From: a virus
Direction: 5' to 3' (one strand)
Length of the DNA: 64,000 bases
IMG/VR virus record: IMGVR_UViG_3300028840_004475
Span: 83,748 to 147,747 of that record
The translations under genes were made by a program, and so were the position numbers. Shown in pieces: positions 1 through 64,000 of the stretch. Each line of letters opens with the position of its first letter. Positions within the stretch are counted from its first letter, which is position 1. Under the pieces are notes generated by a model. The model was not told the DNA's origin, searched no databases, and saw nothing but the letters and a program-made list of their open reading frames with translations.

Positions 1-140
1 AAGAGGCCTTGTCGCTCTCGTGCTGATCTTGGTGTAGGTGCCCCACTTTGTCTCTGCCCGCCACACTTCGATGTAGCAGAAGTCCTCCATGACCTCGTCT
101 GGGTTCGAGACTGGAATGGTGATTCTGACGAGTGCCATGG

Positions 141-965
141 CTACCTCCGCTCTCCGTTGCCAGGCTCAGGCGGCTCCCACGTCCAGCCGTTCTTGAGCTT
201 CTTCTCGACTGCCTCGTACCCGACCGTGTAGAGCCGGTTGACCATGCTCTTGTCAAGTTTCAGAAAGTCGAGGCCAGAGATCGGTGACTCGATGACGACG
301 ATCTTGGCCTTCTGCCAGATGGCCCTGCTGACGTGCGAGCGCTCACCGGCCCTCATCATGGCATCGACATGGTTCAAGGAGTACGAGCCCCACCACTTCC
401 ATGGCTTCGGGTCGTGCTTCTGTCCAAGGACACGGACACCAACTGCGTGAGACTTTGGCAGATCCACTGGGAAGTTGTGGACGATTCCGCCATCTGTCAG
501 GCGTCTGCCGTCAATCTCCACATGGTGAAACATCCATGGAATTGACGTTGATGCCTGTGTGGCCGGTGCCAATTTGACGTCTGGGGTCTTCTGAGAGGAG
601 AACTGGATTTCCTCCTCGGTGTCGGAATCTGTTGCGATGATGGTCAGTGGGGTCTCCGTATCGCCGAAGGTGAGTGCCACATTTGGCTGGAGAGCTTCCT
701 GCATCTTGTCGAGGGTGAAGAGACCGGGGACGACAGGCCATACGAGGCTTGGCCTGATGATGTCGATCGGTAGGGTCTCCTTGGCGATCTTGAGCGCTTC
801 CTTCGGCTCCCACCCACTGGCGAGCATGGACATGTCCATGGCACTGCCAGACACGCCAGTCCAGCTGTCAAATACGGCACCTTCATCCATCATGCATTGG
901 AACGCGCCTAGAATGATAGGGTAATTGGCACCTGTCCCGCTGCCAACTCCGTTCAAGTTTTTCAT
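141..965 (-). CDS. Patatin-like phospholipase
   Basis: Gly-rich loop GSGTG, nucleophile elbow GVSGS and DGG motif; probable start is MKNLNG at 965. Confidence 0.85.
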   Translation of the reverse strand: MKNLNGVGSGTGANYPIILGAFQCMMDEGAVFDSWTGVSGSAMDMSMLASGWEPKEALKIAKETLPIDIIRPSLVWPVVPGLFTLDKMQEALQPNVALTFGDTETPLTIIATDSDTEEEIQFSSQKTPDVKLAPATQASTSIPWMFHHVEIDGRRLTDGGIVHNFPVDLPKSHAVGVRVLGQKHDPKPWKWWGSYSLNHVDAMMRAGERSHVSRAIWQKAKIVVIESPISGLDFLKLDKSMVNRLYTVGYEAVEKKLKNGWTWEPPEPGNGERR

Positions 966-969
966 CGTC

Positions 970-1221
970 CTAGTCTCCGTTGAGTTCCTCGCGCAGCCCG
1001 CGCAAGGTCTCAACACTCTCCTCCAATTCATCGTAGATACGCTTGTCCTGCATGTCCCTGCTGCGTATCTCCTGGACAGTCTCGTAGGGGAACAGCTTGG
1101 CGAACCTCTCGTTGTGGTCGTGTCTCAGCCACTCTGTTTCGCCGTTGCCATCACTCTCCCTGCGAAGACGGTCGATCTTCTTCCTACTTCTGAGGCCAAA
1201 AATGCTGGAGAGCAGACCCAT
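970..1221 (-). CDS. Hypothetical protein
   Basis: Closely packed with neighbouring minus-strand ORFs. Confidence 0.55.
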   Translation of the reverse strand: MGLLSSIFGLRSRKKIDRLRRESDGNGETEWLRHDHNERFAKLFPYETVQEIRSRDMQDKRIYDELEESVETLRGLREELNGD

Positions 1222-1479
1222 CTAACCATCTCCCGATTTGCGCTCATCCCGCGCATACAGTTTCTTGGTTAGGTCTTCGGCAAGAGTTTTCAACTCCATT
1301 GACAGTTCAACGTACTTACTGATCTGCCTTTCTGATTTCAGTCTGTCCCTTTCGATGTATGTCATGAGTTGTTTGTACAACCGATGTATCACGAACAGGG
1401 AGAGCACGAAGAGTGCTGCTAACACAGCACATCCCGACGTCGATCCCTGTTTGAGTATCTCGATGAACAATCCTTCCAT
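1222..1479 (-). CDS. Small membrane protein (holin-like)
   Basis: One hydrophobic helix followed by a coiled coil. Confidence 0.5.
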   Translation of the reverse strand: MEGLFIEILKQGSTSGCAVLAALFVLSLFVIHRLYKQLMTYIERDRLKSERQISKYVELSMELKTLAEDLTKKLYARDERKSGDG

Positions 1480-1512
1480 CTCTCTTACCTACTCTCAGGA
1501 GTGGGGGCATAG

Positions 1513-2091
1513 TCATTTCGACGGCTGCTCCGCTGGCTTCACGTTGAACTTCGTCAGGAGTCTGGTCATGTTCTCATTTTGGATCTTCTGGTCCTCTTGA
1601 ATCTCCTTGACGCTGTCCTTGATTTCTCCGACGTCCTCCTTGATGTGCTTCTCTTCCTTCTCCACTGCTTCTATTTTTGAACCCAGTTCCTGAGAGACCA
1701 TCTGGGTCTTAGCTTCTGATTCGGCCTTCACTTCGACGATCTTGTTCTTCAGCTCAAGCTGCTTTAGAATCAGCTCGTCGTCGACTGACTTCTGTTCGAG
1801 TTGTGTCCTCTCGAAGTCATCTTCGTCAACGTACTTGAGCGAGAGGATGTACAGTGCTGCACCGAATAGAATGGCCAACACACTGAGGATTGCGCCAACA
1901 CCCTTCCAGGTGTTGAAAAAGCTCTGCATACCATTTGGTGTGCGCGGCTCTGCAGCTGCAGGAGACTGGACCTCAGCTATCACTTCCTTCAGAGTCTGCG
2001 CGAACATCTCCTGAGTGATGTGCTGCTGTTGCTGACGAGACCGATTGTTGCCTCTGCGTCTGCGTCTACGCCTATTTGAAGTCTGGCTCAT
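1513..2091 (-). CDS. Membrane protein with coiled coil
   Basis: TM segment VGAILSVLAILFGAALYIL followed by heptad repeats. Confidence 0.6.
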   Translation of the reverse strand: MSQTSNRRRRRRRGNNRSRQQQQHITQEMFAQTLKEVIAEVQSPAAAEPRTPNGMQSFFNTWKGVGAILSVLAILFGAALYILSLKYVDEDDFERTQLEQKSVDDELILKQLELKNKIVEVKAESEAKTQMVSQELGSKIEAVEKEEKHIKEDVGEIKDSVKEIQEDQKIQNENMTRLLTKFNVKPAEQPSK

Positions 2092-2259
2092 TTTCTTTTC
2101 AGCTTGCCTCTATGTTCTTCTGGAATATTCGCCGATTTACCACGACGAATTCTATCCCTGGAAGCCTCCATCATCTTGTTGATCTCGCCGACGTGAGCGT
2201 CGAGGTCCACCACGTTCTCATTCTTCTGCTTGCCGTTGACGTAGACTTTGCGCGGCATG

Positions 2260-2730
2260 TCAGTCCCTGTACAGCTTGTAGGCCGGATAGATGGTTGGCG
2301 CCTCTGTCGCGTGCGTCGACTCCCAGACCATGCGCAGGTACAAACCAGCAGGGATCTGGAAAGCACTATCGAAGAAGTAGCCAATGTCGCTGCGGCCCGT
2401 GGGAACGTAGACGGTCTCTCCGAACTTCTGGATCCGCAGGACATCGACACCCACGGTCAGACCGTAGAGCGCGAACAGGCCCAGGACGTCGTCCTTATCC
2501 ACGACCGAGAACTCGCCGTAGTCACCGTCCTGGTTGTCGACGATGATGGCGTGTACTCCTTGCAGGGCCACGCTGAATGGCAAAAGCCAATCGAAGACGT
2601 TGGTCGAGTCGGCCACGCACTCGAAGCGATGGCCCTTGATCAGACCGCTCTGGTCGACGTACACGAAGCTGGGAGCGATGATCTCTTTGCCGTCTGGTGT
2701 CTTTGGGTGCTGCCTCAGATCAACGGTCAT
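2260..2730 (-). CDS. Putative virion protein
   Basis: Acidic, beta-rich ORF coupled to the structural operon. Confidence 0.55.
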   Translation of the reverse strand: MTVDLRQHPKTPDGKEIIAPSFVYVDQSGLIKGHRFECVADSTNVFDWLLPFSVALQGVHAIIVDNQDGDYGEFSVVDKDDVLGLFALYGLTVGVDVLRIQKFGETVYVPTGRSDIGYFFDSAFQIPAGLYLRMVWESTHATEAPTIYPAYKLYRD

Positions 2731-3737
2731 GCCTCAACCTCCTCGACGCCGTAGTGGACGTAGGCCCTCATGTTCGAGAGGCTGGACAGGTCGTCGCGGA
2801 CGATGAACTGCAGCACGTGGCGGTCGGTGACCTTGATGCTGGTGAGTCCGGGCTTGACCATGAAGCCCACGACCATGACGTCGTCGGCGAAAATGACGTC
2901 ATCTTGGGGATGGAAGTAGCCGAAGAGGCCCATGTTGTCCTTGACCACGAACCTCCAGAGCATGTCCTCAGCGTCCTTGTCCCGGTGCCTGAGCACGAGT
3001 CCCTGGCCCAGGCCTCCGGAGATGCCGCCGAAGGCGTCCGAGGCCCAGCCGTCGGACGGGGCGCCGACGAGCAGGACGATCATGGACACGTGGTAGACGG
3101 TGTTGGCGTCGGGGGCCTCGAACTCGAAGCGGTAGGGACCACTACCGTCGGCGGCCACCAGTTCGATGTCGTCGAGCCAGTAGCGCTGGCCGGCGGTGTT
3201 GCGCGACTCCAGCCTCAGCTTCTGCACGTCGGCGTCGAGGTTGAAGTCGTCGATGGGGATGTTGATCTGCTGCCACTCATCCAGGTCCATGTTCTCGGCG
3301 TAGTCGTCCAGGCGCAGGGCGTCGCCGACGGCGTTGTTTCCCGAATCGAACCACTTGAGCTTGGGCCGCGAGCCGTTGGGGAAGGCCTTGGGTTGGACCC
3401 AGAACCTGATCTCGCTGTAGCCACCGGCGACGTCGACCTCGGAACCGTGGTCCCAGAACACGTCGTCGTTCTCGGCCATGACACCCGTGTCCCAGCCGTT
3501 GGTGCCCGAGTGCATCGAGCCGGCGGTCTCCGAGCCCGTGCCCGAAACCGTCCAGTCGCCGCCGCTGTCACCGGCACCCGTGCCGTTCCAGAACACCTCG
3601 GTGGTACCACTGGCGCGACCGTCGATGTTCATCTGCTCGCTGGCGTTGTCATGGCGCTTGAAGGCGTCGCGGCCCAGGGTCCAGTCGCTGCCGCCGACGT
3701 AGGTGGTCCTGTCGTCACTGAGTTTGGGCAGAGGCAT
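2727..3737 (-). CDS. Putative virion protein with carbohydrate-binding-like domain
   Basis: IRFWV...WQQINIPIDDF...YWLDDIEL pattern typical of jelly-roll CBM-like domains. Confidence 0.6.
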   Translation of the reverse strand: MPLPKLSDDRTTYVGGSDWTLGRDAFKRHDNASEQMNIDGRASGTTEVFWNGTGAGDSGGDWTVSGTGSETAGSMHSGTNGWDTGVMAENDDVFWDHGSEVDVAGGYSEIRFWVQPKAFPNGSRPKLKWFDSGNNAVGDALRLDDYAENMDLDEWQQINIPIDDFNLDADVQKLRLESRNTAGQRYWLDDIELVAADGSGPYRFEFEAPDANTVYHVSMIVLLVGAPSDGWASDAFGGISGGLGQGLVLRHRDKDAEDMLWRFVVKDNMGLFGYFHPQDDVIFADDVMVVGFMVKPGLTSIKVTDRHVLQFIVRDDLSSLSNMRAYVHYGVEEVEA

Positions 3738-3740
3738 CGG

Positions 3741-4679
3741 TCACGCTCCCAGCAAGTTGCCCTTGACGAAGCACTTGAAGTAGACGCCGGCGGCGTCGAT
3801 GTCGTCGCGCACGGTCACGACGACCTTGTCGCCTGACTCCGCGTGCAACCTCAAGCCGCCGCCGATGACGTAGTTGGAGGCCAGCAGGTCCTTGGAGCTG
3901 ACGATCCACTCGAAGCCGCCGGGGCTGGCGTAGTTGACGAAGCCCTCATTCGTTAGCACGTTGTAGACCTCGATGGTCACGCCGTTGGAGATCACCTCAA
4001 CATACAGCCCATTGGTCAGGCCGCCGACGAGGGAGCCGAAGTATCCACTGCCAAAGGTGATCGAGTTGGCGACGAGCGTGAACTTGATCTCCTGCAACGA
4101 GATGTCGTAGGTCGCGTCGGCCAGGTACTCGAAGACGACGGGCGTGACGCCGCCGTCGACGAGCAGGTCGTCGTTGCCACCGCTCTTGACGAAGTCGTTC
4201 TTGATCGACGACGAGACGCTGGGGAACGAGACCGGGTCGCCGTCGGGGCTGTAGAGGGTGGTCTGCAACCGTCCCGTGCTCGGCACCGTTTCCAGGGCCT
4301 CGACGTTCGTGCCGTCCCAACCACCACACCAGACGGGATTTCCGACGGGCGGACTGCCGTCTGGCGCCAGACCTTCGACCTGCTGGCTGTCGTTGGTACC
4401 AGTGCCGTAGTTGCGTGTGTCGATACCCTGGCGGTTGTCGTCGATGTGGCTGCTGGTGATGTCGGCGGCCGGTGTCGTGCCCTTGGCCCCGCCCCTGATG
4501 ATGGCCTTCTGCGTGCCGTCGGTCTGCTGTGCTGCTGTGGCGCGCGTGGAAAGCGCCACATTCATGTTCGGCTGATTCTGGATCGCCACCTGTCCAGAAG
4601 CATTCGAACTTATTGGCTCGCCATTGGCCCCATAGAGAAGTACGTTCTTCCTCGGTTCTGTGTCTGCGAGTGCCATCAT
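3741..4679 (-). CDS. Putative virion/tail protein
   Basis: G/S/T/D-rich ORF in the structural operon. Confidence 0.6.
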   Translation of the reverse strand: MMALADTEPRKNVLLYGANGEPISSNASGQVAIQNQPNMNVALSTRATAAQQTDGTQKAIIRGGAKGTTPAADITSSHIDDNRQGIDTRNYGTGTNDSQQVEGLAPDGSPPVGNPVWCGGWDGTNVEALETVPSTGRLQTTLYSPDGDPVSFPSVSSSIKNDFVKSGGNDDLLVDGGVTPVVFEYLADATYDISLQEIKFTLVANSITFGSGYFGSLVGGLTNGLYVEVISNGVTIEVYNVLTNEGFVNYASPGGFEWIVSSKDLLASNYVIGGGLRLHAESGDKVVVTVRDDIDAAGVYFKCFVKGNLLGA

Positions 4680-5251
4680 GCCACCGTGTAATACCAGGCC
4701 GTGTAGTTGATGTCCGCGTTTCCGATGCCCGAAGACCTCTCGGCCCGCAGAATCACATCGCCCACAGCCGGTGTGACGTCGGCGTCTGCCACGTTCTTTA
4801 GCGTACCGGATGTGTTCACGTCAGAGGTCGTCTCCTTGTCGTTGCTAGCCACGTACTTCAGGTCACCAGACTCGACGTCGAAGGGGAAGACGACTGGAAA
4901 TGCGTCGCCTCCGTTGAAGTCGATGAACTCATCATTGCGCAGCGTAGTCACACCCCCACCGGGAATCCAGGCGATGGTGGCCTCGGTGCCATCGATGGAC
5001 AGAATCACACCCATCTGCACCAGCCACCTGGCGCTCGCGTTCTCCTTATTGATGAAGGCAGCGAAGCGCGCGGCGCGTATGGTACCGGTGAGCGTGTGCT
5101 TGTAGGCCGAGCCGGCGTTGTCCAAGTCGATGAGCAGAAAATACTCCTTGGCAGTGGTCACCGTCTGCTTCATGACCACAGCCACGTAGCCGACATCGGA
5201 GACGCCCTCTTCCAAAGAGTCTATCTGGACCGCTGCCGGTGACTCACTCAT
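4676..5251 (-). CDS. Putative virion protein
   Basis: 4-bp overlap with neighbouring genes; beta-rich. Confidence 0.55.
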   Translation of the reverse strand: MSESPAAVQIDSLEEGVSDVGYVAVVMKQTVTTAKEYFLLIDLDNAGSAYKHTLTGTIRAARFAAFINKENASARWLVQMGVILSIDGTEATIAWIPGGGVTTLRNDEFIDFNGGDAFPVVFPFDVESGDLKYVASNDKETTSDVNTSGTLKNVADADVTPAVGDVILRAERSSGIGNADINYTAWYYTVA

Positions 5252-5853
5252 GAAATCGTCCTCGTACGACCTGCCTCGTGGATGCCATCGTAGGTGACGG
5301 CGTCGCTCACCGTCTCAAGGACCGTGGTGCCGTCGGTGTCATAGAGCTTCCACACGATGGGCGTAGGCTTCAAGTTTGTTGCTCCACCGGCGCTGCGCTC
5401 GATAGTCTTTTCGATCAGCAACGTATCGTCTTGTCGCTTCCACTCCACCTTGGTCGGGAACAGGCCACCAGTCACCGTCTTCGTGGCCCCGGACACGTAA
5501 CCAAAAGCCGGACCCTCATCGATGAAGTGGATGAGCTGCGGTAGCACCCGATGCTGGGGGGCGGTGATGCCGCTGCTGCTAGCTAGAAGATCCGTGAGCG
5601 TGTAGCCTTCACTGTTCGTGCCAGGATTAGCTACGTCTCTGAACTTCAGGTCTCCGTTGTGAGTCCAAATTGCAACGATCTTGTTGCGGCGTCCACTTTC
5701 GACGATGAAAAGAGCCGGAACCTCAGGAGCATCCTCGAAAGCGGAGAGAGGCGTGTTCGGACTTGGATAGTCCGACCCCTCCCCGCCCCCGAGGCTCGAC
5801 CACTCTTGTTTTATGACCTGAACGATGTCGAGGTCATCTGGTTTGGTCGGCAC
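5248..5853 (-). CDS. Putative virion protein
   Basis: Operon context. Confidence 0.55.
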   Translation of the reverse strand: MPTKPDDLDIVQVIKQEWSSLGGGEGSDYPSPNTPLSAFEDAPEVPALFIVESGRRNKIVAIWTHNGDLKFRDVANPGTNSEGYTLTDLLASSSGITAPQHRVLPQLIHFIDEGPAFGYVSGATKTVTGGLFPTKVEWKRQDDTLLIEKTIERSAGGATNLKPTPIVWKLYDTDGTTVLETVSDAVTYDGIHEAGRTRTIS

Positions 5854-5875
5854 GATACTCCTCTACCGCAGTAGC

Positions 5876-7459
5876 CTACGCGCCGCTACGACCGTAGTCG
5901 AAGATGCTGACGAACAGATCGGTCGTGTTCATCGCCCACCCAAGACGGATGAGTGCGTTGTTCGCAGTTGGCATCGTGGTCGTGAGACCACCACCGACTG
6001 CGAGCCAGTACACGTCACCAGGGGTTGCGCCAGTGAGGCACGAGCACGGGCCAAGAGACGTGATTGTCGCTTCCTGACCAACGGTACCCTGAGCAGTCTC
6101 AGCGACACCGAAGATCTGAGCCTTGGTTGGCCAGTCCGCCTTGGCGGCATCGCCCTTGAGCAGGCGGTCAGCAGTCGTCGACCAGTAGACCGGATCTGCG
6201 ATGGCAATGGCCTCGCCAACCTCGTAGTCATCCTCGACGATACCTGCCTGAGCAGCCGAAGCCACCAGCTGACCGGAGGCGTTGATGGTGACGGTTGTGC
6301 CGTCGACCTTGACCTTCAGACCAGTGGCGTCTTGGTCGAGACCTCCAGCGGTCGTGCTGTACTTGACTCCCAGTTCGTTGGAGACGATGTCCAGGGTCGG
6401 GTTGGTTGCCTCGAGGTTGATCTCGAGACCTCCATTGGCCCCGTCGAACTCGATGGCGCCGTCTGTCTCGAGTTTGACTTCCACACCGGAGGAGGTGACC
6501 GTGACACCGGCGGCGGTATTCGGAAGGACAGACACCAACTGGTTCGGGGTCGTCCCCGTGAGCTGCAGACCAGGTGTGGTCGCATGCAGCGCCAGTGTCA
6601 CTGCATCGGCGTCGATCTTGACACCGTCCTTGACGTTGACGTCGAGCACGTTGAAGGTCTTGGTAAGACCGTCACCAGCAACGACCTGTCCAGGACCGTT
6701 GAACATGACCCACTCGCCAGGAGTGGAGTCCCAGACGTACCCCAGGTTCTCGTAGATGCTGTTGTCACCAGCAACGGTGCGACCTTCTCCGTTCGTGGGA
6801 ACGGTGAACGTCCACGTGTTGGTGGTAGCGTTGTAGACCGCGACGTTGTCTTCCTTGGTCGCGAACGAACCGGCTGCGCTGGTGTCAGTGACGATGACGT
6901 ACGTGCCATCTGGCGGCTCAGCACCAGAGTTGGCCAGGATCAGGTTCCACGCAGTCCCGCTCCACTCCACGATGTCGCCGATTGCGAACGTCGACCAGGC
7001 ACCCCCAACGCCTGCGACGACGTAGGCGTTGCCAGCGTCACCAGCGGTGAGAGTTGGAGCCGTGGTCAGCGCATCGTTCACCATCTTGAGGACTTGAACT
7101 GCGTGCTTCCACGCGACACCGGCCGCCACGCTGTCGAGCTGGTTCTTGTTGACGGCGTCTGTACCCGCGGAACCTGGCCCCAACCCCGTAATGGAATTGG
7201 TGTTCATCACCAGGTCGCTGGTCAGGTTCAAGCCGTCGAGGTCAGCACCGGTCTGACCATAAGCGAGGGCATCCTCGTCCGCGGTAGCGGACGCCAAACC
7301 GGTGATCTTGTACGGCGTACCGCCGCCGGTACCGTCCATGGCAACGGTACCGTTCATGGTGAGACCAGCAAGGGTGATGGCGTCGGCTGTTGGGTCTACG
7401 CCGCTGTAGCCACCGAGCTGCCCATCCTTGTCGAAGAAAACTGGAATACGTTCGGCCAC
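5876..7459 (-). CDS. Fibre protein (tail or head fibre)
   Basis: DAVNKNQLD and AGDGL fibre motifs, repeated beta-shaft units, C-terminal capsid-cement-like domain. Confidence 0.75.
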   Translation of the reverse strand: MAERIPVFFDKDGQLGGYSGVDPTADAITLAGLTMNGTVAMDGTGGGTPYKITGLASATADEDALAYGQTGADLDGLNLTSDLVMNTNSITGLGPGSAGTDAVNKNQLDSVAAGVAWKHAVQVLKMVNDALTTAPTLTAGDAGNAYVVAGVGGAWSTFAIGDIVEWSGTAWNLILANSGAEPPDGTYVIVTDTSAAGSFATKEDNVAVYNATTNTWTFTVPTNGEGRTVAGDNSIYENLGYVWDSTPGEWVMFNGPGQVVAGDGLTKTFNVLDVNVKDGVKIDADAVTLALHATTPGLQLTGTTPNQLVSVLPNTAAGVTVTSSGVEVKLETDGAIEFDGANGGLEINLEATNPTLDIVSNELGVKYSTTAGGLDQDATGLKVKVDGTTVTINASGQLVASAAQAGIVEDDYEVGEAIAIADPVYWSTTADRLLKGDAAKADWPTKAQIFGVAETAQGTVGQEATITSLGPCSCLTGATPGDVYWLAVGGGLTTTMPTANNALIRLGWAMNTTDLFVSIFDYGRSGA

Positions 7460-7462
7460 GGC

Positions 7463-7846
7463 TTATCCTCCTGGTGGTATGGGAACCGGGACCTCCCGGA
7501 TGGTTCCCTTTTCTTCATCAATTGCGACGCGGTTTGGGTCATCGAACCCGTACTTCGCGGCGATCTCTTTCTTCACGGTGTTGTACTTCTGGTTGAGCTT
7601 TTCGACCTGATCTCTCTCGGCGAGCAGTTGGTCATCGAGGACACGTATATTGATCGAAGTCTGCAGGTCGAATACTTTGCGCTTCAGGATCTCGTTCTCC
7701 TTCTTGACGTTGAGACACTCCATGGCCTGCAACCTGAATTTCATGTCTGAATCCGAAGCTGCGAACTTGTACGCATCGAGTTCATCAATTGGTGTCGTCG
7801 GTGAAGGAATTTGTTGTTTTCCGTTGTCTTTCTTGTTTTTAGTCAT
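7463..7846 (-). CDS. Coiled-coil protein, possible fibre chaperone
   Basis: Coiled coil adjacent to the fibre gene. Confidence 0.5.
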   Translation of the reverse strand: MTKNKKDNGKQQIPSPTTPIDELDAYKFAASDSDMKFRLQAMECLNVKKENEILKRKVFDLQTSINIRVLDDQLLAERDQVEKLNQKYNTVKKEIAAKYGFDDPNRVAIDEEKGTIREVPVPIPPGG

Positions 7847-7867
7847 TTCTGCTCCGTTTTTTATCTG

Positions 7868-8614
7868 TTAATACGGTAGCCAGCATGGCACCGGGTTGAT
7901 GTGCAGGACTACATCAGTTGACGAGATGGCTTGGCCCATGGCCTGGAACCAATACGGCGTCACGAACTCGTCTGGTAACTGTGATGGGTGTGTCAGTACT
8001 CCGTTCAGGCCGATGACCATCTGCGCGCCTGGTGTCAGCCCTGTGAAGACGCTCTGGATGAGCCCGAACATCTGAATCTTGCAGGTAGTGATGCTGGTCT
8101 TCTCAATGATGACACCAAGCGCCTCCATCTTCGACCTGTCAGTGATGTCGACGGTGGTAACGTTGTAGTAGCTGCCTGTCTTATCTGACGTGCAGTAGAC
8201 AGCATTCCCGACGTTGTCACTGGCCAAACAGTTGGCAAGCTCGATGATGTTCGGGACCGTACCAGGAGTGAACGACTGCTCCAGCTGCAGCTTAATGAGA
8301 CGCTCTTCTGTACTGAGGTCAACCTGCGGTTGTTCCGTCGACAACCCAACCAGGGTTTCTTCAGTGACGACGCGCGGACTGTAGTCGAGCGGTCTGATTT
8401 CGACCGCGTGTTGGCCGGCGGACGCCTCGATGGTGACTTCGGTCTCGTCGTTTGGGACCTGTTGCGCGGAGACTTGATGCTCAGCTGCAGTGATCTCGAC
8501 GACGTTGGTGTCGGGACGGATCTGGACAGTGGTAGTCTGCTTCGGAACAGTCGCGGACACCCCTCCAGACGTGATCTGGACAATGGGAGCATTCTTCTGG
8601 ATCAAGGTGCTCAA
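7868..8614 (-). CDS. Putative virion protein with a C-terminal domain related to the fibre C-terminus
   Basis: GLTPG motif shared with 5876..7459; probable TTG start overlapping the upstream stop. Confidence 0.55.
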   Translation of the reverse strand: MSTLIQKNAPIVQITSGGVSATVPKQTTTVQIRPDTNVVEITAAEHQVSAQQVPNDETEVTIEASAGQHAVEIRPLDYSPRVVTEETLVGLSTEQPQVDLSTEERLIKLQLEQSFTPGTVPNIIELANCLASDNVGNAVYCTSDKTGSYYNVTTVDITDRSKMEALGVIIEKTSITTCKIQMFGLIQSVFTGLTPGAQMVIGLNGVLTHPSQLPDEFVTPYWFQAMGQAISSTDVVLHINPVPCWLPY

Positions 8615-8931
8615 GCAATCTGCTCCTTGATTTTGATACCCATGTCCTGGATCGTCAGCTTCTGACCAGCCACATTGGTGATCTGCACTTCGATGTTCCA
8701 CTTCCCGACTTCATCGAGGTCGGTGTCGCTGAAGATGAAGCGGAAGTAGCCGTTGGTCGGGTCGTAGAGGTCGCCGTTTACGGTCTTCGGCGTGTCGTAC
8801 CCGATGTGCAGGTCGATCGAGAACCCGGTGATGTCGATGGGATCGCCATCGGCGTCCAGGTACTGGAATACCAAAGCCGGAAGGTTGTCACCTTCGACAT
8901 AGTCGAAGACTGTAGTTGCATCGCAGCTCAT
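8611..8931 (-). CDS. BppU N-terminal-like baseplate domain protein
   Basis: GD..LVFQYLD..PIDITG...G.W..EVQIT pattern. Confidence 0.65.
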   Translation of the reverse strand: MSCDATTVFDYVEGDNLPALVFQYLDADGDPIDITGFSIDLHIGYDTPKTVNGDLYDPTNGYFRFIFSDTDLDEVGKWNIEVQITNVAGQKLTIQDMGIKIKEQIA

Positions 8932-8945
8932 GGCCCCTCCGGTCC

Positions 8946-9371
8946 CTAGTCGGCGACGAGGACACGCACTCCGACGTTGTCAGTCTTCGGCGAAACGGCA
9001 GCGAAGATGGCGCTGAAGGACAGTTTCATGTACTGACCTCCCATCGGCACCTCGAACAGCCAGGTGTCGTCGCCAGTGACTGCCTTCTTGAAGATCTGGT
9101 CGCTGAGTGTGACGTCGGGTGGGGAAGAGCCATCCTGCGCCTGCACCGGATAGACTTCCGTCGATGAGGGACCGAACGAAACCACGCACTGGATCTCTGT
9201 GGCATCGGAGTACGTGAAGTCGACTGCGATCCAGGCCTTTCCGTAGAAAGACCATCCTTTGCCGTCTTGTGTGCCGCCGATTTGGACGGTGGCTTCTGCT
9301 GGACCTGGGTCGAGGTGGCCGCTCACTGCAGCGATGACCTCGCCCTTGTCCTTGAAGCTGTTGTACGCCAT
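8946..9371 (-). CDS. Putative virion protein
   Basis: Beta-rich; good SD sequence. Confidence 0.55.
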   Translation of the reverse strand: MAYNSFKDKGEVIAAVSGHLDPGPAEATVQIGGTQDGKGWSFYGKAWIAVDFTYSDATEIQCVVSFGPSSTEVYPVQAQDGSSPPDVTLSDQIFKKAVTGDDTWLFEVPMGGQYMKLSFSAIFAAVSPKTDNVGVRVLVAD

Positions 9372-9381
9372 GGCCTGCCTC

Positions 9382-9795
9382 CTATCTGAGATTGTTGAGC
9401 AAAGCCGATGACCCGTACATTATACATGCACCGACGATCGTACCGCCAAGGAACACCCCGACGGTGATGTACAAAGCGAGGTCATCGTCCTCGTCACGCT
9501 CTGCAAGTTGTTTCGAGGCAGACTCATACGCGACGCGCCATTTCTCGGCGATCTCGACGTCTACCTTGGATTTTTTCTCGGAGATCTCGATGAGGTCAGC
9601 TTGCAGCTCGACCTTCTTCTCGAGGTTTTCGATTTTGTGAAGCGCGGTCGGGTGGTCTACTTCAACAAGCTTCAGCAGCTTTTTCGCTTTGTCAGCCTCG
9701 AAAAAAGTGCCTTCCTTGCCTTCATGAACAATGTCTTCGGCAGCAAGGACAGGACTAGAAGCCGAGATCAGTAAAACGAGCAGCCACTTCTTCAT
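9382..9795 (-). CDS. Secreted/membrane coiled-coil protein (spanin-like)
   Basis: Signal peptide, coiled coil and C-terminal TM; overlaps the upstream gene. Confidence 0.5.
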   Translation of the reverse strand: MKKWLLVLLISASSPVLAAEDIVHEGKEGTFFEADKAKKLLKLVEVDHPTALHKIENLEKKVELQADLIEISEKKSKVDVEIAEKWRVAYESASKQLAERDEDDDLALYITVGVFLGGTIVGACIMYGSSALLNNLR

Positions 9796-10114
9796 TGCTG
9801 AGACCCTCGATGGCTGCCTTGGCTTTCACGGCCCGCTTCTCTTGCTCGCGGATCTCAGCATCAATTACCTTGATCTGTTCGCGCTTGCCCTCACCCTTCG
9901 CTTCGAGAACGGTCTTCTTGGCCTGTAGGTGCGCGACCTCATTCTTTGTCTGCGCGACCTGCAGTAGCGAGATCAGATGCGTGATCTTGTGCCCCCTGAC
10001 CTTGAGCCAGAAGAACAGGATCGTGGCAATCAAAGCGATGATCAGCGCAAGCAGAAGTGCCAGCGACACCGCGTTCTTTTTCAGCCAGCTAGCTGCCAGA
10101 GTCAGAGTTGTCAC
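9755..10114 (-). CDS. i-spanin-like protein
   Basis: N-terminal TM then coiled coil, next to the holin; GTG start inferred. Confidence 0.5.
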   Translation of the reverse strand: MTTLTLAASWLKKNAVSLALLLALIIALIATILFFWLKVRGHKITHLISLLQVAQTKNEVAHLQAKKTVLEAKGEGKREQIKVIDAEIREQEKRAVKAKAAIEGLSNEEVAARFTDLGF

Positions 10115-10437
10115 ACGGCACCCTGCAGAACTTCGAACTTGCTCTTGAAGGCTTTCCAGACCTGGCCGACGAAGCCACCGAGGAGGATACCGACCACGAT
10201 CTTGAGACCGATGGTCGGCTCCGGTGTGCCCTCTGGGACCTGTGCCAATATCACGCCAGGGATCCATGCAGCGACAGCGCACAGGACCATTGGCAGATAC
10301 GGCAGCAGAATGTGCACGGGCTTGGATGTCTTCTTGACGCCAACGGCGTCGAGCGTCTTCTTGATGATCTGCAAGAGAACCGCCACTGCGCCCATGAGGG
10401 CGAAGTGCTGCCAGATCAGCAGGGCGTCAAAGGACAT
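10111..10437 (-). CDS. Holin
   Basis: 108 aa, three hydrophobic helices, basic C-terminus. Confidence 0.7.
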   Translation of the reverse strand: MSFDALLIWQHFALMGAVAVLLQIIKKTLDAVGVKKTSKPVHILLPYLPMVLCAVAAWIPGVILAQVPEGTPEPTIGLKIVVGILLGGFVGQVWKAFKSKFEVLQGAV

Positions 10438-10446
10438 GTCAGCCTC

Positions 10447-10788
10447 CTAGAAGTTGGCGATCAGGGAGTTGATGTTCCTGTACTCCTCGAGCACCATCTT
10501 CGCGTTGACGGTCCAGTTCTCTCTGTCGACGTTGTTGTAGTACTCGAAGATCGTGCGCCTGGTGACGTTCTCCCCGTCGAAGCAGAAAGCGACCACGGTC
10601 TTCCTCGAGTTGGCGAGCTGAACTCGCTCGAGGCCACGGAATCTGAATCCGCGCGCCTTGAGGAAGGCTGCGATGTGCTTGTCCTTGGTGCGGAAGAAGC
10701 CGGCGATTGCGGCTTCCTGATCGGCGGGTTCGATGTCTTCCAGGTGATACTCTCTATCGAGCACCTTTTCTGTTCTTATATGCTCCAT
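10447..10788 (-). CDS. Small phage protein (DUF5659-like)
   Basis: TKDKHIAAFLKARG motif. Confidence 0.5.
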   Translation of the reverse strand: MEHIRTEKVLDREYHLEDIEPADQEAAIAGFFRTKDKHIAAFLKARGFRFRGLERVQLANSRKTVVAFCFDGENVTRRTIFEYYNNVDRENWTVNAKMVLEEYRNINSLIANF

Positions 10789-10800
10789 GTCGCATCCCGA

Positions 10801-11199
10801 TCAGTCTTGCGGACGCGGCTTGGGCTTGCGGGACGGCTTGCGGGACGGCTTGGGCTCGTCCTGCTCAACCGGTGGCTCGACAACTGGTGGCTTGGGCTTG
10901 TCCTGCTCAACCGGCGGCTCGACGGTCGGCGCCGAGGGCTTGGGTGCTGGTGCCGAAGCCGGCTCATCGCCAGCCTCCATAACCGCTTTGAGTTCCGCGA
11001 GCGAACCGCCCTTCAGGATGCAGACTGGAGTCTTCGCGCCGTTGAGCACGAAGTCGTCACCGTCCTCGAGTGCCTGGACCATCCGTGGATGGATCCTGTC
11101 GCCCTCGAACTCCTGCCCCTGCGTACAGGTGACGTAGCCCTTGATGTACCAGCCGTGGAGATTCACCTTGACGGTGAAATCTGAAAGCTTCTTCGCCAT
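10801..11199 (-). CDS. Protein with Pro-rich repetitive tail
   Basis: VEPPVEQD x2 and PSRK x2; follows the capsid gene. Confidence 0.55.
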   Translation of the reverse strand: MAKKLSDFTVKVNLHGWYIKGYVTCTQGQEFEGDRIHPRMVQALEDGDDFVLNGAKTPVCILKGGSLAELKAVMEAGDEPASAPAPKPSAPTVEPPVEQDKPKPPVVEPPVEQDEPKPSRKPSRKPKPRPQD

Positions 11200-11237
11200 G
11201 ACTCTCTCTCCTCTCGGGTTTTATAGTTTGATGAAGG

Positions 11238-11266
11238 AAAGCCCTGGGGGCCGAAGCCCCCAGGGC
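11238..11266 (-). terminator. Intrinsic terminator after the major capsid gene
   Basis: Minus strand GCCCTGGGGGC-TTCG-GCCCCCAGGGC followed by TTT. Confidence 0.8.
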
Positions 11267-11292
11267 ACCCTTACATCACTGCCAGACGGCCG

Positions 11293-12549
11293 CTAGGTGA
11301 TGGGCGTCGCCACCACGTTGGTCGTCGTGTGGTACAGAACCGGCAGACCCGAGACGCCAGCGATGATCGCGACGTGCGGCGGATCGTCGTCTTCCTTGTT
11401 GAGCACCTTGCTGAACAGACCCGGACGCGGAGCCATGATGCCACCCGGCCCGTAGACGTGCTGGGTGCTGATGAACTCTGCGAACTCGGGGCCACCGGTG
11501 GTGCCCTGAGGGATGCTCCCGCGGATGATGAACTTGTTGTCCGGCAGGAACTGCTTCTTGACCCGCACCTCGGAGCCGACCGGGAAGGTCGCGGTGCTGG
11601 TCAGGGCGGTCACCGTCAGCACGTTGCCGACGATGTTGGTGATGTCGGTGCGGTCGCGTCCGCTGAACTCACCGTTCTTGTGCACGAGCGTGATGAAGTC
11701 GCCGATCTCCATGCCGGAGGCGTCGTCGACCGTGATCGACGTGGCACCAGCAGTGACCTGGTTGAGCGTGCCAGCCACGAGCCAGTAGCCCTTGTCGTAG
11801 ACGCGGGGTTCGAGGCCGGTGTAGGCGTTGAAGATCATGCGGATGTTGTCGCGGCTCAGCATGGCCGGGGTGCTCTGCCCGACGAACAGCGAGTCCCTGA
11901 GGTCCCGCATGGTGTCGTTCAGGAGGAGCACCTTCTCCATGTGACCGTTGTAGATCATGTAGGCCGGGTCCGGGCCCTCGTCACGGTACATCTCGAGCCA
12001 GTCGAGGATGTCGCTCAGGGGGTCGGTCGAGGCCTGGTCCCACCGGTTGACGCCGGTGAGGGTCGGCGTGAAGCGCGCCGGGATGTGGTAGTCGATGGTG
12101 TACTGGATGTCCTTCTGGTTGATCGCCAGAGAACCCATGACCATCTGCCACTTCGACCACTCCAGCCGGTTCTCAATGCGCATGCGGAGCTGACCGACGA
12201 TGTCGTTCACGATCCGCTGTGCGTTCTCGAACTCGCCGATGGTGCCGATGCGGCGCAGCGCGACAGTGTCCTTCTCGCTGAGAAGAACCTTCTCACGCCA
12301 GTGCGCCGGCTCGAACACCCACTGGTGCAGTCCGCGCTTCTCGATGATGGGCGACTCGGCGCCCTCTGCGGCGGCCATGGTCATGCCGCCCATGCGTTGA
12401 CGGACGTCCACCCTGACCTCGCGACCTTCCTGTGTCCTGAAAGGCACTTCGCTGGTCAGGTAAAAGGACTCCTGATCCGGGGTGATGTTGTCCAGAACCT
12501 TGCTGATGTACTTGGCCTGGAGCAACGGGTGGTTCGAAAGACCGTCCAT
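11293..12549 (-). CDS. Major capsid protein (lambda gpE-like, HK97 fold)
   Basis: RIENRLEW..WQM, DPLSDI..W and VYDKGY motifs; follows decoration and scaffold genes; strong GC3 bias. Confidence 0.88.
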   Translation of the reverse strand: MDGLSNHPLLQAKYISKVLDNITPDQESFYLTSEVPFRTQEGREVRVDVRQRMGGMTMAAAEGAESPIIEKRGLHQWVFEPAHWREKVLLSEKDTVALRRIGTIGEFENAQRIVNDIVGQLRMRIENRLEWSKWQMVMGSLAINQKDIQYTIDYHIPARFTPTLTGVNRWDQASTDPLSDILDWLEMYRDEGPDPAYMIYNGHMEKVLLLNDTMRDLRDSLFVGQSTPAMLSRDNIRMIFNAYTGLEPRVYDKGYWLVAGTLNQVTAGATSITVDDASGMEIGDFITLVHKNGEFSGRDRTDITNIVGNVLTVTALTSTATFPVGSEVRVKKQFLPDNKFIIRGSIPQGTTGGPEFAEFISTQHVYGPGGIMAPRPGLFSKVLNKEDDDPPHVAIIAGVSGLPVLYHTTTNVVATPIT

Positions 12550-12620
12550 TTCTTGACTCCTTCTTGATGGTGACTACGGAGCCACCAACTCGTTCATCGC
12601 GCGCCTTTTGCTCCAGGCTA

Positions 12621-13022
12621 CTATGGCGCGTTCTCCAGGATGCGAATGCGCTGGCAGTTCGCCGCCGTGAAGTGCGTCAGCGTCGTGCCGCTGTCATCGA
12701 ACAGCACACCTTCCTTGAAGGTGCCCACGAAGTAGGCCTTGGCGACCTGGTTGCCGTCGTCGATGCCGAAGATGTTCTCGGCGAGGACCACGACTTCTGC
12801 GGAACCGGCCGCACCTGCGTCCAGCTCCGTGTAGCGTCCGCCGACACCGGCATCGGGAACCAGCATGAGGCCCCGGCGCAGGTCGGTCGTGGCGCCTGTG
12901 TGGGTTGTGTCAACGCACGACGAATCGATGGTGATTGCGTGCTCTTCGAACTGATCGGATGCGAGGATCTCGTGGACGAAGCCAGTGCCTTCCTCGTCGA
13001 CCTTGTAACCGTACAGAGCCAT
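12621..13022 (-). CDS. Head decoration protein (gpD-like)
   Basis: Size and position between scaffold and capsid genes. Confidence 0.7.
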   Translation of the reverse strand: MALYGYKVDEEGTGFVHEILASDQFEEHAITIDSSCVDTTHTGATTDLRRGLMLVPDAGVGGRYTELDAGAAGSAEVVVLAENIFGIDDGNQVAKAYFVGTFKEGVLFDDSGTTLTHFTAANCQRIRILENAP

Positions 13023-13091
13023 CCTTGTCCTCCTCTCGGTCGTTCTTTCAGCTCAGGCCCGGAGGCCCACTCTGTCTGTCGACCGTGGCTC

Positions 13092-15038
13092 CTACTGCTT
13101 GGTGTTGTAGCCGGCGCGCTTGGTGGCGTCGTTCACGGCCTCGTCCGACATGAAGTCGACCTCGGTACCGTCGTCCAGCTTCACCTTGCCGTTGTCGCCG
13201 TCCTTCTTGTCGTTGTCCGGCGGTGTGTCGTTACCCTCGCCGATCAGCTCCTCGCTGAGGTTGACGCGGGCGTCCTCGGGCATGCTGTCGAAGATGCGCT
13301 TGACAGCGTCCATCAGGCTGATGGAGACGTCCTTGTCATCCTCGGACAGGGTGATGGTGGTCCCGGTCTCGACGTCGGCCAGGAGGATCTTCTTCGCCTC
13401 CTCGACCACGGCCGGGTAGTGCTTATCGGCGACCAGCTTGTCGCAGAAGATCTGGACGTCCTGCACCTTCTTCTGGGTGCGGATCTCGGCCAGCTCCTTG
13501 GTCGCGGCCTCGGCCTGCTCGGCCAGGTTCTTGGCCCGCTCCTCGTTCTCCTGCGCCTTCTGCTCCTGCGCAGCGATGCGGTCCTCGAACTTCTTCTCGA
13601 TCTCGCTGGTGCGCTCGTCGATGGCGGCCTGCATGGCCTCCTGCGCCTTCTCCAGCGTCGAAAGCTGCTCGCTGAGCATCTTCGACTGCTCGGAGTCGGC
13701 ACCGATCTCGCTCAGCTGCTTGCGCAGATCTGCGATCTGGGCTTCGATGTCCATGTTGTTGACTCCTTGTTCGTCAGCGGCCACACGGTCACGCCGGCTC
13801 TCCAATAGAGCACGCGCGTGGGCCTCGAGATGTCGTCTTGCCCCCGCCAGTTCCTCTTGAGAGAAGCCCTCCACTTGATCCGCACGCGCCAGGGCGTTCC
13901 GAAGGCGACCCAGATCTATTGAGTCGTTCTCGGTGGCACTTTTCACTTGCGGGCCATGGTGAGGCAACGACCGCTTGGCGGCGTCACCATCTGCGTTCTT
14001 CTTCACGAGAGCGAACGCGGCGTCGGGCAACTGGCTGTCGGGTGGTCTCTTCTGCTCCGCTTGGGCGAAGCTTTTATCTTCTGTTTTTATAACGTCAAGC
14101 TCCCTGATCAGCTCTGACAACTCTGAGTCCTGAGTGTGTTCCTCCTCCGTTGCTGGTGTTTCTGGTTCGTCAACGTCGGCTTCGATGGCGGGCTTTCCAT
14201 CTTGGTCGGCGTTTGCAACTTCATCCTCGCTCATCAGAATGCTCTGCATCCCTGGGATGAACGGACGATTCGTCATGCCACCACCCATCACGGTGGGGCC
14301 GTAGGGCTGGTTGGTCTCTTTGTCGCGGAAGTTGTCCCGCACCTCGACGGAAAAGTACTTGAAGCGCTTGCCTTCCACCAGCTTGCGCCCCCAGTCTGTC
14401 AGCTCGACATCGCCGGTGAGAACAGGACGTCTCTTGCCGTCACGGAACTTGCGACTCGCCAGTCCCAGACGCTTCACCCAGGCAGTGGCACCCTCCTGAG
14501 GGGCATGCACTGAGTCGAAGGACAGCTCGCGCTCGATGACGTTGTTGATGAAGTTCTCGATGGCCTGTGTGAAGTACTTGCGGTCGAACTTGATGTCGCC
14601 GTACCGCGGATGCCTGAAGTTGCCAGCACGCAGCATCTCGATCGGAACCAGCTGCTCGGTGTACTCCTCGTCTTCTTCCTTCTTGTTGTGATGGGCCAGC
14701 TTGATCTTGCAGGGGCGGCTGAAGGAACCGTCTTCCGCTTCCTCGTCCTTGAAAAAGAGGCTGTAGGCGGCGTCTTCGTCCAGCTCGACAACATCGTCGT
14801 CGAACTGCATGCCGTCGACTTCCTGCAGCCTGATGAAGCCGGCATCGTCCAGGAAGGTGTCAATGTCATCGGGAAGCGAGGTGATGGTACCGAGGAAGTC
14901 GACCTCGCTATCGCCCATCTTCTGCGCTGCCTGGCAGATGGCGTAGGCAGAACTCTTGCGCTCCTTGGGATCTTGCCCTGGCCTGAAGGACTTCCTGGCC
15001 AACAAGGCCTCAACGCATCTCTCGACTTTCGGTGGCAT
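13092..15038 (-). CDS. Mu-like prohead protease fused to scaffold
   Basis: G.F.HPRYG, A.AWV, W.D.GR.LV..K.FKYFS.E and G..TNRPFI motifs; acidic coiled-coil C-terminus. Confidence 0.82.
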   Translation of the reverse strand: MPPKVERCVEALLARKSFRPGQDPKERKSSAYAICQAAQKMGDSEVDFLGTITSLPDDIDTFLDDAGFIRLQEVDGMQFDDDVVELDEDAAYSLFFKDEEAEDGSFSRPCKIKLAHHNKKEEDEEYTEQLVPIEMLRAGNFRHPRYGDIKFDRKYFTQAIENFINNVIERELSFDSVHAPQEGATAWVKRLGLASRKFRDGKRRPVLTGDVELTDWGRKLVEGKRFKYFSVEVRDNFRDKETNQPYGPTVMGGGMTNRPFIPGMQSILMSEDEVANADQDGKPAIEADVDEPETPATEEEHTQDSELSELIRELDVIKTEDKSFAQAEQKRPPDSQLPDAAFALVKKNADGDAAKRSLPHHGPQVKSATENDSIDLGRLRNALARADQVEGFSQEELAGARRHLEAHARALLESRRDRVAADEQGVNNMDIEAQIADLRKQLSEIGADSEQSKMLSEQLSTLEKAQEAMQAAIDERTSEIEKKFEDRIAAQEQKAQENEERAKNLAEQAEAATKELAEIRTQKKVQDVQIFCDKLVADKHYPAVVEEAKKILLADVETGTTITLSEDDKDVSISLMDAVKRIFDSMPEDARVNLSEELIGEGNDTPPDNDKKDGDNGKVKLDDGTEVDFMSDEAVNDATKRAGYNTKQ

Positions 15039-15046
15039 TTCTGCTC

Positions 15047-16720
15047 CTAGCGCTGGCGCTGACGACGGTCGCGCCTGGTCTCTTCTTTCCTGCGCGGTGA
15101 GTCTGCGTTGCGGTCTGTAACCTTGTCTTCACGCTCGTCATCGGTGTCGTCCGTTGCCTCATTGTCATCAGTAGGCGACGAATTTCCACCGTCGTTCCCG
15201 TCGTTTGTACCAGAATTAGCCGCGTTGGTCAAAATAGGCAAGAAGATTTTCTCGTACTCATCTCCAGGGATCTCGAGCAGCTCGGCCAGGTGCTTGATGG
15301 ACGGCACCCAGTTGGGCGGCTGGCCCTCACGGACGTTCGTGCTCGAGAACATGAGCATCCTGATGAAGACGTCCTTCAACAGCGTGCGCTTGCTGAAGTT
15401 GAGGCGCTCGATTTTGATCCGACAGGGAACCTGCTGGCTTTTCGGGAAGTTGAAGGTGACCAGATCCTTGATCAGACTCTCGTTCAGGTTGTCTTCAATC
15501 ATCTGAATGAGTGCTTCCTCATTCAGAAGGTGAACGTCGAAGTGCGACTCCGCGGTCGCGTTGGTGGTGGAACCCTCGGCGATGCCGGTCTTGTCCGGCA
15601 GGTAGAGGGCCCTGGCCTTCATAGTGTTCAGGAACTGCAGCACGGACACGAACATTTCACCGCGCTGGCTGTCCTCGAGGATGTTGATATCCCACAGCTC
15701 TTTGCCTGAGGCCTTGTCGTACTGGCTGGGGATGACGACGTTGGAGTTGGACAGCAGCTGCTCCGTGCAGGAGAGCATGTAGTCCATGTTGTCGATCTTG
15801 GTCTCACCATCCGTCTTGACGGCCTGACCGAACGGGGCCTTCCCGACAGTGGCCGGCGCGCCCTTGCGCTCGAGGTAGCGTAGCAGGAACTGGATGATGA
15901 TCTGGCTCCAGTACCACGGCTGATAGGCCGCTTTGTACCTGGAATTGCCGAAGAAATTGCCGAACTCTGCCTCTGGTGCGAACCAGATGCACTTCTTGAA
16001 TCTGACCGGGCGCCTGGGCGTACGAGTGGTGTTGATGTACTCGTCCGTCTGCTTGACGAACTTGATCAGCTCGCTCTTCGGGTCGCGAACGATCACGATG
16101 GAGGATGGGTGAGGGAACTTGACCCTCGACACCACGTAGGCCTCACGATCGAAGACGACTCGACGCTTGCCACCTTCCTCGGTCTTGTCGATGCGCAGGT
16201 GCTGCAGCTCGTAGACCTTCTCGCCGACGGAGAAGCCATACTGGATCGCGCGCAGCATGCCCTTCACAGTGGGCCGGTAGATCTTGTTGATGGCCTCTTG
16301 GACGAAGGCGCCGATGGTCTCATCGGAGCAATCGATCCTGTAGTTCTGGGCCAGGATCTCCAGCTCGATGAAGGCAGTCGCCAGGGCGATCTGCGGATCA
16401 AGACGCATCTTCTCGTAGATGTGGAACGGAATGTGGTCCGGGTTGTACTCTTCTAGACCAGCTAAGCTCTGGGAAATCTGCATCAAATTCGGGTTGTCAT
16501 ACCCGAGCGATGCCTTTCCGAGCTTGCGAGGACCGACCATGGCATCGACGAAGACGCGGGCGGCCATCTTGTACTCAGAGCGCGGCATCCCACGCTCGAA
16601 CATGTCCAGGACGCCTCTTGCCACCGGGGGAAGCTCGGCTAGCTCCTCAGACCTCGGCATTGGAATCCGATGCACCGCAGCTTGCTGTTGCATCCTGTTC
16701 TCCCGGGCTAGCCGTACCAC
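15047..16720 (-). CDS. Portal protein (DUF935/Mu gp29-like)
   Basis: YEKM..DPQI, YGFSVGEKVY and FLERKGAP-like motifs; follows the terminase. Confidence 0.85.
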   Translation of the reverse strand: MVRLARENRMQQQAAVHRIPMPRSEELAELPPVARGVLDMFERGMPRSEYKMAARVFVDAMVGPRKLGKASLGYDNPNLMQISQSLAGLEEYNPDHIPFHIYEKMRLDPQIALATAFIELEILAQNYRIDCSDETIGAFVQEAINKIYRPTVKGMLRAIQYGFSVGEKVYELQHLRIDKTEEGGKRRVVFDREAYVVSRVKFPHPSSIVIVRDPKSELIKFVKQTDEYINTTRTPRRPVRFKKCIWFAPEAEFGNFFGNSRYKAAYQPWYWSQIIIQFLLRYLERKGAPATVGKAPFGQAVKTDGETKIDNMDYMLSCTEQLLSNSNVVIPSQYDKASGKELWDINILEDSQRGEMFVSVLQFLNTMKARALYLPDKTGIAEGSTTNATAESHFDVHLLNEEALIQMIEDNLNESLIKDLVTFNFPKSQQVPCRIKIERLNFSKRTLLKDVFIRMLMFSSTNVREGQPPNWVPSIKHLAELLEIPGDEYEKIFLPILTNAANSGTNDGNDGGNSSPTDDNEATDDTDDEREDKVTDRNADSPRRKEETRRDRRQRQR

Positions 16721-18678
16721 TTGCTGTCGAAGAATACGTTACTCATCGCATTTTTGGCAACTTTGTTGGCAAATAACTTGCCTACTTTGCGTGGCGTGGC
16801 GATTGTAGGCACATACGGCGTGGACTTGACTGCCTTCTGGGCGTCGATCACACGACGTATATCTTTGGAATCAGTGAAAATTCTTTGGCCAGCAGCTCGC
16901 ACGATCGATGCAGCAAGCGCCGTGCGATCGTACTGATCTCCGCAGCTCACGGCGAGGGCCTTTGCCCAGAACTTGTCGCCGTGGTGCTTCTTGGTACCTA
17001 TCGACTGGAACCTGACCTGCGAGCCCTCGGTCACAGAGCGCTGAATGCTGTGGATCTGCTTGACCGATTCGGCGTCGTTCAGGATGGCGACGGTCCTGTC
17101 CTCGAGCCTCATCCTGAAGGTCTGTGCCAGCTCTTTCTTGTTCTCGATGTTGAAGTCGATCTCTTCAACGATGCTCGGGTCGTAGGCCTTCAAGTTCTCG
17201 GCGATGTTCATGCCGATACCGGTCGAGTCGACCCTGATCTTCTTGGGATGCAGTCTGTCGATCAAGTACTTGAGAACGGCTTCCTGCGTCTTGAACTTGA
17301 TCGCATGCAGCTCAATCGACAGACGCTCAACAAGCAAGTTGATGCCGCGGATCTCAATCTGCTCGAAGATGGAGATCTCTGTGGAGTCACGAACACGGCC
17401 GATATCGACACCGACCACCAGTTGACGACCGAAACCGCCGGCAGCCATGGCCACGTAGAGACCATCGATCATGTCGATGGCTGCAGCGTGAGCCTCATCA
17501 TCACTGTGGCTCTCACTCGAGATCCTTTTCGGCCTGCAGTACCAGACGATCTTTTCTGACTCGTAGAACCTCATGATCGTTTCTGAACGAACCATGTGGC
17601 CGCTGTCGTCTTCGACGTCCTCCCAGGATGGAACGATCTCTTCTGGATCGATGTTGTCCTCGAGGAGGTGCATCGACTCGTCTTCGAAGACACAGCTGCG
17701 GATGAGGCTCAACGGGTAGTAGGAAACGCTCTCGTCTGCGTAGTAAAGTTCGTACTCCTGGCGGAACAGGTCGAAGTCCATGGCACCGAAGATCAATTCC
17801 AGCTTGTCGGTGCCGAACTTCTTGATCCGCTCCTCTGTCTCCATTTCTGGAGCCAACTTCCTCGCAAGCTCGATGTTGTTGCAGAGGGCAGGGCAGTCCC
17901 ACCAGAAGATCTGCATGCGGGAGAACATCCAGTACTTGGTGCGGTTGACACCAATGTCGTAGTGCATGCTCCCCTTGCCAAGGGGCGTTGACGCGACCGT
18001 CAGGACACCACTGCCTCGAGTCAGGACAGGAACCGCGGCCGTGTAGATGGCCTCGGGCCACGTCATGTGGGCGAACTCGTCGAGGTAGATGTCGGTGTTG
18101 TAGCCCTTACCACGAGGCTGTCTCTGCGCGAAGCTCAGGATACGAGAGAGCTTACCGTTGTGCTCGAACTCGAGTGACTGCTTGTTGTCAACGATGAGCT
18201 TCTTCTGGAACTCGGTCGGCATCGAGTCATAGAGAGCCCGCGCGAAGCGGATCTTCTCCATGGCCTCTTCGTGATTGTACGAGATGAAGATGGATGTCTG
18301 GACCGGTTTCAGATGTGTCTTGCTCAGGGACTCCAAGGCGAAGGTGTAGCTGATTCCGATCTGCCGTGCCTTGTCCCTGTGGCGCATCATGGCGTGATCG
18401 AGCATGTGCGCGATCTGGTAGTCGTAGATGATGGTGGGCTTGCCGTCGATGTCGTTGGTGACACCCTGGATGAAACCAGGGATCGTCGATGCCCACTTCT
18501 TCATGTCCTCGAGGTCAGGCTCCCTCTTGACGATGATGCGCGTGTTGGGCGGACGCGTCCCAAGAGGCTTGGGGTACCTCTTCATCGGCTCGTTATTGGG
18601 AGCCCCTTCGTAGGGCCCCTTCTCACTGACAGCCGTTTCGGCCTGGGCGACCTCCCCGGCGGCTGTCGATATGAACAT
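16708..18678 (-). CDS. terL: Terminase large subunit
   Basis: KARQIGIS Walker A, IYLDEFAH Walker B, ASTP, FRQEY, GVDIG nuclease motif, HGDKFWA. Confidence 0.93.
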   Translation of the reverse strand: MFISTAAGEVAQAETAVSEKGPYEGAPNNEPMKRYPKPLGTRPPNTRIIVKREPDLEDMKKWASTIPGFIQGVTNDIDGKPTIIYDYQIAHMLDHAMMRHRDKARQIGISYTFALESLSKTHLKPVQTSIFISYNHEEAMEKIRFARALYDSMPTEFQKKLIVDNKQSLEFEHNGKLSRILSFAQRQPRGKGYNTDIYLDEFAHMTWPEAIYTAAVPVLTRGSGVLTVASTPLGKGSMHYDIGVNRTKYWMFSRMQIFWWDCPALCNNIELARKLAPEMETEERIKKFGTDKLELIFGAMDFDLFRQEYELYYADESVSYYPLSLIRSCVFEDESMHLLEDNIDPEEIVPSWEDVEDDSGHMVRSETIMRFYESEKIVWYCRPKRISSESHSDDEAHAAAIDMIDGLYVAMAAGGFGRQLVVGVDIGRVRDSTEISIFEQIEIRGINLLVERLSIELHAIKFKTQEAVLKYLIDRLHPKKIRVDSTGIGMNIAENLKAYDPSIVEEIDFNIENKKELAQTFRMRLEDRTVAILNDAESVKQIHSIQRSVTEGSQVRFQSIGTKKHHGDKFWAKALAVSCGDQYDRTALAASIVRAAGQRIFTDSKDIRRVIDAQKAVKSTPYVPTIATPRKVGKLFANKVAKNAMSNVFFDSKWYG

Positions 18679-18693
18679 GGTGGGTAGGGCCCG

Positions 18694-19014
18694 TTAGCGG
18701 GAGGTGAAGTACTTGCGCGCCCCCGGTTTCTTCTGACCCACGATGCTCTGGTGCTTTCGGTTCATGACCGGATTGCGCCGCAGTTCGGAGCCAGCCGACA
18801 CACCCTTGGACACCGTGGGCTCGGCTGCCTTCTTGGCCGGTGCCGATTCCACGACCGGATCTGGTCGGGATTCCTCGAGAGGTGTCGACTCCTCCTCCAT
18901 GGTCATGGCCTCGTCCTCGTCCTTCTCCGGCTTGTCGCGAGAGAGGAGCTTTGAGAACGCGCTCCGAGACTTCTCTTTCTTGGGGGCCGCTTCCTTGCTG
19001 GTCTCGTCAGGCAT
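18694..19014 (-). CDS. Hypothetical protein
   Basis: Lies between the terminase genes. Confidence 0.5.
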   Translation of the reverse strand: MPDETSKEAAPKKEKSRSAFSKLLSRDKPEKDEDEAMTMEEESTPLEESRPDPVVESAPAKKAAEPTVSKGVSAGSELRRNPVMNRKHQSIVGQKKPGARKYFTSR

Positions 19015-19513
19015 TTGCCTTCTCCTTCTTGATGGGTGCCTCGATGAGCTTCAGTTCTGGTCTGCCTTCGACTTCTTCTTTGGCTGGACCTGCTTCCTGC
19101 AACTGCGCGAAGCGTCCCATGAGGTCGTCTAGGACGTGCTTGTGTTCGGTCCTGTCAGTGGCTTGGCCATCATCCAGGCGGTTCTCGAAGTTCACATCGC
19201 GGACTGTACGTAGTAGGGCACCCAAGGACATATTCTCAACGTCCTTGCCGGCCACGAGACGCTTGAAGATCTCGTCGTACATGGTCTTGGCGATGAGCTT
19301 GTTGGCAAACTGTCGGTGCTTTTTGGCATCTTGGTCCTCGAGTCGCTCGTAGACCTCCTCGACCAATGCCCGGAATTTCGGGTGCTTCAACCACCGTTTG
19401 ATGGTTCGCACACTGACGCCTACATGCTTCGCAACGACAGCTTCATCCATCTGGCACGCAACCAGTAGGTAGATTGCTTTCCGCTGCTGCAGTTTTAGGT
19501 CTGTCTTATGCAT
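19007..19513 (-). CDS. Probable terminase small subunit (HTH)
   Basis: VAKHVGVSVRTIKRW helix-turn-helix upstream of terL. Confidence 0.7.
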   Translation of the reverse strand: MHKTDLKLQQRKAIYLLVACQMDEAVVAKHVGVSVRTIKRWLKHPKFRALVEEVYERLEDQDAKKHRQFANKLIAKTMYDEIFKRLVAGKDVENMSLGALLRTVRDVNFENRLDDGQATDRTEHKHVLDDLMGRFAQLQEAGPAKEEVEGRPELKLIEAPIKKEKANA

Positions 19514-19543
19514 AGCTTGCTAAGATTAGTCTAATTGAAGCAC

Positions 19544-19575
19544 CTAGACAAGGCAAGTTCTCGCAGTGGTACATA
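19544..19575 (+). promoter_or_regulatory. CTAG-N22-TACATA promoter-like motif
   Basis: Same spacing as the repeated minus-strand motif; upstream of the exonuclease. Confidence 0.55.
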
Positions 19576-19595
19576 TGGTTGACAGGGAAACGACC

Positions 19596-20477
19596 ATGCC
19601 GACTGAACTGTTGATCGATGCCAACTCTGCCGCGTACCGGATGCTGTTCGCGGGCGACATCATTGCCGTGCAGCACCGCGGCAACAAGATCCTCACCGGG
19701 ATACCACATGGGGTCCTGGCGGCCGTCGCTTCGATGCGCAGCAGAAATAGGTTCGACCGCATCAGCATCTTTTGGGATGGTGGTATCTCAGAGAAGAAGA
19801 AGATCTATCCAGAGTACAAAAAGAATAGGAAAAACGAGCACAAGGACTTCACGCGCGAGGACATCGTCAACTCCACGGGGATGACGATACGGATGGCCAG
19901 GTTCGCCGGCATCCCACAGTACAGGGTGAAAGGGCAGGAAGCAGACGACATCATCGCCTCGTATGCAGCCGCTTGCGAATTGGACGTCATGATCCTGAGC
20001 AGCGATCACGACTTCTTTCAGCTCCTAGGGCCCGGCGTCAAAATGCTCAGACCAACCAGGAAAGGCCCTGAACTGTGGACGGCAGAGCGTTTCCAGAGCA
20101 AGTACGGCTACCACCCGCGCTACTATGCACACTATTTGGCATTGGTAGGCGACCCAGGCGATGGCATTCCAGGAGTCAAGGGAATCGGCAAGGTCACGGC
20201 CGACGCCATATTCTCCAAGCTGAAGAAACCAACTCTGAAAAAGATCTACAGCCAGATAGACCGACTCGGTTTGAAACCGAGAGCCGCCAGTAGTCTGCGT
20301 AATGGCAGGCCAGACGCAGCTACCTTCCTGAAGATCACGAAGTTGAGGAAAGACATAGAACTGCAACCTCTTTTTACGGATGTGAAAGACGAAAAGAAGT
20401 TGCTAGCTCTATTCAAGATGTTGAAGATGAGGTCGTTTCAGAGCGACATAGCAATGGGTTACTTGTGCAACGGATAG
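19596..20477 (+). CDS. 5'-3' exonuclease / flap endonuclease
   Basis: LIDANS, YPEYK.NR, EADD, SSDHDFFQL, GDPGDGIPGVKGIGK. Confidence 0.93.
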   Translation: MPTELLIDANSAAYRMLFAGDIIAVQHRGNKILTGIPHGVLAAVASMRSRNRFDRISIFWDGGISEKKKIYPEYKKNRKNEHKDFTREDIVNSTGMTIRMARFAGIPQYRVKGQEADDIIASYAAACELDVMILSSDHDFFQLLGPGVKMLRPTRKGPELWTAERFQSKYGYHPRYYAHYLALVGDPGDGIPGVKGIGKVTADAIFSKLKKPTLKKIYSQIDRLGLKPRAASSLRNGRPDAATFLKITKLRKDIELQPLFTDVKDEKKLLALFKMLKMRSFQSDIAMGYLCNG

Positions 20478-20776
20478 CTGTGGCTGCAGTGTTGATCGTT
20501 CTATTCGTGTGGAACGTGAAGCAATGCAACAGAATAGAAGCACTCGAAAACAAGAGCGCCATAGTATGTGCTGACCGTCAGGAAGAAATGCTGACGATGT
20601 CAATTCAGATACACAAATTGACCAACAACCAAGAACGCTTTGTGAACAAAATAGAGTACATGATCGATATGTACTACTCCGTGCAAACGATGCGCGAAGA
20701 AATGCTCAAGCTGCACGGGGCCATCATGGAAGCGCAGTACATGTGTGTTGACCACACCAAGAGGAGTACACCGTGA
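20465..20776 (+). CDS. Membrane-anchored hypothetical protein
   Basis: Hydrophobic N-terminus; next to the endolysin. Confidence 0.5.
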   Translation: MQRIAVAAVLIVLFVWNVKQCNRIEALENKSAIVCADRQEEMLTMSIQIHKLTNNQERFVNKIEYMIDMYYSVQTMREEMLKLHGAIMEAQYMCVDHTKRSTP

Positions 20777-21252
20777 AGCTGTCGAAGAATTTCTCTCTCC
20801 ACGAGATGGAGAAGTCAAGCACCGCGCTCAGACTCGGCATCGTCAACGATGTTCCGAACAAGAAGACCATTGAGAAGCTCAGGTTCCTGTGCATGAACGT
20901 GCTGCAGTTGGTACGTGAGCGTTTCAAGAAGCCGGTCAAGGTCAACAGCGGTTACAGGTGTCACGCCCTGAACAAAGCCATCGGTGGTAGCCGCACAAGC
21001 CAGCACCGAAAAGGCGAGGCCGCCGACATTGAGATCGCTGGCGTCTCCAATCTGAAGGTGGCTCAGTGGATCCGAAACAACCTGGTGTTCGACCAGCTCA
21101 TTCTTGAGTATCACATCGACGGCGTACCAGAGAGCGGGTGGGTACATGTGAGCTACAAGCACGGCAAGAACCGCATGCAAGTGCTCTCCAAGATCAAGGG
21201 CGAGAAGGGGTACCGCAAGGGTCTGTGCATGGTTCAGAACGCCGGAGGGTAA
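20773..21252 (+). CDS. Peptidase M15A endolysin
   Basis: SGYRC..LN..IGG, SQH..G.AADI and WVHVS zinc-binding motifs. Confidence 0.9.
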
Positions 21253-21253
21253 A

Positions 21254-21802
21254 ATGAACCCTACTCATATGTTTCTGACAAAAGGGAAGGGAGTCGCCAA
21301 AGAGAAGCTCACCAGCTTTGAGATGGCCCTCAGGAACGCAGGCATTGCACAACTCAACCTTGTGCGTGTCTCTAGCATCTTCCCGCCTCATTGCGAGATC
21401 GTGAAACGCGAGGACGGCCTCAAGTTCTTGCTGCCAGGTGACATCACGTTCGCTGTCATGTCTGACAATGCAACAGACGAGCCGAACCGTCTCGTTGCTG
21501 CATCAATCGGTCTAGCACGCCCTGCAGATGCCGCCATGTGGGGCTACTTGTCTGAGCACCATGCGTACGGGCAAACCGCTAAGAAGGCAGGAGAGTACGC
21601 AGAAGACCTCGCGGCCACAATGCTAGCCACCACCCTGGGCGTCGAGTTTGACTCCGACAAGGACTACGACGAGAGGAAAGAGATCTACAGGATGGACGGC
21701 CGCATCGTTCACAGCCGTGAGATCACACAGAGTGCTGAGGGCAATAAGGACGGTCTTTGGACTACAGTGGTGGCGGCAGCGATTCTGCTCACAAGACGTT
21801 GA
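21254..21802 (+). CDS. pdaD: Pyruvoyl-dependent arginine decarboxylase
   Basis: LTSFE.ALR.AGI...[11 protein letters not shown] self-cleavage motif, [15 protein letters not shown]. Confidence 0.9.
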
Positions 21803-22412
21803 TCGGTTCTTCTGGTAGGTCACTGCTCTTCAGAATCTTCTCCATCACGCAGTTGTAAACTACATCGCTATGATCTTTCGAATGTAGTTTCGCAACCTTC
21901 ACTGCAGCTTCTCTGGCAGCTTTCTTCGAATCCGTGCTCTCAAGGTCGGCGCTGCCGTAATTGAAATGCTGGAATGAAGTGTCGTCCTCCATCCTGTAGA
22001 TGCAGGTCGCGTGGGCGCCCCCACGGTACATCGTGGAGATCAAGTAGACCTCAGCTACTCCCTCCAATTCGCAGACCAGCTTGCCGAACATGAAGCCGTA
22101 GTCATCGCAGTCTCCGAGGAACGGCCCCTTCGGGTAACTGTCATAGTCGAACGTGTTGATCCTGTACTGCATCCACTCAGGGCTGTTGATGTAGTCCCAC
22201 TTGCCCTTGAACGGGTCACGTTTGTAGCGGCACTTGAGGATGACCTTCTCGACTTCGCCTGGAAGCTGGTAGTTCTCGAGCGGCATCTTCTCGGAGTCGT
22301 TCTCATGGACGGCGCGGCTCGCACGAACAGCGTTTCTCCTGAGGTCAAGCAGGAAGAACAGCCTAAACCAGACCTTGATCCAGATTGAGTAGAGTCGTTC
22401 CCAGAGTTTCAT
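21789..22412 (-). CDS. Transglutaminase-like cysteine protease
   Basis: GDCDDY catalytic Cys motif and downstream His (GGAHA). Confidence 0.65.
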
Positions 22413-22776
22413 GGTGCCCTCTAAAAAGGCCGCCGCCGCCCTGGAAGGGGAGACAACCAGAACGACGACGGCCGACCGCAGACAATGATAGTACCCTACG
22501 GCTTTTCTTTGCTCAAGTTCTCAACGGCGCCTGCCAACCGGTTCATGATTCTCTCTCTGATGAGGTAGCTCTTCTCAGGTGCGATGATACTCAGCTCATG
22601 CTCCAGGACGAGCCTGACGTCCCTGTAGAACTGTTTCTTCAGCCAAGCCGGTGGTTCACCGTCGCCTCTCGTAGCGTGGACTGGGTAGGCCTTCCAGAGC
22701 TTCCTGTACCACTTCTGCCACAGATGCTCGATCGTACCTACAGGGAAGCCGATGTGGCCGATGTCTTTCTTGGGTA

Positions 22777-23421
22777 TCAAAGCCGGAACCTGTGCTGGAT
22801 CATGTCGATGATGCCGTCCGGGCTTTGGTGATCCACATTCCACGGGACGCGCATCACTTCCATGCCACGGCTCCAGTGGTGCGTGCCAGACTCGATCTCA
22901 ACCAACAGGTCGAGGTAGCCGCGACGCAGCCTGGTCAGGTACTCTATATCGACACCGACCTCTGCGTCGCGCGCCCTGGTCTTCACGCGCTCGAGAGAGA
23001 CTTCAGGGTCAACGTCTAGGTACACCAGAAGGCTCGGAGGCGTGAGAGAGCACATCATGACGCTGAAGAGGTCATCGTAGGTGTGCCACTCGCGCTCGCT
23101 GATGTTGCCGTACTCGACGTGCAGCCGACAGAAGACCCGGTCGCCTGGGAGGCCTCGGTCCAGGACTGAGCCCTTAAAGCCGCCAACGTGGCTGGCCTCG
23201 AAGGCAGCGATCTTCTGCATGGCGTAGCGGCTCTTGAGCAGCTCGATCTGCATGGGGAACGCCCACCTCTTCGGATCCTTGTAGAAGTCCTTGAGGTAGA
23301 CGTTGGTGTCCACTGGCTCGAACAGCCCGCGCAGCTCGAGTCCCTTGCAGATTGCCGTGGTGAGAGTGGTCTTACCGGCCCCTATGGGGCCCTCGATCCA
23401 GAGGACGGGTCCGAATGGCAT
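22777..23421 (-). CDS. Deoxynucleoside kinase
   Basis: IEGPIGAGKTT P-loop, EPV, FY.DP.RW, DR, RV..R.R.AE. Confidence 0.92.
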   Translation of the reverse strand: MPFGPVLWIEGPIGAGKTTLTTAICKGLELRGLFEPVDTNVYLKDFYKDPKRWAFPMQIELLKSRYAMQKIAAFEASHVGGFKGSVLDRGLPGDRVFCRLHVEYGNISEREWHTYDDLFSVMMCSLTPPSLLVYLDVDPEVSLERVKTRARDAEVGVDIEYLTRLRRGYLDLLVEIESGTHHWSRGMEVMRVPWNVDHQSPDGIIDMIQHRFRL

Positions 23422-23453
23422 GGCACCTTCCCATCTTGCGGTATTGCCTATAT

Positions 23454-23852
23454 CTACGCCGCACGACGGGTGATTTTGCCACTCTTCTTGGTCTTTTTAC
23501 CAGCGCGTTTCTGACGGTACTTTTCGTAGTGCTCGTCGAACTTTTTTATGCCGATCAGCTCTAGGTCAAACTTCTCGGCATAGTCGGCAAGCATCCACGG
23601 GTGCCAGCTGCCGCCCTCGATCTTCCAGAGCCAGGATGGGTGGACACGCTTGGGACCGGTCCAGGCCTCGATGTCGGCGCCCTTCATGATCCACCGCAGC
23701 TGGTCGCGCCCCTTGGAGACGAAGAGAAAGACCTCGCCCTTCTTCAGCTCGCCTGGAAAGTTCTTGCTCCTCCTGAACTCGTCCATGTTGGTGACGGCAT
23801 TCTTACGGAAGTCGACGTCGAACAGGACCATTTTGAGACGAACACGCATCAC
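23454..23852 (-). CDS. IS66 Orf2 (TnpB)-like protein, standalone
   Basis: VDFRK...GEVFLFVSKGRDQLR...KIEGGSW.PW resembles the IS66 Orf2 consensus. Confidence 0.5.
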   Translation of the reverse strand: MMRVRLKMVLFDVDFRKNAVTNMDEFRRSKNFPGELKKGEVFLFVSKGRDQLRWIMKGADIEAWTGPKRVHPSWLWKIEGGSWHPWMLADYAEKFDLELIGIKKFDEHYEKYRQKRAGKKTKKSGKITRRAA

Positions 23853-24442
23853 AACCGCACCTCCGTTGACAGCAAGTACTTGTAGGTAGCTGTGCGGTTC
23901 CTGACGTCGATTGTCACTTCGACGATGTCCTTCTTGTCCAGGATCTTACACAGCGTACTGAGGATTTTACTATCCCCCTTGGTGATCTTGACGTCATCGT
24001 GACGTTTGGACACGGCACGGGCAAACTGCAGATTGGAGTCGTTCAGATCGAATGGCTTACCGCCATCAGCAGAAGCAGCAGGAATCTTGACGTTGGGCTT
24101 CCCCTGTGTCTTCCTGATCTTCCTGATCACGGCAGTCTCCATGCCGGAACCGTATTTCTCCGACATGTGGTCTTTGATCTCCTTGTTGGTCAGTCCGCGT
24201 TCGACCAAGACAGCGGCCTCGGCGCGCTTCTTCTTGGCGATCTCACGCGTGCTTGGGATACCGGCTCCCTTCCTGATGGCACAGATGGACTCTGGTAAGA
24301 TCTTGACGTCATACTTCTTTTTCACGGCCGAAATAATCTCATCGTGGATCCAACCATCATTGATCATCTTGATGACGAACTTTTCGACCGTGGTGTTGAT
24401 GGCGCTCGGAAGGTTCTTCTTCGACTTCTTCTTCTTGGCCAT
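23849..24442 (-). CDS. Basic DNA-binding-like protein with two helical repeats
   Basis: Internal repeat G...EI...KYD/G...IRK. Confidence 0.55.
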   Translation of the reverse strand: MAKKKKSKKNLPSAINTTVEKFVIKMINDGWIHDEIISAVKKKYDVKILPESICAIRKGAGIPSTREIAKKKRAEAAVLVERGLTNKEIKDHMSEKYGSGMETAVIRKIRKTQGKPNVKIPAASADGGKPFDLNDSNLQFARAVSKRHDDVKITKGDSKILSTLCKILDKKDIVEVTIDVRNRTATYKYLLSTEVRL

Positions 24443-24472
24443 GATTCTCCCCTTGGCTGTAGGTACAGCTAC

Positions 24473-24515
24473 ATCCTACATCGATGAATCGCTATTTTTT
24501 CTAGGAAATTACTAG
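24473..24515 (-). promoter_or_regulatory. Phage promoter-like motif (CTAG-N7-CTAG-N22-TAGGAT)
   Basis: One of 11 minus-strand copies with conserved spacing. Confidence 0.7.
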
Positions 24516-24591
24516 AATGCCGCCCCACTCCATCCAGACCCGGTTGGGGGGGAGAACCAAATACTGGAGTGGAGTGGTAGCGGCAATCGTG

Positions 24592-24634
24592 ATGTTACCA
24601 CGGCTGCACCGCTCGACTACTAGAAAATCTCTAC
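24592..24634 (-). promoter_or_regulatory. Phage promoter-like motif (GTAG-N7-CTAG-N22-TAACAT)
   Basis: Repeated motif. Confidence 0.6.
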
Positions 24635-24888
24635 TTGATACTCTGCAGCAGACCCTTGAAATGGTCTACCAGAATGTCGCGCTCGCCCGTCCATTCCGCA
24701 GCTGAGTTGAGGTCAGAGTCTTCGACCCATAGGCAAGGATTGGCACTCTCTAGGTGAGCGACGATATCGTCAGCAGCCTCTTTCACCTCAGTCAGTTTGC
24801 GCCCGCACTTGTCAAGCTTCTGCTTGCCCTCGGAGCACATTCTTCTGAGGCTCGAGACCTCATCGTACAGTTCTTCAGGACCAGTCAT
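24631..24888 (-). CDS. Hypothetical protein
   Basis: Coupled ORF chain. Confidence 0.5.
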   Translation of the reverse strand: MTGPEELYDEVSSLRRMCSEGKQKLDKCGRKLTEVKEAADDIVAHLESANPCLWVEDSDLNSAAEWTGERDILVDHFKGLLQSIK

Positions 24889-25110
24889 ATCGTCAACGCT
24901 ATCCCACAGCTTGTACAGATGTCAGCGGGTACGGCGTTCTTGCGGTACGGGAATGGCACGAAGTCTTCCCAGTCAATGATGGCTTCAATGGTACCGCCTT
25001 CGACACTGGCCTGCATCAGTTCAACCGCACTCCGATCTTCCCAGACCATGGCAGGCTGCCAGCTGTTGCAACCGCACGCCGGACACGGACCCTTGCTCTC
25101 TATGCCGCAG

Positions 25111-25506
25111 TCACACATCGAGAGCTGCCAGACCGGCATCGACAAGTGCTTGACCGAGATCGAAGTAGCTGCCGTCAGGGCCCTCTTCCTTCACCCAGAC
25201 AGTGGCCAGGTAGCGTCCGTACTTGCCGGTCTTGTCCTTGACCGTGTTGATCCAGACTTCCTTGCCTTCGATCAAGTTCTTGGCGAACTCCGTTGCCTTC
25301 TTGCCGAGGGCGTATTCCTCCGAGTCCTTGCGAACACCGTAGGTCTCAGGAGCATTGATGCCATGGATGCGAATGCGCTCATGGACATGAACGTGCAGAC
25401 CACAGTCAATGTCAAAATCCGCCGTATCACCGTCCACTACCCTCGTGCACGTCGCCTTGTACCAGAACAGTTTGTCTTCCACCGGTGCCTCACTGAAGGC
25501 CGACAA
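25111..25506 (-). CDS. Thermonuclease (SNase-like)
   Basis: RVVDGDT, IRIHGINAPE, GKYGRYLA, LV..GLA. Confidence 0.9.
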   Translation of the reverse strand: MSAFSEAPVEDKLFWYKATCTRVVDGDTADFDIDCGLHVHVHERIRIHGINAPETYGVRKDSEEYALGKKATEFAKNLIEGKEVWINTVKDKTGKYGRYLATVWVKEEGPDGSYFDLGQALVDAGLAALDV

Positions 25507-25768
25507 CGATGTCCGCTGCGCGCACGAAGTCAGCCAGAACGCGGTCGGTGCACCAGCTCTTCTCGAGTAGATGGGCCAACCAGTCGCAGAATTCCTTCGG
25601 GTTTTTCAGGTGCTCAATCGGAACTTCGTACCTGCCGGCACCCCGCGCCATGCACGCGATGACGGTGCCCTGAACGCTCCAGACGTTACCCTCGCGCTCC
25701 AACTTCTGGGCTGGCGTCGCGCTGTAATGGGCCCTCATCGCCTCGATGATCTCTTGAGTGTCCGACAT
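25490..25768 (-). CDS. Hypothetical protein
   Basis: DWLAHLLEKSW; SD present. Confidence 0.5.
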   Translation of the reverse strand: MSDTQEIIEAMRAHYSATPAQKLEREGNVWSVQGTVIACMARGAGRYEVPIEHLKNPKEFCDWLAHLLEKSWCTDRVLADFVRAADIVVGLQ

Positions 25769-25927
25769 CTACCTCACCTGTACCTGTTTTTATAACTGTT
25801 TCTATCTCGATGTTCAACGTCTTGACGTTGCACACTTCTTCGTGAGCGTTTGCAACATCTGGTTTTTCGAATTCAGCGCCACAGTTGCTGCAATGCCATA
25901 TAAGAATACCGTACATCTTGACCCCTC

Positions 25928-26287
25928 CTAATTGGAGGAAGCCAGACACTTCGACGCCAGCCTCTTGAGATCTGCATCCGTCAGCTGGGCAAATTGCTCG
26001 AAGGCCCAGATATCCGCTGGAAGCGTTGAGAATGCAAATTCGATCTCATTTTTTCTGAGGTCTATATTCACACACGTGGTACTGCTCTCCAACTGACGGA
26101 GACCCACGTGCAAACTTGGGTTTGTTTGGTAGAGACGTATACACAACTTGCTGACTGCGTCGATCGGGTCCGGGCAGTTCCTCACGTCGTCTAGCACGGC
26201 ACGCACATCCTTCAACACGAGCCTGAAATTGGGCTCTGGAAGGTTGATGTTCATGCCTTCAGTACCAATCTTGAACGTGATATTCAT
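25928..26287 (-). CDS. Hypothetical protein
   Basis: First ORF after a promoter motif. Confidence 0.5.
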   Translation of the reverse strand: MNITFKIGTEGMNINLPEPNFRLVLKDVRAVLDDVRNCPDPIDAVSKLCIRLYQTNPSLHVGLRQLESSTTCVNIDLRKNEIEFAFSTLPADIWAFEQFAQLTDADLKRLASKCLASSN

Positions 26288-26293
26288 TGCCAG

Positions 26294-26336
26294 ACTATAT
26301 CACCTACAGGTGCTAGATTGGCTAGAGATTGGCTAG
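26294..26336 (-). promoter_or_regulatory. Phage promoter-like motif (CTAG-N7-CTAG-N22-TATAGT)
   Basis: Repeated motif. Confidence 0.7.
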
Positions 26337-26587
26337 ATAAAACGAGGCGGCGTCTCGTTCCACTCTATACAGCCGTCAGTATTACACTTTGCCGATACGT
26401 GGCTAGTCCTGCCAACATGCCACCGAATAGTGCCTTGGCAAATCGGACAAGGTAGTGTGCCGCCAGTGCTCCTGGCTTTTGAACCTACCATCCTGATGAT
26501 GGACTTCCTGATCTGAGTCTTGGCCTTGATCTCTTCTTCTGAATAGTACTTGGTCACTTCTAGGCCTAGTCCGTGCCGCCGGAACAA
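26333..26587 (-). CDS. Small zinc-finger protein
   Basis: CPIC...H...C...C. Confidence 0.5.
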   Translation of the reverse strand: MFRRHGLGLEVTKYYSEEEIKAKTQIRKSIIRMVGSKARSTGGTLPCPICQGTIRWHVGRTSHVSAKCNTDGCIEWNETPPRFI

Positions 26588-27084
26588 GGTTCCTCACTGT
26601 AGAAGGGATTGAGCCCGCGGCAGCATGAGATCTTCGCGCCACAGCCAAGACACACGTCAAAAGCTGTGAGTGGTGCAGTGGCACCACAGATGATCTTCTG
26701 TTGCTCTTCGTTCATGTCGACTTGGTTCAGTTGAGTTGTAGTCTGTGAGATGTTGATCTTCTGTTGCTTCAGAGTACTGATGCTGAACTCAGGCGACACC
26801 ACGAAGAACGGATGCTCTCCGATGACTCGTAGCCACCTGCGCCCATTACAGAAATTGCAGGTGTTCTTCGACAGACAGCTCATGATATCGGCAAGAGCGT
26901 CAGCTTGCTCAACCCACCGAGCATACTCGCTGTGCGTAAGCCCGAGGTACTCGTGGAGCGGTCTAGTTTCATCGTCACCACTGTCGTGCCACTCCTCGAC
27001 GTAGTTGTCGATCGCATCCAGCGTGACGGCGCCGTGGGCATAGAGTTCAGCGAAGCTCTTAGGCATCGTAATCCTCCGAGCCAA
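26566..27084 (-). CDS. Hypothetical protein
   Basis: IDNYVEEWH...LHEYLGLT..EY..WV plus Cys motifs. Confidence 0.5.
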   Translation of the reverse strand: MARRITMPKSFAELYAHGAVTLDAIDNYVEEWHDSGDDETRPLHEYLGLTHSEYARWVEQADALADIMSCLSKNTCNFCNGRRWLRVIGEHPFFVVSPEFSISTLKQQKINISQTTTQLNQVDMNEEQQKIICGATAPLTAFDVCLGCGAKISCCRGLNPFYSEEPCSGGTD

Positions 27085-27702
27085 TCAGAAAGCTCATCTG
27101 GACGAAGCACTGAGTACGGAAGTCTTCGTCATCTGACCTCAACGCGAGTCGAACAATGGCCTCTATCTTGTCCGCCATCTTCAACGCGTCGGGCCAGTTT
27201 GGCGGTATCTTGTTCGGCGTCGTCAAGCCATGACCCCTGGCCACATGGCCCTGTCAAGCCGTTCCTTGAGATGGTTACGCTCGCCGGAGAGCGCCTGGTT
27301 CTGTAACCTCAGACGCTTCACTTCGGCAATGAGCTTCGGCATGTTGGTGAGTGCCTGTACGATGTTGTCGGCATCGAAGTCGCGTGTCGGATCAACAACG
27401 CAGACAGGCCCACAGGTGTCAGACTCGACCACAAGCATCTCGCTCTCGCTTGGCCACGGCATGACCCGATACGGACCCTCAGTGGCTCTGGCGATTTTGA
27501 CTTCCATGTCGAGCAACTCTTTGTCGCTGAAGCACATAGCGTCCTCTACTCGCAGTAGTCCATGCAGATCATGAAGGCCTGGTCGCAATAAATATAGTCA
27601 TGGTCTTCCAGGCAATCATGCTCTTCTTCTCTGCACGTCCTCTCGCAATAATCGGTTTGTTGATGCACTGGTACTGTTGCGCAACCGATGAACAACAGCA
27701 CA

Positions 27703-28821
27703 CTAGCGAGACTTAATCTCATTTTTCTCGAGGTCATAACGGGTCGAACACCTTGGACATTTATGGCCACCGCCCCAATGGTCTCGGACCAGCAGCTCGA
27801 TGCAGTAGACACAACGCGACTTGCTCCAGTGGCACTGAGGACAGTCATGCGTGCCGGCTTCGATCCTCTCTACCAGTTTCTTCGGTAGTCTTGCCTTGCA
27901 TTGAGGGCATTCTCGTGCTGGCTTCCACATTTCTTCGTAGGCATTCTGCTCTGCACCGTAAGATAGTGCAAATTCCTTGGATGCTTTGTCAGCAAATACG
28001 TTGAATGCCTTGACAAGAGCCGTGAAGATCGGTTGCAGAGTCTTGTTCATCTGATCGGCCAAGTTGTTCAGAGACTTTGCCAAAGCATTGAGTGCACTCT
28101 GCGCTTCCTGGACGCCCTTGGAGAACTTTTCACTGTCGGCCGCGATGACGACCTCCAACGGCTCTTTGTTCTTTTTGTAGAGTTCGATCCTGACCTTCTT
28201 GGCGTCCTCCGCTGTGGGTACCATTGTTTTGTGTACCCTGCAGGCTGGGCAATCATCGTCACCAGTGCACTCGACGGTGAAGGAATTGGGGCCATTATTT
28301 GATGTGCTCTCATACGTCACGGGAATGAACCCGTGATCCTCTGCCCAGATGGACTCCAACGTGACAGCGATGTTGGCCGGCGTCAGAAGCGGTGTCATCG
28401 TCAATCCATCAAGCTTGTGCTCTACTTCCGTCAGCAAGCTGGCATCAGCCTTCCTCTTCACTTCGTCAATGAAGTTGCCCGCAGCGAGAAATGTCTGGTA
28501 CGCAAGATCAGCTGTGCTGATGCTGCCATTGGTCTCTTCGAGAAGTGGGTGAATTCCACGACCACAAGTATCAGATAGACGGCGCATCAACGTCTCAGCA
28601 CTGTAGTCGACACACTTGAACAGGAAGTCGGTGAAGGCTTTTTCGATGCACTGGGTCTCACCGTCGAGATTCATGTGGACGTCCCACCAAAAGTCTGGAC
28701 GCGGTTTCAGCTCGATGATGAAGATCATGCTGTCTTTGAACCGATGGTTGATCCGTGTCTTCAACGCGATGCGGTCGCCCATGGATGCCTCCTTACTATT
28801 TGATACAGCATGTGCGCCCAA
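27703..28821 (-). CDS. Protein with C-terminal double zinc ribbon (paralogue 1)
   Basis: CPQC..CPQC..CVYC..CPRC; the true start may be slightly downstream. Confidence 0.65.
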   Translation of the reverse strand: MGAHAVSNSKEASMGDRIALKTRINHRFKDSMIFIIELKPRPDFWWDVHMNLDGETQCIEKAFTDFLFKCVDYSAETLMRRLSDTCGRGIHPLLEETNGSISTADLAYQTFLAAGNFIDEVKRKADASLLTEVEHKLDGLTMTPLLTPANIAVTLESIWAEDHGFIPVTYESTSNNGPNSFTVECTGDDDCPACRVHKTMVPTAEDAKKVRIELYKKNKEPLEVVIAADSEKFSKGVQEAQSALNALAKSLNNLADQMNKTLQPIFTALVKAFNVFADKASKEFALSYGAEQNAYEEMWKPARECPQCKARLPKKLVERIEAGTHDCPQCHWSKSRCVYCIELLVRDHWGGGHKCPRCSTRYDLEKNEIKSR

Positions 28822-28842
28822 ATCAGACTAGAAAATGGCTAG
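28800..28842 (-). promoter_or_regulatory. Phage promoter-like motif (CTAG-N7-CTAG-N22-TATCAA)
   Basis: Repeated motif, at a divergence point. Confidence 0.65.
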
Positions 28843-28872
28843 AATGTGGTAGACACGATCAGGAGGTGTTCC

Positions 28873-29295
28873 ATGAGCGACAGCAAACCATCGAAGACCA
28901 GCACGCATGTCCTTGGAAATCCACCGAACTTCGGTGAAGTGAGCGTCTCAGCCTATGCGATCGGGGACGAGAATCTCTCCACCCCCGTCTACATGGCGCC
29001 GTCTCTACCTTATAGGACGACACCCCCGAACACCGATTTCCCCATCCCAGAGGGTCTTGAGTTCCGAGGGCCCAGAGGAGCCCTCACCAGGGAAGGGTTC
29101 GAGGCCATGGTCGACCTGATCACCGAAGAAAAAGTGAAGGTGATGCACAGGGACGCAGAGATCACCCAGTTGAAGAAGCTGATCCAGGAGATCTACAGCC
29201 TGGTCTGCCCTGGATGGGCCGGCGACTTCGGGAACCCGGATCAGCTCAAGGGTGCTATCTCACGCCGTCTGGCGGACCTCACCGAAAAAAAGTGA
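28873..29295 (+). CDS. Hypothetical protein
   Basis: AGGAGG SD before ATG at 28873. Confidence 0.55.
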   Translation: MSDSKPSKTSTHVLGNPPNFGEVSVSAYAIGDENLSTPVYMAPSLPYRTTPPNTDFPIPEGLEFRGPRGALTREGFEAMVDLITEEKVKVMHRDAEITQLKKLIQEIYSLVCPGWAGDFGNPDQLKGAISRRLADLTEKK

Positions 29296-29315
29296 TCCGC
29301 CCCTGATTTTTCTGA

Positions 29316-29379
29316 TTGACAAGTACCCCACAAGTACCCTACTTCTGTACCCTACAAGTACGTTATAAAACATTCAGGT
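29316..29379 (+). promoter_or_regulatory. Ro60 promoter region with two GTAC-N7-GTAC repeats
   Basis: TTGACA at 29316; ACAAGTAC x3; GTAC at 29323, 29334, 29347, 29358. Confidence 0.6.
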
Positions 29380-29392
29380 ACGGAGCAGGATC

Positions 29393-31126
29393 ATGCAGAC
29401 CTTCACCGAGGCAACGCGCTGGCGGAAGCCGACCAAGCGCAAGGGCAACGGCCGCAACTACGCCCAGCAGCGCCAGGTCATCCCAGGCAAGAGCCGGCTC
29501 ATGACTTCGACCTCGAGCGGCACCAAGGCCTTCAAGGTGGACGACTGGGGTCGCCTCGCCCGCTTCCTGATCCTGGGAGCAGACAAGCCGACCTTCTACG
29601 CGACGAAGCGCCAGCTGGTGCGGGACAACGCGAGGGTGGTCGAGCGCTGCATCAAGGAAGACGGTATCCGTACCGTGGACCTGATCGCGGAAGTGTCGAT
29701 TCAGGGCTCGGCGCCGAACAACGACCCGGCCCTGTTTGCGCTGGCAATGTGCGCGACCCTGGGTGGCCTCCACACCCGCCAGTACGCCCTCGGGCGCCTG
29801 TCGGACGTGGCGCGGATCGGAACGCACCTGTTCCACTTCGTGGCCTACTGCGAGGGTCTCGGTCACGGCTGGGGCCGGAACATGCGACGTGCGATCCGTG
29901 GGTGGTACAACGAGAAGGCGCCGGACAAGCTGGCGTATCAGATCCTGAAGTACAAGCAGCGTGACGGCTGGTCGCACAAGGATCTGCTCGCTCTGGCTCA
30001 CCCGCGCACTTCGAACAAGGAACGTGATGCCATCTACCGGTACATCGTGGCCGGCATCGATGGTCTGGGCAAGCGTACTGTCCTGAAGCACAACGGCCGC
30101 CGGAAGGTCCGCAAGACCTACCCGGACGTGTCACGTCACCTGCCGGCGCAGATCTTCGCCGCGCACGACGTGCACAAGGTCAGCAAGCGGAAGGCCAAGC
30201 AGCTCATCGAAGAGCACCGCATGACCCATGAGATGGTGCCGAACGAGCTGAAGAACGACCCAGAGGTCTGGGAGATCATGCTCGAGACGATGCCCATCGG
30301 AGCGATGGTGCGGAACCTCGGCAAGATGACCAGCATCGGCCTCCTGGACCGGATGTCCAGGGCCTCGAAGCTGGTGATCGACCGGCTGGGCGACATGGAG
30401 CGGATCCGTCGGGCGCGTCTGCACCCGATCGAGTTCCTCAAGGCCAACCGTGTCTACGGTGCCGGCCGCGGGGACAAGGGATCGCTGTGCTGGGATCCGG
30501 TGCGCGGGATCGTCCGAGCACTGGACGACGGGTTCTACCTGGCCTTCGGCGCGATCGAGCCGAGCGGCGTGAACACTGGTCTGTTCATCGACGTCTCTGG
30601 TTCGATGGCATGGGACACCTCACGCGTGAAGTCGATGGCGAACATGACCGCACGTGAGCTGTCAGGTGCCATGGCCCTGGTGACGGCGAACGTGGAGCCG
30701 TACTGGGAGATCATCGCCTTCTCCGGCGGCTACGACTCGCTCGAGGAGATCCCGATCGAGCCCGGCATGAAGCTGGACACGGTCGTGAACAGGATGGAGC
30801 GTATGCGAGCCGGCAGCACGAACCTGTCGCTACCGTTCGAGTACGCACGTGGACGCGGTGTCCCGATCGAGACGTTTATCGTCTACACAGACAACGAGAC
30901 GAATCACTTCGGCTCGCTGCATCCGTCGGAGGCACTGCGCAGGTACCGGAAAGAGACCGGCATCGACGCGAAGCTGATCGTGGTCGGCATGGTGGCGAAC
31001 GACATCTCGATCGCTGACCCGACCGATCACGGCATGTTGGATGTAGTTGGGTTCGACACGAACGCTCCGTCAGTGATGGCGGACTTCGCGAAGGGCGCCT
31101 ACGAGATCGACGTCGAGCAGGGCTGA
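29393..31126 (+). CDS. rsr: Ro60/Rsr RNA-binding protein (TROVE + vWA)
   Basis: DDW.RL.RFLILG, ARIGTHLFHF, KYKQRDGWSHKDLL.LAHP, MP.GAM.RNLGKMT, HP, DVSGSM MIDAS motif, YTDNET, IADP.D.GMLDVVGFD. Confidence 0.96.
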   Translation: MQTFTEATRWRKPTKRKGNGRNYAQQRQVIPGKSRLMTSTSSGTKAFKVDDWGRLARFLILGADKPTFYATKRQLVRDNARVVERCIKEDGIRTVDLIAEVSIQGSAPNNDPALFALAMCATLGGLHTRQYALGRLSDVARIGTHLFHFVAYCEGLGHGWGRNMRRAIRGWYNEKAPDKLAYQILKYKQRDGWSHKDLLALAHPRTSNKERDAIYRYIVAGIDGLGKRTVLKHNGRRKVRKTYPDVSRHLPAQIFAAHDVHKVSKRKAKQLIEEHRMTHEMVPNELKNDPEVWEIMLETMPIGAMVRNLGKMTSIGLLDRMSRASKLVIDRLGDMERIRRARLHPIEFLKANRVYGAGRGDKGSLCWDPVRGIVRALDDGFYLAFGAIEPSGVNTGLFIDVSGSMAWDTSRVKSMANMTARELSGAMALVTANVEPYWEIIAFSGGYDSLEEIPIEPGMKLDTVVNRMERMRAGSTNLSLPFEYARGRGVPIETFIVYTDNETNHFGSLHPSEALRRYRKETGIDAKLIVVGMVANDISIADPTDHGMLDVVGFDTNAPSVMADFAKGAYEIDVEQG

Positions 31127-31135
31127 CACGAGTTT

Positions 31136-31196
31136 GAGGGCCGGACGGCTTGGGTTATCTTGCAACGATACCCCCCAGGCCAAACACTTTGCCCTC
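31136..31196 (+). ncRNA. Y RNA 1 (short; apical loop TTGCAAC)
   Basis: GAGGGC-C-GGA...TTT-GCCCTC bulged-C Ro-binding stem, 9 nt after the Ro60 stop. Confidence 0.8.
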
Positions 31197-31205
31197 TTCA
31201 AGTTT

Positions 31206-31324
31206 GGCTGACGTAGCGATGTGGAAGGACACATGAGAGACGGCAGTAGCCCAAGGCTAGGTGTGTGCCGCCCCGTTTAGAGGAATCCTTGGGGAGCTGG
31301 TATCAAGGCCAGTCTGCGTCAGTC
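31206..31324 (+). ncRNA. Structured RNA, partly tRNA-like, without the Ro stem
   Basis: GGCTGACGTAG pairs with CTGCGTCAGTC; internal hairpins; same AGTTT leader as the Y RNA units. Confidence 0.55.
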
Positions 31325-31341
31325 GTTCTATGGAAGGATTT

Positions 31342-31452
31342 GTGGGCCGAATGGATTGCAGGGTTATCGATGGTTCGAATCCACCTGGCGGGTCTAAACC
31401 ACCCGCTATCGCCTAGCTGGTTAAGGCACCCCTGTACCAACAACTTGCCCAC
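31342..31452 (+). ncRNA. Y RNA 2, YrlA-type (T arm - closed acceptor - D arm)
   Basis: GTGGGCCGA...TTGCCCAC; GGTTCGAATCC, TGGCGGG/CCCGCTA, GCCTAGCTGGTTAAGGC. Confidence 0.88.
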
Positions 31453-31469
31453 TTTGAATTATGGGAGTT

Positions 31470-31597
31470 GCGGGCCGTAGACTGAACGTTATCTAAGCGC
31501 GCAATTTTGCGCTTATAGCTCAGTTGGTAGAGCGCCGGGGGTAGCCTCGGAGGTCGAGGGTTCGAATCCCTAACGACGTTCTTTCAGCTTTGTCCGC
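31470..31597 (+). ncRNA. Y RNA 3 (closed acceptor - D - anticodon-arm mimic - T)
   Basis: GCGGGCCGTA...TTTGTCCGC; TAAGCGC/GCGCTTA, TAGCTCAGTTGGTAGAGC, GGGTTCGAATCCC. Confidence 0.82.
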
Positions 31598-31619
31598 GCC
31601 CTACCTATTAGAGGAGTTT

Positions 31620-31682
31620 GAGGGCCGGAAGTCTTGGGTTATCACTTCGGATGATGCTTCCCAGGACACTAACTTTGCCCTC
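31620..31682 (+). ncRNA. Y RNA 4 (short; apical TATCA-CTTCGGA-TGATG)
   Basis: GAGGGCCGGA...TTTGCCCTC. Confidence 0.8.
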
Positions 31683-31701
31683 GTTTCTATACACTGAGTT
31701 T

Positions 31702-31768
31702 GTGGGCCGGAGGCAACGGGTTACCTTTCATTTGGAGAAAACACACCCATCGCCAACAACTTGCCCAC
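31702..31768 (+). ncRNA. Y RNA 5 (short; apical TTTC-ATTTGGA-GAAA)
   Basis: GTGGGCCGGA...CTTGCCCAC. Confidence 0.8.
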
Positions 31769-31787
31769 TTCGTTTTGAGAGGAGTTT

Positions 31788-31918
31788 GCGGGCCGTACGA
31801 AATAGGTTACCAATGCAAACTGTAGGTCGCGGGTTCGAGTCCCGTCATCGGCACCATGCCGATGTAGATCAGCTGGTAGATCAACAGTGGTTACACGCCT
31901 ACTTCACTTTTTGCCCGC
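31788..31918 (+). ncRNA. Y RNA 6 (tRNA permuted at the anticodon loop; acceptor closed by ACCAT)
   Basis: GCGGGCCGTA...TTTGCCCGC; ACTGT-AGGTC-T arm-CATCGGC ACCAT GCCGATG-D arm-ACAGT. Confidence 0.87.
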
Positions 31919-31940
31919 GTTTCAAAGGACACTATGGTTT

Positions 31941-32072
31941 GAGGGCCGGACGCACGTTGGGTTATCCACTCATAATGGAGAGGTCGCAGGTTCGAATCCT
32001 GTCGTGGCTTTAGCGAGTCACGTAGCTCAGTTGGTCAGAGCGCTAAACCCCCAATGTCAACTATTTGCCCTC
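31941..32072 (+). ncRNA. Y RNA 7 (anticodon arm CAT - T - closed acceptor - D)
   Basis: GAGGGCCGGA...TTTGCCCTC; TCCA-CTCATAA-TGGA, GCAGGTTCGAATCCTGT, CGTGGCT/AGTCACG, D arm. Confidence 0.87.
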
Positions 32073-32089
32073 GTTTTGAAGTAGAAGAG

Positions 32090-32380
32090 ATGAACACGAG
32101 AGAGACACGCATGTTGACAGAAGCAATCAGAGCAAACACGCGCGCCCTCCTCGAGAACACGAAGCTCTTGAAACGCTTCACGTCGAAGCAGGACCGCAAG
32201 AGCGATCTCGATGAGAGACGCAACCGACTACTGGCGAACATCCCGTACCTGAAGTCAGAGCTGAAGCAGTTCCGGCGTCAGGAGCTGGTGATGCTCGCTG
32301 CAGCCCTGGGGGTCAGGAACACATCAGTACCGAACACACGCCTCGTGGAAGTGATCTTCAGAGAACAGAAGCGAGCGTGA
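32090..32380 (+). CDS. Hypothetical protein with possible Rho_N/HeH-like C-terminus
   Basis: ELK...RQELVMLAAALGV.N.S......LVE.I. Confidence 0.5.
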   Translation: MNTRETRMLTEAIRANTRALLENTKLLKRFTSKQDRKSDLDERRNRLLANIPYLKSELKQFRRQELVMLAAALGVRNTSVPNTRLVEVIFREQKRA

Positions 32381-32577
32381 AGAAGCTGTACATCTGGTTC
32401 TGCGACAAGTGCAACTCGTTCGTACCAGCGACGTGTTGTCTGGCAACGAGCAAGAAGGCAGCATGGGACGGCGGTCAAGAACACCTGGTGAAGACGCACG
32501 ACTTGACTCACCACGCTACCGACATGGAGTTGTTCAAGGGCCGCGTCGTCATCTTGGAAGAGAAGACGAAAAAATAG
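32377..32577 (+). CDS. Small zinc-finger protein
   Basis: CDKC...H...H. Confidence 0.5.
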   Translation: MKKLYIWFCDKCNSFVPATCCLATSKKAAWDGGQEHLVKTHDLTHHATDMELFKGRVVILEEKTKK

Positions 32578-32578
32578 C

Positions 32579-32608
32579 TTGACAGATCGATAACCGATGC
32601 ATCACGAT
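32579..32608 (+). promoter_or_regulatory. sigma70-like promoter, tRNA operon 1
   Basis: TTGACA-N18-CACGAT. Confidence 0.65.
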
Positions 32609-32630
32609 GAAAACTTCGTCGGAGGATGCT

Positions 32631-32744
32631 ATGCACCGCGCAATTCAGATCACCACCATTCCCATCAAGCGCGACGGACGATTGTCCTTCCTCTGTTCCC
32701 TTTCGTCCCTATTTCTCTATTCCAATTCCGGCTGGCGACTGTAG
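32631..32744 (+). CDS. Leader peptide 1: MHRAIQITTIPIKRDGRLSFLCSLSSLFLYSNSGWRL
   Basis: GGAGG SD; 18 of the last 20 residues are L/S/F/C/Y/N/W, the amino acids of operon 1; stop is 12 nt before the first tRNA. Confidence 0.8.
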   Translation: MHRAIQITTIPIKRDGRLSFLCSLSSLFLYSNSGWRL

Positions 32745-32756
32745 ACGCATCTTTGC

Positions 32757-32840
32757 GGATCGGTAGCTGAGCTGGTTTAGCAGCGGGCTGTTAACCCGTG
32801 CCCTCGGGCTACGTGGGTTCGAGTCCCACCCGATCCGCCA
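32757..32840 (+). tRNA. tRNA-Asn(GTT), long variable arm
   Basis: Cloverleaf, loop CTGTTAA, CCA end. Confidence 0.85.
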
Positions 32841-32843
32841 TGT

Positions 32844-32912
32844 GGGCGCCAGGCTATGGCAGCCAAGCGGGCTCCAACCCCGCAGGACAGGGTTCGATTC
32901 CTTGGGCGCTCG
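32844..32912 (+). tRNA. tRNA-Trp(CCA)
   Basis: Loop CTCCAAC; CCA end not encoded. Confidence 0.8.
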
Positions 32913-32927
32913 TAGAAAGAAAAATGT

Positions 32928-33003
32928 GGACTCGTCGCTGAGTTGGTTCAGGCGCCTGGTTGAAGCCCAGGAGACGTTGGTTCGATTCCAACCGAGTCCA
33001 CCA
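32928..33003 (+). tRNA. tRNA-Phe(GAA)
   Basis: Loop TTGAAGC, CCA end. Confidence 0.9.
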
Positions 33004-33006
33004 AAC

Positions 33007-33082
33007 GCGGGCATAGCCCAACTGGTAGGAGGCGACGGTTTTAAGGTCCGTTCAGTGGTGGGTTCGAATCCCCCTGCCCGTA
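33007..33082 (+). tRNA. tRNA-Leu(TAA), short variable region
   Basis: Loop TTTAAGG. Confidence 0.8.
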
Positions 33083-33151
33083 TTCAAGGAAACGAACGAA
33101 AACTGAAATAAGGAGGTCGCCTCGAGCCCATGTTTCAAAAGATCAGCACAT

Positions 33152-33234
33152 GTCAGAGTGGCGGAATTGGTAGACGCGCAGGCCCGAGGAGCCTGTACTT
33201 CGGTGTGAGGGTTCGACTCCCTCCTCTGACACCA
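33152..33234 (+). tRNA. tRNA-Leu(GAG)
   Basis: Loop CCGAGGA, CCA end. Confidence 0.9.
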
Positions 33235-33237
33235 TGT

Positions 33238-33328
33238 GTAGCGGTGGCTGAGCGGTTGAAAGCACCAGACTGTAGATCTGGAGATCCGAAAGGGTCCAAC
33301 GGTGGTTCGAATCCATCCCGCTACACCA
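33238..33328 (+). tRNA. tRNA-Tyr(GTA)
   Basis: Loop CTGTAGA, long variable arm, CCA end. Confidence 0.9.
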
Positions 33329-33331
33329 TAT

Positions 33332-33407
33332 GCCCGTCTACCCCAATCTGGTACGAGGGGCTCGGCTCAGACCCGAGATGTTCCCGGTTCGAATCCGGGG
33401 GCGGGCA
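33332..33407 (+). tRNA. tRNA-Leu(CAG), short variable region
   Basis: Loop CTCAGAC. Confidence 0.85.
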
Positions 33408-33512
33408 AAATGAAAAGCCCCTGGCCACAGTGACCAGGGGCACCCTCGCTCCTCGGGGGAAGGACAACGAAGGTGAGCTGATCGTAGCAGGAGGCGAACA
33501 TAGTTCAAGTGT

Positions 33513-33595
33513 GCCGGGGTGGCGGAATTGGAATACGCGCTGGCCTCAAGCACCAGTGCTTCGGCATGAGGGTTCGACTCCCTCTCCCGGCACCA
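33513..33595 (+). tRNA. tRNA-Leu(CAA)
   Basis: Loop CTCAAGC, CCA end. Confidence 0.9.
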
Positions 33596-33596
33596 T

Positions 33597-33688
33597 GGAA
33601 GGTTGGCCGATGTTGGGATGGCGCCTGCTTGGAAAGCAGAGACCGGCCCGAGAGGGTCGCAGAGGTTCGATTCCTCTACCTTCCGCCA
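33597..33688 (+). tRNA. tRNA-Ser(GGA)
   Basis: Loop TTGGAAA, long variable arm, CCA end. Confidence 0.88.
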
Positions 33689-33689
33689 T

Positions 33690-33764
33690 GGGCAGTGGGT
33701 CTGTCGGGATGGATGCTGGATTGCAACCCCAGAGAAACTGGTTCGACTCCAGTACTGCCCTCCA
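33690..33764 (+). tRNA. tRNA-Cys(GCA)
   Basis: Loop TTGCAAC, U73, CCA end. Confidence 0.85.
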
Positions 33765-33795
33765 AAAAAAGAGGGGCCCTCGAGGGCCCCTCTTT
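33765..33795. terminator. Bidirectional intrinsic terminator
   Basis: A-tract-GAGGGGCCC-TCGA-GGGCCCCTC-TTT between convergent units. Confidence 0.8.
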
Positions 33796-33813
33796 AGCAG
33801 TCACCTCAGTTGA

Positions 33814-34338
33814 CTAGGCGGCTTCGAGCAGCACGAAGTAGATGTCGCCGCGGAACTCGACCCAGTCGCCGACGGAACCGGCCGTGTACGAGACGCTGAC
33901 GGCGGTTCCGTTGCACACGTGTCCCTCAGGAACCAGCACGCCACCACCGCTCTCGTCGACTGCCAGGAGTGCGCCGAGGGTCTGACCAGTGTTCAGGAGA
34001 GTCGGCTTCTGGATGCCGACGGCGCTGCAGTCGATGCCGACACCGAAGCCATCAGCGTCACCACCAACCTCGGTGGAGAGCAGACCAATGTCCATGGTCT
34101 TGGTGGCACCGGTGACCTCGGCGGCCGTCACGTCCACGTAGTATCCAAGGACGACACTCTTCAGCGGAAGGTCGACGCCGCTGTCCTGCTCGGTTCCATC
34201 GGGAGCCGCAGTGATCGGAACCCGGAGGGTCTTCGTGACTGCACCGCTCGCACTGAGATCACATTGTTCGTTGATCTCTGTGGCGGTGGCAGTGATCGAC
34301 TCCATCCACCTCTTGATAGGACGAACGATAAACCACAT
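33814..34338 (-). CDS. Virion-like beta-rich protein (possible capsid decoration)
   Basis: GAGGAGG SD before ATG at 34338; ITATATEIN motif; GC3 bias like the structural genes. Confidence 0.65.
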   Translation of the reverse strand: MWFIVRPIKRWMESITATATEINEQCDLSASGAVTKTLRVPITAAPDGTEQDSGVDLPLKSVVLGYYVDVTAAEVTGATKTMDIGLLSTEVGGDADGFGVGIDCSAVGIQKPTLLNTGQTLGALLAVDESGGGVLVPEGHVCNGTAVSVSYTAGSVGDWVEFRGDIYFVLLEAA

Positions 34339-34488
34339 ATTCAGCCTCCTCGTACCTAGCCAGGGCACGGTCTCCCACTGAACCATTCAATGGGGTTACA
34401 CCCTCGTTGGGGATTGGCTGTGCATATACTGCTACACATTGGCATTTATGTGCAACACAACTTTCTGGGAGATCAACCGAGAATTATC

Positions 34489-34518
34489 TTGACTGATCGA
34501 ATAGCGATCTCTTACGGT
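34489..34518 (+). promoter_or_regulatory. sigma70-like promoter, tRNA operon 2
   Basis: TTGACT-N18-TACGGT; spacer begins GATCGA as in the operon 1 promoter. Confidence 0.6.
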
Positions 34519-34527
34519 GAAGATCTC

Positions 34528-34650
34528 ATGTTGTACTCGTTGACCAGGAAAGCCAGACCATCCGTCGCCACAGCAGTGGCGAAGCGGACGGGCATGTGCC
34601 TGGTTATCGAGGGACAGACCCGCCATTTTCGAGATCCCAGCGCGGCGTAA
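34528..34650 (+). CDS. Leader peptide 2: MLYSLTRKARPSVATAVAKRTGMCLVIEGQTRHFRDPSAA
   Basis: ATG 9 nt after the -10 box (near-leaderless); has a codon readable by each of the 20 tRNAs in operon 2. Confidence 0.75.
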   Translation: MLYSLTRKARPSVATAVAKRTGMCLVIEGQTRHFRDPSAA

Positions 34651-34743
34651 ACTGTCCTTCAGCACTGGGAACCCGAAATCGGACAGACTCGAAAGTAACC
34701 AGGCTGGACGACAGCTGCGTCGCATCTGCTGATGCACGCCTGT

Positions 34744-34821
34744 GGGGGTGTGGCCTAGTCTGGTCTAGGGCGCCTGACTGTCGATCAGGAGACTTCGCCG
34801 GTTCGAATCCGGTCGCCCCCG
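34744..34821 (+). tRNA. tRNA-Asp(GTC)
   Basis: Loop CTGTCGA. Confidence 0.88.
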
Positions 34822-34832
34822 CTCTTTTTTGT

Positions 34833-34910
34833 GCGTCCGTAGCTGAATTGGATCAGCGCAGGTCTACGAAGCCTGGTCGTATGAGAGTTCGAGTCTCTCC
34901 GGGCGCGCCA
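34833..34910 (+). tRNA. tRNA-Arg(ACG)
   Basis: Loop CTACGAA, CCA end. Confidence 0.9.
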
Positions 34911-34923
34911 GGAGACGAAGTGT

Positions 34924-34999
34924 TGCGGTGTAGCTCAGCTGGTAGAGCGTCTGACTCTGGATCAGAAGGTCGTCGGTTCGAGACCGGCCGCCGCTGCCA
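34924..34999 (+). tRNA. tRNA-Gln(CTG)
   Basis: Loop CTCTGGA, CCA end. Confidence 0.9.
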
Positions 35000-35007
35000 T
35001 GTTTTGA

Positions 35008-35085
35008 TGCGACGTAGAGCAGTCTGGTTAGCTCAGGTGGCTCATAACCACCAGGTCGTGGGTTCAAATCCCACCGTCGCTACCA
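35008..35085 (+). tRNA. tRNA-Met(CAT), initiator-like
   Basis: Loop CTCATAA, 1:72 mismatch, GAGC/GCTC D stem. Confidence 0.88.
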
Positions 35086-35130
35086 CTTTTGAGGGCGGTG
35101 TGTCCTGGGCATTCCGCCCAGGAGACATTC

Positions 35131-35207
35131 GCTCCCGTAGCTCAGTTGGTCAGAGCGCTGGTCTGATAAACCAGAGATCGTTGGTTCAAGTCCAACCGGG
35201 AGTACCA
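35131..35207 (+). tRNA. tRNA-Ile(GAT)
   Basis: Loop CTGATAA, CCA end. Confidence 0.92.
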
Positions 35208-35211
35208 TTTT

Positions 35212-35287
35212 GCCGGGGTAGTTCAGTTGGTAGAACGCCGGTGTCACATACCGGAGGTCGCTGGTTCGAACCCAGCTCCCGGTACCA
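35212..35287 (+). tRNA. tRNA-Val(CAC)
   Basis: Loop GTCACAT, CCA end. Confidence 0.9.
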
Positions 35288-35300
35288 GATAGGTGGTTGA

Positions 35301-35374
35301 CCCCGTGTCGTCTAACTGGAAGGACGCCAGGTTTCCAACCTGGAGGTCTCGGTTCGGTTCCGAGTACGGGGTCC
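35301..35374 (+). tRNA. tRNA-Gly(TCC)
   Basis: Loop TTTCCAA, U73, CCA end. Confidence 0.88.
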
Positions 35375-35413
35375 AATTCTTGGGGTTGAAAGGGTAAGTA
35401 GAGATGAACAACT

Positions 35414-35485
35414 GGATCCGTAGCTCAGCGGTTGAGCAGCTCCCTCATAAGGAGAAGGGCGTTGGTTCAAATCCAACCGGGTCCA
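35414..35485 (+). tRNA. tRNA-Met or Ile2 (CAT)
   Basis: Loop CTCATAA. Confidence 0.85.
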
Positions 35486-35516
35486 TCAGACGAAGGCGGC
35501 GGCGGTAGCAATATGT

Positions 35517-35593
35517 GCCCACGTAGCCTAATTGGAGAGGCAACTGATTTCTACTCAGTTAATATGCGGGTTCGAGTCCTGCCGTGGGCGCCA
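35517..35593 (+). tRNA. tRNA-Arg(TCT)
   Basis: Loop TTTCTAC, CCA end. Confidence 0.9.
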
Positions 35594-35596
35594 TGT

Positions 35597-35668
35597 GCGC
35601 TCGTAGCCTAGCGGAGAGGCACTGGCCTCCGAAGCCAGACCACGTAGGTTCGAATCCTGCCGAGCGCG
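35597..35668 (+). tRNA. tRNA-Arg(CCG)
   Basis: Loop CTCCGAA. Confidence 0.88.
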
Positions 35669-35725
35669 CAAAGGAGGTTGACATCGCGAACCATCTCGTT
35701 TAATTTCAAATGAGGAGGTCCGCAA

Positions 35726-36334
35726 ATGGCCAAGAAAGAAGAACGCAAACAAGCTAGAACTATGCGCAGGGGTGGAAAGTCGATAGTACAAATTGCGAAA
35801 TTACTTGGTGTATCAAAATCAAGTGTATATTTATGGACAAAGGATTTACCTCAACCAAGAAAATTCACGAAAGAATATCGACGTAAACGAAAAGAAAAAG
35901 CTCTAGCACGTTTGAAGAAAGAAAGAGAGAAACGAGAGAAAGAAAAAGCGAATCGCAAACTATTGAGTTGCGGAGATAGATGGATCATACGAGTGCCACC
36001 TGGGTACAAAGGCAAAACATATATCGGAGGAAGATACGTTCTTCAAAGTAGATATTTGATGGAACAAAAACTTGGAAGATACCTAAAATATAACGAGTGT
36101 GTTCACCATAAAAACGGGGATAAACTGGACGATAGAATTGAGAATTTGGAATTACATACTAGGAAATTACATGGAGAGATACATGCAATTAGAAAAAGGA
36201 CTAAACTCAAATGTCCAATATGTGATGTAGAATTTGAACGCAAAAACAGTTATGTGAAAAGTCACATAAAACAAGGATACAAAGGTTTTTATTGTAGCAA
36301 AAGGTGTGCGGCCAAGAAACAAAAGGGAGTATAG
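35726..36334 (+). mobile_element. Free-standing HNH homing endonuclease
   Basis: N-terminal HTH, VHHKNGDKLDDRIENL, C-terminal Zn finger; markedly AT-rich; own TTGACA-N17-TAATTT promoter at 35678. Confidence 0.88.
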
Positions 36335-36401
36335 CTCAGCTGTTAGCAGCATTCGGCTTTTAACCGAAAGGTCGTGGGTTGGAACCCCACTGCTCCCACC
36401 A
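36325..36401 (+). tRNA. tRNA-Lys(TTT)
   Basis: Loop CTTTTAA; atypical D and T loops; CCA end. Confidence 0.85.
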
Positions 36402-36402
36402 T

Positions 36403-36479
36403 GGGTTCGTAGCTCAAGTAGGCAGAGCATCCGGTTCTTACCCGGAAGGTTGGGGGATCGTGGCCCTCCGAGCCCACCA
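36403..36479 (+). tRNA. tRNA-Lys(CTT)
   Basis: Loop TTCTTAC; T loop ATCGTGG; CCA end. Confidence 0.85.
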
Positions 36480-36645
36480 AAGGAAAGACGATGTGCCCGA
36501 AGCGAGACGAAGACATGGAATTCATGAGGCGTTCACTCGAGCGCCCGTGCGAACCATTTTTCTGGCCGAAGGATCCGGATGACCAACCGGCCTACGGCTA
36601 CGAGGAAGAGGACAGGATCGAATACGATCCACCACAAAGGAGAAA

Positions 36646-36996
36646 GTGATGTTGGTCGAGGTAGGCACAGTGAAGTACGTCGTGAACTGGAAGCACGAGC
36701 GTGAGTTCGACAGGTACGCGCTCGTCCAGGACGCACAAGTGTCCGGCGATGCAAAGTTGCTACGAGCGCTGGAGCTGTCCACAGGGCGTACCATCTGTCG
36801 CATCGAGAAGCTTGGTGGTACGTCAGAGGTCGAAGCAACGGTGTACTGCTCGAAGAAGGACATCTTCGAGAAGGACGAGGGTCGGAAGAGATCCCTCAAG
36901 AGGGCACTCGCGTTGCGTGGCTTCATGAAGCAGGAGAGAACGCTCTTCTGGGACGAGTACCACAACCGGAAGCCTCAGACGGCAGAGGCTGCGTAG
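36646..36996 (+). CDS. Hypothetical phage protein
   Basis: CS.KD.FEK..GR..SL.RAL motif common in phage proteins. Confidence 0.6.
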   Translation: MMLVEVGTVKYVVNWKHEREFDRYALVQDAQVSGDAKLLRALELSTGRTICRIEKLGGTSEVEATVYCSKKDIFEKDEGRKRSLKRALALRGFMKQERTLFWDEYHNRKPQTAEAA

Positions 36997-37008
36997 GAGT
37001 GAGCACGA

Positions 37009-37084
37009 CCGCGTATAGTTCAGTTGGTAGAATGCAACCTTGCCAAGGTTGATGTCGTGGGTTCGAACCCCACTACGCGGTCCA
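37009..37084 (+). tRNA. tRNA-Gly(GCC)
   Basis: Loop TTGCCAA, CCA end. Confidence 0.9.
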
Positions 37085-37091
37085 ATTTCGT

Positions 37092-37166
37092 GCCCGAATA
37101 GTTCAGTGGTAGAACGCTTGCTCGACACGCAAGAGGTCGTTGGTTCGATACCAACTTCGGGCACCA
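37092..37166 (+). tRNA. tRNA-Val(GAC)
   Basis: Loop TCGACAC, CCA end. Confidence 0.9.
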
Positions 37167-37226
37167 GGCCGGCTGTGGCCAAACCATTACGGTGGTTCCG
37201 GGAGCACCCGGGCAGCCGGCCCCCAT

Positions 37227-37302
37227 GCTGGGGTAGTTCAGATGGTGGAACGCGTCCTTGGTAAGGACGAGGTCGCGGGTTCGAGCCCCGCCCCTAGCTC
37301 CA
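37227..37302 (+). tRNA. tRNA-Thr(GGT)
   Basis: Loop TTGGTAA, CCA end. Confidence 0.92.
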
Positions 37303-37304
37303 AC

Positions 37305-37380
37305 GCTGGCGTAGTTCAGGAGGTAGAACAGGTCACTCGTAATGATCAGGTCGCTGGTTCAATTCCAGCCGTCAGCTCCA
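37305..37380 (+). tRNA. tRNA-Thr(CGT)
   Basis: Loop CTCGTAA, CCA end. Confidence 0.92.
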
Positions 37381-37381
37381 T

Positions 37382-37457
37382 GCTGGGTTAGCTCAGTTGG
37401 TAGAGCAGCTGATTTGTAATCAGCAGGTCGCAGGTTCGAGCCCTGTCCCCAGCTCCA
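37382..37457 (+). tRNA. tRNA-Thr(TGT)
   Basis: Loop TTTGTAA, CCA end. Confidence 0.92.
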
Positions 37458-37561
37458 GGAAGAATGATGTTGGACAAAATAGACAAGTTCGTTCGTGACT
37501 ACCTGCTATTGCCGGCGACATTCGTGTACGCGGCACTGCAGATTTGGAGGCTGTTTATTGT

Positions 37562-37638
37562 GGGGTCATAGCTCAGTTGGGAGTAGCGCCTGCCTTGCAA
37601 GCAGGAGGTCGTCGGTTCGATCCCGTCTGACTCCACCA
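37562..37638 (+). tRNA. tRNA-Ala(TGC)
   Basis: Loop CTTGCAA, G3:U70, CCA end. Confidence 0.92.
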
Positions 37639-37719
37639 GCCGACCCGCGGTGAAATGTCATTGGTGTGGCCCCGTGTCAATGACAGAAGGCAGCCTACGG
37701 GGCATTTGTAGGAGGTTCT

Positions 37720-37795
37720 GTTCCCGTCGTCTAGCGGTCTAGGATCTCGGCCTCTCACGCCGAGGACGCGGGTTCGAGTCCCGCCGGGAACACCA
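37720..37795 (+). tRNA. tRNA-Glu(CTC)
   Basis: Loop CTCTCAC, CCA end. Confidence 0.92.
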
Positions 37796-37871
37796 GGCCG
37801 AACCACAGGGCCGAGGCAATCGTTTGATGTGGTGACAGCCCGGAGAGACGGGCACTGTGGGCGTGTGCTGT

Positions 37872-37944
37872 GGCGTGTGTAGCTCAGTGGTAGAGCGTAC
37901 GGCTGTGGCCCGTACTGTCGCGGGTTCGATTCCCGTCATACGCC
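37872..37944 (+). tRNA. tRNA-His(GTG)
   Basis: Loop CTGTGGC, G-1:C73. Confidence 0.9.
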
Positions 37945-37955
37945 CACCTTTTTTG

Positions 37956-37983
37956 TTGACGACCTGCAAAAGATCTCGATAAT
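37956..37983 (+). promoter_or_regulatory. sigma70-like promoter, tRNA operon 3
   Basis: TTGACG-N16-GATAAT after a T-tract. Confidence 0.6.
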
Positions 37984-38003
37984 AGATCATGCAGGAGGAA
38001 GTT

Positions 38004-38120
38004 ATGTTCCGCTACACGATGGCAGCCATTTTCTTCATCGACCATTTCAACGCCGGTCATCTGCCGTCGCCATCCTCACCCTCGCCATCAGAACGACCCT
38101 CGAGTCCGCCGCAACGCTAA
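38004..38120 (+). CDS. Leader peptide 3: MFRYTMAAIFFIDHFNAGHLPSPSSPSPSERPSSPPQR
   Basis: AGGAGG SD; 16 of the last 18 residues are P/S/E/Q, matching the downstream tRNAs; stop is 8 nt before the first tRNA. Confidence 0.82.
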   Translation: MFRYTMAAIFFIDHFNAGHLPSPSSPSPSERPSSPPQR

Positions 38121-38128
38121 CACGCTTT

Positions 38129-38218
38129 GGTGCGATGGCCTAACTGGTAGGGAAGCGGTTTGCTAAACCGTCCGGGCGTTCACGCGTTCTGAAGGTTCGA
38201 GTCCTTCTCGCACCGCCA
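38129..38218 (+). tRNA. tRNA-Ser(GCT)
   Basis: Loop TTGCTAA, long variable arm, CCA end. Confidence 0.9.
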
Positions 38219-38221
38219 TAT

Positions 38222-38297
38222 CGGAGAGTGGGGTATACGGTAGCCCACCTGTTTCGGGGACAGGATGATGTCGGTTCGAGTCCGGCCTCTCCGACCA
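38222..38297 (+). tRNA. tRNA-Pro(CGG)
   Basis: Loop TTCGGGG, CCA end. Confidence 0.9.
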
Positions 38298-38375
38298 CGG
38301 GGTATAGCTCAGTTTGCGTAGAGCGTTTGGTTTGGGACCAAAAAGCCGGGGGTTCGAATCCCTCTACCCCGACCA
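38298..38375 (+). tRNA. tRNA-Pro(TGG)
   Basis: Loop TTTGGGA, CCA end. Confidence 0.9.
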
Positions 38376-38376
38376 T

Positions 38377-38469
38377 GGATGGACAAGCCGATGGTTGGCG
38401 ACGGCACCTGCCTCGAAAGCAGGCGAACCCGAAAGGGCCTTGGGGGTTCGATCCCCTCTCCATCCGCCA
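38377..38469 (+). tRNA. tRNA-Ser(CGA)
   Basis: Loop CTCGAAA, long variable arm, CCA end. Confidence 0.88.
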
Positions 38470-38472
38470 TTT

Positions 38473-38550
38473 GGGACGTGACTCTGTCAGACACGCAGGC
38501 AGAGGGGTAGAGAAGTCGTGCTCTCCCGGTTCGAGTCCGGCGCGTCCCCA
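38473..38550 (+). ncRNA. tRNA-like RNA (acceptor and T arm intact, D and anticodon arms replaced)
   Basis: GGGACGT/GCGTCCC, CCGGTTCGAGTCCGG, two non-canonical hairpins. Confidence 0.6.
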
Positions 38551-38551
38551 C

Positions 38552-38642
38552 GGAAGGCTGGCAGAATGGCTATTGCACCTGATTTGAAATCAGAGGTCGG
38601 CCTGAGAGGGTCGTGCGGGTTCGAGTCCTGCGCCTTCCGCCA
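38552..38642 (+). tRNA. tRNA-Ser(TGA)
   Basis: Loop TTTGAAA, long variable arm, CCA end. Confidence 0.9.
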
Positions 38643-38733
38643 ATTTTTAATGCAAAAATAGTCGCTGTACAACGTAGCTATTTATGATATCAAAAAAGAT
38701 CTGTACGCCAACACCAAACAAACGAGGAAACAG

Positions 38734-39009
38734 ATGACTGGCATCCAGATCGACGTCAACTACAAGACCAGAGGCCGCAACAAGGCCGCCACCTTCACTG
38801 CGGCATACCGCAACAGAGTCGTGCCGGCTGACGTCACTGTCCCAATCCGTAGGGGACGACCGACCTACACCCTGACGATTCCGACGCCGGTCAACATCGG
38901 CAATGGTGACACACTTTCGTTCACCATGAAGAATCTGGACGCCGCACTGGCTGCTCTAGCAGACTATGCGAAGAAGTGGCCGGCGCTCAACAAGGCCGGT
39001 ATGGCCTAG
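38734..39009 (+). CDS. Hypothetical protein
   Basis: GAGG SD, clean ORF. Confidence 0.55.
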   Translation: MTGIQIDVNYKTRGRNKAATFTAAYRNRVVPADVTVPIRRGRPTYTLTIPTPVNIGNGDTLSFTMKNLDAALAALADYAKKWPALNKAGMA

Positions 39010-39027
39010 AACAGAAGAGGAGATAAG

Positions 39028-39309
39028 ATGGCTGCGAAGGCAATGACGAAGACAGAGATCTGCAAGAAGCTGGCAGAAGCCAACGACATGAAACCGAAGG
39101 AGGCAAAGCTCTTCCTCGAATCGCTGGCACAGCTGGCCTACAAGGAGGCGAAGAACGGCTTCACCATCCCTGGCATCGGCAAGCTCGTCAAGCAGCGCCG
39201 TAAGGCGCGTGACGGTCGCAACCCGGCCACCGGTGAGAAGATCCGCATCAAGGCCAAGACCGTCCTGAAGTTCAGGGTCTCGAAGGTCGCGAAGGACGCG
39301 ATTCTGTAG
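39028..39309 (+). CDS. hup: HU family DNA-binding protein
   Basis: MTKTEI...IPGIGK...RKARDGRNPATGEKIRIKAK.V.KFR. Confidence 0.93.
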   Translation: MAAKAMTKTEICKKLAEANDMKPKEAKLFLESLAQLAYKEAKNGFTIPGIGKLVKQRRKARDGRNPATGEKIRIKAKTVLKFRVSKVAKDAIL

Positions 39310-39316
39310 CAATACA

Positions 39317-39390
39317 GCTCCTGTCGTTCAATGGTAGGACGCCGGGTTTTCAACCCGGTAACCGGGGATCAATACCCCGCAGGAGCACCA
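39317..39390 (+). tRNA. tRNA-Glu(TTC)
   Basis: Loop TTTTCAA, CCA end. Confidence 0.88.
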
Positions 39391-39415
39391 ACCTTGCCGC
39401 CTTCGGGCGGCTTTT

Positions 39416-39490
39416 GGGGGCATCGTCCAATGGCTAGGACATCGGCCTTTGGAGCCGGCGATGAGGGTTCGAGTCCCTCTGCCCCTTCCA
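39416..39490 (+). tRNA. tRNA-Gln(TTG)
   Basis: Loop CTTTGGA, CCA end. Confidence 0.9.
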
Positions 39491-39746
39491 CAGCACCGCG
39501 TCATGAGACAACTATATGTGTCTCGAGCGAATTCGGTATCAAACGAGGAATGTGGGTCAAGATCGATTATGACTGGTCACCGACCTTCAAGTTCCTCGGT
39601 CACGAATTCAAGTTCCAATGGCCAGTACAGTTTAAGCCATTCAGGTTCGCTCCGTACTTGCTAATCAGACGTATCAGCAAGTATCGTGGTCTCTTCCAAG
39701 TGGCTTCGGTGATAGACAGTACCACAGTCACTTTGTCGGAGTAATC

Positions 39747-40025
39747 ATGTCAGACACCTGGTACGTGCTTCAAAATCTTGAGCAACTCAACTTGGATGAC
39801 GTGAAGGAACCACCGTGCGGCAAGTGCTACTGGTGGGATCCTGCATTCGAGTATGGGGCGGATGGTCGGACTGGCGTTGCGTTCTGCAGAGCTGACGAGA
39901 TGGAATGCGACTTCAGCTGTTTCCGTCCTCGGAGGTCTCCAAAGGGTGTTCCTTCAGCAAGAGACGCGTCTGCTCGAGGAGCCGAGGGCGACTCTGACCA
40001 AAACCCTGAGCAACTGACAGATTGA
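39747..40025 (+). CDS. Hypothetical Cys-rich protein
   Basis: CGKC...FC...C..C; GGAG SD. Confidence 0.45.
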   Translation: MSDTWYVLQNLEQLNLDDVKEPPCGKCYWWDPAFEYGADGRTGVAFCRADEMECDFSCFRPRRSPKGVPSARDASARGAEGDSDQNPEQLTD

Positions 40026-40295
40026 GCCACCCACGAAGCAAACCGAGACAACGAGCTTCACGACCTTCTGCTTTGATTCTCGCATCGCGCTCTGCTTCCC
40101 AGTTGCTGTGCGGAACAAAGTTTCCGCTGTCCGTTGGTTCCATTTCAGATCGCATTGAGTAGCGTGGCACAGGACTGCAGAACCCACTACCAACAGATGC
40201 ATCGTCGCTCACTGTGACCTCGAAGTGCTGCTGCACCCCCCGAGACCTTTCCTACGCCCTGGTCGGATCTCGAGGGGCCAGCAGCATGAACCCTG

Positions 40296-40338
40296 GTTAT
40301 AACACAACCTTGATTCTGGGTGGCTAGAAAATTACTAC
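40296..40338 (-). promoter_or_regulatory. Phage promoter-like motif (GTAG-N7-CTAG-N22-TATAAC)
   Basis: Repeated motif. Confidence 0.65.
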
Positions 40339-41012
40339 GCGGCTAAGCGACGCTCGTACTCAGCACGGTTGAAGCCAGGGGCACGATGGTGAACGTTGGC
40401 CAGCTTGAGGAAGTGCTCCTCGTTGTACTGGAGAGCCAACATCTGCGAAAGAGCACAGTCCGCCTCGGGCACATGCTGCACTGGGTGGCAGCAGTAGCGC
40501 TCGAGGACTTCACCCTTCCGGTCAACCAGCTCTACGTTCCCGGCGCGCCCTCGCTTGATCCTGTAGCGCTTCTTGCCCGAGTAGAGATAGAACCTCCCGC
40601 CCTTGACCCAGTCCTTGCGCTGTTTGCGGTCCAGGAAGCCGAGTAGCAGCTTCTCAGCGCGCTCGTGGGCTTCTTCGCGGATCTTCCTCTCTTCCTCGAG
40701 CCTCAGCCGACGTTCCTCGGTTCTGCGCTCCCGTTCAGCCCGTTCCTCCTCGGTCTCTTCGCGCCGTACAGCGCGCCAGCTGTTGGTAGCCGGTGGCGCA
40801 TTATTGGTGCTGACGCTGTTCCACGTCGACCAAGTAGTTCCGGTGGTTGTGCTGGTACTTGTTGTGGAGTCGTCGGTGACCCAACTGACCCACGCGTTGT
40901 TGCTCGACGTAGTAGTCGTGCTGTTGGTACAACTCGAAGTACACCAAACCGTCCATGCGCCGGTAGTGCCCGAGTCGTAGTAGTTGGTGGAGGTGCTGGT
41001 GTAGCCGACCAT
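40335..41012 (-). CDS. Hypothetical protein (S/T/W-rich N-terminus, coiled coil, Cys-containing C-terminal domain)
   Basis: Start overlaps the stop of the upstream Gly-Gly-ending ORF. Confidence 0.65.
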   Translation of the reverse strand: MVGYTSTSTNYYDSGTTGAWTVWCTSSCTNSTTTTSSNNAWVSWVTDDSTTSTSTTTGTTWSTWNSVSTNNAPPATNSWRAVRREETEEERAERERRTEERRLRLEEERKIREEAHERAEKLLLGFLDRKQRKDWVKGGRFYLYSGKKRYRIKRGRAGNVELVDRKGEVLERYCCHPVQHVPEADCALSQMLALQYNEEHFLKLANVHHRAPGFNRAEYERRLAA

Positions 41013-41323
41013 CAGCCGCCCATGAGCGGAGGCGACATGATCAGCTTCTCCGCATCGGGATCGAACTCGTGGATGATCTCGCCCTTGGAGCCATCGCCCT
41101 CGACCTTGTAGGCGATGTAGCCCTTCTTCTTCAGGCGCTCGAAGGTCGCACGAGCCTCGTCGACCAGGTCGCGGTCGTCTCGGTCCCAGATGACCTTGTA
41201 GTCCCCGGCTGCGGCGTCCATGACCTGCAGGGAGCCCTGGCGCACGGGGTCGAAGTCATCTGGGAAGTCGAGGACAACCGGCAGGGTGGTCTCCTGCTTC
41301 AGGCGTTCCAATATGTCGCTCAT
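41012..41323 (-). CDS. Small protein ending in PPLMGG
   Basis: GAGG SD; first gene after a promoter motif. Confidence 0.7.
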   Translation of the reverse strand: MSDILERLKQETTLPVVLDFPDDFDPVRQGSLQVMDAAAGDYKVIWDRDDRDLVDEARATFERLKKKGYIAYKVEGDGSKGEIIHEFDPDAEKLIMSPPLMGG

Positions 41324-41355
41324 TTTATGGCCTCCTCTGTTGTGGTAGATGCCGG

Positions 41356-41399
41356 ATCTTACAATGGAAAGTACCGCTAGAACGCTAGGAAATTGCTAG
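41356..41399 (-). promoter_or_regulatory. Phage promoter-like motif (CTAG-N7-CTAG-N23-TAAGAT)
   Basis: Repeated motif. Confidence 0.65.
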
Positions 41400-41420
41400 A
41401 AAGCGTTCGCCAATTTGTGC

Positions 41421-41954
41421 CTATTCATGCACAAAATTGTCAAGCCAGTCCAAGACCATGTCGTAGTGGGCCTCTCGAGCCAAGTTGTAGACCGGGATCC
41501 CGTTCTCTGAAGCAACACTGATCGCTGTCCCTGTGCCCCCGGTCTCTTTCTTGCGGTCGCCGTGATAGATGCAGCCGTCCCAGGTCCAGCAGAGGACGAA
41601 AAGGCTAGGAGTCCGCAGGTTTCGGCCGAGCACCTGGAACACGTTCCGGCCATGCAGCTTGCGGGCGTGCTCGTTGCAGAGGTGCCAGGCGCCGTGGTAG
41701 CGACCGGCGATCTTGATGGCCTCTGGAGTGGCGTCCCTGGGGCGCCAGATGCGCTTCTCACCGCCGCCGGCATCGGCCCCCTCCTCGAATGCCTTGTCAG
41801 AGCCGTCAGCGCCTCCTGAGCGCAGGATGTAGCCCAGACCGGCCAGAACCTCGGCCACCAGCTTCATCACGCCGTAGATGTCTTCAGGGACGCGTCTGCC
41901 GCCGACCCCCGTGTAGTAGGCCGGGACCTCAGGTCTGGTGATGGGGATGGTCAT
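41421..41954 (-). CDS. SLOG/DprA-like protein
   Basis: YTGVGGR..P, LRSGGADGSD.AFE.G, RN..QVLG, GGTGTA. Confidence 0.8.
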   Translation of the reverse strand: MTIPITRPEVPAYYTGVGGRRVPEDIYGVMKLVAEVLAGLGYILRSGGADGSDKAFEEGADAGGGEKRIWRPRDATPEAIKIAGRYHGAWHLCNEHARKLHGRNVFQVLGRNLRTPSLFVLCWTWDGCIYHGDRKKETGGTGTAISVASENGIPVYNLAREAHYDMVLDWLDNFVHE

Positions 41955-42156
41955 CGTGGTCTCAGCTGCAAGACTGGGGTCTTCCCGGCTGCCATAACGT
42001 AGTCCATGGCTGCGTTCAAGGTATTGAACGGGCCGTAACACGCCTCCACACTACCACTTACTCTGTAGGCAAAGACCATACCCTGACGGACCCGAAGCAC
42101 GGTCCAGCCGCGCCAGTTGTAGTACCCGGGCTGTGGCGCCTTCTTCCAACCGGATC

Positions 42157-42510
42157 TCATGGCTTCTCTCCGTCCAGTTCCTGCATCCTCATGAGGGCAC
42201 TTTTCTGGTAAGCATCTGAAATAGCATTCTTCCTGTATATTTCGAGTGCCTCTTCATGACTACAACAACGGGTGTGCATGATGTGGTCGATTTCAGATGC
42301 AGACGGTAGCTTCATCAACGGATGTCTGCGTCGCTCGAGTTCCTGCAAGAGTGGCAGCACGTCTTCGACCTTGAAGAACTCGCCATCATTTTTGATGTAG
42401 GGGTGGCACAATCTACCTTCTGAGTCGTACGTGTACCAACGTTTGATGGTCTTCATCGCTACCTCTCGTTGGTCACGGTAATCACCGCCTTCGGTGAGGA
42501 CAAGTGCCAC
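42157..42510 (-). CDS. Hypothetical protein
   Basis: ORF chain. Confidence 0.45.
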   Translation of the reverse strand: MALVLTEGGDYRDQREVAMKTIKRWYTYDSEGRLCHPYIKNDGEFFKVEDVLPLLQELERRRHPLMKLPSASEIDHIMHTRCCSHEEALEIYRKNAISDAYQKSALMRMQELDGEKP

Positions 42511-42869
42511 TCATCGGCAACTGCCAGAGACTTGCAGAACAGGATGGCCATCTGCCACCCCATGTCCGTAGGCACGAAGCGGGCGATGGGCGACTTCTCC
42601 GGTGCCTTGTGAGAGAAGTGCGGGTCCATCAGCTTCCACTTGCGGACGTGCCCCCACCGGCCGTTGAACACGAGGATCTTGCGGCCTTCGTAGTTGGTGC
42701 AGCCGAAGTACTCGACCTCCACTACCACGAAGTTGTCGCCGATCTGTTCGTGCCTGAGGATCCTGAACTTGTCGGGCTCAGGATTCGGGAGTCTGCGTCG
42801 CTTCTTCGGCGGTGGCTTCCTGGGTGTGTCGTAGCAGCTATCCGAGGTCTTGAATATGCTGATACCCAT
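42459..42869 (-). CDS. Hypothetical phage protein
   Basis: PNP.P..F, Y.GCTNYEG.KILV, DPHF, P.ARF.PT..GW..A. Confidence 0.6.
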   Translation of the reverse strand: MGISIFKTSDSCYDTPRKPPPKKRRRLPNPEPDKFRILRHEQIGDNFVVVEVEYFGCTNYEGRKILVFNGRWGHVRKWKLMDPHFSHKAPEKSPIARFVPTDMGWQMAILFCKSLAVADEWHLSSPKAVITVTNER

Positions 42870-42871
42870 GG

Positions 42872-43528
42872 CTACCTCTGGTACTTGGGATCGTACTCGT
42901 GAACGGCTCCTGGCTCACCCATGTACTGCTCGAAGGAATTGGAAAGTGTCAAGTCTGGCATGATCATCTTCGTGCCGTCGTTGATGCAAGAGCCGCGACG
43001 GTTCAGACGAATTGAAAAGCGCTCTGTAGCACACCCTGCCAGAACATTGGCATCGAAGCTGTGACCGCCCCAGTGGTTCTCATTGATAGTGAGGCCAGCG
43101 AAGCCTAACTGGAACAAGTGCTGTGCGAGGCCATCCTTGTACTGGTGATCCATGATGGAGGCATAGACCACAGTGCCAGCCTCCACCCAAACTCGATGAT
43201 GCTTGAATGACCTCAGGTCGTGTGCGCTGAAGGTGATGGCCTTGATCATGCGCTGACGAGCGTGTTGGCGGTCGATCCATGTGATGTCGGCTGTTGTGAG
43301 GTAGACCTCGTCGAAGATGGCATAGGCCATGGCCAGGATGGACGTGAAACCTTCAGCTATCGTCGGCTCACCGCCTGTCAGCATGATGGCCTTGTGACCC
43401 TCTCTGTACATGCTGACGTACAGCTCTTTCAGCTTCTTCATGTGGACTACTTGGCTGAGGATCACATTCCTGGCGATGCAGTAGTCGCAAGCCCTGGGAC
43501 AACGATAGGTGAGGATGTGCTTCAGCAT
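42872..43528 (-). CDS. Radical SAM protein
   Basis: CPRACDYC (CxxxCxxC) and LTGGEPT. Confidence 0.85.
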   Translation of the reverse strand: MLKHILTYRCPRACDYCIARNVILSQVVHMKKLKELYVSMYREGHKAIMLTGGEPTIAEGFTSILAMAYAIFDEVYLTTADITWIDRQHARQRMIKAITFSAHDLRSFKHHRVWVEAGTVVYASIMDHQYKDGLAQHLFQLGFAGLTINENHWGGHSFDANVLAGCATERFSIRLNRRGSCINDGTKMIMPDLTLSNSFEQYMGEPGAVHEYDPKYQR

Positions 43529-43851
43529 CAGACGTCCGTTGTGACAGTGGTGCCGTGCTTCTTGATGATGTCTTTCGGTGGCAGTATTTCTGTGTAGGTC
43601 ACCGGCCCAAGCCTCTCGACGATCACGAAGAAACCGGCGTCGCGCACTGCACGGATGAAATCTTCCGGTCGAGGTTCGTCATTGATGACTTCGAGGCGGA
43701 TCGTAGCTTCAGTGCCCTTGGCAGCAGAGGCCAGTACTTCGACATTCGTGATGCCGTTTACTTCTTCGCCTTTGAAGGTGGGCAAGCACTCGTGCCCAGT
43801 CCTTTCCAGCTTCAACTCGAAGTCGCCGGCCTTGATGAGTATGTCAATCAT
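43528..43851 (-). CDS. Hypothetical protein
   Basis: Coupled ORF. Confidence 0.5.
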   Translation of the reverse strand: MIDILIKAGDFELKLERTGHECLPTFKGEEVNGITNVEVLASAAKGTEATIRLEVINDEPRPEDFIRAVRDAGFFVIVERLGPVTYTEILPPKDIIKKHGTTVTTDV

Positions 43852-44501
43852 TCGAAGTCCTCAGGTATGGGTCCGACTGCCATCGCAGCGTACAGACAGA
43901 TGGCTACTGGAACTCTACGTGGACCGGGACGCGGAATGTCGCATTCCACGAGTGTGAAGTTCGGCTTGTCACAGCAGTTGGTGTCCGGCGGCATGGCTTT
44001 GCACGGCTCACTCTTGTGGCCGCAGCTCTCGCACATCACCTGCCAGCGTCCGTCAACCATGTCAGCGCCAGTGAGTATCGTGGTGGTGGTCGCAGAACAC
44101 CATGCAGTTTGCGCCTGAGATACCATCTGGAGGCTTGTCCAGCAGTGTCATGTCCAGGTCAAGCTGCGAAGCGTATTGCCGTGCCAGCTGCTCCATGTGC
44201 GCAACCATGTCCTCATTGTGCGCCTGGAATTTGACGTAGCTGCCCATCATGACGTGCACGAGAGCACGCACGACGATCTTTGTCGTACGGCCGGTACCTC
44301 TCCTGACATCCATGAAGGCACCCTCGAGCCCATCGCATGCCACACGACTCTTGAACTGCGCGGTCACGACCTCTGCGGCGTACTCGTCGAAGGGCTGGAG
44401 GCCCAATTCCTCTGCGAGGATCTTGATCAGGTCGTCATCGTTCTTGTTCTCGAGAAGCTCACGCAGCTTGCGGTGAGCAACGATTAGTCGACGTGCCTCA
44501 C

Positions 44502-45608
44502 TCATGACTGCCTCCAGTCCCCGCACCTCATGCAGCGGTCGCGCATCCTGCCTTCCCTGGAGTCCCATCCCTTGTAGATGGTACCGCCACATGGACACTT
44601 GCTCTTATCGTGTCCGCAGAGTGGACACGGAGCGTCGCCCTCTCTGATCATCGTTGCCAACTTGCCAGGGACAGCACCAAGACATGCGATACAGTGTCTG
44701 TGATGTGGTTCTTCATGTTCATTGAGTTTGTAGTGGCCCAGGAGGCCATTGAACCTCACGCCGACGATTCTGTCGACCTGACGCGCTTTCTCGTGAGCCT
44801 CAGCGATATCGACCAAAGCCTCGCGGTCGACTTCCTCCTGTATCGAATCGACGAGCCCTTCGACAGCTTCATCGTACCTGGCGATGACGTCGTAGTCCTC
44901 TGGCGGACTGACTGGCAACTTCTTTGTGGTCCCGCTCAGTTCTTTGCACTTCTCAACCATTTCACCACTGAGACGCAGTGCTTCCTCTGCGAGCATGGAA
45001 GAGCAACCGACTGAACGTCCCTTGTAGACAGTCTTGTAATCGCGTGTGTCCTCCAGCATCTTGCGCTGGTAATCGTACATTTCGACTCGTTGAAAAGTCG
45101 GCTTGCCGACACCGCGCTCTCCACTCCAGTAGTGGAACCAACCACGGTACTCTTCCTCGAGGTGGCATCGTTCCTTGTTGAGTGGGCACTCTTCACACAT
45201 GACTAAGCGGCAGTTCCACTTACCCTCATCGTCATTGCAACTGTTCAGGAGGCGCCACCCGGTGGTGTCGATTGGCGTGCCGTCGCTGTCGCGCAGCTCA
45301 GGAATCGCAGGTTGCGCTGGAACGAAACCAAGGTCTTCGTAGAAGTACTCGTGGATTTCCCCATCCGATGGGTGACCGAAGATCACGTCGGCGTGGTCAT
45401 CGTACCTACGAAGGACGATGCCGATTTTGCCAGCGCCTGGGCCGCAGGTAGGGATTACTCTGTCTCCCAATCCGATTGGATACTTGGACATGTATTCCTC
45501 CGGGACTCTCAGCGCGCTGAAGACGAGCTGGTTCATGTATTCCAAGACCTGATTCATGTGCCATGACTTGTAGGCCGCATGAAATCTGGACTTGCCGTAC
45601 TCAGCCAT
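44502..45608 (-). CDS. Protein with C-terminal double zinc ribbon (paralogue 2)
   Basis: CIAC..I.EG..PCPLC...CPC...RCMRC. Confidence 0.65.
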   Translation of the reverse strand: MAEYGKSRFHAAYKSWHMNQVLEYMNQLVFSALRVPEEYMSKYPIGLGDRVIPTCGPGAGKIGIVLRRYDDHADVIFGHPSDGEIHEYFYEDLGFVPAQPAIPELRDSDGTPIDTTGWRLLNSCNDDEGKWNCRLVMCEECPLNKERCHLEEEYRGWFHYWSGERGVGKPTFQRVEMYDYQRKMLEDTRDYKTVYKGRSVGCSSMLAEEALRLSGEMVEKCKELSGTTKKLPVSPPEDYDVIARYDEAVEGLVDSIQEEVDREALVDIAEAHEKARQVDRIVGVRFNGLLGHYKLNEHEEPHHRHCIACLGAVPGKLATMIREGDAPCPLCGHDKSKCPCGGTIYKGWDSREGRMRDRCMRCGDWRQS

Positions 45609-45836
45609 CTACCACGACCGCCACGTCGCTTCCCTGTCCATGTTGCGCTTCGCAGTGCGCGCGATCTCTCGAGTTCGGAAGACGTCGCCGTTGCGATAGG
45701 TGTCTGTACCGGCGCCTTCGACCTTGACCTTGACGCGCGAGCCACCACACATCGTGTCCACGACCCTGCCCTTGACCGGCCCGGGACGAAGAACCCACAC
45801 CTGCTGATGAATACGGAACATGCTTCCTCCTATTCC

Positions 45837-45879
45837 CTTGTACACCAAGGGAGAGAATTTTTTGCTAGGAAATGGCTAG
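45837..45879 (-). promoter_or_regulatory. Phage promoter-like motif (CTAG-N7-CTAG-N22-TACAAG)
   Basis: Repeated motif. Confidence 0.7.
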
Positions 45880-45915
45880 GAAAGGTTCAGATAGGCAAGA
45901 CTGTGCACAGATAGG

Positions 45916-46296
45916 CTAGCTCAGGAATGGGACCGGCATCCCGAGCATCGACTTGACGACCACGAGGTACAGGACATCCTTGGCCTTCTGCTGCGCCGGC
46001 AGGTCGCTGTAGGGGCACATGCACGGGTGAATCTTCTTCTCGACGTCCTTGTCGGGACCGTAGACCCAGCCGTCCTCTTCCTTCACCTTGAGCCAGTTCT
46101 GGTGGCTGCCCTCCGGCGTCGTGTGGGGGTTGTCGATGACGTTGCGAACGCCGTTGATGGCGCTCTCCTTCTGCCAGTCGTCTGCCTTCTCCCAGGGTCC
46201 TTGTGTGTTGTCGCCGAGCGCGACACAGAACTGCCAGTTGACGTTGTGTGCAGCCTTTGCTGCGGCAATGATGGTCTCTTCGTCGTACGGGTTCAT
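45916..46296 (-). CDS. RyR-domain protein
   Basis: H.NW...K..DGWVYG..KD..KK.HPCM.PY..LP..QK.KD. Confidence 0.85.
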   Translation of the reverse strand: MNPYDEETIIAAAKAAHNVNWQFCVALGDNTQGPWEKADDWQKESAINGVRNVIDNPHTTPEGSHQNWLKVKEEDGWVYGPDKDVEKKIHPCMCPYSDLPAQQKAKDVLYLVVVKSMLGMPVPFLS

Positions 46297-46297
46297 C

Positions 46298-46708
46298 CTA
46301 TCCCCTTTGCTTGGTTTTGATCTTACAGCCGTCTACAAGAAGGCACCCATCAATGCAAGTGCCATTTGTTTCATCGTAATTCCCCAAGCAACTCTCATCT
46401 GCATCTTCATCGTGCAGGATCATGAGCATGTCTTGGATGGCATCAGAAGCTGACCCACCACCGTTGTCGCTGGCTTGGATGGCTCGCTTGATGCGGTCCT
46501 TGTCGATGCACCACAGACAACCCTTCTCCTCGTCCAAGCACTCGAGTGGGTGACCACACTGGAGCGGCTCCTGCAGGGCTTCAGCGAGACAGCGTAGACC
46601 TGCCGCAGGATTTGTCCTCACCAAAGAGCGCAAACGCTTGATGGTGTTCTTCAGTTCTGCGTTTTCACTTTTGATCTTCTCGATGTCCTCGCCGCACGGT
46701 TCAGTCAT
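46298..46708 (-). CDS. Hypothetical protein
   Basis: Coiled coil plus CGH...CLWC. Confidence 0.5.
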   Translation of the reverse strand: MTEPCGEDIEKIKSENAELKNTIKRLRSLVRTNPAAGLRCLAEALQEPLQCGHPLECLDEEKGCLWCIDKDRIKRAIQASDNGGGSASDAIQDMLMILHDEDADESCLGNYDETNGTCIDGCLLVDGCKIKTKQRG

Positions 46709-46950
46709 CGCCTTCTCCCGACCGGTCCACGTCTCCACGGCTGTGTGTGACCGATACCGCGTCCTCTACCCTTGCGACGCAGTTCTAGGTATCGCGTCCA
46801 CGTCTCTTTTGGACTGCAGGAGAACTGCACTGCGGCATCGCTCCAGATCTTGTCGTGGTGGCTGTCCAAGTAGGTCCATGGTCTGTCGCCGTGTTCACGA
46901 ACGAATGCGATCAGTTTCGCGTCAAGCTCATCTGTCCAGACGAGTTTCAT
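46705..46950 (-). CDS. Small Myb/SANT-like helical protein
   Basis: WTDELD.KL...V..HG...W.......W...A........ETW.RY. Confidence 0.5.
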   Translation of the reverse strand: MKLVWTDELDAKLIAFVREHGDRPWTYLDSHHDKIWSDAAVQFSCSPKETWTRYLELRRKGRGRGIGHTQPWRRGPVGRRR

Positions 46951-48122
46951 CGGCTGTCTGGTCCATGGAAGTCAGAGTTCATCTTGCGCTTCGGCTTCTC
47001 ATCGAGCTGTGAGTTGTTGCAGTCCTGACAGGTGGGGATGCCAGGGTAGCGCATGTAGACAAGGCCGTTGCAGTTCTTCCACCGACACCGGTGTGGTGAC
47101 TTCTGCGGTTTGCACGCACTCTCAGGACACGGCATCTCACCACGGTTGATCGCATGCGCGATTGCCTCTGGGTAGAGCATCCCGCAGCACTTCGTCTCAT
47201 CGACTGGTGTTTCAGGATCGAGCTTGATGGAGTCGCAACGCTCCTGCTCATAGTCGTACCGAGGTTCGAAGGTACCGCTGACAATTCGCTGCTGCTCTTT
47301 GGGGATCGTGACACCGTTGGAAGGAACTTCCTTCAGGCCCTTGCAGTCGAAGCCCTTCTCAGTCAACCAGATCTTGCCGACCTCGAAGGTCCCTACTCCT
47401 TCGACGATGACCTTGGCGTCACGACCTACGAGCCTACGACAAGACGGAGTCGCTGGTTGTCTCGCATGCTCTTTCATCATCTCAGTAAAGTCGATGATGT
47501 CTTGCATGGGATCGCTTGTTTGGTTCTCCCATGACTCAGCTGCTTTGAAAAGATTGCACGGCACTGCCTCACCAATTGGTATTTCGTCGTGCCTCTTGAA
47601 AGTCCTGGTGAGTGGGCTGATGTACTCGTGTGGCCAGTGCGAAACATAGCCATCTTCGAACTTGAGTAGGACAGCTTCGTCGCCATCGAAAGCAACAATC
47701 CTAGCGCCGCCATGGAAGTGTTTGCGCATGGCGTCATTCGGACTCCAAATTGAAGTCCCACCATGTCGTGTAACGCTTTCCCATGGCCACGCCACGACAA
47801 AGTCATTAAGCTTGAATCCATGGTCAAGCTTTTGGTCAGGCCAGTTCTGTCTCTCGAGACGCTTGAGGCATTCCTTCTGCTTTCTGTACGTCAATTGCCG
47901 CACAGCATCTTTTTCCTCCCGGTACTTGCCGTTGTCCAGGCCCAAAGCATTCATCATTTCACGTGCGAATTGTGAGCACAGTGAGCGTTCCTTGTCGGTA
48001 CGCGGATGCGCGTTGCCAGTCCTTGGGTGAACCTCTCTGCAGACAGAGCGATCGTGCTCTTCGGTCCAGACGTAGTATTTGAGCCACAGCTCGAAACCAA
48101 GTTGAGCTTCGCGTCGACTCAT
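46947..48122 (-). CDS. Protein with C-terminal double zinc ribbon (paralogue 3)
   Basis: CCG..I.RG..PCP..C...CRW.NC...CQDC. Confidence 0.65.
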   Translation of the reverse strand: MSRREAQLGFELWLKYYVWTEEHDRSVCREVHPRTGNAHPRTDKERSLCSQFAREMMNALGLDNGKYREEKDAVRQLTYRKQKECLKRLERQNWPDQKLDHGFKLNDFVVAWPWESVTRHGGTSIWSPNDAMRKHFHGGARIVAFDGDEAVLLKFEDGYVSHWPHEYISPLTRTFKRHDEIPIGEAVPCNLFKAAESWENQTSDPMQDIIDFTEMMKEHARQPATPSCRRLVGRDAKVIVEGVGTFEVGKIWLTEKGFDCKGLKEVPSNGVTIPKEQQRIVSGTFEPRYDYEQERCDSIKLDPETPVDETKCCGMLYPEAIAHAINRGEMPCPESACKPQKSPHRCRWKNCNGLVYMRYPGIPTCQDCNNSQLDEKPKRKMNSDFHGPDSR

Positions 48123-48142
48123 GGTTCACCTCCAGTCAACCT

Positions 48143-48185
48143 AATGTACCCCGACACAGCACAAGACTTGCTAGGAAATGGCTAG
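48143..48185 (-). promoter_or_regulatory. Phage promoter-like motif (CTAG-N7-CTAG-N22-TACATT)
   Basis: Repeated motif; may also serve the divergent ORF at 48230. Confidence 0.7.
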
Positions 48186-48229
48186 AAAGTGGGTGTCACG
48201 CTTCTGCGTATTACCTCTAGGAGGTCAAC

Positions 48230-48415
48230 ATGCGGAAGCGGACCAGGAAGGAAGTGCAGGAGCTGTTCAGGGAAGCTGCCAGTGTCACACCGGGGCCGGT
48301 CAACTCAAGGCGCCGACCCGATCTCGATCCCTACGAGACCCCGGGAGCGTTCCAACATCGCCTAGCCCTGGGTGTACCACGACGGTGGTACAAAAGTGCC
48401 TATATGCAAAAATAG
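48230..48415 (+). CDS. Small basic hypothetical protein
   Basis: AGGAGG SD. Confidence 0.5.
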   Translation: MRKRTRKEVQELFREAASVTPGPVNSRRRPDLDPYETPGAFQHRLALGVPRRWYKSAYMQK

Positions 48416-48421
48416 GTACGT

Positions 48422-49255
48422 TTAGTCGAGTTCTGGCAGGATATCAGCGAGACGCCCCTTCATCTCGCGAGCCGTCTTCTCCATCCGCTCCCAGGAGCTG
48501 ACGAGCATGCCAATGTCATCGTAGCGGCCGAGGAGTGCCTTCCCGAGCTTGTACGCCTTCACAACGCCATCGATGTCTCTGAGCCACGAAGAGCGGCCCA
48601 TCAAGTCGATCCCGGTCTTTTCCTTCCACTCCTCGAGAACCTTCCGCATGCCGTCGTTGGAGCGCTTCAGGAATTGCGTCTCTCGAGGTACCTCTGCCTT
48701 CCCTCTCTCTTCTGCGGCCTTGACCCTGTCTTCGATGTCCTCGACGCGTATCCAGCCAGTTCTCCCGGCAACGAGCTTGTTGTTCGTCGCCCTCATCACT
48801 GCAGCTACGAAAGGTCGCGTGAGAGGTTCGGCCTTCGTAGTCTCTGCCTTCTTGACAGTGCGGAGTCCACCCTTCTTCCCAGGGACCATGAGGCCCCAGG
48901 CCGGCGGTAGCTCGATGTCCACGTCCTGGATGAGACCTTCCGGTGCCACGATCCACCACTCGTCGCAGAACTTGGCAATGACCTCGGCCTTCATGGGATC
49001 CGCGGCTTCACGGCGGTAGTCGTGCTTGCTGACCTTGATCTCGAAGCCACGCAGGACGAGCCCTCGAGACGGCCACAGGGACATTGCTAGAGCGTCTGCA
49101 CGGCGCCCTGCAGCGCCGCCGGTGCCCTGGCCTACCTCTGGGAAGCACGCCCACTCAGGCGGCTCGTGAGTGGCTTCTATGAGATCGTACAGCTGACCAG
49201 CTGAGTACTTCTTGACGATCGGCTTTGGAGTGCGCCGTACTTTACGCGCGGTCAT
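48422..49255 (-). CDS. MmcB-like PD-(D/E)xK nuclease
   Basis: EV...RRADALA..W.S.G..L.GFEIKVSK.D. Confidence 0.75.
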   Translation of the reverse strand: MTARKVRRTPKPIVKKYSAGQLYDLIEATHEPPEWACFPEVGQGTGGAAGRRADALAMSLWPSRGLVLRGFEIKVSKHDYRREAADPMKAEVIAKFCDEWWIVAPEGLIQDVDIELPPAWGLMVPGKKGGLRTVKKAETTKAEPLTRPFVAAVMRATNNKLVAGRTGWIRVEDIEDRVKAAEERGKAEVPRETQFLKRSNDGMRKVLEEWKEKTGIDLMGRSSWLRDIDGVVKAYKLGKALLGRYDDIGMLVSSWERMEKTAREMKGRLADILPELD

Positions 49256-49587
49256 GTCTCCCCTTTCACCGCCTGAAACCGATTTCTCCGTGTACTACAC
49301 AAGCCTACTCTTACCCTGCTCGTTCGCGAAGGCGAGAACGGCACCGGCCATGTGGTGGGCGAACTCCTTGGCCTCGGCCTCCGTCTTGAAGAGGAATGCC
49401 GGCGTGTAGACCGAGCACTCATCGAACACATCGATCCTGCCAATGCCAGAGTTCAGCTGCTTGCCGCCGAGAGCCTCAGCGCCAGTCTTCTCAACCCAGG
49501 TGGGCTCGTTATTGTCGCCTTCACCGCTCATGTGTCACCTCCTGCACACATATACAGCGGCAACACAGATTTTTGTCCAGAGCTAAC

Positions 49588-49887
49588 TCAGGCTGCCTCG
49601 GCTTCCTCGAGCAGGAAGTGCTGCCAAGCATCCGAGATCAACTTCTCCTGATCCTCCATGGTAACTGGGTAGATCTCCACCCCGCTTTCGGTCACGGGGC
49701 CCACGATCATCCTCTTCTTCGTCATGTGCAACTTACCCCGCAAATGGCTGCGCAATGCGTACAGCACAGTGCAGCCATACACCCTGTTGTCGTAGCTCTG
49801 GGCGCTCTTCGGAGCCGCAGCCAGCACCAGTTGCTTCGACTGCAGGTACGGCACCTCTCCCTTCAGCGCCTGTTTCAACTTCTCCAT
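49588..49887 (-). CDS. Hypothetical protein
   Basis: SD present; clean ORF. Confidence 0.45.
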   Translation of the reverse strand: MEKLKQALKGEVPYLQSKQLVLAAAPKSAQSYDNRVYGCTVLYALRSHLRGKLHMTKKRMIVGPVTESGVEIYPVTMEDQEKLISDAWQHFLLEEAEAA

Positions 49888-50270
49888 GTCGATTCTTCCC
49901 TCGAGCATCGCATACCTCAGCGGAGGAGGTTGTACCGCGAGAAGTGCCTCCGCACTTCTTCTCGTGGCCGGGGATGGATCCCGATGGCTGTGGCTTCGTC
50001 GTCCATGTCCGGCTCGCGGATCAGGACGTGATCAATCTGATGGAAGGTCAGCTTGTCGTGGAGCTTGAGGAGATCGGCCTCTCGGCCGACGCCAAGAACG
50101 ACTGCGTACGTCCCCGGTGGAGCCGGGGTCTGCTCTGCTGCATGTACGAGTTGGGCGGCCTGCGCGCCTCGTGGAAGATCGTCACGGACTACGCAGTAGT
50201 GATAGAGCGGCTGGCTGTCATGGCTTCATGATGCACCTCTGACCCTATGGTAACCGCCTGACAGGTGGTG

Positions 50271-50837
50271 TCAAGCCCTCAGGCGCAGTTGCTCCACGAA
50301 GAACGGCAGGAGCGAGTCCTGCAGGATGATGAACTGGGCAGTCGGTCTGTAGGTGATGTATTCGTACATCTCACCCTGGAAGAAATCGTGTAGGTCGCCG
50401 CTGACATTGTCATATGCGACCTCGATGCCCCTGTCATCGGCCTCCTTGATGAACTCCTCCAGCGCCTCCATCAGAGCCATGTAGTCGCCGTTCTCTCCAT
50501 GTTCTCCAACGTCCTCATGGATCGCGTCGGCGATGGCCTTCTTCGTCGCCTCGAGGTCCAGCTCTTTCGTGCCGTTTACACCCTTGCAGTACCCGAGCTT
50601 ACCGGCCAGGTAGTGACAGTCACCACGCCTGATGAACTCTGTCAGTGTGGGGCACCCCAGGGCATCGATGTTCCAGCGATGCGTCCAGTCACCCCAGTCA
50701 CTGGTGATGAAGAATTCACCGGTGGCATCGTTCACTGTGAAGATGGCCCACCCACGCTTGAACCTGAAGCTGTACACGTCAGCTGTTCCAAGCGTAGAAG
50801 ATGCCAGCTCCAGCTTCGGAAGGATAACGTCTCCCAT
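50271..50837 (-). CDS. Hypothetical phage protein
   Basis: I.SDWG.W...W, YL..KL; start placed after the tRNA-like element (SD AAGGGGAG). Confidence 0.6.
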   Translation of the reverse strand: MGDVILPKLELASSTLGTADVYSFRFKRGWAIFTVNDATGEFFITSDWGDWTHRWNIDALGCPTLTEFIRRGDCHYLAGKLGYCKGVNGTKELDLEATKKAIADAIHEDVGEHGENGDYMALMEALEEFIKEADDRGIEVAYDNVSGDLHDFFQGEMYEYITYRPTAQFIILQDSLLPFFVEQLRLRA

Positions 50838-50854
50838 GAACTCCCCTTTGTTGA

Positions 50855-50930
50855 CACCCGCGGTGGGACTCGAACCCACGACCTCCCAGGTCCATAGGCT
50901 GGGCACTCTACCGAACTGAGCTACGCGGGT
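50855..50930 (-). tRNA. tRNA-like element with 9-nt anticodon loop CCTATGGAC (copy A)
   Basis: ACCCGCG/CGCGGGT acceptor, canonical D arm, CCCAG/CTGGG, GTGGGTTCGAGTCCCAC. Confidence 0.8.
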
Positions 50931-51130
50931 TCACCTGGATGCCAGTCCCACTCCCACTGCCGATTGACGAGCTTGCCGTCGACTATGTCGTACGAGTAGC
51001 AAGCCATCGAACCGTAGTCTCCCTTGTACACGTCCGCTTCCTTCGCAGAATCGCAGGCGACTAGAACTGAGGCATCGTCTGTGCCCGCATTACCACAAGC
51101 ACGCCCATCGTAGAGGATCCACATCTTCAT
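50921..51130 (-). CDS. Hypothetical protein
   Basis: Coupled ORF; stop lies inside the tRNA-like element. Confidence 0.5.
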   Translation of the reverse strand: MKMWILYDGRACGNAGTDDASVLVACDSAKEADVYKGDYGSMACYSYDIVDGKLVNRQWEWDWHPGEPA

Positions 51131-51621
51131 GGGTCATCCGTTGTGTAGGCATCGTCATCGGACAGTGCGTAGAGCGCCCACTCACCGCCCTGTGACACAA
51201 CGTATCCATCGCCGTCGCATCGGTCACAGCTCGGCCATGGACTATCTTTCACGTTCCCAGTGAATTCCCACTTCTGCTTCTGTGGGTCATCGTCTTGTAC
51301 CCACTTGCCATGGCAGTGGCACTCACGATCGGTCGTGGCCAAGCTGCCATGTGCGATCAGCTTGCGCGTCCACTCGTCTTCCACGTAGCTAGCAGGCCAC
51401 TCTGTCTCCCTGAAGTGACCGTCTTGGGGAGCGAAGGCGTACACGTGGAGACCGTACTTCCAGTAGTCAACACCGTCACGGATCCACGGAACACAGTCGG
51501 GATCGGGGTCATCCCAAATGAAGCAGCCTAGACCTTGCAGGCCTTCGGGTGGGTTCTCGAAGGTGTAGCCACCACCGTCCAGGTCGTAGCCATTGTTGAG
51601 CTGTCTGATGACGTCATCCAC
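51127..51621 (-). CDS. Hypothetical protein with Zn ribbon
   Basis: CHC...CDRCDGDG; GTG start with AGGAG SD. Confidence 0.55.
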   Translation of the reverse strand: MDDVIRQLNNGYDLDGGGYTFENPPEGLQGLGCFIWDDPDPDCVPWIRDGVDYWKYGLHVYAFAPQDGHFRETEWPASYVEDEWTRKLIAHGSLATTDRECHCHGKWVQDDDPQKQKWEFTGNVKDSPWPSCDRCDGDGYVVSQGGEWALYALSDDDAYTTDDP

Positions 51622-51635
51622 ACTCTCTCCTGTTG

Positions 51636-51711
51636 CGCCCGCGGCGGGACTCGAACCCGCGACCTCCAAGGTCCATAGGCTTGGCACTCTACCTTGCTGA
51701 GCTACGCGGGC
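51636..51711 (-). tRNA. tRNA-like element with 9-nt anticodon loop CCTATGGAC (copy B)
   Basis: GCCCGCG/CGCGGGC, CCAAG/CTTGG, GCGGGTTCGAGTCCCGC. Confidence 0.8.
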
Positions 51712-52125
51712 TCACCTATCGCGCAGTTCAGGGATCACGTTCTCAGCGCCGGCTTGTATCGACTTGAGACACTCCGCTGCTCCCTGCAGTTCAGTTCGAT
51801 TGGAGTACTTGGCCATGTAGTGGATATCGGTGATGGCCTGCTGCAGGTAGTCGACGATCTCCAATATCTTGTCGGCCTCGGCACGGTCGCTCTCCTTCTC
51901 TTCCTCTGATAGGTCGACATACGGCGTCTCCATCTGACGCATCCACCGGTCCTTCGCCCAAGCCGGGATCACAGCCGGCACACCCGGTGTGTAGTGCTCC
52001 TCGCCGGTATCAGAACTGACAGACGGGCCAGCGTGGCGACCGCACTGCTTGAAGACGTACCGCATCCACCCTGACCAAGCATCGTGTGCGTATTCGGCCA
52101 GCAGCTCTCTGACGCTCATGTACAT
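51712..52125 (-). CDS. RyR-like domain protein (paralogue of 53395..53829)
   Basis: AEYAHDAWSGWMRY...RW.RQ..TPY.DL.EEEKESDR. Confidence 0.65.
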   Translation of the reverse strand: MYMSVRELLAEYAHDAWSGWMRYVFKQCGRHAGPSVSSDTGEEHYTPGVPAVIPAWAKDRWMRQMETPYVDLSEEEKESDRAEADKILEIVDYLQQAITDIHYMAKYSNRTELQGAAECLKSIQAGAENVIPELRDR

Positions 52126-52261
52126 TGTTCCCTCCAGAAGAGAGCGGGTAGGATGGCGCCTTTCCTACGGTCCAGCTATGCTGGCAGACGGATCGATTGT
52201 CCCCGGCCGGGGCACGCCCACCGCCTCAACGCAACCCGTTGCGCACGCCGCTCTCAATAAA

Positions 52262-52304
52262 GATGTACCACGACAGTGAGGTATATTTGCTAGGAAATTA
52301 CTAC
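52262..52304 (-). promoter_or_regulatory. Phage promoter-like motif (GTAG-N7-CTAG-N22-TACATC)
   Basis: Repeated motif. Confidence 0.65.
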
Positions 52305-52535
52305 TTAGTATTCAGTTCCCAGGATGAAGTGGTCAGTCGAACGCCCCAGCGCCCAAGCTAAACGACCAACGATGTGGGCTGTCGGTTCACGGTACCCGCG
52401 TTCGAGCTGGCCCAAGTACGAGTCGTTGATCCCGGTGACACGAGACAACTCGCGGTGCGTCCACCCCAACTCGAGGCGTCTAGTCCTGAGACGCAGGCCG
52501 AGGCCCGGTGTCTTGGCAGTGCGCTTGACGGTCAC
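52305..52535 (-). CDS. XRE-family HTH regulator
   Basis: LG.RLR.RR...GWT..ELS..TGI..SYL.QLERG.REP. Confidence 0.88.
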   Translation of the reverse strand: MTVKRTAKTPGLGLRLRTRRLELGWTHRELSRVTGINDSYLGQLERGYREPTAHIVGRLAWALGRSTDHFILGTEY

Positions 52536-52536
52536 G

Positions 52537-52854
52537 TCAGTCCCCGTCGCGCAGCTTTTCCAATCGCTTCACTTCGAACTCCTGAGCCACTCTCCACATG
52601 CACGAAAAGCAGACTTCAGTTGATTTCTCGTTGATGACGATGGCGCCGAAGCCTCCACAGACACGGCATTCACCGTTCCGTTTCCCCTCGCGCAAGGAGT
52701 CGACCTCCTGCGCCAGTGCTAGCACGAGTCCATCCCCACAGAGATCGCGCCACTCCTCACCGTAACGAAGAGCCCGCAGACTACCGTCCTCTTCTTGGAT
52801 GACGGTGTACTTGTCGTTGTAGACGCTGACCCTGAGCAGCTCGGCCATGGTCAC
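52537..52854 (-). CDS. Hypothetical protein
   Basis: KYTVI......ALRYGE.WRD. Confidence 0.55.
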   Translation of the reverse strand: MTMAELLRVSVYNDKYTVIQEEDGSLRALRYGEEWRDLCGDGLVLALAQEVDSLREGKRNGECRVCGGFGAIVINEKSTEVCFSCMWRVAQEFEVKRLEKLRDGD

Positions 52855-53165
52855 TCCTCAGCGAAAGCGAACGTCGGGCGCTCGCCGCCATCAGCATAGA
52901 TCACGATGACAGGGTTGAGCTGGAAGAGGCCACCGCCTGCATAGTTGCATGGCTGCTTCTTGCCGCCCATGTCATTGCCAGACCCGAGACGCCTGCCAAT
53001 GCACGAGAACGCGAACTCACCTTCGCTTGCACCGGCATTTTTCCAGTCTGCTACACTGGCGACGTGACCGCAGCTGGGACACACGAACTTCCAGTTCATG
53101 GGATCGTCACCGAACAGCTCGCGGCCCTTCGCGCACCAGTCCTCGTGTGCAATCTTGACGGCCAT
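52851..53165 (-). CDS. Cys-rich phage protein (VVA0879-like)
   Basis: W...G..LFG.D...WKFVCP.CG, CIGR, C.Y..GGLF. Confidence 0.65.
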   Translation of the reverse strand: MAVKIAHEDWCAKGRELFGDDPMNWKFVCPSCGHVASVADWKNAGASEGEFAFSCIGRRLGSGNDMGGKKQPCNYAGGGLFQLNPVIVIYADGGERPTFAFAEE

Positions 53166-53394
53166 CTCTAGTCCACGATCTCTACAGTGTGCTTGCAGAG
53201 ACGGAAGGTTGGATTCATACCATCTTCTTCGTCGTAGCCGTTCAGCTCTTTGGCGGCCTTCTTCATCTCGGCCTTCTGTGCCTTGGCGTTGGGGGCTTTA
53301 CTCTCCTCCCACCAGTAGTCCCAGCCGCCAGGTCGGTCAATCTGTCGCCTAGCGACCGTATAGAAGGTGCGCTTCTTGACACCACGATAGGTAC

Positions 53395-53829
53395 TCATTT
53401 CTCACCTTTGATGGTCGCGAGGATCTTGCGCGCTTCAATGCGGTCGCTCTCCTTCTCCTCTTCTGGCAGCTCGCTGTATGGAGTCGCGGCCTGTCGCTTC
53501 CATCTAGAGACCTCGTAGGGATGGATGATGATGTGCCCTTCGACTTCTGATGACTTCTCGAAAAGGTACCTCATCCACCCTGACCAAGCCTCATGGGCAT
53601 AGTCTGCAAGGGACTCGATGATGTTGGGTTGATCTAATTCGGACGGCTGTTCGGCGCGCCTCGCCATCGCACGCAGCTTCATGGCTTCGTCGCGAGCGCG
53701 CATCACGAGATCGCACTGTGTCTCACTGCCCCTCTGATCGACGAGCCACGTAGCAGACTTCTCGTACTCGTCCGCTAGCCAACGGAGCGTGTAGGGATCG
53801 GCGAGCTTGGCCTTCTTCCAATCGGTCAT
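53395..53829 (-). CDS. RyR-like domain protein
   Basis: ADYAHEAWSGWMRY...PYSELPEEEKESDR. Confidence 0.6.
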   Translation of the reverse strand: MTDWKKAKLADPYTLRWLADEYEKSATWLVDQRGSETQCDLVMRARDEAMKLRAMARRAEQPSELDQPNIIESLADYAHEAWSGWMRYLFEKSSEVEGHIIIHPYEVSRWKRQAATPYSELPEEEKESDRIEARKILATIKGEK

Positions 53830-54710
53830 AACTTGGGATCCTCCAGTTCTGCCCAGATCCACATCTTACGACCTGGGAAGTCATCCGACATTTGGAAGTT
53901 GATCTGGAAGCCAGGTGACACGTCAATCTCTAAACAGTTGCCATTAGGTATAGCAGTAATAAAGCCTCTCATCGAACTAACGAGCTGGAGGGGGACTGGC
54001 TCAACGACTTCGTCGCCATCTTCCTGATGGGACTCGAGGTGTTTCCGTGCTCGCTCGAGGTCGTCTAAAGCCAGTGTGATTTTGCTACTCATCGTCTCCC
54101 CTTAAAAATGGCCCGACAGACATCCCAACCAAGATGCCTATCGGGCCCCGAACGCCCAGGCGCCCGCGTGTAGCTCTGTCAACCTAACAGTACGGCTCAA
54201 AAACTCAAGAAGAACCACGATCCGCCCCCCGGTGGTTAGCTTCCACCCCACGCCACTACCTTCCTCAAGGCTTCGGACCACTCGTTGCTTGCGGTTTGAA
54301 AACGTTCAATGCTGTCAGAGTCATTGCTGTGTACTAGTACTGCACCCTCAACTTGTAGACGATTACCGGCTTCACGTATCATCTCGCGCTCAATACAGGC
54401 CTTGTCTAGAGCATCAGACGTACCCTGCAATACATAGTTGACCGCGTTCAACTCACCGTTCTTTTCTTCCAGTGCATACTTGAGTTCGGTGTTCTCATTG
54501 AACAACATACTTGAACAGCTTTTCTCAGACTCCAGCTCATCAATGTGATCAGCTCGTATAGTTCTGAGCTGTTCTGCTCTTACGATCAAACAAGGTGTAC
54601 ACCACATTGGACCAGAGCCACGTCCATGCAGTGGTCTATGATCTGATGTGATGCCACAATCTTCGCACTTCATTTTACTTCCTCAGTGCATGTCACCGTT
54701 ATATCGACTC

Positions 54711-55145
54711 CTACCAAACTTGCAGCTTCTTCGGCAACTTCACCCTGACAGTTCGGGTGTCGTAGTGGTCAGGTTTGGATTCAAGCTCAAGACGCTTCGA
54801 CCGCGCCCAAGCCTCGATGTCCTTCAGTCGCTTGTCTTTCTTTTCGGCTCGCTTCTTCTCGGCTTCACGGACATCAGGACCGATGTAGGTCCATCGTCTG
54901 CTACCGACCTTCTTGACGAATCCGTATTCCGTTGCCTTGCGCATGATGTCTTCGATAGCCCGCTCAGCATTCCAGCGTGCTTCGAAATCAGCTGGTATCG
55001 CACCCAAGTCGTAGAGGTGATTCAGACTGAAGCCTAGACAGCCGTCGTGCTTCCTGAGGTACTGCAGCGTCTCTGAGCGCATGGCCGCAATCAGTTGCTT
55101 CCCCATGCTCGGAAGAAAGTCTATCCTGTTCTTCTTCGTGGCCAT
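54711..55145 (-). CDS. Hypothetical protein
   Basis: GGAGG SD before MATKK. Confidence 0.5.
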   Translation of the reverse strand: MATKKNRIDFLPSMGKQLIAAMRSETLQYLRKHDGCLGFSLNHLYDLGAIPADFEARWNAERAIEDIMRKATEYGFVKKVGSRRWTYIGPDVREAEKKRAEKKDKRLKDIEAWARSKRLELESKPDHYDTRTVRVKLPKKLQVW

Positions 55146-55228
55146 CTTATCCTCCTGTCTGAAACTTCTTTGCCATTTCAGGTACTGCAGTACATCAGTA
55201 GGCAACATAGTGGTGTCGCTTGGCATCG

Positions 55229-55789
55229 CTACTCCTGCTCTTTCACCTGTTTGCGTAAGCGCTCTCTCTCAGCCACGAGCATGATCTGGTGGCAGTGGAG
55301 GGCCTCGGCCTTCAGCTCGAGGGCGAAAATCTCCATCCGTGCAGTCTTCAGCTGAGCCGTGAGATCGGTGACAGCTTTCTTCTCGCCAGCCAAGGACACG
55401 CGCATGATAGAGTTCGCGTTTATTCTCTCTTGAAGTTCATGATCAAGAACTTCCAAGCGCCTATACGCTGAGTCCCTGTCCAGGCGCGAAGTGGTCAGCT
55501 GACTAACCAAGCGCTCGTAGTCCTGAACTAGCTCAGCAGCTCGTGCGTTCAACGGAAGAAAGATGTCATCGTAGCCCATGGCCTCGGCACCCAGGATCGT
55601 GGCCAGCTTCTTGAGCTTCTTGTCTATAGTCGGTGGTTTCGAAGTACTGATGGATTCACGCGCTTCGCGCCTGGAACCGAAGACCTCTGTGTGTGTGTCG
55701 ATATCTTCATTGGAACCATCAACACGTACGAGTACCGAACCTTCCCAGCGAACCTTCACCGGCTTACCGTCAACGACTACCCAGCTCAT
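55229..55789 (-). CDS. Coiled-coil hypothetical protein
   Basis: ORF chain. Confidence 0.5.
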   Translation of the reverse strand: MSWVVVDGKPVKVRWEGSVLVRVDGSNEDIDTHTEVFGSRREARESISTSKPPTIDKKLKKLATILGAEAMGYDDIFLPLNARAAELVQDYERLVSQLTTSRLDRDSAYRRLEVLDHELQERINANSIMRVSLAGEKKAVTDLTAQLKTARMEIFALELKAEALHCHQIMLVAERERLRKQVKEQE

Positions 55790-56343
55790 GACTCCTCCGA
55801 CCTTGCAATCGCTTCTTCTGCAGTCAACTCGCCGCGCTCAACTCGACGGCAATCATCGAGGAACTTCAGGCGGTCTCGACGCATCTTCTCGTACTCGGGT
55901 ATCTTCTCTGGGTGGTACCAGATGTCCCTCGCCCACTCGACCATCTGGTGTAGGCGACCGATCCCGTACTGCTCAGACAGCTCCAGAATCTGACGCAGCA
56001 GCTGCTCTTCCTCTCGATACCCATTGGTCCCAACCGGCCAACCAATCAGGCACCTGAGTTCTTCGATGTCAGGGAGTGTGGTGATTCCTCTGCTGCTACT
56101 CATCTCCGACCTCTGACAATACTCCTGAACATGCCTTCAATGTCCTCGCCGTAGCCATAGTCTTCAAAGGTCTCGTATGCTTTCCTCATGGCACGTACGG
56201 CATATCCAGCACGTTCTGCAGCATCTCTGTGCTCAACAATCTCCCTGTCGATCTCTTCCTGAGCTGTCATGCCAAGGGAAGGGCCGTGGTTCTCACGGTT
56301 GTGTTGGATCCAGTAGTTGTAAACGGCCGCCCAGACCATCTTC

Positions 56344-56556
56344 TCACCGTTGGTCATGCGGATTCTCCTTCTCGCTCACCGGGAACAGCCGCAACGAGTA
56401 AACCTGTGTGTCGTGCCAGGACAAGGTAACGCCAGCGTTCAACCTGATCCCGATCTGACCCTTCTCGTTCTGCCAGCCGACCCCGACTTGCACCCACGGA
56501 GCCTTATCGTTCTCGCGCTCTACCTTCAGACACAGGTTGTGCGTTGGCTTGCTCAT
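56344..56556 (-). CDS. Small single-stranded-DNA-binding-like protein
   Basis: W..VGV.W.N.KG.I.I.LN...L......LFP. Confidence 0.5.
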   Translation of the reverse strand: MSKPTHNLCLKVERENDKAPWVQVGVGWQNEKGQIGIRLNAGVTLSWHDTQVYSLRLFPVSEKENPHDQR

Positions 56557-58262
56557 TTTTACCTCATCGACTCAAGACGGACAGTCGCCTTGCGCTCGGG
56601 TGTCATTCTGTCTGAGCTGATGGTGATGTCGTACTCGACATCCACGACCTTGACGTTTAGGTGACAGAAGCCATCTTCATCGAAGAAGCCATCATCGTCA
56701 CCATCGGGCATCTCAGGCAACGTATCCTTATGCCTGTGTATCGATGCCGTGGCGCCCACTGGTGGGATCGCACCACCGAAGAGGTTGACACTGTCCTGAC
56801 CATCAATGATCGTGTTGATGGTGACGTGGTTGAAAACATTGAAAAGGTCGGACATCATTCCTCCGGCAGTACCTCGAGTCGACTCCACGACCCAAGTCTC
56901 TTCTCTCTTTGAACTGGCGGTCCAAGTCTGAACCTACAGTTCCTCCCGTGCTTCTCGAAGAACTTCTTCGTCGCACGCAGAACGTGCTCGCATCGAGCAC
57001 AGTTGAACTCCCCTTGACCTACTACCGCCGCCACAGATCTCCACCCACATGCTGCTACCTTGACTGGGCCATCGTACTCATAGAGCCAATGAACCCGACC
57101 GCCGGGTTGGCTCATCGTTGGTTCTGGCTCAGTCACTTCACCTTCACGCGCTCCAGCACAGAGTTCCCACACGCATACTGTTCAGGATGCGACTCGGGTG
57201 TGCGACCCTCGAGCATGATCAAGGCAGACGAAGCCAGCTCCTCAGTGACTTCCTTCTCCCCCACGTCCGCGAGGTACCCGACAACCTCGAGCTTCCCGTT
57301 GAAACCATCCCTCGGATCGCGCCAGTTGTTGACCTCGGTGAACCGCAGGATCATTGACCCCTTGGTGAACTCCTTGATGACCTCGTCACCCACGGACACC
57401 GGAGGACACAGGGCACCGCTGCAGCCCCACGTCTTCCCCTCCTCATCGAGAGGCTTCTTGTCCATGTAGCAAGCGTGGCCCCAACGGTTCTCCCTGCAGT
57501 CAAATCGGTGCACGTCTTCCCTCCTCGCGTCCTTTTTATCCTTGAGCCTCTTCATGAGACGGCCGACGAAGTGCTTGACGATGAAGTTGAGCATCAGACG
57601 TCCTTGCGCAGGGCGGCGCGGGCGACACCGCCCAGCCACGCCAACACTTCCTCGCCAGAGGACACCTCACCGTCCAGGCTGGCATCGCGTATCCACCTCA
57701 ACGTTTCTTTCAGCCGCTCGTTCTCGGCGCGCAGTTCTTCGAACTGTCGATGGTTCGGATGTGGCACCCCGGGCGGCAACTTCGATGGCCACTGCGGTTT
57801 CGTCATGACTCCCCCTTCAAAAGCTTCAACAGCCCTTCCTTCGAGCCGTCGTGCTCTTTCCAAGCAGTGAAGGCAGCCAGCTTCTCAGGAGAAGAGAGAT
57901 CTACCTGAGCAATCAACTTCACCATCTCGGCTTCACCCTCGAATCCACAGGCCTTGGCGAGTTCTTCCAGCATTAGTCATCCTACATCGACTCACAGGCC
58001 TCGAGCAGTTTCTGAGCCAAAGCTGCTGCCTGTTGACGTTTCACGGCCTTCCACAGTCGACGCCTCTCGAAGAAACCCATAGCCGACTTGCTCAACCTGA
58101 TGTCACCCACTACTTCTAAACCAAAAGCGCCGTTGGATATCCAAATGAGCAAATTGGCCCTCTTGTGGCCAAGATTGTACTCACCTTCCATCGCCCAGCC
58201 TTGTGGGTCGGCATCAAGCAGAGCAATGACGTATTCAACTGGTGTCATAGTCCCTCGATTCT

Positions 58263-58305
58263 GTTGTACACCGAGGAAGAGCTATTAATGCTAGGAAATT
58301 GCTAG
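58263..58305 (-). promoter_or_regulatory. Phage promoter-like motif (CTAG-N7-CTAG-N22-TACAAC)
   Basis: Repeated motif. Confidence 0.7.
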
Positions 58306-58560
58306 GAACGGTCTACAGCCCGACAACGGGACCGGAGTTGGCAACGAGCCCACAGTGTCCGATCTTCTCAACTGGAGCGTCTACTACCCAACAGGCACAC
58401 AAAGAACCGACGCACCGGTTCCAGGTAGCCTTCTCGTCCCCGAGACCGTTGCCATCGAAATCACCGCAGCGATTGTTGGAGCCGTCCTCATCGCTGCCTG
58501 AGTACCGGACGAAGGGACACCAGTACAGATGAGCATCGTCTTCTCGGAAGGCGGCCATGG

Positions 58561-59058
58561 CTACCCCTTGCACCTGTAACCGACCTCAGACTCCACCAGC
58601 TCACGAGTCTCAGGATGGAGCCTCATGTTGTCGCGGTTCTTGGCGTACCAAGAAAGTGTGTCCAAGCCGTGTCCCTGAGCCCTACCAGCGCCTCGCCAGT
58701 CCGCGATCATCTCCATCCTGTAGACGTAGGGCATCGGCAGACACTGGGCGTTGTCCTTTGGGTCGTAGCCCTCAAGCGGTGACAAGACGTCGCCTATCAG
58801 TACCCAGTGTTGCCAATGATGTGGATTGCGGTGTTGGTGCTTCAGCCATGCCTCATTGAAGGCATCGACAAGCCACTGCGGCCGTTCGTTGTACTTCCAG
58901 GGTCCGTTGAAGGACCATGCGTACGGCCACCACTCGCCCCACCTGAACTTACTCAGATCGTGAACTAGTCCTCGCCACAACAGACCCATCTTCACGCACT
59001 CAATGAAGACGAACCACTTGTGGCGGACAACATACGACAGGTACTTGAGGTGCTTCAC
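58561..59058 (-). CDS. HD-like protein (DUF5662-type)
   Basis: HK..V, HDLSKF, WL.H...N.HH..HW, EM.ADW. Confidence 0.75.
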   Translation of the reverse strand: MKHLKYLSYVVRHKWFVFIECVKMGLLWRGLVHDLSKFRWGEWWPYAWSFNGPWKYNERPQWLVDAFNEAWLKHQHRNPHHWQHWVLIGDVLSPLEGYDPKDNAQCLPMPYVYRMEMIADWRGAGRAQGHGLDTLSWYAKNRDNMRLHPETRELVESEVGYRCKG

Positions 59059-59700
59059 GGTTCCACCACCACAGGCCCCACGGGCTCGAACAGGACCGAC
59101 GTCTCACCGACGTACTTACACTCGAAGGTGTAGCCCTCAATGACGTAGCGCTCACCAACCTTGAAGATCGACCAATGCTTCGGGACCTCCGAACCGTCAG
59201 GACGGAACAGCTTCCCGCTGGCGACCCCGAGGGCCCGACGCATCTCGCGGTTGAGCGGTCGGCCGTCCCTCTGGGCTTCCTCTGCCGTCTGTAGGACTTC
59301 GAACTTGTTCGTCTCCGGGTTCATGTGTTCTCCTCAAGCAGCGCTGCGAGGGCGCAGTTATCCGCTGTGCACATCTCCTCGTTCTCACCGCAGCGAACGC
59401 ACCACCCTTCTTGAAAGTGCACCTCCAGCAGCACGTCGAGGGCGGCGTCGATCTTGGCTTGTAGTTCGCTTCTTGTCGGCTTCCGTTTGATGTCCCAAGC
59501 GTCGCAAATCTTGGCTGCCTTATCTCGTGCTTGTTCAAGCTCCTCCTGCGTCCACACAAGTGTGAGTGTGCCGTCGGCCTCTTCCCTTACGCCGTCGCGA
59601 AACCGTGCATCCATTCGCCTGACCTGCGCCTCCAGCGCGTCGTAGTCGGAGGCGCGGACCCACTCACCTTTCCATGGCGCGAACTGGAACCGCTCAACCA

Positions 59701-60228
59701 TCACTCACCCCAGTTCTTCCCAGAGCACACTAATCCGATCGTAGACAGATGAACCCCATATTTCTCGCCTAAAGCCTTCAAGGTCCAGCCCTCACGTCGC
59801 AGCCTACGAATCGCGGTAACGTCCCCCTCACTCAACTTTGCCCTCGGATTTTTCACACCTACAGTCGACCTTCCACGGACTACCATGTCTCGCATGTTGT
59901 CGGCCTGTGTCCCTGCGTACAAATGATGCGGGTTGCAACAGAGAGGGTTGTCGCAGCGATGACAAACCATCTTACCCTGCGGTATGTCGCCGTGAGCCAA
60001 CCTGTACATCAGGCGGTGTACGGCAAGTCGCACTATTCTCCCGTTGCGCCCAGGAGTCAGCTGATGCCGAAGGGCTCCGTACCTGCCACGATGACCGTTC
60101 TGGCCCCCAGTCTTCCCGCCCGTCCAGTTCCAGCAGTCATCGGGACCTCTCATCTCTATCCGTGACAGCAACCTATCCTCGAGGTCAGGAATCGAATCCA
60201 AGGGAATTTCATCGTGGGCGCCCATCAA
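59701..60228 (-). CDS. HNH endonuclease with C-terminal HTH
   Basis: CW.W.G, HR..Y, VCHRCDNPLCCNPHHL..GT..DN..D. Confidence 0.88.
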   Translation of the reverse strand: MMGAHDEIPLDSIPDLEDRLLSRIEMRGPDDCWNWTGGKTGGQNGHRGRYGALRHQLTPGRNGRIVRLAVHRLMYRLAHGDIPQGKMVCHRCDNPLCCNPHHLYAGTQADNMRDMVVRGRSTVGVKNPRAKLSEGDVTAIRRLRREGWTLKALGEKYGVHLSTIGLVCSGKNWGE

Positions 60229-60989
60229 ACCTTCTTACTCAGCACTACTTTGCCGATCACGTTCTTGACTGACTCAACCAGGCCTTCATCGAGCCACAAG
60301 TTATTCTTGCGCAGCTGGGACTCGATTTCGGCCAGACCACAGAGCAGATCCTCTTTCACACCCAACATGCCCAACATGTCGTTGTTGGTAGGAAAGCGCT
60401 GCTTAACGAGCCAATCGACACGCTCGACGATAGACAGACGGTCACTGGAGACGGGGTCACCCTTGTGTGTCGGCGCATCGGCCCCGTTGAGCAGCTTTTC
60501 AATGGCAAGGAGTAGGTCGCCGTCACCAGGACAGGTCGGAATACGTTCCACTACTTTACCCTCACTTGGAGCTTCCTCCATTTTCGAGTGCTCGACGGCA
60601 TGCAATGCCTCGAACAGCTCCTTCACTTCCTTACTGGACGTAGGCACTTGACCGCCGGAGCCCTTCCGAAGGAGAACCCGGGCCGCTTCAACTACTCTCT
60701 CGAGCCTCACAATCCTCTCGTTCTCCTTGGCCTCGTAGCGGTGCGGCTGCCCGTAGTCGAGACGGGCATCGGCCAGGGCCGAGCGACTGTCGATGATACG
60801 CCTCTTGACCCAATCATCCGTGATGCGGGCCATCTCGTCAGCGGCCCTGAACTTGAAGTAGTTCTCCGAGTACAGCCGGCGTACCTCTTCACGGAGGGCA
60901 GCAGCGACATCAGCGCCACATATCAGACACGTTTGCAATCCATCTGTAGCGCTGTGTCTGCAATTTCTTTTATCCGGAACGGCCATCAC
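60225..60989 (-). CDS. Hypothetical protein
   Basis: ORF chain with 4-bp overlaps. Confidence 0.5.
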   Translation of the reverse strand: MMAVPDKRNCRHSATDGLQTCLICGADVAAALREEVRRLYSENYFKFRAADEMARITDDWVKRRIIDSRSALADARLDYGQPHRYEAKENERIVRLERVVEAARVLLRKGSGGQVPTSSKEVKELFEALHAVEHSKMEEAPSEGKVVERIPTCPGDGDLLLAIEKLLNGADAPTHKGDPVSSDRLSIVERVDWLVKQRFPTNNDMLGMLGVKEDLLCGLAEIESQLRKNNLWLDEGLVESVKNVIGKVVLSKKV

Positions 60990-62287
60990 TTCTCCCTCAA
61001 CAGTGCCGCTATCAAGTCAGCAATGGCGTCTGCGCCCGCCTCTCTAGCAGACACCACCAGTACACGAAGTGCGCCGTTCAGCCGCTCCACCTCGGCGCGC
61101 ATCTTCTCTGCGTCGGCTCGCTGTGCCTCGTGCTGTCGTCGCAGTGTGTCGACCTCGTCGCGCAGGGCGTCACGCTCTTTCTCAGCAACATGCAATTCTT
61201 CTGAAACAGAAGCGATGATCTCGCTAGCCCGCTTCAATGCCTTCGCGCGATCTTTCTTCAACCTCTCCATCTCTTCCCGAAGGTCGCACATGTGACAGCC
61301 TTCAGACATGTCAGCCGCCACGTAAGTGTTCTTCGAGTCATGACACTTCGGACAGATACCTGGCTGGATGCCGCTCATGGGGACTCCTACTTGAAACACC
61401 GACCGCGACAAGACAGCCGACCACAGAAGCAACAGTGCCCCTCAGAGTCATCATAGAGAGTGAACTCCCCCTCCTGAGTAACCCGTTCCGACTGTTGAGC
61501 CGGCACCGGCGTTCCATCCGGGTACTTCATCGGGTTGCCCTCTGAGTCGCACGCTCCGCGGCGACCTGTCCGGCGATCGATATACGTCTTCCGATACTGT
61601 CCGTGACCCATGGTTGTCTCCAGATCTACAGCCGCACCCACCCGGGTCCGCCGTCGGCCTTATACAGGTAGCGGACCTTGTCTGCCTTCCGAAGGTACTG
61701 GAGGGCGACATCGACCCGGCGTTCCTCGTATCGCCACTCGTCGTAGTCGGGCATGCGCTGGCAGATTTCACGGAACAGCAGCGGCTGCTTCTTGCCGATG
61801 ATCTTGTAGACGTCCTTGCGGTCCTGCTTTCTGTCTATCACCTTGTCCTCCTGAGGTTATCGTTCTTCCACATCTAGGTCAGTCTTCACTTCACCTTGAT
61901 GGTCTCGCGGATGGCTCTTGCGGTTGCCGCCTGTCCTGAGATGTCGCATGCAGCTGCCATCTCTTCCAATGCATCACGCAGCCGTTCCTCTCGAGCCTGC
62001 CGGAGGAGGTCGCGCATGTCGTCAAGTAGGTCGGTCATCATCCATCCGAGCCGCACAGGCCGTACACTGCCCTGGCGGATCCACATCGTATCTGACAGGC
62101 AACTTCGAGGTCCCACAAACTATCCCGCACACGACACACTTCACAGGAGGACCGGCGGTGATAGATGGTTTCGGGAACAACCAATGCAGCAGCCTGTTGA
62201 GCACGCGACCTCCTGTCCATATGTACCCCAGGAGCCACCTGAGCTGGCCGCACCTATCCCCGCCAACTTCAACCGATTTGGGCAGTT

Positions 62288-63292
62288 TTAGGCGCCGAGG
62301 TGGTGACAGTCCTGACAGCGCTCCTCGAGCTTCCCCACCTGCGAGTTCCAGGTCTGAACCAACAGGCCCTTGCAGTACCGACACCGCCCAGCCTTCCACC
62401 CACAGGAAGGACAGTCCCGTGTGCCGGCACGGATCTGCAGGTCTAGCTCGCGGGGGATGATGACGTTGCAGTGGAAGCACTCCCCCTCACCCATCTCGCC
62501 TTCGGGTCGCGGGAGGGGCCGTCGCTTCTTCGGCTTCTCGGGCTCGGCCTTCTTGAGGCGCTCCCTCTGGCTCTTGAACTCGAAGGGCTTCTCGGGTTCA
62601 GGCTTCACGTACCTGAACTCGGCGCGGTTCGGCGTGCTAGACCCGCCCGGCCACCACCGCACCCGCATGTCCTTGAAGTCGGGATCGTTATCGCAGACAG
62701 GAAACGACTTCCCAAGAGGACAAGTAGAACAGGCCGCACCGGGCATGCTGCAGTAGCCATTCTTGTCCGTCTTGAGGGGCTCCCAGGCCGAGGGCTTCTC
62801 ACCCCGAGCAGCGATCTCCTCAGGAGTAGCCAGGCGCGGAACAGCCCAAACAGAACACCAGGCGTAGTCCTTACCCGTCTCCAGGGACGTGATGGCAAGT
62901 TTTTCAGAATTCAACTTCTTGACCAAGAAGACGTGGCCGCAGCCATAAACGCCACCCTCACTAGGGTCCTCGATGTAGATGTGGTCGCCCACTGAGAAGC
63001 CGTCGATGGAATGCTCCACAGGCTCCTCGTCGGTTCTCGCGGACTCGAGATCTTTACTCGGTACCGCGAGTTTGACGTGCTGGTGGGGCCACCACACTTT
63101 CTCCGTGCAGCCGTTCAGGTCGAAGGCAATGAGAGGGTCACCATCCGGATCAACGTCAATGACCTCACCCATCAAGCCCACGTACTTCTCGCGGTCAGAG
63201 GCTGCCGGAGACCACCATCCGCCAGACTTGAGTACAATGTCCTCGTGCCACAACTCAACAGTGACTAGATCGCCCTTCTTCGGCTGTTCCAT
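62288..63292 (-). CDS. Protein with C-terminal double zinc ribbon (paralogue 4)
   Basis: CFHC..I.AG..DCPSC...CRYC...RCQDC. Confidence 0.65.
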   Translation of the reverse strand: MEQPKKGDLVTVELWHEDIVLKSGGWWSPAASDREKYVGLMGEVIDVDPDGDPLIAFDLNGCTEKVWWPHQHVKLAVPSKDLESARTDEEPVEHSIDGFSVGDHIYIEDPSEGGVYGCGHVFLVKKLNSEKLAITSLETGKDYAWCSVWAVPRLATPEEIAARGEKPSAWEPLKTDKNGYCSMPGAACSTCPLGKSFPVCDNDPDFKDMRVRWWPGGSSTPNRAEFRYVKPEPEKPFEFKSQRERLKKAEPEKPKKRRPLPRPEGEMGEGECFHCNVIIPRELDLQIRAGTRDCPSCGWKAGRCRYCKGLLVQTWNSQVGKLEERCQDCHHLGA

Positions 63293-63317
63293 TGCGTCTC
63301 CCCTTTCGTGTCCATCC

Positions 63318-63360
63318 TGTGTACCACTCCTGAGTGCTACAGCTGCTACGAAATTTCTAG
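63318..63360 (-). promoter_or_regulatory. Phage promoter-like motif (CTAG-N7-GTAG-N22-TACACA)
   Basis: Repeated motif. Confidence 0.6.
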
Positions 63361-63870
63361 GTTCGCCCGATGCCTATATGTGCCTGTAGGTGAAGATGGG
63401 TACGACTGTGCCGTGGGTGCCAAGTTGTGCACGGCGGTACCTATGTGTGAATGGCGGTACCTGTGTGTGCAAATTGGCTTCAATCGGTACCTGTGGGCGG
63501 GACTGTGCGGCCGGGACGGTCGGGGTGGTCGGGGCGGTAGGCGGGGATGGGCACCAATACCTGACTGAAAAAGTGCCTATATGTGAAAATTGGCGCCGCA
63601 AATATTGGCGGGTAACCTATATTTCTGACGTAAGCCGTTGATATCATTGCAGTTTTTCCACTGGGCCCAAACCGCTGAGGGGGCCCCCGGGGGGCCCCTC
63701 CTCCTTGATATCATTAAGGAATTCGACGTTCAAAAGGGGTCAATTGCAAGTTAGCGGTTTGACTAGGCTTTCTCGAATCGAATCCGAGCGCGATCCGCTA
63801 ACCCTACGGAATTAGGACGGAATAATTAACAGCCAATTTATGTCTATGATATTGCTAGTGTTTTCCGGTC

Positions 63871-64000
63871 GCCAGCTGGACCGAGGGGCGCCAGCTGGAC
63901 CGAGGGGCGCCAGCTGGACCGAGGGGCGCCAGCTGGACCGAGGGGCGCCAGCTGGACCGAGGGGCGCCAGCTGGACCGAGGGGCGCCAGCTGGACCGAGG
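63871..64000. repeat. Perfect 19-bp tandem repeat GCCAGCTGGACCGAGGGGC, at least 6.8 copies, cut by the window edge
   Basis: Read directly from the sequence. Confidence 0.95.

What the first reader, a model, noticed from the sequence alone, without database searches (positions are those of the whole stretch)
29393..32072. Phage Ro60 followed by seven Y RNAs carrying interchangeable tRNA-mimic cargo
Seen: seven units share G(A/T/C)GGGC-C-G.A ... GTTA[cargo] ... TTG(C/T)CC(T/A/G)C with compensatory changes at the stem base (GAG/CTC, GTG/CAC, GCG/CGC), and each is preceded by a GTT(T)/ATTT leader. Established: the bulged-C helix resembles the Ro60 site of Y RNAs (GGUCCGA/UUGACC); bacterial YrlA RNAs carry a T-acceptor-D tRNA-like domain; some phages encode Ro60 with Y RNAs. 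Unusual here: the copy number, and four different permutation orders in one array (T-AS-D; AS-D-AC-T; split at the anticodon loop; AC-T-AS-D). No RtcB is visible in this window. Inference: a panel of Ro-protected decoys or adaptors for host tRNA nucleases, tRNA-sensing defences or PNPase, placed directly upstream of the tRNA operons.
Basis: partly seen in the sequence, partly recalled or inferred. Interest (0 to 1): 0.9.

Follow-up and report, generated by a model that had tools for sequence, protein, structure and literature searches.

The report
Phage Ro60 with seven Y RNAs
An uncultured 148-kb phage encodes the RNA-binding ring protein Ro60 followed by seven small RNA genes that share one Ro60-binding stem but carry different tRNA-shaped pieces. 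This is a large and varied example of a known protein-RNA partnership whose role in phages is still unclear.

Summary
A Ro60 gene (29393-31126; TROVE plus vWA_Ro60) is followed 10 nt later by seven units (31136-32072). All share a GNGGGC-C-G…GGUUAYC…UUGCCCNC double helix with a bulged C.

A covariance model built from the short units finds 92 more copies in 55 of 79 independent Ro60 loci from viral contigs. All 92 lie on the Ro60 strand, and covariation is strong.

Three units are short hairpins and four carry tRNA-like modules. U2 and U6 are YrlA-type (T-acceptor-D). U7 adds an anticodon-like arm, and when re-permuted ARAGORN calls it tRNA-Met(CAU). U3 is acceptor-D-anticodon-T, a rare order. 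That makes three topologies, not four.

The scaffolds fall into classes ordered ABCABCA, which points to duplication of a three-unit block followed by cargo change.

Seven copies is near the top of the range but not unique: locus L205 has about eight. Phage Ro60 with Y RNAs, and YrlA as a permuted tRNA, are already published. The mixed array and the U3 architecture appear to be new.

The decoy function is untested. Earlier notes from this scan describe similar arrays beside Ro60-like genes in other phages.

Verdict: a new variant of a known kind, of moderate interest.

The parts
29319..29361 (+). Three GTACCC(C/T)AC direct repeats, 11-13 nt apart, just upstream of the Ro60 start. Possibly a regulator or promoter region.
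   Evidence: No sigma-70 consensus promoter was found in 28700-33200.
29393..31126 (+). Ro60 gene (577 aa), with a TROVE ring and a vWA domain that includes a DVSGS MIDAS-like motif.
   Evidence: Pfam TROVE 2.5e-41 and vWA_Ro60 2.4e-50. PDB matches: human Ro60 1e-99, Xenopus Ro60 5e-97, Deinococcus Rsr 1e-88.
31136..31196 (+). U1: short Y RNA, scaffold class A (GAG/CUC), with an apical hairpin carrying the 7-nt loop UUGCAAC.
   Evidence: R1 69.8 bits; fold.
31205..31326 (+). Element X: a 122-nt multi-hairpin RNA-like structure closed by an 11-bp stem. It follows a GUUU leader but lacks the Ro-binding motif.
   Evidence: MFE -52.6 kcal/mol, z = -2.4. No Rfam hit and no homologue in the fetched loci.
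31342..31452 (+). U2: class B (GUG/CAC), YrlA-type cargo. T arm 31369-31385, closed 7-bp acceptor hairpin 31386-31408, D arm 31411-31427. The Y stem serves as the anticodon stem and UUAUC as the variable loop.
   Evidence: R1 37.5 bits; fold; coordinates.
31470..31597 (+). U3: class C (GCG/CGC), cargo in the order acceptor hairpin 31494-31515, D arm 31518-31533, anticodon-like arm with a 6-nt loop 31535-31550, AGGUC, T arm 31556-31572. This is a tRNA permuted at position 65|66.
   Evidence: Rfam tRNA 27.6 bits against a cut-off of 29. ARAGORN calls the re-permuted sequence a tRNA.
31620..31682 (+). U4: short Y RNA, class A, with a UUCG-capped apical hairpin.
   Evidence: R1 65.1 bits. Rfam sbRNA RF01656 23.9 bits.
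31702..31768 (+). U5: short Y RNA, class B, with the 7-nt apical loop AUUUGGA. Its last 16 nt are identical to those of U2.
   Evidence: R1 58.1 bits. Rfam RF01656 31.1 bits. Comparison with U2.
31788..31918 (+). U6: class C, YrlA-type cargo with its own 5-bp anticodon stem (31819-31823 paired with 31884-31888). T arm 31829-31845, acceptor hairpin 31846-31864 whose loop reads ACCA-U, D arm 31867-31882.
   Evidence: Rfam YrlA 42.5 bits, E = 1.3e-7; coordinates.
31941..32072 (+). U7: class A, complete cloverleaf permuted at 26|27. Anticodon-like arm 31964-31980 (loop CUCAUAA), AGGUC, T arm 31986-32002, acceptor hairpin 32003-32022, D arm 32025-32041.
   Evidence: Rfam YrlA 49.1 bits, E = 1.6e-9. 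R1 36.8 bits. ARAGORN calls the re-permuted sequence tRNA-Met(CAT).

Best explanation
This is a phage Ro60-Y RNA operon. Ro60 and seven Y RNAs (plus one unrelated structured RNA) are probably transcribed together and cut apart at the short U-rich spacers. Each Y RNA presents the same bulged-C helix, which would dock on the outer surface of the Ro60 ring. The distal end differs: a short stem-loop (U1, U4, U5) or a tRNA-shaped module (U2, U3, U6, U7).

The result would be a set of Ro60 particles with different adaptor heads. The heads probably gate the ring or tether it to host tRNA-binding or RNA-decay factors such as PNPase or RNase P during infection.

The array grew by duplication of a three-unit block (scaffold order ABCABCA), and the cargo changed afterwards.

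What is shown: the Ro60 identity, the shared covarying helix, its strict linkage to Ro60 genes across phages, and the tRNA-like anatomy.

What is inferred: expression, processing, Ro60 binding and the partner proteins.
For: The units share a two-helix scaffold. Across 44 units from about 20 viral contigs, 94.4% of cells are paired against 69.8% in shuffles. Eleven of 14 pairs show double changes, and no shuffle out of 500 matches this.

In an unbiased sample of 79 Ro60 loci, the model hits 55 loci. All 92 hits are on the Ro60 strand, and nearly all lie within about 1 kb of the gene. There are no other hits in the 147.7-kb genome.

Rfam gives YrlA at E = 1.6e-9 (U7) and 1.3e-7 (U6), and a nematode Y-RNA-homologue family for U5 and U4.

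U2, U3, U6 and U7 all keep U8, A14, G15:C48, G18G19, U54U55C56 and G53:C61 (read directly from the sequence).

U1 starts 10 nt after the Ro60 stop codon, and no terminator was found inside the array.

Published precedents: M. smegmatis YrlA and YrlB are processed from one precursor, and a 7-bp acceptor stem makes YrlA an RNase P substrate (PMC4201824). Thermus phage phiLo Ro60 binds two Y-like RNAs and forms a complex with host PNPase (PMC12135203).

Scaffold classes: within-class similarity is 23.2 against 13.5 between classes, the best of 105 possible partitions.
Against: There are no expression data. No promoter or terminator consensus was found.

No unit reaches an Rfam gathering score, and Rfam Y_RNA (RF00019) gives no hit at E <= 10.

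Model R1 misses U3 and U6.

The only other copy of this phage is identical, so the cargo structures have no within-lineage covariation. Support for them comes from distant phages only.

The partner of the tRNA-like module is unknown even in bacteria (PMC4201824).

The covariation alignment was fitted to the model, which biases it towards the structure.
Confidence: 0.6

Rival explanations
1. Counter-defence decoys. The Ro60-bound RNAs display tRNA parts (anticodon stem-loops, elbows, whole cloverleaves). These would soak up or mislead host tRNA-cleaving toxins or tRNA-sensing immune proteins while the phage's own 37 tRNAs keep translation going.
For: U7 and U3 carry anticodon-like arms. Short-unit apical loops are 7 nt in 14 of 33 cases, with U at loop position 2 in 13 of those 14. 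The array sits just upstream of a near-complete tRNA set. A Ro60-like protein of phage Bas63, also upstream of tRNA genes, counters the ppl defence (PMC11482910).
Against: No defence system is known to be blocked by a Y RNA, and the Bas63 result concerns the protein. In U7-type hairpins from other phages, loop position 33 is U in only 4 of 7. U3's loop has 6 nt. No host or toxin is known for this phage.
Confidence: 0.22
2. Permuted or split tRNA precursors. RNase P opens the closed acceptor loops, producing two-piece RNAs with a real CCA end. These would be aminoacylated or otherwise act in translation, with the Y stem holding the halves together.
For: All four modules have 7-bp acceptor stems, which is the RNase P determinant in M. 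smegmatis YrlA (PMC4201824). U6 encodes ACCA directly after the acceptor 3' strand, and the same N-CCA appears in at least four units from other phages (plus one seen by eye).
Against: The anticodon loop is absent from U2 and U6. The genome has no RtcB ligase and no CCA-adding enzyme. N-CCA is present in only about a quarter of the units examined. The junction could simply be a relic of a tRNA-tRNA boundary.
Confidence: 0.08
3. The units are not independent RNAs. They would be decayed tRNA genes and repeated stems acting only as processing or stability signals for the Ro60 mRNA and the downstream operon.
For: The units lie between a gene and a tRNA region. No promoters or terminators were detected.
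Against: There is strong covariation, an invariant bulged-C motif, and strand-specific linkage to Ro60 in 55 of 79 loci from unrelated phages. The tRNA tertiary-contact nucleotides are intact in all four modules.
Confidence: 0.05

Closest known systems
Mycobacterium smegmatis Rsr with YrlA and YrlB (Chen et al. 2014, PMC4201824)
   Same: Ro60 has adjacent Y RNAs processed from one precursor. One Y RNA carries a T-acceptor-D tRNA-like module with a 7-bp acceptor stem, and the other is a shorter RNA. The GNCGAA-type 5' motif is present.
   Different: Here there are seven RNAs rather than two, and they lie downstream of the gene. Both strands of the Ro-binding helix are conserved. Two further module orders are present (U3, U7).
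Bxz1-type mycobacteriophage Ro with YrlA (22 phages in Chen et al. 2014)
   Same: Phage-encoded Ro60 with Y RNAs near tRNA genes. Phage Cali shows two short R1 hits and one YrlA-core hit in the 485-nt gap upstream of Ro.
   Different: The proteins are only about 39% identical. Cali has about three units, upstream of the gene, and none of the acceptor-D-anticodon-T type was seen.
Deinococcus radiodurans Yrn1
   Same: Both strands of the Ro-binding helix are retained. The D-then-T orientation and a 6-nt 'anticodon' loop (PMC4201824) match U3.
   Different: Yrn1 lacks a clear D arm, a variable loop and a separate acceptor hairpin. U3 has all of these.
Thermus phage phiLo Ro60 with Yrl1 and Yrl2 (PMC12135203)
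   Same: A phage Ro60 with more than one Y-like RNA beside it. Binding and a PNPase complex were shown experimentally.
   Different: The proteins are barely related (E = 5e-8, N-terminal third only). No tRNA-like modules were reported for Yrl1 or Yrl2.
Metazoan Y RNAs and nematode stem-bulge RNAs (Rfam RF00019, RF01656)
   Same: Bulged-C lower helix and a GGGUUAUC-type upper-stem motif. U5 and U4 score 31.1 and 23.9 bits on RF01656.
   Different: The scores are below the gathering score of 38, and RF00019 gives no hit. Metazoan Y RNAs have no tRNA-like module.
Circularly permuted tRNA genes of red algae and an archaeon (discussed in 10.1101/312249)
   Same: Closed acceptor loop, with the RNA's own 5' and 3' ends pairing elsewhere. 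U6 has the tRNA 3'-ACCA joined to the 5' end.
   Different: Those precursors mature into working tRNAs through a splicing endonuclease and a ligase. No such enzymes were found in this phage.

Membership tests
Ro60 / TROVE protein | TROVE HEAT-repeat ring plus C-terminal vWA domain, scoring above the Pfam cut-offs | tested here: met
   PF05731 142.8 bits (cut-off 23) and PF25045 171.1 bits (cut-off 27.7). Full-length matches to human, Xenopus and Deinococcus Ro60 structures.
Y RNA (Ro60-associated ncRNA) | Encoded beside Ro60 on the same strand | tested here: met
   The array starts 10 nt after the stop codon. All 92 family hits in 55 other Ro60 loci are on the Ro60 strand.
Y RNA (Ro60-associated ncRNA) | Conserved terminal helix with a bulged C and a GGUCCGA / GNCGAA-type motif | tested here: met
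   GGGC-C-G(A/G/U)A pairs with UU(U)GCCC in all seven units. Covariation at the two outer pairs and in helix 2.
Y RNA (Ro60-associated ncRNA) | Physically bound by Ro60 and expressed as a discrete RNA | not testable with these tools
   Requires RIP or EMSA and small-RNA sequencing.
Y RNA, Rfam RF00019 / sbRNA RF01656 | Score at or above the family gathering score | tested here: not met
   No RF00019 hit at E <= 10. RF01656 gives 31.1 and 23.9 bits against a gathering score of 38.
YrlA (Rfam RF02553) | Score at or above the gathering score of 69 bits | tested here: not met
   U7 49.1 bits and U6 42.5 bits (E = 1.6e-9 and 1.3e-7). U2 and U3 are not reported.
YrlA (Rfam RF02553) | T arm, closed acceptor stem-loop and D arm in that order, with the Ro-binding stem in place of the anticodon stem | tested here: met
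   Met for U2, U6 and U7. Not met for U3, whose order is acceptor-D-anticodon-T.
tRNA | Recognised as a tRNA in native 5'-3' order | tested here: not met
   ARAGORN finds no tRNA in 31136-32072. The Rfam tRNA model gives 27.6 bits for U3 against a cut-off of 29. ARAGORN calls U7 and U3 tRNAs only after circular re-permutation.

The most novel reading that the evidence does not exclude
Phages use Ro60 as a chassis for a cassette-built, interchangeable panel of tRNA parts: anticodon stem-loops, elbows, and whole permuted cloverleaves, some with CCA ends. This panel acts as Ro60-protected decoys or adaptors against tRNA-targeting host immunity and is deployed together with the phage's own full tRNA set. 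The short 'minimal' Y RNAs would then be anticodon-stem-loop mimics, which would give Y RNAs in general a tRNA-derived logic.
Probability: 0.15. Interest if true: 0.85.

Novelty: new variant of a known kind. Interest (0 to 1): 0.55.

Why it matters
The role of Y RNAs' second domain remains an open question in the Ro60 field, and the partner of the bacterial tRNA-like module is still unknown. This locus places three module architectures and three minimal forms on near-identical Ro60-binding scaffolds in one operon. That makes it a natural swap experiment for asking what each module recruits.

The same helix marks at least 55 of 79 sampled phage Ro60 loci, out of 505 Ro60-encoding contigs in IMG/VR. 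Multi-Y-RNA particles therefore look like a common and largely unannotated phage feature, often close to tRNA arrays.

One phage Ro60-like protein has already been linked to counter-defence (PMC11482910), so these RNAs are candidates for the missing RNA half of that activity.

Tried and rejected
- **Megablast of the locus against 50,697 phage records:** no match.
- **Single-protein locus search in IMG/VR:** one 40%-identical hit only.
- **Closest Ro60 relatives (56-59% identity):** each carries only two units, one short and one tRNA-like, so they give no direct orthologues of the seven.
- **Second copy of the phage from another sequencing run:** identical over 9.7 kb, so it offers no covariation.
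- **Promoter and terminator scan:** nothing useful.
- **Cargo against the phage's own 39 tRNAs:** only generic tRNA-core similarity, so the modules are not recent copies.
- **Two apparent D-before-T modules in the unbiased sample (L188, L203):** these proved to be an ordinary tRNA and a spurious match.
- **Element X:** no homologue in the fetched loci and no Rfam hit.
- **Pfam on ten neighbouring ORFs:** only an HNH/HTH protein within the tRNA region.
- **RtcB and CCA-adding enzyme:** absent from the whole genome.
- **Terminase:** at most 32% identical to any cultured phage, so no host can be assigned.
- **Reading U7's extra hairpin as a strict anticodon mimic:** I considered this across the family. 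Loop positions 37-38 are AA in 7 of 7 in-register examples, but position 33 is U in only 4 of 7. I therefore call it anticodon-like and no more.
Full report
**What is there**

The window is the last 64 kb of a 147.7-kb viral contig with direct terminal repeats. An ORF at 29393-31126 encodes a 577-aa protein. It matches Pfam TROVE (2.5e-41) and vWA_Ro60 (2.4e-50). It aligns end to end with the solved Ro60 structures of human (1e-99), Xenopus (5e-97) and Deinococcus Rsr (1e-88), but only weakly with Thermus phage phiLo Ro60 (5e-8).

Ten nucleotides after the stop codon the first of seven units begins. Their coordinates are U1 31136-31196, U2 31342-31452, U3 31470-31597, U4 31620-31682, U5 31702-31768, U6 31788-31918 and U7 31941-32072.

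Each unit opens with GNGGGC, a bulged C, then G(A/G/U)A. A second helix follows that ends in GGUUAYC (GAACGUUAUC in U3). Each unit closes with UU(U)G(C/U)CCNC. The diagnostic 5' pattern occurs six times against 0.02 expected.

**Is it a Ro60-linked RNA family?**

I built a covariance model (R1) from twelve short units of this and other viral contigs. In the window it finds U1, U4 and U5 at 58-70 bits and U2 and U7 at about 37 bits. It finds nothing else in the window or the whole genome apart from one chance-level match at 16 bits (E = 0.14). It misses U3 and U6, which are the most divergent.

Across 44 units from about 20 viral contigs, the two helices are paired in 94.4% of cells against 69.8% in column shuffles. 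Eleven of 14 pairs show double changes, and no shuffle out of 500 reaches the observed values. Sliding the partner by one to three columns drops pairing to 32-49%. That alignment was fitted to the model, so the percentages lean towards the structure.

The stronger test is an unbiased one. IMG/VR holds 505 contigs encoding a Ro60 relative. In the 79 new loci among the 80 fetched, R1 gives 92 hits in 55 loci. All 92 lie on the Ro60 strand, and almost all are within about 1 kb up- or downstream of the gene.

Rfam gives sub-threshold but significant matches:
- YrlA for U7: 49.1 bits, E = 1.6e-9.
- YrlA for U6: 42.5 bits, E = 1.3e-7.
- The nematode Y-RNA-homologue family RF01656 for U5 and U4.
- tRNA for U3: 27.6 bits against a cut-off of 29.

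The metazoan Y_RNA model does not hit.

**Anatomy of the cargo**

- **U1, U4 and U5** are minimal. The two helices are capped by a short hairpin.
- **U2** is a classical YrlA arrangement. The Y helix acts as the anticodon stem and UUAUC as a 5-nt variable loop. A T arm follows, then a closed 7-bp acceptor hairpin, then a D arm.
- **U6** has the same topology but its own 5-bp anticodon stem and an AGGUC variable loop. Its acceptor loop reads ACCA-U. This is a tRNA 3' end joined through one base to a matching 5' end.
- **U7** carries an extra arm before AGGUC: a 5-position stem and the 7-nt loop CUCAUAA. When the two halves are re-joined in tRNA order, ARAGORN calls tRNA-Met(CAT).
- **U3** has the order acceptor hairpin, D arm, anticodon-like arm with a 6-nt loop, AGGUC, T arm. 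ARAGORN also calls the re-permuted sequence a tRNA.

All four modules keep U8, A14, G15:C48, G18G19, U54U55C56 and G53:C61, as read directly from the sequence. None is a recent copy of any of the phage's 39 tRNAs.

There are therefore three topologies.

**Array history**

The scaffolds fall into three classes:
- Class A: GAG/CUC with CCGGA (U1, U4, U7).
- Class B: GUG/CAC (U2, U5), with an identical 16-nt 3' strand.
- Class C: GCG/CGC with CCGUA (U3, U6).

Within-class scaffold similarity is 23.2 against 13.5 between classes. This is the best of the 105 possible 3-2-2 partitions. Along the DNA the order is A-B-C-A-B-C-A, which only 2 of 210 orderings would give.

An alternative is that alternating stems are selected to stop neighbouring units from mispairing.

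**How unusual is it?**

Multi-unit arrays beside phage Ro60 are common.
- By R1 alone, most loci have 1-2 units, three have 4, and L205 has 7. By eye L205 has about eight, in mixed forms.
- L058 has 5 units and L121 has 5.
- The cultured mycobacteriophage Cali has three candidates in the gap upstream of Ro.
- The closest Ro60 relatives (56-59% identity) have one short plus one tRNA-like unit.

Among non-tRNA modules with both T and D arms near Ro60 in the unbiased sample, 32 are T-then-D. The window's U3 is the only true D-then-T case. Two more U3-type units turned up in the motif-selected sample, at L031:698-830 and in L119. L031 also mixes orientations.

Only the window and one other locus have four tRNA-like modules. 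U7-type units (hairpin, 5-nt loop, T, acceptor, D) recur in L105, L127, L093, L109, L044 and L064.

**What is already known**

- Chen et al. 2014 (PMC4201824) reported YrlA RNAs next to Ro60 in 254 bacteria and 22 phages. They also reported a frequent extra stem-loop 5' of the T arm, which they called V; a different D/T orientation in Deinococcus Yrn1, with a 6-nt 'anticodon' loop; and RNase P cleavage plus CCA addition for the 7-bp acceptor stem of M. smegmatis YrlA.
- Wang et al. (10.1101/312249) describe YrlA as a circularly permuted tRNA. They relay a model in which it arose from a dimeric tRNA transcript. U6's ACCA-U-G junction fits that model well.
- Thermus phage phiLo Ro60 binds two Y-like RNAs and host PNPase (PMC12135203).
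- A Ro60-like protein of phage Bas63, upstream of tRNA genes, counters the ppl defence (PMC11482910).

Five full-text searches found no description of phage Y RNA arrays with mixed module permutations. The 2018 and 2020 reviews by Sim, Wolin and colleagues were not available to me.

**Mechanism**

The most likely reading is as follows. Ro60 and the RNAs are made from one transcript, as in M. smegmatis. The RNAs are released at the U-rich spacers. Each docks on Ro60 through the common helix, and the variable head decides what the particle meets. Candidates are a gate over the ring's cavity, a tether to an exoribonuclease such as PNPase, or a tRNA-binding enzyme.

The 7-bp acceptor stems make all four modules plausible RNase P substrates.

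The decoy idea is attractive because of the anticodon-like arms, the neighbouring full tRNA set and the Bas63 result. Nothing here tests it.

**Caveats**

There are no expression data. The host is unknown; the terminase is at most 32% identical to any cultured phage. No signal for transcription start or stop was found. The cargo structures rest on single sequences plus distant analogues.

**Earlier scan notes**

Earlier notes from this scan describe handle-sharing RNA arrays of four, six and eight units beside Ro60-like genes in other phages. I did not check those genomes. My own survey of IMG/VR points the same way.

Noticed in passing
window 31205-31326: A 122-nt multi-hairpin element closed by an 11-bp stem sits between U1 and U2. 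It follows the same GUUU leader but lacks the Ro-binding motif. It has no Rfam hit and no homologue in the fetched loci. It may be an eighth, unrelated RNA of the operon.
   Followed up: partly
window 31846-31864; L091, L062, L064: N-CCA lies directly after the acceptor 3' strand inside the closed acceptor loop in U6 and in at least four tRNA-like units of other phages (about 5 of 23 examined, against 0.4 expected). This is either a relic of tRNA-tRNA junctions or a ready-made CCA end exposed by RNase P.
   Followed up: partly
window 31136-31768 and alignment A2: The apical hairpins of short Y units most often have 7-nt loops (14 of 33), with U at loop position 2 in 13 of those 14. This is a U-turn or anticodon-loop-like pattern. 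The loops were taken from single-sequence folds.
   Followed up: partly
window 29319-29361: Three GTACCC(C/T)AC direct repeats spaced 11-13 nt apart lie immediately upstream of the Ro60 start codon. They may be an operator or a phage-specific promoter.
   Followed up: partly
window 29000-31000: The Ro60 gene is 61-63% G+C, while the flanking kilobases are 52-55%. This hints that the gene was acquired from a higher-GC source.
   Followed up: no
L062, L064 (jumbo-phage contigs of 465 and 277 kb); L136 (Streptomyces phage Beuffert): Y-like units are interleaved with ordinary tRNA genes, sometimes only a few bases from a tRNA. They are probably co-processed with tRNAs and go unannotated in deposited genomes.
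   Followed up: partly
L205 4903-4935: In the other large array, a terminator-like hairpin with a U run lies between the last Y unit and the Ro60 start. There the RNAs may form their own transcription unit upstream of the gene.
   Followed up: no
window 35726-36334: An HNH endonuclease with an N-terminal HTH domain lies between tRNA blocks. This looks like a homing-type insertion in the tRNA region.
   Followed up: no

Follow-up and report, generated by a model that had tools for sequence, protein, structure and literature searches.

Y RNAs bind Ro60 through their terminal stem and engage a second protein with the opposite end (PMC4201824, PMC12135203). The YrlA RNAs (RF02553; PMC4201824; 10.1101/312249) are encoded beside the Rsr gene, on the same strand, and carry a Ro-binding-type terminal stem together with a cargo that imitates part of a tRNA, as do units of the array described below. 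The imitated part comprises the acceptor, T and D arms, without an anticodon loop (10.1101/312249), whereas the short units of our array display an anticodon-type arm only. S. Typhimurium YrlB, M. smegmatis YrlB and D. radiodurans Yrn2 are small Rsr-bound RNAs that occur beside YrlA-type RNAs (PMC4201824). They consist of one long hairpin, like our short units, for which binding to Rsr is presumed. In contrast to these units, no anticodon-like loop or tRNA identity has been reported for YrlB or Yrn2, and homologues of YrlB were not detected beyond Salmonella (PMC4201824). A partial likeness links the array to animal Y RNAs and to the nematode sbRNAs (RF01656), which a published abstract describes as Y RNA homologues. 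Units 4 and 5 align with the sbRNA model through the UGGGUUAUC and AACUUG...CC segments, both below the cut-off of 38 bits (23.9 bits for U4 and 31.1 bits for U5). The loops of eukaryotic Y RNAs and sbRNAs are larger than those of U4 and U5 and are not anticodon-like.

Phages are also known to carry Ro60 with adjacent small RNAs, as at the present locus. Examples are Thermus phage phiLo, whose Ro60 is accompanied by Yrl1 and Yrl2 (PMC12135203), and Bas63 gp130, a Ro60-like protein that acts against a defence system (PMC11482910). Roles against host defence have been proposed or shown for both. Anticodon-type cargo is undescribed in these two systems, and their proposed targets, PNPase/CRISPR and the Ppl system, differ from the bait role considered here. 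Phage tRNA genes that replace nuclease-cut tRNAs or escape cutting (van den Berg et al. 2023, eLife 12:e85183, cited in PMC11482910) belong to the same conflict over the anticodon loop. They encode functional tRNAs, whereas our short units have no acceptor, D or T arms and cannot decode. In a full-text literature search with incomplete coverage of reviews, we found no report of Y RNAs bearing anticodon-type loops. Y RNAs with a tRNA-mimicking cargo were already known; those with an anticodon arm as cargo appear to be new.

Organization of the locus and the shared handle

The stretch of DNA that we analysed, hereafter the window, is the final 64 kb of the record of an uncultured phage, which measures 147,747 bp and has terminal repeats. 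An open reading frame on the plus strand (29393..31126) encodes a Ro60/Rsr protein of 577 amino acids, with Pfam matches to TROVE (E 2.5e-41) and vWA_Ro60 (E 2.4e-50). Seven predicted Y RNA units (U1 to U7) follow the 3' end of this gene on the same strand, the first one beginning 8 nt past the stop codon. Our placement criterion for Y RNAs was a distance of no more than about 2 kb from the Ro60/Rsr gene, on its strand, and the array begins inside this distance. U1 (31134..31198) is a short unit consisting of the handle and a Cys-like GCA arm (z -2.9); it scored 58.8 bits with R1, the covariance model described below. The other short units are U4 (31618..31684; 53.8 bits), whose tip may be read as a UCG Arg-like loop or as a UUCG tetraloop, and U5 (31700..31770; 60.5 bits), with a UUG Gln-like loop carrying A32 and G37. 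These three RNAs measure 61-67 nt between their terminal-stem ends, and each one folds into a single long hairpin. A structured element of non-Y type is present between U1 and U2.

The four remaining units, all on the plus strand as well, carry a tRNA-like cargo. In U2 (31340..31452; R1 38.5 bits) the cargo includes a T arm and a D arm. In U3 (31468..31598) the tRNA-like elements are in normal order, with a score of 27.6 bits against the Rfam tRNA model (cut-off 29), and the anticodon arm closes with a tetraloop in the predicted fold. U6 (31786..31918) and U7 (31939..32072) are partial matches to the Rfam YrlA model, with 42.5 and 49.1 bits, respectively, for a cut-off of 69. The fold of U6 contains no anticodon-type hairpin. 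U7 possesses an additional hairpin (31965-31979), which corresponds to a 13-nt insertion relative to the Rfam YrlA model and lies at a place where YrlA shows no more than a 'V' stem-loop of little conservation. The array adjoins a block of 37 tRNA genes that starts downstream at position 32757. Model R1 gave no match outside the array in the whole 148-kb phage genome. No sigma-70-type promoter was found for the array, and terminator-like sites were no more frequent than expected by chance.

All seven units share the same ends, TTGNGGGCCG at the 5' side and TTGCCCN'C at the 3' side, and the positions N and N' covary (A:T, T:A and C:G), so that the terminal stems fold with covarying closing pairs, as expected of Y RNA stems. 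We searched for a Ro-binding-type motif of the form GNCGAAN0-1G, which is related to GGUCCGA; the consensus of the relatives at this motif is GGGCCGAAG. The motif is exact in U2, and U1, U4 and U5 carry CGGA in place of CGAA. In the short units, the terminal stem containing the Ro-binding-type motif is followed by an upper stem of 8-9 bp that ends with GGGUUAYC. None of the three matched the YrlA model (RF02553, gathering cut-off 69 bits), and no tRNA cloverleaf was called on them by ARAGORN or with Rfam RF00005. Judging from placement and handle, U1, U4 and U5 are probably partner Y RNAs of the phage Ro60/Rsr protein, presumably expressed and bound by it.

Anticodon-like tips in U1, U4, U5 and U7

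A preliminary description of this array had pointed out hairpins resembling anticodon arms at the cargo position of U1, U4, U5 and U7. All four sequences are present. They share a 7-nt loop whose second position is T (U33) and whose sixth position is a purine (R37), as the description had said. In U1, the stem strands TATC (31156-31159) and GATA (31167-31170) form 4 bp around the loop TTGCAAC (31160-31166), which places GCA at positions 34-36. The loop is identical over 7/7 positions to that of the phage tRNA-Cys(GCA) (33690..33764, plus strand), and this hairpin is the minimum-energy fold, with pair probabilities of 0.96-0.99. The hairpin of U5 is built from TTTC (31726-31729) and GAAA (31737-31740), again 4 bp, and the loop ATTTGGA (31730-31736) presents UUG. 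It had been called Gln-like, and it matches 6/7 positions of the loop CTTTGGA of the phage tRNA-Gln(UUG) (39416..39490, plus strand), differing only at position 32. It too is the minimum-energy fold, with lower pair probabilities (0.68-0.81). The additional hairpin of U7 (TCCA/CTCATAA/TGGA, 4 bp, loop at 31969-31975) presents CAU, and its loop is the same as that of both phage tRNA-Met genes (tRNA-Met(CAU), 35008..35085 on the plus strand, and a second one at 35413-35487), in agreement with the anticodon arm initially recognised there.

The tip of U4 is the weakest case. The loop CTTCGGA (31645-31651), closed by 5 bp between TATCA (31640-31644) and TGATG (31652-31656), would present UCG, and the sequence is as described. 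The Arg-like reading placed on it is less secure, since the fold is ambiguous and the phage tRNAs include no tRNA-Arg(UCG). The caveat raised at the outset, that this loop could instead form a cUUCGg tetraloop, was right: the fold of lowest energy contains this tetraloop, together with a bulged A. Its energy of -24.0 kcal/mol compares with -23.4 kcal/mol for the open 7-nt loop, a difference of 0.6, and C32 pairs with G37 at a probability of 0.60.

The tips of the three short units can be summarized as C or U (or A) at position 32, U33, three free letters, R37 and A or C at position 38. Position 32 is U in U1, C in U4 and A in U5; it is a pyrimidine in 29/39 of the 7-nt loops of the family described below. 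The anticodon stem of tRNA has five pairs, a length that the short units do not reach as a set, their stems having four (U1), five (U4) and four (U5). These stems are unlike the anticodon stems of the cognate phage tRNAs, which indicates that the arms did not arise as mere pieces of the tRNA genes. Shuffling of the apical segment of each unit produced a 7-nt loop with U33 and R37 on a stem of 4 bp or more at a frequency of 0.0013 for U1, 0.019 for U4 and 0.017 for U5.

Apical loops in the wider family of short Y RNAs

Searches of the phage collection with megablast and blastn for close relatives of the array gave nothing useful, only tRNA-like fragments, and a protein-guided scan of IMG/VR yielded a single locus, at 40% identity. 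The comparison was therefore made through distant Y RNAs, using a sequence pattern and a covariance model. A pattern describing the handle only was scanned over IMG/VR, and many of the matches fold as Y RNAs. An Rsr gene adjoins the RNA in 32 IMG/VR pattern loci and in 23/25 bacterial loci. The covariance model R1 was built from 51 pattern matches and contains pairs solely in the two helices of the handle. As it has no apical structure, it does not favour any type of tip. R1 gave 99 matches in the window, the IMG/VR loci and ten Rsr loci of named phages, and 50 further matches in 25 bacterial assemblies selected by a stricter pattern. Removal of near-duplicates left 115 short Y RNAs, 86 in the phage set and 29 in the bacterial set, which represent one Y RNA subfamily, delimited by the search pattern, and whose folds are predicted.

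The apical loop of the minimum-energy fold was 7 nt long in 39/115 of these RNAs, for 7.6 +/- 2.1 after shuffling of the apical segments; the next commonest lengths were 4 nt (12 RNAs) and 8 nt (11 RNAs). Among the 39 seven-nt loops, 34 had U33 and 28 had R37. Both were present together in 26, whereas shuffles gave 1.2 +/- 1.1 and the base composition of the loops predicts 5.9. The strict pattern Y32-U33-NNN-R37-[A/C]38 was found in 17 loops for 1.7 expected. A second count that does not depend on the fold gave 32/86 in the phage set, against 4.8 +/- 2.0. Loops of other lengths were examined as well and did not show this pattern. Seventeen different triplets occupy positions 34-36, with constant flanking positions. 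The homologous loops, tabulated for length and for U33/R37, therefore do not vary freely but show a sharp mode at 7 nt with an excess of U33/R37. This mode, the retention of both positions and the variation at 34-36 bear out the proposal made from the window that these are anticodon stem-loop look-alikes and not arbitrary hairpins.

Three further regularities are tentative, as they rest on few independent loop types: C32/A38 is the most frequent combination at positions 32 and 38 (14/26), G37 occurs solely after G36 (4/7 versus 0/27), and the triplets mostly end with A or U, a final C being found in 1/34. Stem pairs were counted on ungapped 17-nt windows, which MAFFT shifts by the conserved TATC. 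In the 26 arms with U33 and R37, three pairs are always present (by selection), the fourth in 16/26 and the fifth in 9/26, the last being close to chance. These 26 anticodon-type tips amount to about a quarter of the 115 short Y RNAs. The others have different loops, among which a non-tRNA type that carries C at position 37 recurs. The anticodon type is about equally frequent in the bacterial set (7/29) and in the phage set (19/86). We also considered whether the loops could be T-loops, and rejected this reading: the UUCRA signature is present in none of them and positions 34-36 vary. A generic UNR U-turn is insufficient as an explanation, position 35 showing no enrichment in purines.

The same 7-nt loops recur in different genomes on changed stems and diverged handles, and the Rsr proteins of the genomes that share loops are each only about 40% identical to that of the window. 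An Asn-like loop is found at four loci (L066, L033, L144 and L137) and a Ser-GCU-like loop at three (L026, L111 and L024). The loop of U5, Gln-like but unusual in having A32 and G37, is also present at L042. A candidate hairpin with this loop occurs in Gordonia phage BearBQ, where the computed minimum-energy fold has a 6-nt loop. Four loci include a cognate tRNA gene; the Y RNA and tRNA loops agree at 7/7 positions in three of them (Cys in the window, Ile-UAU at L035 and Ser-UGA at L076) and at 6/7 in the fourth. Longer, tRNA-like Y RNAs may also bear an anticodon-type hairpin, as in U7 and at L091, L157 and L141; two of these are bacterial RNAs, in which a complete tRNA-like body in normal order is fused to the handle. 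Among cultured phages, Streptomyces phage Yaboi has a Cys-like loop that was drawn by hand with one stem mismatch, the computed minimum-energy loop being 13 nt, and Mycobacteriophage Bxz1 has an Asp-like loop in the computed fold of a weak match to the model.

Possible roles of the displayed arms

On these predicted folds, the likeness of the tips of U1, U4 and U5 to an anticodon arm mounted on a Ro60 handle is well supported, and the tips are probably selected mimics. The triplets would give each RNA a tRNA identity, Cys for U1, Gln for U5, Met for U7 and perhaps Arg for U4. The explanation that we rank first, with a probability of roughly 0.4, is that the mimics serve as bait for anticodon nucleases, as the preliminary description had proposed in calling them decoys. 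Expression, binding by Ro60, the protein partner and the decoy effect are all steps that we infer. Ro60 would bind and stabilise the handle, and a protein able to recognise anticodon loops would bind the exposed arm, the favoured candidates being anticodon nucleases, that is, toxin or defence tRNases. An abundant Ro60 particle would then act as a competitive bait, and the real tRNAs would be spared.

Several published observations agree with such a role. Known anticodon nucleases include enzymes that target a single tRNA, such as Cys, Ser, Leu or Trp tRNA in mycobacteria and fMet tRNA in enterics (PMC5175351). In Salmonella, tRNAs cleaved in their anticodon loop activate an operon encoding Rsr, Y RNA and RtcB (rsr-Y RNA-rtcBA), and the authors of that work proposed that a Y RNA might competitively inhibit the anticodon nuclease (PMC7790460). 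The Ro60-like phage protein that counters a defence system (PMC11482910) fits as well. On the opposite side, YrlA of Salmonella was not cut by the anticodon nuclease (PMC7790460); this RNA has no anticodon loop. Taken together, the known tethering function of Y RNAs, the tRNA mimicry of YrlA, the Salmonella operon and the existence of specific nucleases make bait for anticodon-reading proteins the simplest reading. RtcB, an Rnl2-type ligase and a CCA-adding enzyme were searched for in the phage and none was found. If tRNA cleavage is the pressure, the phage would thus probably rely on replacement tRNAs and baits, not on repair. The equal frequency of the anticodon type beside bacterial Rsr genes fits poorly with a purely anti-defence device of phages. 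The shortness of the stems, A32 in U5, the possible tetraloop of U4, the many short Y RNAs with other tips and the lack of the three repair genes in the phage also speak against the bait.

The mimicry described for YrlA left the role of the cargo domain open, the known mimic lacking the part of the tRNA that bears its identity. A subclass that displays only the anticodon arm, and whose triplets can change, suggests that the partners are proteins which read anticodons. It would give Ro60 a place in the conflict about tRNA cleavage, where anticodon nucleases, RtcB repair and the tRNA arrays of phages are already involved. As a tentative extension, the Ro60 particles of phages and bacteria might be a display platform with exchangeable anticodon arms, each Y RNA neutralising or sensing one anticodon-specific nuclease. 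If so, the triplets of an array would report which tRNAs are under attack in the host, and the RNAs would constitute an RNA-based counter to tRNA-cutting toxins and defences as well as a function for bacterial Y RNAs. Since similar RNAs adjoin Rsr in the cultured phages Yaboi, BearBQ and Bxz1, which have laboratory hosts, the idea is directly testable.

Other explanations were weighed against the bait. A chance resemblance might be suspected from the shortness of the loops and from the fact that most stems take their 5' half from the handle, whose UAUC is conserved. This is already contradicted by the shuffling results, both for the individual units of the window (0.0013-0.019) and for the family (26 against 1.2 +/- 1.1, and 32 against 4.8 +/- 2.0 by the second method). 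The arms could also be relics, the cargo having been derived from neighbouring tRNA genes and the short units being deletion remnants. The loop would then be retained for stability with its triplet unread, and only the handle of the RNA would be active, perhaps in gating Ro60. A tRNA origin of Y RNAs has been proposed (10.1101/312249), the array adjoins 37 tRNA genes, the identity of loops with those of co-resident tRNAs is what recent copying would produce, and many short Y RNAs have other loops. We nevertheless consider this origin unlikely and place it third, for the 7-nt loops persist on changed stems and diverged handles, although the Rsr proteins of the genomes concerned are each only about 40% identical to that of the window, and the loops retain positions 32, 33, 37 and 38 but differ at 34-36. 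The three bases stacked in an anticodon loop are poised for pairing, and an anticodon-type loop would offer them to a guide: the triplet and its neighbours would pair with a complementary tRNA anticodon or loop, or with an mRNA site, and deliver that RNA to decay by Ro60, whose particles handle structured RNAs according to published abstracts. This is improbable, as 3-5 pairs confer low specificity, conservation of R37 and A38 is unnecessary for pairing, and no complementary partner pattern was found.

Second to the bait we rank a tether, in which the arm would link Ro60 to a different anticodon-binding protein; candidates are enzymes modifying position 34 or 37, aminoacyl-tRNA synthetases and RtcB. 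Such a link would bring Ro60, along with its nuclease partners, to tRNA metabolism, or would titrate the bound protein. Triplets ending with A or U belong to the tRNA classes that have bulky modifications at position 37, and the displayed triplets mostly end in this way, with C in 1/34. The occurrence of the anticodon type at bacterial loci, as frequent as in phages, is equally in favour of a tether. Tethering is moreover an established working mode of Y RNAs: a D. radiodurans Y RNA links Ro60 to PNPase (PMC4201824), the phiLo Ro60 and its Yrl RNAs assemble with host PNPase (PMC12135203), and tRNA enzymes modify YrlA (PMC4201824). An arm of 3-5 bp, however, lacks most synthetase identity elements, and RtcB is absent from the phage of the window; we regard a tether as possible but doubtful, and retain the bait as the preferred reading. 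An association with RtcB that would suit the tether was seen at one locus carrying the Asn-like loop, L144, which belongs to a Verrucomicrobia-type assembly. There, the genes for RtcB and Rsr share a strand, with RtcB some 1.5 kb upstream, and the Asn-like short Y RNA lies directly upstream of Rsr.

Short Y RNAs at other Rsr loci

In three named phages, Bxz1, Yaboi and BearBQ, short Y RNAs were found immediately upstream of Rsr (L126:2847-2912, L129:2451-2516 and L130:2363-2426); they carry no annotation in the phage records. The RNA of Mycobacteriophage Bxz1 displays an Asp-like loop and is a weak match to the covariance model paired only in the handle helices (23.6 bits). In Streptomyces phage Yaboi, a Cys-like loop was obtained by pairing the stem by hand, with one mismatch; in the minimum-energy fold as computed, the loop measures 13 nt. 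The Gordonia phage BearBQ RNA contains a candidate hairpin with the Gln-like loop of U5, one of the short units of the array in the window, and its computed fold gives a 6-nt loop. A Verrucomicrobia-type assembly (L144; also G001:C219:19809-23337) carries a short Y RNA immediately upstream of Rsr as well, its anticodon loop being Asn-like; in this assembly RtcB precedes Rsr by about 1.5 kb in the same orientation.

A second type of 7-nt loop recurs on short Y RNAs (L058:6912-6981, L031:4506-4571 and L010:1657-1725), with UGAC at positions 34-37 in tRNA numbering. Having C at 37, these loops do not fit the anticodon pattern of U33 and a purine at 37.

Likeness of the handle to stem-bulge RNAs

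Two short units of the window (31617-31684 and 31701-31768) scored 23.9 and 31.1 bits against RF01656, which represents nematode stem-bulge RNAs in Rfam, both below its cut-off of 38 bits. These sub-threshold matches pass through the common segments UGGGUUAUC and AACUUG, so the phage handle (the conserved terminal and upper stem) bears a closer likeness to eukaryotic Y-type RNAs than to YrlA.

Longer Y RNAs and an element lacking the handle

Predicted folding and Rfam comparison indicated that unit 3 (31468-31598, plus strand) carries a tRNA-like body in normal order, made up of an extra hairpin and D, anticodon and T arms, with a 4-nt loop closing the anticodon arm, the Y handle being predicted to continue the acceptor-like stem. 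Its score against the Rfam tRNA model was 27.6 bits, slightly below the cut-off. Two bacterial Y RNAs, both on the minus strand (L157:4141-4244 and L141:2816-2924), are likewise predicted to fold with the handle fused to the acceptor stem of a tRNA-like body that is complete, in normal order, and includes a T arm and an anticodon arm of 5-6 bp. Their anticodon-arm loops are Ile-UAU-like and Asn-like.

Between U1 and U2, a structured element of 133 nt without Y handle was detected (31200-31332, plus strand). An Rfam search returned no match for this element, whose predicted fold has a 12-bp closing stem and a minimum free energy of -52.5 kcal/mol (z -2.93; 2 of 200 shuffles folded equally well).

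Other genes in the window

Two near-identical tRNA genes called His, anticodon AUG, are present on the minus strand (50855-50930 and 51635-51711). In each, A occupies the wobble position and the anticodon loop is closed by a C:C mismatch, and about 700 bp of coding-looking sequence, also on the minus strand, separates them. The plus strand carries a pyruvoyl-dependent arginine decarboxylase gene (21254-21802; Pfam PvlArgDC, E 4e-59), a metabolic gene unusual for a phage.

Follow-up and report, generated by a model that had tools for sequence, protein, structure and literature searches.

Short leader reading frames matched in codons to the tRNA blocks that follow them in an uncultured phage: a possible feedback control of tRNA supply

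Introduction

The 37 tRNA genes of an uncultured 148-kb phage are split among three blocks, and each block is headed by a short open reading frame whose codons match the tRNAs of that block and of no other. Directly observed are the anatomy of these leaders, the restriction of the codon match to one frame and the presence of the same kind of match in other phages. On balance we lean towards reading each leader as a translated decoding test that gates its tRNA block by negative feedback. The window analysed here is a stretch of 64,000 nucleotides from the phage (positions 83,748 to 147,747 of IMG/VR record IMGVR_UViG_3300028840_004475), and all coordinates below refer to it. The reasons why phages carry tRNA genes, and how these genes are controlled, have been debated for decades, with codon compensation set against escape from tRNA-cleaving defences (PMC10264068, PMC11555353).

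Results

Three tRNA blocks and their leaders

ARAGORN places all 37 tRNA genes on the plus strand between 32757 and 39490, and Rfam concurs. They fall into arrays of 10, 20 and 7 tRNAs, in line with the partition of 37 tRNAs among three operons described in the initial annotation. Block 1 (32757-33764) comprises Asn, Trp, Phe, Leu(taa), Leu(gag), Tyr, Leu(cag), Leu(caa), Ser(gga) and Cys. A palindromic, GC-rich hairpin at 33765-33796, flanked by an A-run and T's and not assigned to either strand, probably serves as the end of block 1 and also of the minus-strand gene at 33814-34386. Block 2 (34744-37945) holds 20 tRNAs, from Asp to His, with a T-run after tRNA-His; inside it lie an HNH endonuclease gene (35726-36334), which has a separate TTGACA-N17-TAATTT promoter, and an ORF of 116 aa (36646-36996). 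Block 3 (38129-39490) runs from Ser(gct), Pro(cgg), Pro(tgg), Ser(cga) and Ser(tga) through a 91-aa ORF and an HU gene to Glu(ttc) and Gln(ttg), with a terminator-like hairpin between these last two (39396-39415). The block extents are an assumption, given the HNH promoter within block 2 and the hairpin ahead of the last tRNA of block 3.

The three leader ORFs begin where the initial annotation had put them, at 32631, 34528 and 38004. Leader L1 (32621-32744, plus strand) has a Shine-Dalgarno (SD) sequence GGAGGA at 32621-32626 and 37 codons from the ATG at 32631 to a TAG ending at 32744. Leader L3 (37994-38120, plus strand) has the same SD at 37994-37999 and 38 codons from the ATG at 38004 to a TAA ending at 38120. 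The GGAGGA-N4-ATG that they share is the typical gene-start signal of the phage: among the 52 copies of GGAGG-N4-8-ATG in the genome, 41 start ORFs of at least 60 codons. Leader L2 (34528-34650, plus strand, 40 codons) lacks a strong SD; its start is just an ATG 9 nt past a weak -10 element, and it may be nearly leaderless, as the promoter-like site P2 ends 9 nt ahead of this ATG. We infer translation of the leaders from these SD-ATG signals and from the frame-specific statistics given below.

Promoter-like sites precede all three leaders on the plus strand. P1 (32579-32608; TTGACA-N18-CACGAT, with a weak -10) and P2 (34489-34518; TTGACT-N18-TACGGT) fall below the consensus scan, which is passed by P3 (37956-37983; TTGACG-N16-GATAAT, 10/12). 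The sequence TTGAC(A/T)GATCGA lies ahead of both L1 and L2, with the weak -10 hexamers CACGAT and TACGGT 18 nt downstream, and the motif TTGACNGATCGA occurs within the window only at P1 and P2. The claimed threefold layout of promoter, short ORF and tRNA block therefore holds as a layout and holds only in part for the promoters, P3 alone having passed the scan.

Each leader matches its own block

Coverage, defined as at least one codon per tRNA of a block under standard wobble rules, is complete for every leader with its own block, down to the isoacceptor: 10/10 for L1, 7/7 for L3 and 20/20 for L2 (19/20 if one of the two block-2 tRNAs with anticodon CAT, which may be fMet, Met or Ile2, reads AUA). 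When all stop-free windows of the genome serve as background, the probability of attaining a leader's own-codon count and its coverage together is 5.4e-4, 6.6e-5 and 6.0e-3 for L1, L2 and L3, respectively, and at least 0.19 for the six mismatched pairs of leader and block. Dinucleotide shuffles give 1.5e-4, 3.0e-4 and 4.0e-3 in the same order, with a Fisher-combined P of 4.9e-8. The remaining two frames of the same leader DNA have far lower tRNA coverage, and L2 is the only one of the 1112 small ATG ORFs of the genome to cover block 2 in full. The permutation of own against other anticodons that had been proposed at the outset is thus strongly positive in genome-window and shuffle tests alike, and the codon match is real; it holds at the level of isoacceptors and for the own block only.

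Synonymous codon choice follows the same pattern. L2 reads as a nearly non-redundant catalogue (ACC/ACA/ACG, AAA/AAG, AGA/CGG/CGC, GGC/GGA, GTC/GTG) that uses GAG, not GAA, and CAG, not CAA, in agreement with its own block. L3 picks the rarer synonym for Glu (GAA, 33% of the codons for this residue) and for Gln (CAA, 24%), both again matching its block. Five of the six Ser codons of L1 are TCC, block 1 having Ser-GGA, and six of the seven in L3 are TCG, TCA or AGT (Fisher 0.025). Single infrequent codons (AAT, TGG, TAT, TGT; GAA, CAA) sit exactly where they are required. The own codons also crowd toward the stop codon (Mann-Whitney 1.2e-4 for L1 and 7e-5 for L3): the first 16 codons after the ATG of L1 include none read by block 1, which reads 16 of the last 20, and the first 19 of L3 include none read by block 3, which reads 13 of the last 18 as Pro, Ser, Glu (GAA) or Gln (CAA).

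RNA structure of the leader regions

No intrinsic terminator was found by a plus-strand terminator scan between any of the three leaders and its first tRNA, and terminator search combined with folding gave no convincing terminator/antiterminator pair in these intervals. Classical attenuation of the trp/his type is therefore not demonstrated. The L1 and L3 RNAs are unstructured (fold z +0.2 and +1.1). The 3′ half of L1 is C/U-rich and G-poor (C 33%, G 16%), and that of L3 has 46% C and 18% G; L2, with 28% C and 31% G, does not class as C-rich and G-poor. Between L2 and tRNA-Asp lies a long plus-strand hairpin (34641-34725, fold z -3.4) whose 5′ arm extends over the stop codon of L2 and which is not followed by a U-tract; alternative folds are predicted for this region, with no defined terminator to compete against. 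A permissive Rfam scan of 31000-40000 gave no T-box match and returned only tRNAs, YrlA-like RNAs and weak noise.

Leaders in other phages

A search of other phages for leaders that track tRNA content, also put forward in the initial annotation, was positive in one related and one unrelated phage. The relative, G001 (TerL 52% identical), retains GGAGGATGCYATG, the SD-ATG of L1, and a 37-codon ORF 13 nt before tRNA-Asn. This leader covers 17/18 downstream tRNAs (P about 2e-4) and 1/5 upstream tRNAs. Codons for Thr, Pro, Asp and Gln are gained in it and Cys codons are missing, as predicted by the order of the G001 tRNAs. Peptide sequence is not conserved between the leaders of the window and G001, but length, SD-ATG and tRNA match are. 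The second tRNA cluster and other blocks of G001 gave no more matched leaders, and most of these blocks lie directly 3′ of ordinary protein genes.

In the cultured and unrelated Erythrobacter phage XM05, the match to the own block is significant for two of three leaders (P 5e-4 and 4.7e-5; mismatches at least 0.28) and falls short of significance for the remaining one (P 0.06-0.1). Downstream of two of the three XM05 leaders lie hairpins that resemble terminators and carry U-runs, and after the third leader a hairpin starts right at the 3′ side of the stop codon. No such match was seen in a negative control, the small ORFs that precede the scattered tRNAs of Streptomyces phage Phredrick, and phiN3 and V1VFA-S have too few tRNAs to inform on it.

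G001 is the one independent close relative recovered. Scans of IMG/VR and JGI metagenomes for the SD-ATG plus tRNA-Asn pattern returned only G001 and two 100% identical copies, which give no population variation. Among cultured phages, megablast with the array found nothing but single-tRNA matches, and tblastn with TerL found none above 32% identity. Searches baited with neighbouring proteins (Ro60, the 116-aa ORF and a minus-strand 190-aa protein) came back empty or led to contigs without a comparable tRNA array. None of the listed sequencing runs that contain the window is recorded as RNA.

Discussion

A decoding test for tRNA supply

In the mechanism that we propose, each leader would be a short ORF that is translated near the 5′ end of the tRNA-block transcript, with about one codon per downstream isoacceptor. 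Were a matching tRNA scarce in the infected cell, its codon would be read slowly, the ribosome would pause in the sensor part, and RNA polymerase would continue into the tRNA genes. Were all codons read fast, the ribosome would depart and transcription would be cut short. The outcome would be negative feedback by which each tRNA block is titrated. The link between translation and transcription, its sign and a part for Rho are inferred.

In L1 and L3 the sensor half would be the stretch of roughly 60 nt, C-rich, G-poor and unstructured, that ends 8-12 nt before the first tRNA. The cut-off here would most likely be Rho loading on the sensor stretch, blocked by a paused ribosome in the manner of tnaC and mgtL; this is our best guess for the two leaders because they end in RNA of this kind. 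Their composition may just follow the required codon sets (UCN, CCN, CUN, UUY), and C-richness is therefore weak evidence for a Rho site. For L2 a structure-based switch would be more likely, because many codons starting with G are required and a large hairpin overlaps the stop.

Two further points speak against this mechanism. Each tRNA is mostly sampled by one or two codons, while the sensitivity of classical attenuators needs runs of regulatory codons; and L2, which has no good SD, would have to be translated from its putative near-leaderless start. The initial annotation had read the leaders as a tRNA inventory, which is borne out for layout, own-block match and recurrence and not for classical attenuation, for which the terminator is absent. 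Its link to anticodon nucleases (PrrC, VapC, PARIS) is speculation without support in the sequence, and plain homeostasis, or tuning to the host tRNA pool, fits the design equally well. Tentatively, some large phages may have self-titrating tRNA arrays, in which each block is gated by a translated codon-catalogue leader and transcribed only while one of its codons is slow.

Alternative explanations

The same sensor could have another output, acting through RNase P/RNase E processing of the first tRNA, through precursor stability or with the opposite sign, so that fast translation permits expression; we regard this as rather unlikely. The stop codons of L1, L3 and the G001 leader lie 12, 8 and 13 nt from the mature tRNA 5′ end, which would place a terminating ribosome right next to the RNase P site, and the distance from ATG to tRNA is near constant (126, 125 and 127 nt). 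This output would also suit the lack of terminators in the window leaders and the hairpin placed directly after the stop of the third XM05 leader, which is a poor fit to classical logic. Many pairs between leader and tRNA are predicted for L3 with tRNA-Ser, in a single minimum-free-energy fold on which we do not rely. However, ordinary ORFs of these arrays likewise stop 5-13 nt before tRNAs, so that the short spacing may be plain compaction, and action on the first tRNA alone would leave the listing of all 10-20 tRNAs of a block unexplained.

That the ORFs encode small functional peptides with no regulatory tie, the match arising from local co-expression or codon-usage adaptation, appears improbable. 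Small ORFs are frequent in phage tRNA regions, and the hydrophobic tail of L1 (LSFLCSLSSLFLYS) resembles a transmembrane helix, as in a membrane peptide. The peptides nevertheless have no common property (L1 is hydrophobic, L2 mixed and basic, L3 Pro/Ser-rich and the second XM05 leader charged), and what unites them is the match to their own tRNAs. It is this match, together with length and start signal, that is kept in G001 while the peptide is not, and general codon adaptation cannot explain specificity for own over other blocks. A chance or compositional artefact, with pyrimidine-rich spacers that read as Leu/Ser/Phe/Pro codons in one post-hoc frame, is very improbable. The sensor halves of L1 and L3 are indeed biased in composition, all three frames are open upstream of block 1, and frames and starts had been picked in the initial annotation. 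Yet neither dinucleotide-preserving shuffles nor the two other frames reproduce the match, L2 is the strongest case and has no compositional bias, rare single codons fall exactly where needed, and the pattern recurs in G001 and XM05. Even if each leader is penalised threefold for frame selection, the combined P stays near 1e-6. The genome-window, shuffle, mismatch and 1112-ORF tests bring this explanation close to refutation.

Implications

A literature search found no description of leader-peptide control of tRNA genes. If the decoding test is true, it would be the first described translation-based feedback control of tRNA genes, extending leader-peptide attenuation from amino-acid to tRNA supply. 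A phage could then fit its tRNA supply to any host it enters, and specific isoacceptors destroyed by tRNA-targeting defences could be refilled. Sequence alone would tell where phage tRNA operons begin and end and by what logic they are regulated: leader content would predict operon extent and would put the HNH gene, the 116-aa and 91-aa ORFs and HU under the same control. Direct testing is possible in XM05, which has the same design and is cultured.

Comparison with known systems

The closest precedents are the classical ribosome-mediated attenuators of amino-acid operons, with the leaders trpL, hisL, pheL, thrL, ilvL and leuL, and the pheM leader of the pheST synthetase operon. As in the phage, a short ORF lies between promoter and regulated genes and is rich in codons whose translation hinges on the very product that the operon provides. 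Codons for several amino acids are combined in the ilv and thr leaders as well, and pheST applies the same principle to a gene of the translation apparatus. In contrast to these systems, the product here is the tRNA itself, the leader names up to 20 isoacceptors with little redundancy where the classical ones repeat a single codon, the choice among synonyms tracks isoacceptors, and the window has no terminator/antiterminator pair.

Rho-dependent leader-peptide switches include tnaC-tnaAB, mgtL-mgtA, mgtP-mgtCBR and toiL-topAI (reviewed in PMC12360218). In these, the position of the ribosome on the leader decides Rho loading on adjacent C-rich, unstructured RNA, and L1 and L3 end in such RNA. 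The phage differs in that the downstream genes are untranslated tRNAs and the putative loading site is within the coding part, with Rho itself only a presumed player.

In Anabaena sp. PCC 7120, translational stress switches on a long tRNA array, the trn operon (PMC8421152), and the repressor TrcR mediates this response (PMC10272220). Control there is by a protein repressor, and neither PMC8421152 nor PMC10272220 mentions a leader peptide or attenuation. The likeness to the phage arrays is in the provision of extra tRNAs on demand when translation is impaired, and in the homing endonuclease genes within.

T-box riboswitches bind uncharged tRNA directly, without translation. What they have in common with the leaders proposed here is that the state of a specific tRNA is sensed to control genes of the translation apparatus.

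Organisation of the tRNA arrays

The window is the final 64 kb of a single virus contig of 147,747 bp (56.5% GC), which encodes a large terminase (TerL), a portal and a major head protein. At the genome start and at window position 64000, the two ends of the contig, an identical 19-bp tandem repeat is found, which suggests an assembly closed circularly via the repeat array. DNA sequencing runs containing the window are sediment and seawater metagenomes. The closest relatives of the phage are uncultured IMG/VR contigs (TerL ~52% identical), and no close cultured phage was found by megablast of the array or by TerL tblastn against cultured phages.

There are 37 tRNA genes on the + strand (32757-39490), arranged in three blocks as the initial annotation had described, and given by both ARAGORN and Rfam. 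Block 1 (32757-33764, +) contains 10 tRNAs and ends in a palindromic GC-rich hairpin. Block 2 (34744-37945, +) contains 20 tRNAs, is split by an HNH endonuclease gene and a 116-aa ORF, and ends in a T-run adjoining the next promoter. Block 3 (38129-39490, +) contains 7 tRNAs, with a 91-aa ORF and an HU gene inside. The HNH homing-endonuclease gene (35670-36334, +) has its own SD sequence and TTGACA-N17-TAATTT promoter, and runs at its 3′ end into the 5′ part of tRNA-Lys. Leu(cag) and Leu(caa) are separated by 104 nt (33409-33512) that include a strong hairpin, GCCCCTGGCCACAGTGACCAGGGGC, which was scored as an intrinsic terminator on the minus strand only.

A Ro/Y-RNA module lies directly 5′ of the arrays. 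It comprises a Ro60 homologue (29393-32074 region, +; TROVE E 2.5e-41, Ro60 vWA E 2.4e-50), sub-threshold matches to the Y RNA-like YrlA 3′ of it (31806-31897 and 31943-32074), and a weak tRNA-like match nearby (31509-31578). The Streptomyces phage Phredrick likewise has a Ro-like gene within its tRNA region. Far from the arrays, ARAGORN made two tRNA-His calls with the unusual anticodon ATG (50855-50930 and 51635-51711, both −), ~780 nt apart, which could be spurious or represent tRNA-like elements.

Leader ORFs and their start signals

Each block is preceded by a short leader ORF (L1, L2 and L3, of 37, 40 and 38 aa), and all three are present where they had originally been placed. L1 (ATG at 32631, +) and L3 (ATG at 38004, +) have the same GGAGGA-N4-ATG start, and stop 12 nt ahead of tRNA-Asn and 8 nt ahead of tRNA-Ser, respectively. 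L2 (ATG at 34528, +) starts 9 nt past a weak -10 element and stops 93 nt ahead of tRNA-Asp. Of the 52 GGAGG-N4-8-ATG sites in the genome, 41 begin an ORF of 60 codons or more, which makes this the phage's normal gene start signal. The proposal of a promoter before every leader held for L3, where the upstream site alone passed a consensus promoter scan; the sites ahead of L1 and L2 have in common the motif TTGAC(A/T)GATCGA and weak -10 hexamers.

Codon content of the leaders

Under standard wobble rules (G34 reads C/U, C34 reads G, U34 reads A/G, A34 reads U/C/A), each leader has all the tRNAs of its own block represented by at least one codon, namely 10/10 for L1, 20/20 for L2 (19/20 if one of the two CAT-anticodon tRNAs of block 2, which may be fMet, Met or Ile2, reads AUA) and 7/7 for L3. 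When all stop-free windows of the same length in the six genome frames were scored for reaching both the own-block codon count and the coverage, P was 5.4e-4 for L1, 6.6e-5 for L2 and 6.0e-3 for L3. Dinucleotide-preserving shuffles of each leader gave 1.5e-4, 3.0e-4 and 4.0e-3, with a Fisher-combined P of 4.9e-8 that is still near 1e-6 after a threefold correction per leader for choice of frame. These shuffles also dispel the concern of a pyrimidine-rich spacer mimicking Leu, Ser, Phe and Pro codons. The other two frames cover 4 and 5 of 10 tRNAs for L1, 13 and 13 of 20 for L2, and 5 and 6 of 7 for L3. The permutation test of own versus other blocks that had been suggested was thus positive for the matched pairs, all six mismatched pairs giving P of at least 0.19 in the window test. 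Among 1112 genome ATG ORFs of 25-60 codons, a single one covers all 20 tRNAs of block 2; this is L2, which sits immediately 5′ of that block. The codon match is confirmed, well beyond chance.

The match extends to the level of isoacceptors. TCC accounts for five of the six Ser codons in L1, and block 1 has Ser-GGA as its sole Ser tRNA; six of the seven in L3 are TCG, TCA or AGT, and block 3 holds Ser-CGA, Ser-TGA and Ser-GCT (Fisher 0.025 for the contrast). Similarly, L2 uses GAG and CAG ahead of Glu-CTC and Gln-CTG, and L3 uses GAA and CAA ahead of Glu-TTC and Gln-TTG; in phage genes GAA makes up only 33% of Glu codons and CAA only 24% of Gln codons. A terminator-like hairpin, GCCGCC-TTCG-GGCGGC-TTTT (39391-39415, +), separates the last two tRNAs of block 3, Glu(ttc) and Gln(ttg), so that Gln(ttg) may need read-through although L3 has its CAA codon.

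Own-block codons are absent from the first 16 codons past the ATG in L1 and the first 19 in L3, and make up 16 of the 20 at the L1 end (Mann-Whitney 1.2e-4) and 13 of the 18 at the L3 end (7e-5). A 35-aa hydrophobic ORF, MMLDKIDKFVRDYLLLPATFVYAALQIWRLFIVGS (37464-37571, +), is present in the 104-nt spacer ahead of tRNA-Ala. There is no match between its codons and the tRNAs behind it (Ala, Glu, His), and the matched leaders are therefore not all the small ORFs of the array.

Leaders in other phages

The uncultured relative G001 is a complete IMG/VR genome of 142,861 bp with direct terminal repeats (TerL 52% identical), whose 27 tRNAs (ARAGORN) stand in an order unlike that of the window. It retains GGAGGATGCYATG and a 37-codon ORF ending 13 nt before tRNA-Asn, which is followed by tRNA-Trp; beyond GGAGGATGCYATG its peptide is not conserved with L1. 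Codons in this leader cover 17 of 18 downstream tRNAs (P 1.6e-4 in the window test and 2e-4 in the shuffle test), including Thr-TGT, Pro-TGG, Asp, Gln-TTG and all four Ser isoacceptors, a set not found in block 1. It samples only one of the five tRNAs upstream (P 0.98) and lacks Cys and Glu codons, tRNA-Cys and tRNA-Glu being among those five. The leader, fitting its downstream and not its upstream tRNAs, has therefore co-varied with tRNA content. Two more contigs are 100% identical to G001 in this region and so carry no independent information. A 240-aa ORF, sigma-factor-like by eye, ends 7 nt before tRNA-Glu in G001 (stretch L036, reverse strand, 1279-2001) and could direct phage-specific recognition of the array's promoters. 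As a post hoc observation, each leader in the window has its one codon for the first tRNA of the block among its six final codons (AAT in L1, 32727-32744; GAT in L2, 34633-34650; AGT in L3, 38103-38120; all +), and the G001 leader ends AAT TGG, in the order of its tRNAs Asn, Trp.

The cultured Erythrobacter phage XM05 (PV416404.1; host Erythrobacter sp. JL475), TerL-unrelated to the phage of the window, came up via one similar tRNA. Its three leaders lie at about 2250, 1200 and 151800 of that record. A 20-aa ORF, MTYGFTKRDRREGDERGFTS, precedes Lys, Lys, Gly, Gly, Asp, Glu, Glu, Arg, Arg and Phe (P 5e-4), and a 34-aa ORF precedes Ser, three Leu, Thr, His, two Gln, Ser, Cys and Trp, with 24 of its 33 residues past the initiator Met within the amino-acid set of those tRNAs (P 4.7e-5). 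A third, ahead of Pro, Pro, Ile, Asn and Ala, contains the run NNPAPAI and is not significant overall (P 0.06). Mismatched pairs gave P of at least 0.28, and hairpins with U-runs lie 3′ of two of the three leaders. Leaders matched to their own downstream tRNAs are thus seen in G001 and, for two leaders of three, in XM05. In Phredrick, the negative control, small annotated ORFs before dispersed tRNAs showed no enrichment for cognate amino acids. XM05, being cultured, is the best experimental handle on the leader system.

Possible mechanisms of leader function

A frame-specific codon match is sensible only if the leader ORFs are translated, and a match to adjacent tRNAs only if translation is coupled to tRNA expression. 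On these sequence grounds, the leaders are likely to be translated sensors coupled to expression of the tRNAs. The simplest coupling would be attenuation with negative feedback, in which a ribosome pausing at a hungry leader codon would let transcription go on, and a fast ribosome would allow it to stop. No terminator-like site was found between leader and first tRNA for any of the three leaders in the window, and folding of the L1 and L3 RNAs showed no excess of structure over shuffles (z +0.2 and +1.1). Their sensor halves are rich in C and poor in G, like Rho loading sites. Given this composition and the lack of a terminator, a Rho model is preferred for L1 and L3, in which Rho would load on the bare sensor half unless a paused ribosome covered it. 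This composition lends the model little weight, since it is forced by the codons that the leaders need (UCN, CCN, CUN, UUY).

A C-rich composition is not open to L2. Its RNA shows structure (z -2.9), and next comes an 85-nt hairpin (z -3.4), without a U-tract, whose 5′ arm overlaps the L2 stop codon. Alternatively, the leaders could keep their role as sensors and act on another output, such as processing of the first tRNA. This reading, which we consider rather unlikely, draws on the near-constant distance from ATG to first tRNA base, which is 126 nt for L1 (32631/32757), 125 nt for L3 (38004/38129) and 127 nt in G001 (6387/6514, L036, reverse strand); for L2 it is 216 nt. This near-constancy, found although L1 and L3 are unrelated in sequence, hints at a spatial constraint. 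The sequence offers nothing that would tie the leader system to anticodon nucleases.

Comparison with known systems

Full-text literature searches turned up no description of tRNA genes controlled by a leader peptide, in line with the initial view that multi-codon leader control of phage tRNA arrays is not known to have been described. The tRNA array of Anabaena is induced by translational stress (PMC8421152) via the repressor TrcR (PMC10272220), and differs from the phage arrays in its control by a repressor, with no leader mentioned. Among known systems, the nearest are the multivalent ilv and thr leader-peptide attenuators and pheM, the leader of pheST, together with Rho-dependent leader switches (tnaC, mgtL) in the case of L1 and L3. 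The leaders of the window share the sensor principle with all of these, but lack the terminator that defines the classical attenuator family. They also resemble a catalogue of isoacceptors, whereas known attenuators carry codon runs, and their targets are tRNA genes, unlike those of known leader-peptide systems. We rate the leader system as a likely case of ribosome-mediated leader control applied to tRNA arrays.

Follow-up and report, generated by a model that had tools for sequence, protein, structure and literature searches.

The enterobacterial multivalent attenuators, comprising ilvL of the ilvGMEDA operon and thrL together with hisL, pheL, leuL and trpL (for pheL, see PMC3082878), are built around a short open reading frame (ORF) that is led by a Shine-Dalgarno (SD) sequence and immediately follows the promoter. 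One part of this ORF brings together the control codons for several different amino acids, and slow decoding raises the expression of genes that relieve the shortage, in these cases genes of biosynthetic enzymes. The leader RNA carries a terminator hairpin, a U-tract and alternative 1:2/2:3/3:4 pairing.

Intrinsic termination is dispensed with in the tnaC-tnaA system of E. coli (PMC8429421), where the leader-held ribosome hides a C-rich, unstructured Rho entry site (rut). The ribosome stalls at the stop codon via a conserved arrest peptide sensing free tryptophan, and the rut site is located beside the stop codon, followed by a spacer of ~220 nt. The toiL upstream ORF (uORF) of topAI-yjhQ, likewise from E. 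coli, serves as a general sensor of ribosome stalling, with premature Rho-dependent termination as the output; the RNA is refolded around the downstream ribosome-binding site, and translation of topAI blocks Rho (PMC12121999).

An accessory tRNA array that is switched on when translation is impaired is known from Anabaena PCC 7120 (trn operon; PMC8421152, PMC10272220), where the repressor TrcR acts on direct repeats at the promoter; a leader peptide is mentioned in neither report. In phages, the purpose and timing of tRNA genes are an old open question, to which codon compensation and evasion of tRNA-cutting defences are the competing answers (PMC10264068). A full-text literature search retrieved no published account of leader-peptide control of tRNA operons.

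The ORF analysed here (Leader 1), which precedes a ten-tRNA operon of an uncultured phage, shares with the ilvL/thrL type the SD-led position right after the promoter, the clustering of control codons for several amino acids in one ORF part and, in its presumed logic, the relief of a shortage signalled by slow decoding. Unlike these attenuators, it would regulate tRNAs instead of biosynthetic enzymes and would sample seven amino acids and ten tRNAs at once; a terminator hairpin, a U-tract and alternative pairing are lacking, and the stop codon is 12 nt from the first tRNA. The likeness to tnaC that the original prediction had drawn covers the absent intrinsic terminator and may include a C-rich, unstructured stretch that a leader-held ribosome would hide. 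It does not extend to the arrest motif or the long spacer, both of which are absent from Leader 1; stalling would occur at hungry sense codons, the peptide is not conserved (5/37 residues shared with its counterpart in a related phage, G001), the C-rich stretch lies inside the ORF, and only 12 nt separate stop and tRNA. In contrast to toiL, nothing is translated downstream. As read from the DNA, Leader 1 would represent leader-peptide control with a new target, namely tRNA genes, and without an intrinsic terminator.

Organization of the Operon 1 Unit

The source record is a 147,747-bp phage genome with direct terminal repeats, and the window, i.e., the stretch of 64 kb (64,000 nt) analysed here, constitutes its last part. 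In tRNA calling over the whole genome, all 39 calls fell inside this window, and operon 1 contains every tRNA for Asn, Trp, Phe, Tyr, Cys or Leu that the 147.7 kb encode. Just upstream of the tRNA operons, at 29393–32053, there is a Ro60 (TROVE-like) gene followed by ~900 nt of non-coding tRNA-like repeats (Y RNAs); a search with the Ro60 gene led to one distant locus with unrelated tRNAs.

The operon 1 unit is encoded on the plus strand and begins with the promoter box CTTGACAGATCGA (32578–32590), containing the −35 hexamer TTGACA at 32579–32584. With one free base, this 13-mer also heads operon 2 at 34488, and these are its only two exact matches in the window. The promoter spacer of operon 1 contains the near-palindromic box GATCG-N5-CGATG (32585–32599), a possible operator, which has a perfect counterpart, GATCG-N5-CGATC, in the promoter spacer of operon 2 (34495–34509). 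The GATCG-N5-CGAT(C/G) box is confined to these two promoters, an equal number of matches being obtained in 6/100 shuffles, and hints weakly at a possible operator for a protein regulator. In G001, GGATCGAATGATCC is located near the start of the leader.

A −10-like hexamer, CACGAT (32603–32608), follows 18 nt after the −35 hexamer, aligns with xxxGAT of G001 and would place the transcript start near 32615. An in-frame ATG at 32607 is probably absent from the transcript because it overlaps the −10 hexamer and lies upstream of this predicted start. The SD sequence GGAGGA (32621–32626), of which GGAGG is located 5 nt before the ATG, introduces the leader ORF (32631–32744), which consists of 37 codons plus TAG and lies between the promoter and the ten-tRNA operon; the SD-led short ORF directly downstream of a promoter that is expected of a leader-peptide attenuator is thus present. 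The ORF can be divided into a first half of 17 codons (32631–32681) and a sensor half of 20 codons (32682–32741). The TAG stop codon (32742–32744) and a 12-nt spacer without terminator (together 32742–32756) lead to the ten tRNA genes of operon 1 (32757–33764), which are, in this order, Asn, Trp, Phe, Leu-taa, Leu-gag, Tyr, Leu-cag, Leu-caa, Ser-gga and Cys.

The unit is closed by a GC-rich hairpin (33770–33793) that was read from the sequence and was not listed by the terminator scan; it is followed by two T on the plus strand (TTAGCA) and by seven T on the minus strand. This hairpin would end both operon 1 and the converging gene at 33814–34386. A further hairpin, inside operon 1 (33417–33441), has a T-run on the minus strand only and resembles a back-up terminator that would stop antisense transcripts of the same converging gene.

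Several of the tRNA genes are unusual in themselves. The tRNA-Asn (32757–32840) is 84 nt long and has a long paired variable arm of class-II-like appearance, which is unusual for Asn; its G001 homologue (L047 7913–7988, minus strand) is without the 8-nt insert. The tRNA-Trp (32843–32913; G001 homologue L047 7837–7911, minus strand) has a D stem of 3 bp and is called as Trp (cca) by ARAGORN; it is not among the Rfam RF00005 matches in either phage, and its best Rfam match in the window is mascRNA-menRNA with 20.5 bits. Leu-taa (33007–33082, 76 nt) and Leu-cag (33331–33408, 78 nt) are without the long variable arm that would be expected in a bacterial tRNA for Leu, and they have no encoded CCA, which is encoded by most other operon-1 tRNAs; the Leu tRNAs of G001 are all short as well. 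G001 also has two tRNA-like genes split by ~60-nt inserts between Val-tac and Leu-taa (L047 about 5900–6180, minus strand). Far from the main array, at 50855–50930 and 51635–51711 (minus strand), ARAGORN calls two "tRNA-His" with the unusual anticodon ATG.

Codon Content of Leader 1

The original prediction described Leader 1 as a two-part peptide fitted to the tRNAs of operon 1, and this description holds at the level of both amino acids and synonymous codons and recurs in Leader 3 of the same phage and in G001. A recount confirmed that codons 1–17 contain none of the seven operon-1 amino acids (L, S, F, C, Y, N and W; 0/17), and that these account for 18/20 of codons 18–37, with all seven represented; the two codons outside the set are GGC (Gly) and CGA (Arg). 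With ordinary wobble rules, the operon-1 tRNAs read 16/20 sensor codons. The remainder are TCG, which is read only by operon-3 tRNAs, CTA, which is read by no phage tRNA, and GGC and CGA, which are read by operon-2 tRNAs; codon-anticodon assignment thus bears out that TCG and CTA are outside the reach of operon 1. The codon TTA is missing from the sensor half, as had been stated, although the operon carries a Leu-taa tRNA. Five of the six Ser codons are TCC, that is, the codon of the operon's only Ser tRNA (Ser-gga). The control-codon cluster matching the supply of the operon, a hallmark of attenuators, is accordingly seen both in amino acids (18/20) and in codons (16/20), at P = 1e-8. In the first half, 16/17 codons are read by operon-2 tRNAs, and its interpretation as a deliberate operon-2 codon set was discarded as uninformative because almost all codons that are not in the operon-1 set are covered by operon 2. 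Likewise, TRF found nothing that would support tandem repeats as the origin of the Leu-x-Ser rhythm.

Among the 176,160 stop-free 20-codon windows in the six frames of the whole genome, a score of 18/20 is the single best and occurs once, at Leader 1; at the codon level, 16/20 ranks within the top 15 windows of the same scan. Using a proteome-proxy frequency of 27.9% for the seven amino acids, the binomial probability of at least 18/20 is 1.1e-8. The probability of finding none of the seven in 16 codons is 0.005, and that of at least 5/6 Ser codons being TCC is 3.3e-4, given a TCC share of 14.4% among the Ser codons of the genome. The TCC preference is evidence independent of the peptide because the choice of Ser codon is synonymous.

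The sensor half is C/U-rich and G-poor, as originally described (C 21, T 25, G 9 and A 5 in 60 nt). When these 60 nt were shuffled at the mononucleotide level, 18/20 was reached in 14 of 151,407 stop-free cases, one of which contained all seven amino acids, and the other two frames of the sensor half score 8 and 9. As such scores are rarely reached by shuffles and are absent from the other frames, the C/U-rich tract does not explain the match; the codon match is not a by-product of base composition.

Homologous Leaders in Related Phages

A terminase search led to G001, a 142,861-bp phage with a terminase ~52% identical and a tRNA region of its own, in which a leader homologous to Leader 1 is located upstream of an Asn-Trp tRNA pair. 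The two leaders have in common the start block GGAGGATGCYATG, the length of 37 codons and the position of the stop codon, 13 nt before tRNA-Asn in G001 compared to 12 nt here. The longest conserved stretch of the leader between the two phages is GGAGGATGCYATG, which spans the SD sequence and the start, and the peptides are identical at 5/37 residues (14%).

The tRNAs following the G001 leader are Asn, Trp, Asp, Phe, Val, five Leu, Pro, Thr, Tyr, four Ser and Gln. Of the codons of this leader, 32/36 specify the 11 amino acids of the downstream tRNAs, with 11/11 present (P = 1e-5), a match that assumes one transcription unit through 7 kb with interspersed ORFs, on the basis that no terminator-like sites occur on that strand. 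The leader is without a Cys codon, and the Cys tRNA of G001 lies upstream of it. Its eight Ser codons (AGC, AGT, TCC, TCT, TCG and TCA) cover all four downstream Ser tRNAs, and its Leu codons are CTG, TTA, TTG and CTT. The second half contains Asp, Arg, Pro and Gly throughout and is not membrane-like, and the excess of C over G (C minus G) ranks at the 98.6–99.7th percentile. The G001 leader thus reads as reworded to fit its own downstream tRNAs.

Among independent relatives with DNA context, G001 is the one case (n = 1); three further contigs carry a leader identical to it, and pattern scans of viral and metagenome contigs recovered only G001-type phage, again with an identical leader. A protein search found a closer relative of the peptide (P0002; 36 aa, 81% identical over 32 residues), known here from the peptide alone, in which 18/19 sensor residues belong to the seven-amino-acid set, with each of the seven represented. 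Its in-class substitutions say little, since the set comes mostly from the UNN row of the genetic code, within which point mutations tend to stay, and this codon neighbourhood makes such substitutions likely by itself. Beyond this near relative, no homologue of the leader peptide was found in 5.8 billion proteins. Neither the tRNA-poor relatives G002 and G003, both of which are incomplete, nor two smaller relatives contain the leader start motif. With 5/37 identity and this distribution of the start motif, the pattern of an ordinary small membrane peptide, i.e., conservation in phages that lack the matching tRNAs, was not observed.

The surrounding genes offer fewer points of comparison. For the 190-aa gene at 33814–34386, four relatives were found, none with tRNAs, and for the two small upstream ORFs and a 116-aa ORF inside the array, no relatives were found. 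An ORF in operon 2 (35726–36334) is low in GC and Lys-rich, has its own promoter-like site and SD sequence, and overlaps tRNA-Lys with its last codons; it looks like a homing (HNH-type) endonuclease gene inserted in operon 2. The cultured-phage collection contained no relative. The best genomic matches of an HU-like protein (39028–39309) are in MAGs of the PVC group and Fibrobacterota (Victivallales 75%, Phycisphaerae, Kiritimatiellia), a weak hint that the host possibly belongs to the PVC group.

RNA Structure and C-Richness

A scan of positions 32600–32760 detected nothing terminator-like, in agreement with the original statement that no terminator hairpin precedes tRNA-Asn, and the gap between stop codon and tRNA measures 12 nt only. 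The leader folds no better than its shuffles (z = −0.6 and −0.9), alternative strong helices, such as antiterminator/terminator pairings over the control codons, were not found in the leader folds, and no Rfam family besides tRNA matched the leader. Sequestration of the SD sequence by an anti-SD in the sensor half (UCCUCUG, 32689–32695) was rejected, as pairing of equal or greater strength is seen in 66% of codon shuffles.

The most C-rich and G-poor part of the leader is a 78-nt window (32651–32728, plus strand; C 30, G 9), which by its C minus G stands at the genome's 99.9th percentile and would be rut-like in composition. To judge this excess, the peptide was kept fixed and synonymous codons were resampled. 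Compared to genome codon usage, C minus G of Leader 1 is high (P = 0.007), but significance is lost when only codons read by operon-1 tRNAs are allowed in the sensor half (P = 0.12); in the first half alone, P is 0.055, and in Leader 3, it is 0.23. Hence, C-richness is largely explained by codon choice; it permits Rho and gives no independent argument for it.

The suggestion that the sensor half may double, in the manner of tnaC, as a rut site which a stalled ribosome masks is tentative: the lack of a terminator, the unstructured RNA and the base counts (C 30/G 9 in 78 nt) speak for it, and the loss of significance after codon restriction and the composition of Leader 2, which is not C-rich, speak against it.

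Leaders 2 and 3

The design of Leader 1 is repeated in Leader 3, whose Pro/Ser-rich end precedes Ser/Pro tRNAs. Leader 1 contains five TCC and one TCG, and Leader 3 one TCC and six TCG/TCA/AGT codons (Fisher P = 0.029); this split of the Ser codons follows which Ser tRNAs lie behind each leader. The stop codon of Leader 3 is 8 nt from the first tRNA. For C minus G, Leader 3 ranks at the 99.95th percentile of the genome, and Leader 2 at the 84–91st. In contrast to Leaders 1 and 3, the Leader 2 region (34515–34748) has a strong structure (z = −3.0). The output mechanism may not be common to all three leaders.

Proposed Mechanism

We consider it probable, on balance, that Leader 1 is translated and gauges the tRNA supply, exerting negative feedback on operon-1 output, with Rho loading as the most economical output step. 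The part of this proposal that concerns the sensor is well supported by the codon statistics and by one comparative case; the part that concerns Rho, taken alone, is doubtful. The succession of promoter, SD sequence, ORF and tRNA genes, the codon match, the rewording in the relative and the lack of a terminator are observations, from which we infer translation of the leader, stalling, the sign of the response and a role of Rho.

Specifically, Leader 1 would be a translated 37-codon ORF located 5′-terminally in the pre-tRNA transcript of operon 1, its second half acting as the sensor. As these last 20 codons would form a multivalent sensor written in codons decoded by the operon's ten tRNAs, the speed of the ribosome across the stretch would report the supply of exactly those tRNAs. 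A scarcity of operon-1 tRNAs would make ribosomes linger on the leader and form a queue there, with RNA polymerase continuing into the tRNA genes. Given a plentiful supply, the ribosome would finish at the TAG codon 12 nt before tRNA-Asn, leaving behind a naked, unstructured, C-rich leader, and output would fall. Given that an intrinsic terminator is lacking, Rho loading on the cleared leader (translation-dependent polarity) would be the most economical way to achieve this. The presence of Rho in the host is assumed here. A difficulty for the Rho step is that RNase P, by cutting at tRNA-Asn, would separate Rho and polymerase if termination were not fast; between the leader stop and the structured tRNA there are 12 nt.

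In a wider formulation, the leaders may belong to a terminator-less type of tRNA-gene attenuator, in which ribosome occupancy of a two-part leader, with a neutral first half where ribosomes could queue and a seven-amino-acid sensor half, decides whether the pre-tRNA transcript is aborted by Rho or by another factor acting on naked RNA, and in which the sorting of tRNAs into operons partly follows codon families (UNN/CUN for operon 1 and Pro/Ser for operon 3). Such sorting would render the matching leaders C-rich and unstructured by construction. We regard this formulation as tentative and, at present, rather improbable.

Alternative Explanations

The codon-matched sensor might have an output other than Rho, in that ribosome occupancy could alter processing or decay of the nascent pre-tRNA through access of RNase E, J or P to the 5′ end, or could act together with a protein binding the shared GATCG-N5-CGATC promoter box. 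As the first tRNA follows the stop codon by 12–13 nt in the two phages (this one and G001) and by 8 nt in the case of Leader 3, a terminating ribosome would abut the RNase P site; C-richness is accounted for by codon choice, the operator-like box is common to the promoters of operons 1 and 2, and the Anabaena tRNA array is under a promoter-bound repressor (PMC8421152). However, endonucleolytic maturation should free the tRNAs regardless of the fate of the 5′ leader, for which reason an effect of leader stability on tRNA yield is hard to see, and the palindrome count is only weakly above chance (6/100 shuffles equal it). We judge an output of this kind to be unlikely.

Readings that do away with the sensor altogether fare worse. 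A small hydrophobic or membrane peptide with a function of its own, whose likeness to the tRNA set is coincidental, could be suspected from the Leu/Phe/Ser-rich sensor half, which might resemble a short hydrophobic segment, and from the prediction of the peptide by a gene caller in two data sets. This is very improbable considering that the G001 counterpart, with 5/37 identical residues, carries charged residues and Pro through its second half, that the choice of synonymous Ser codons cannot serve a peptide function, that the design returns in Leader 3, and that a single near relative is the only homologue in 5.8 billion proteins. Equally remote is the idea of an RNA-level element (a rut site, a site for a pyrimidine-tract protein or an anti-SD) in which the open frame is incidental. 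The unstructured 78-nt window with its high C minus G (99.9th percentile) and the ability of the SD sequence to pair with UCCUCUG at 32689–32695 would fit such an element, but the leader is best conserved in its SD-ATG block, the SD:anti-SD pairing is matched or bettered by 66% of codon shuffles, and 18/20 is reached in just 14/151,407 stop-free shuffles, with 8 and 9 in the other frames. That Leader 1 is a chance ORF without function, for which its small size and nothing further speaks, is hardly credible at all, as its composition is a unique genome-wide extreme exactly between promoter and operon, and its architecture is conserved in G001 across a terminase identity of ~52%.

Conclusions

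If the gauge reading of Leader 1 is true, the phage would make tRNAs on demand, when those of the host run short or are destroyed. Leader-peptide control would then extend from amino-acid supply to tRNA supply and would, in this phage, operate without an intrinsic terminator.
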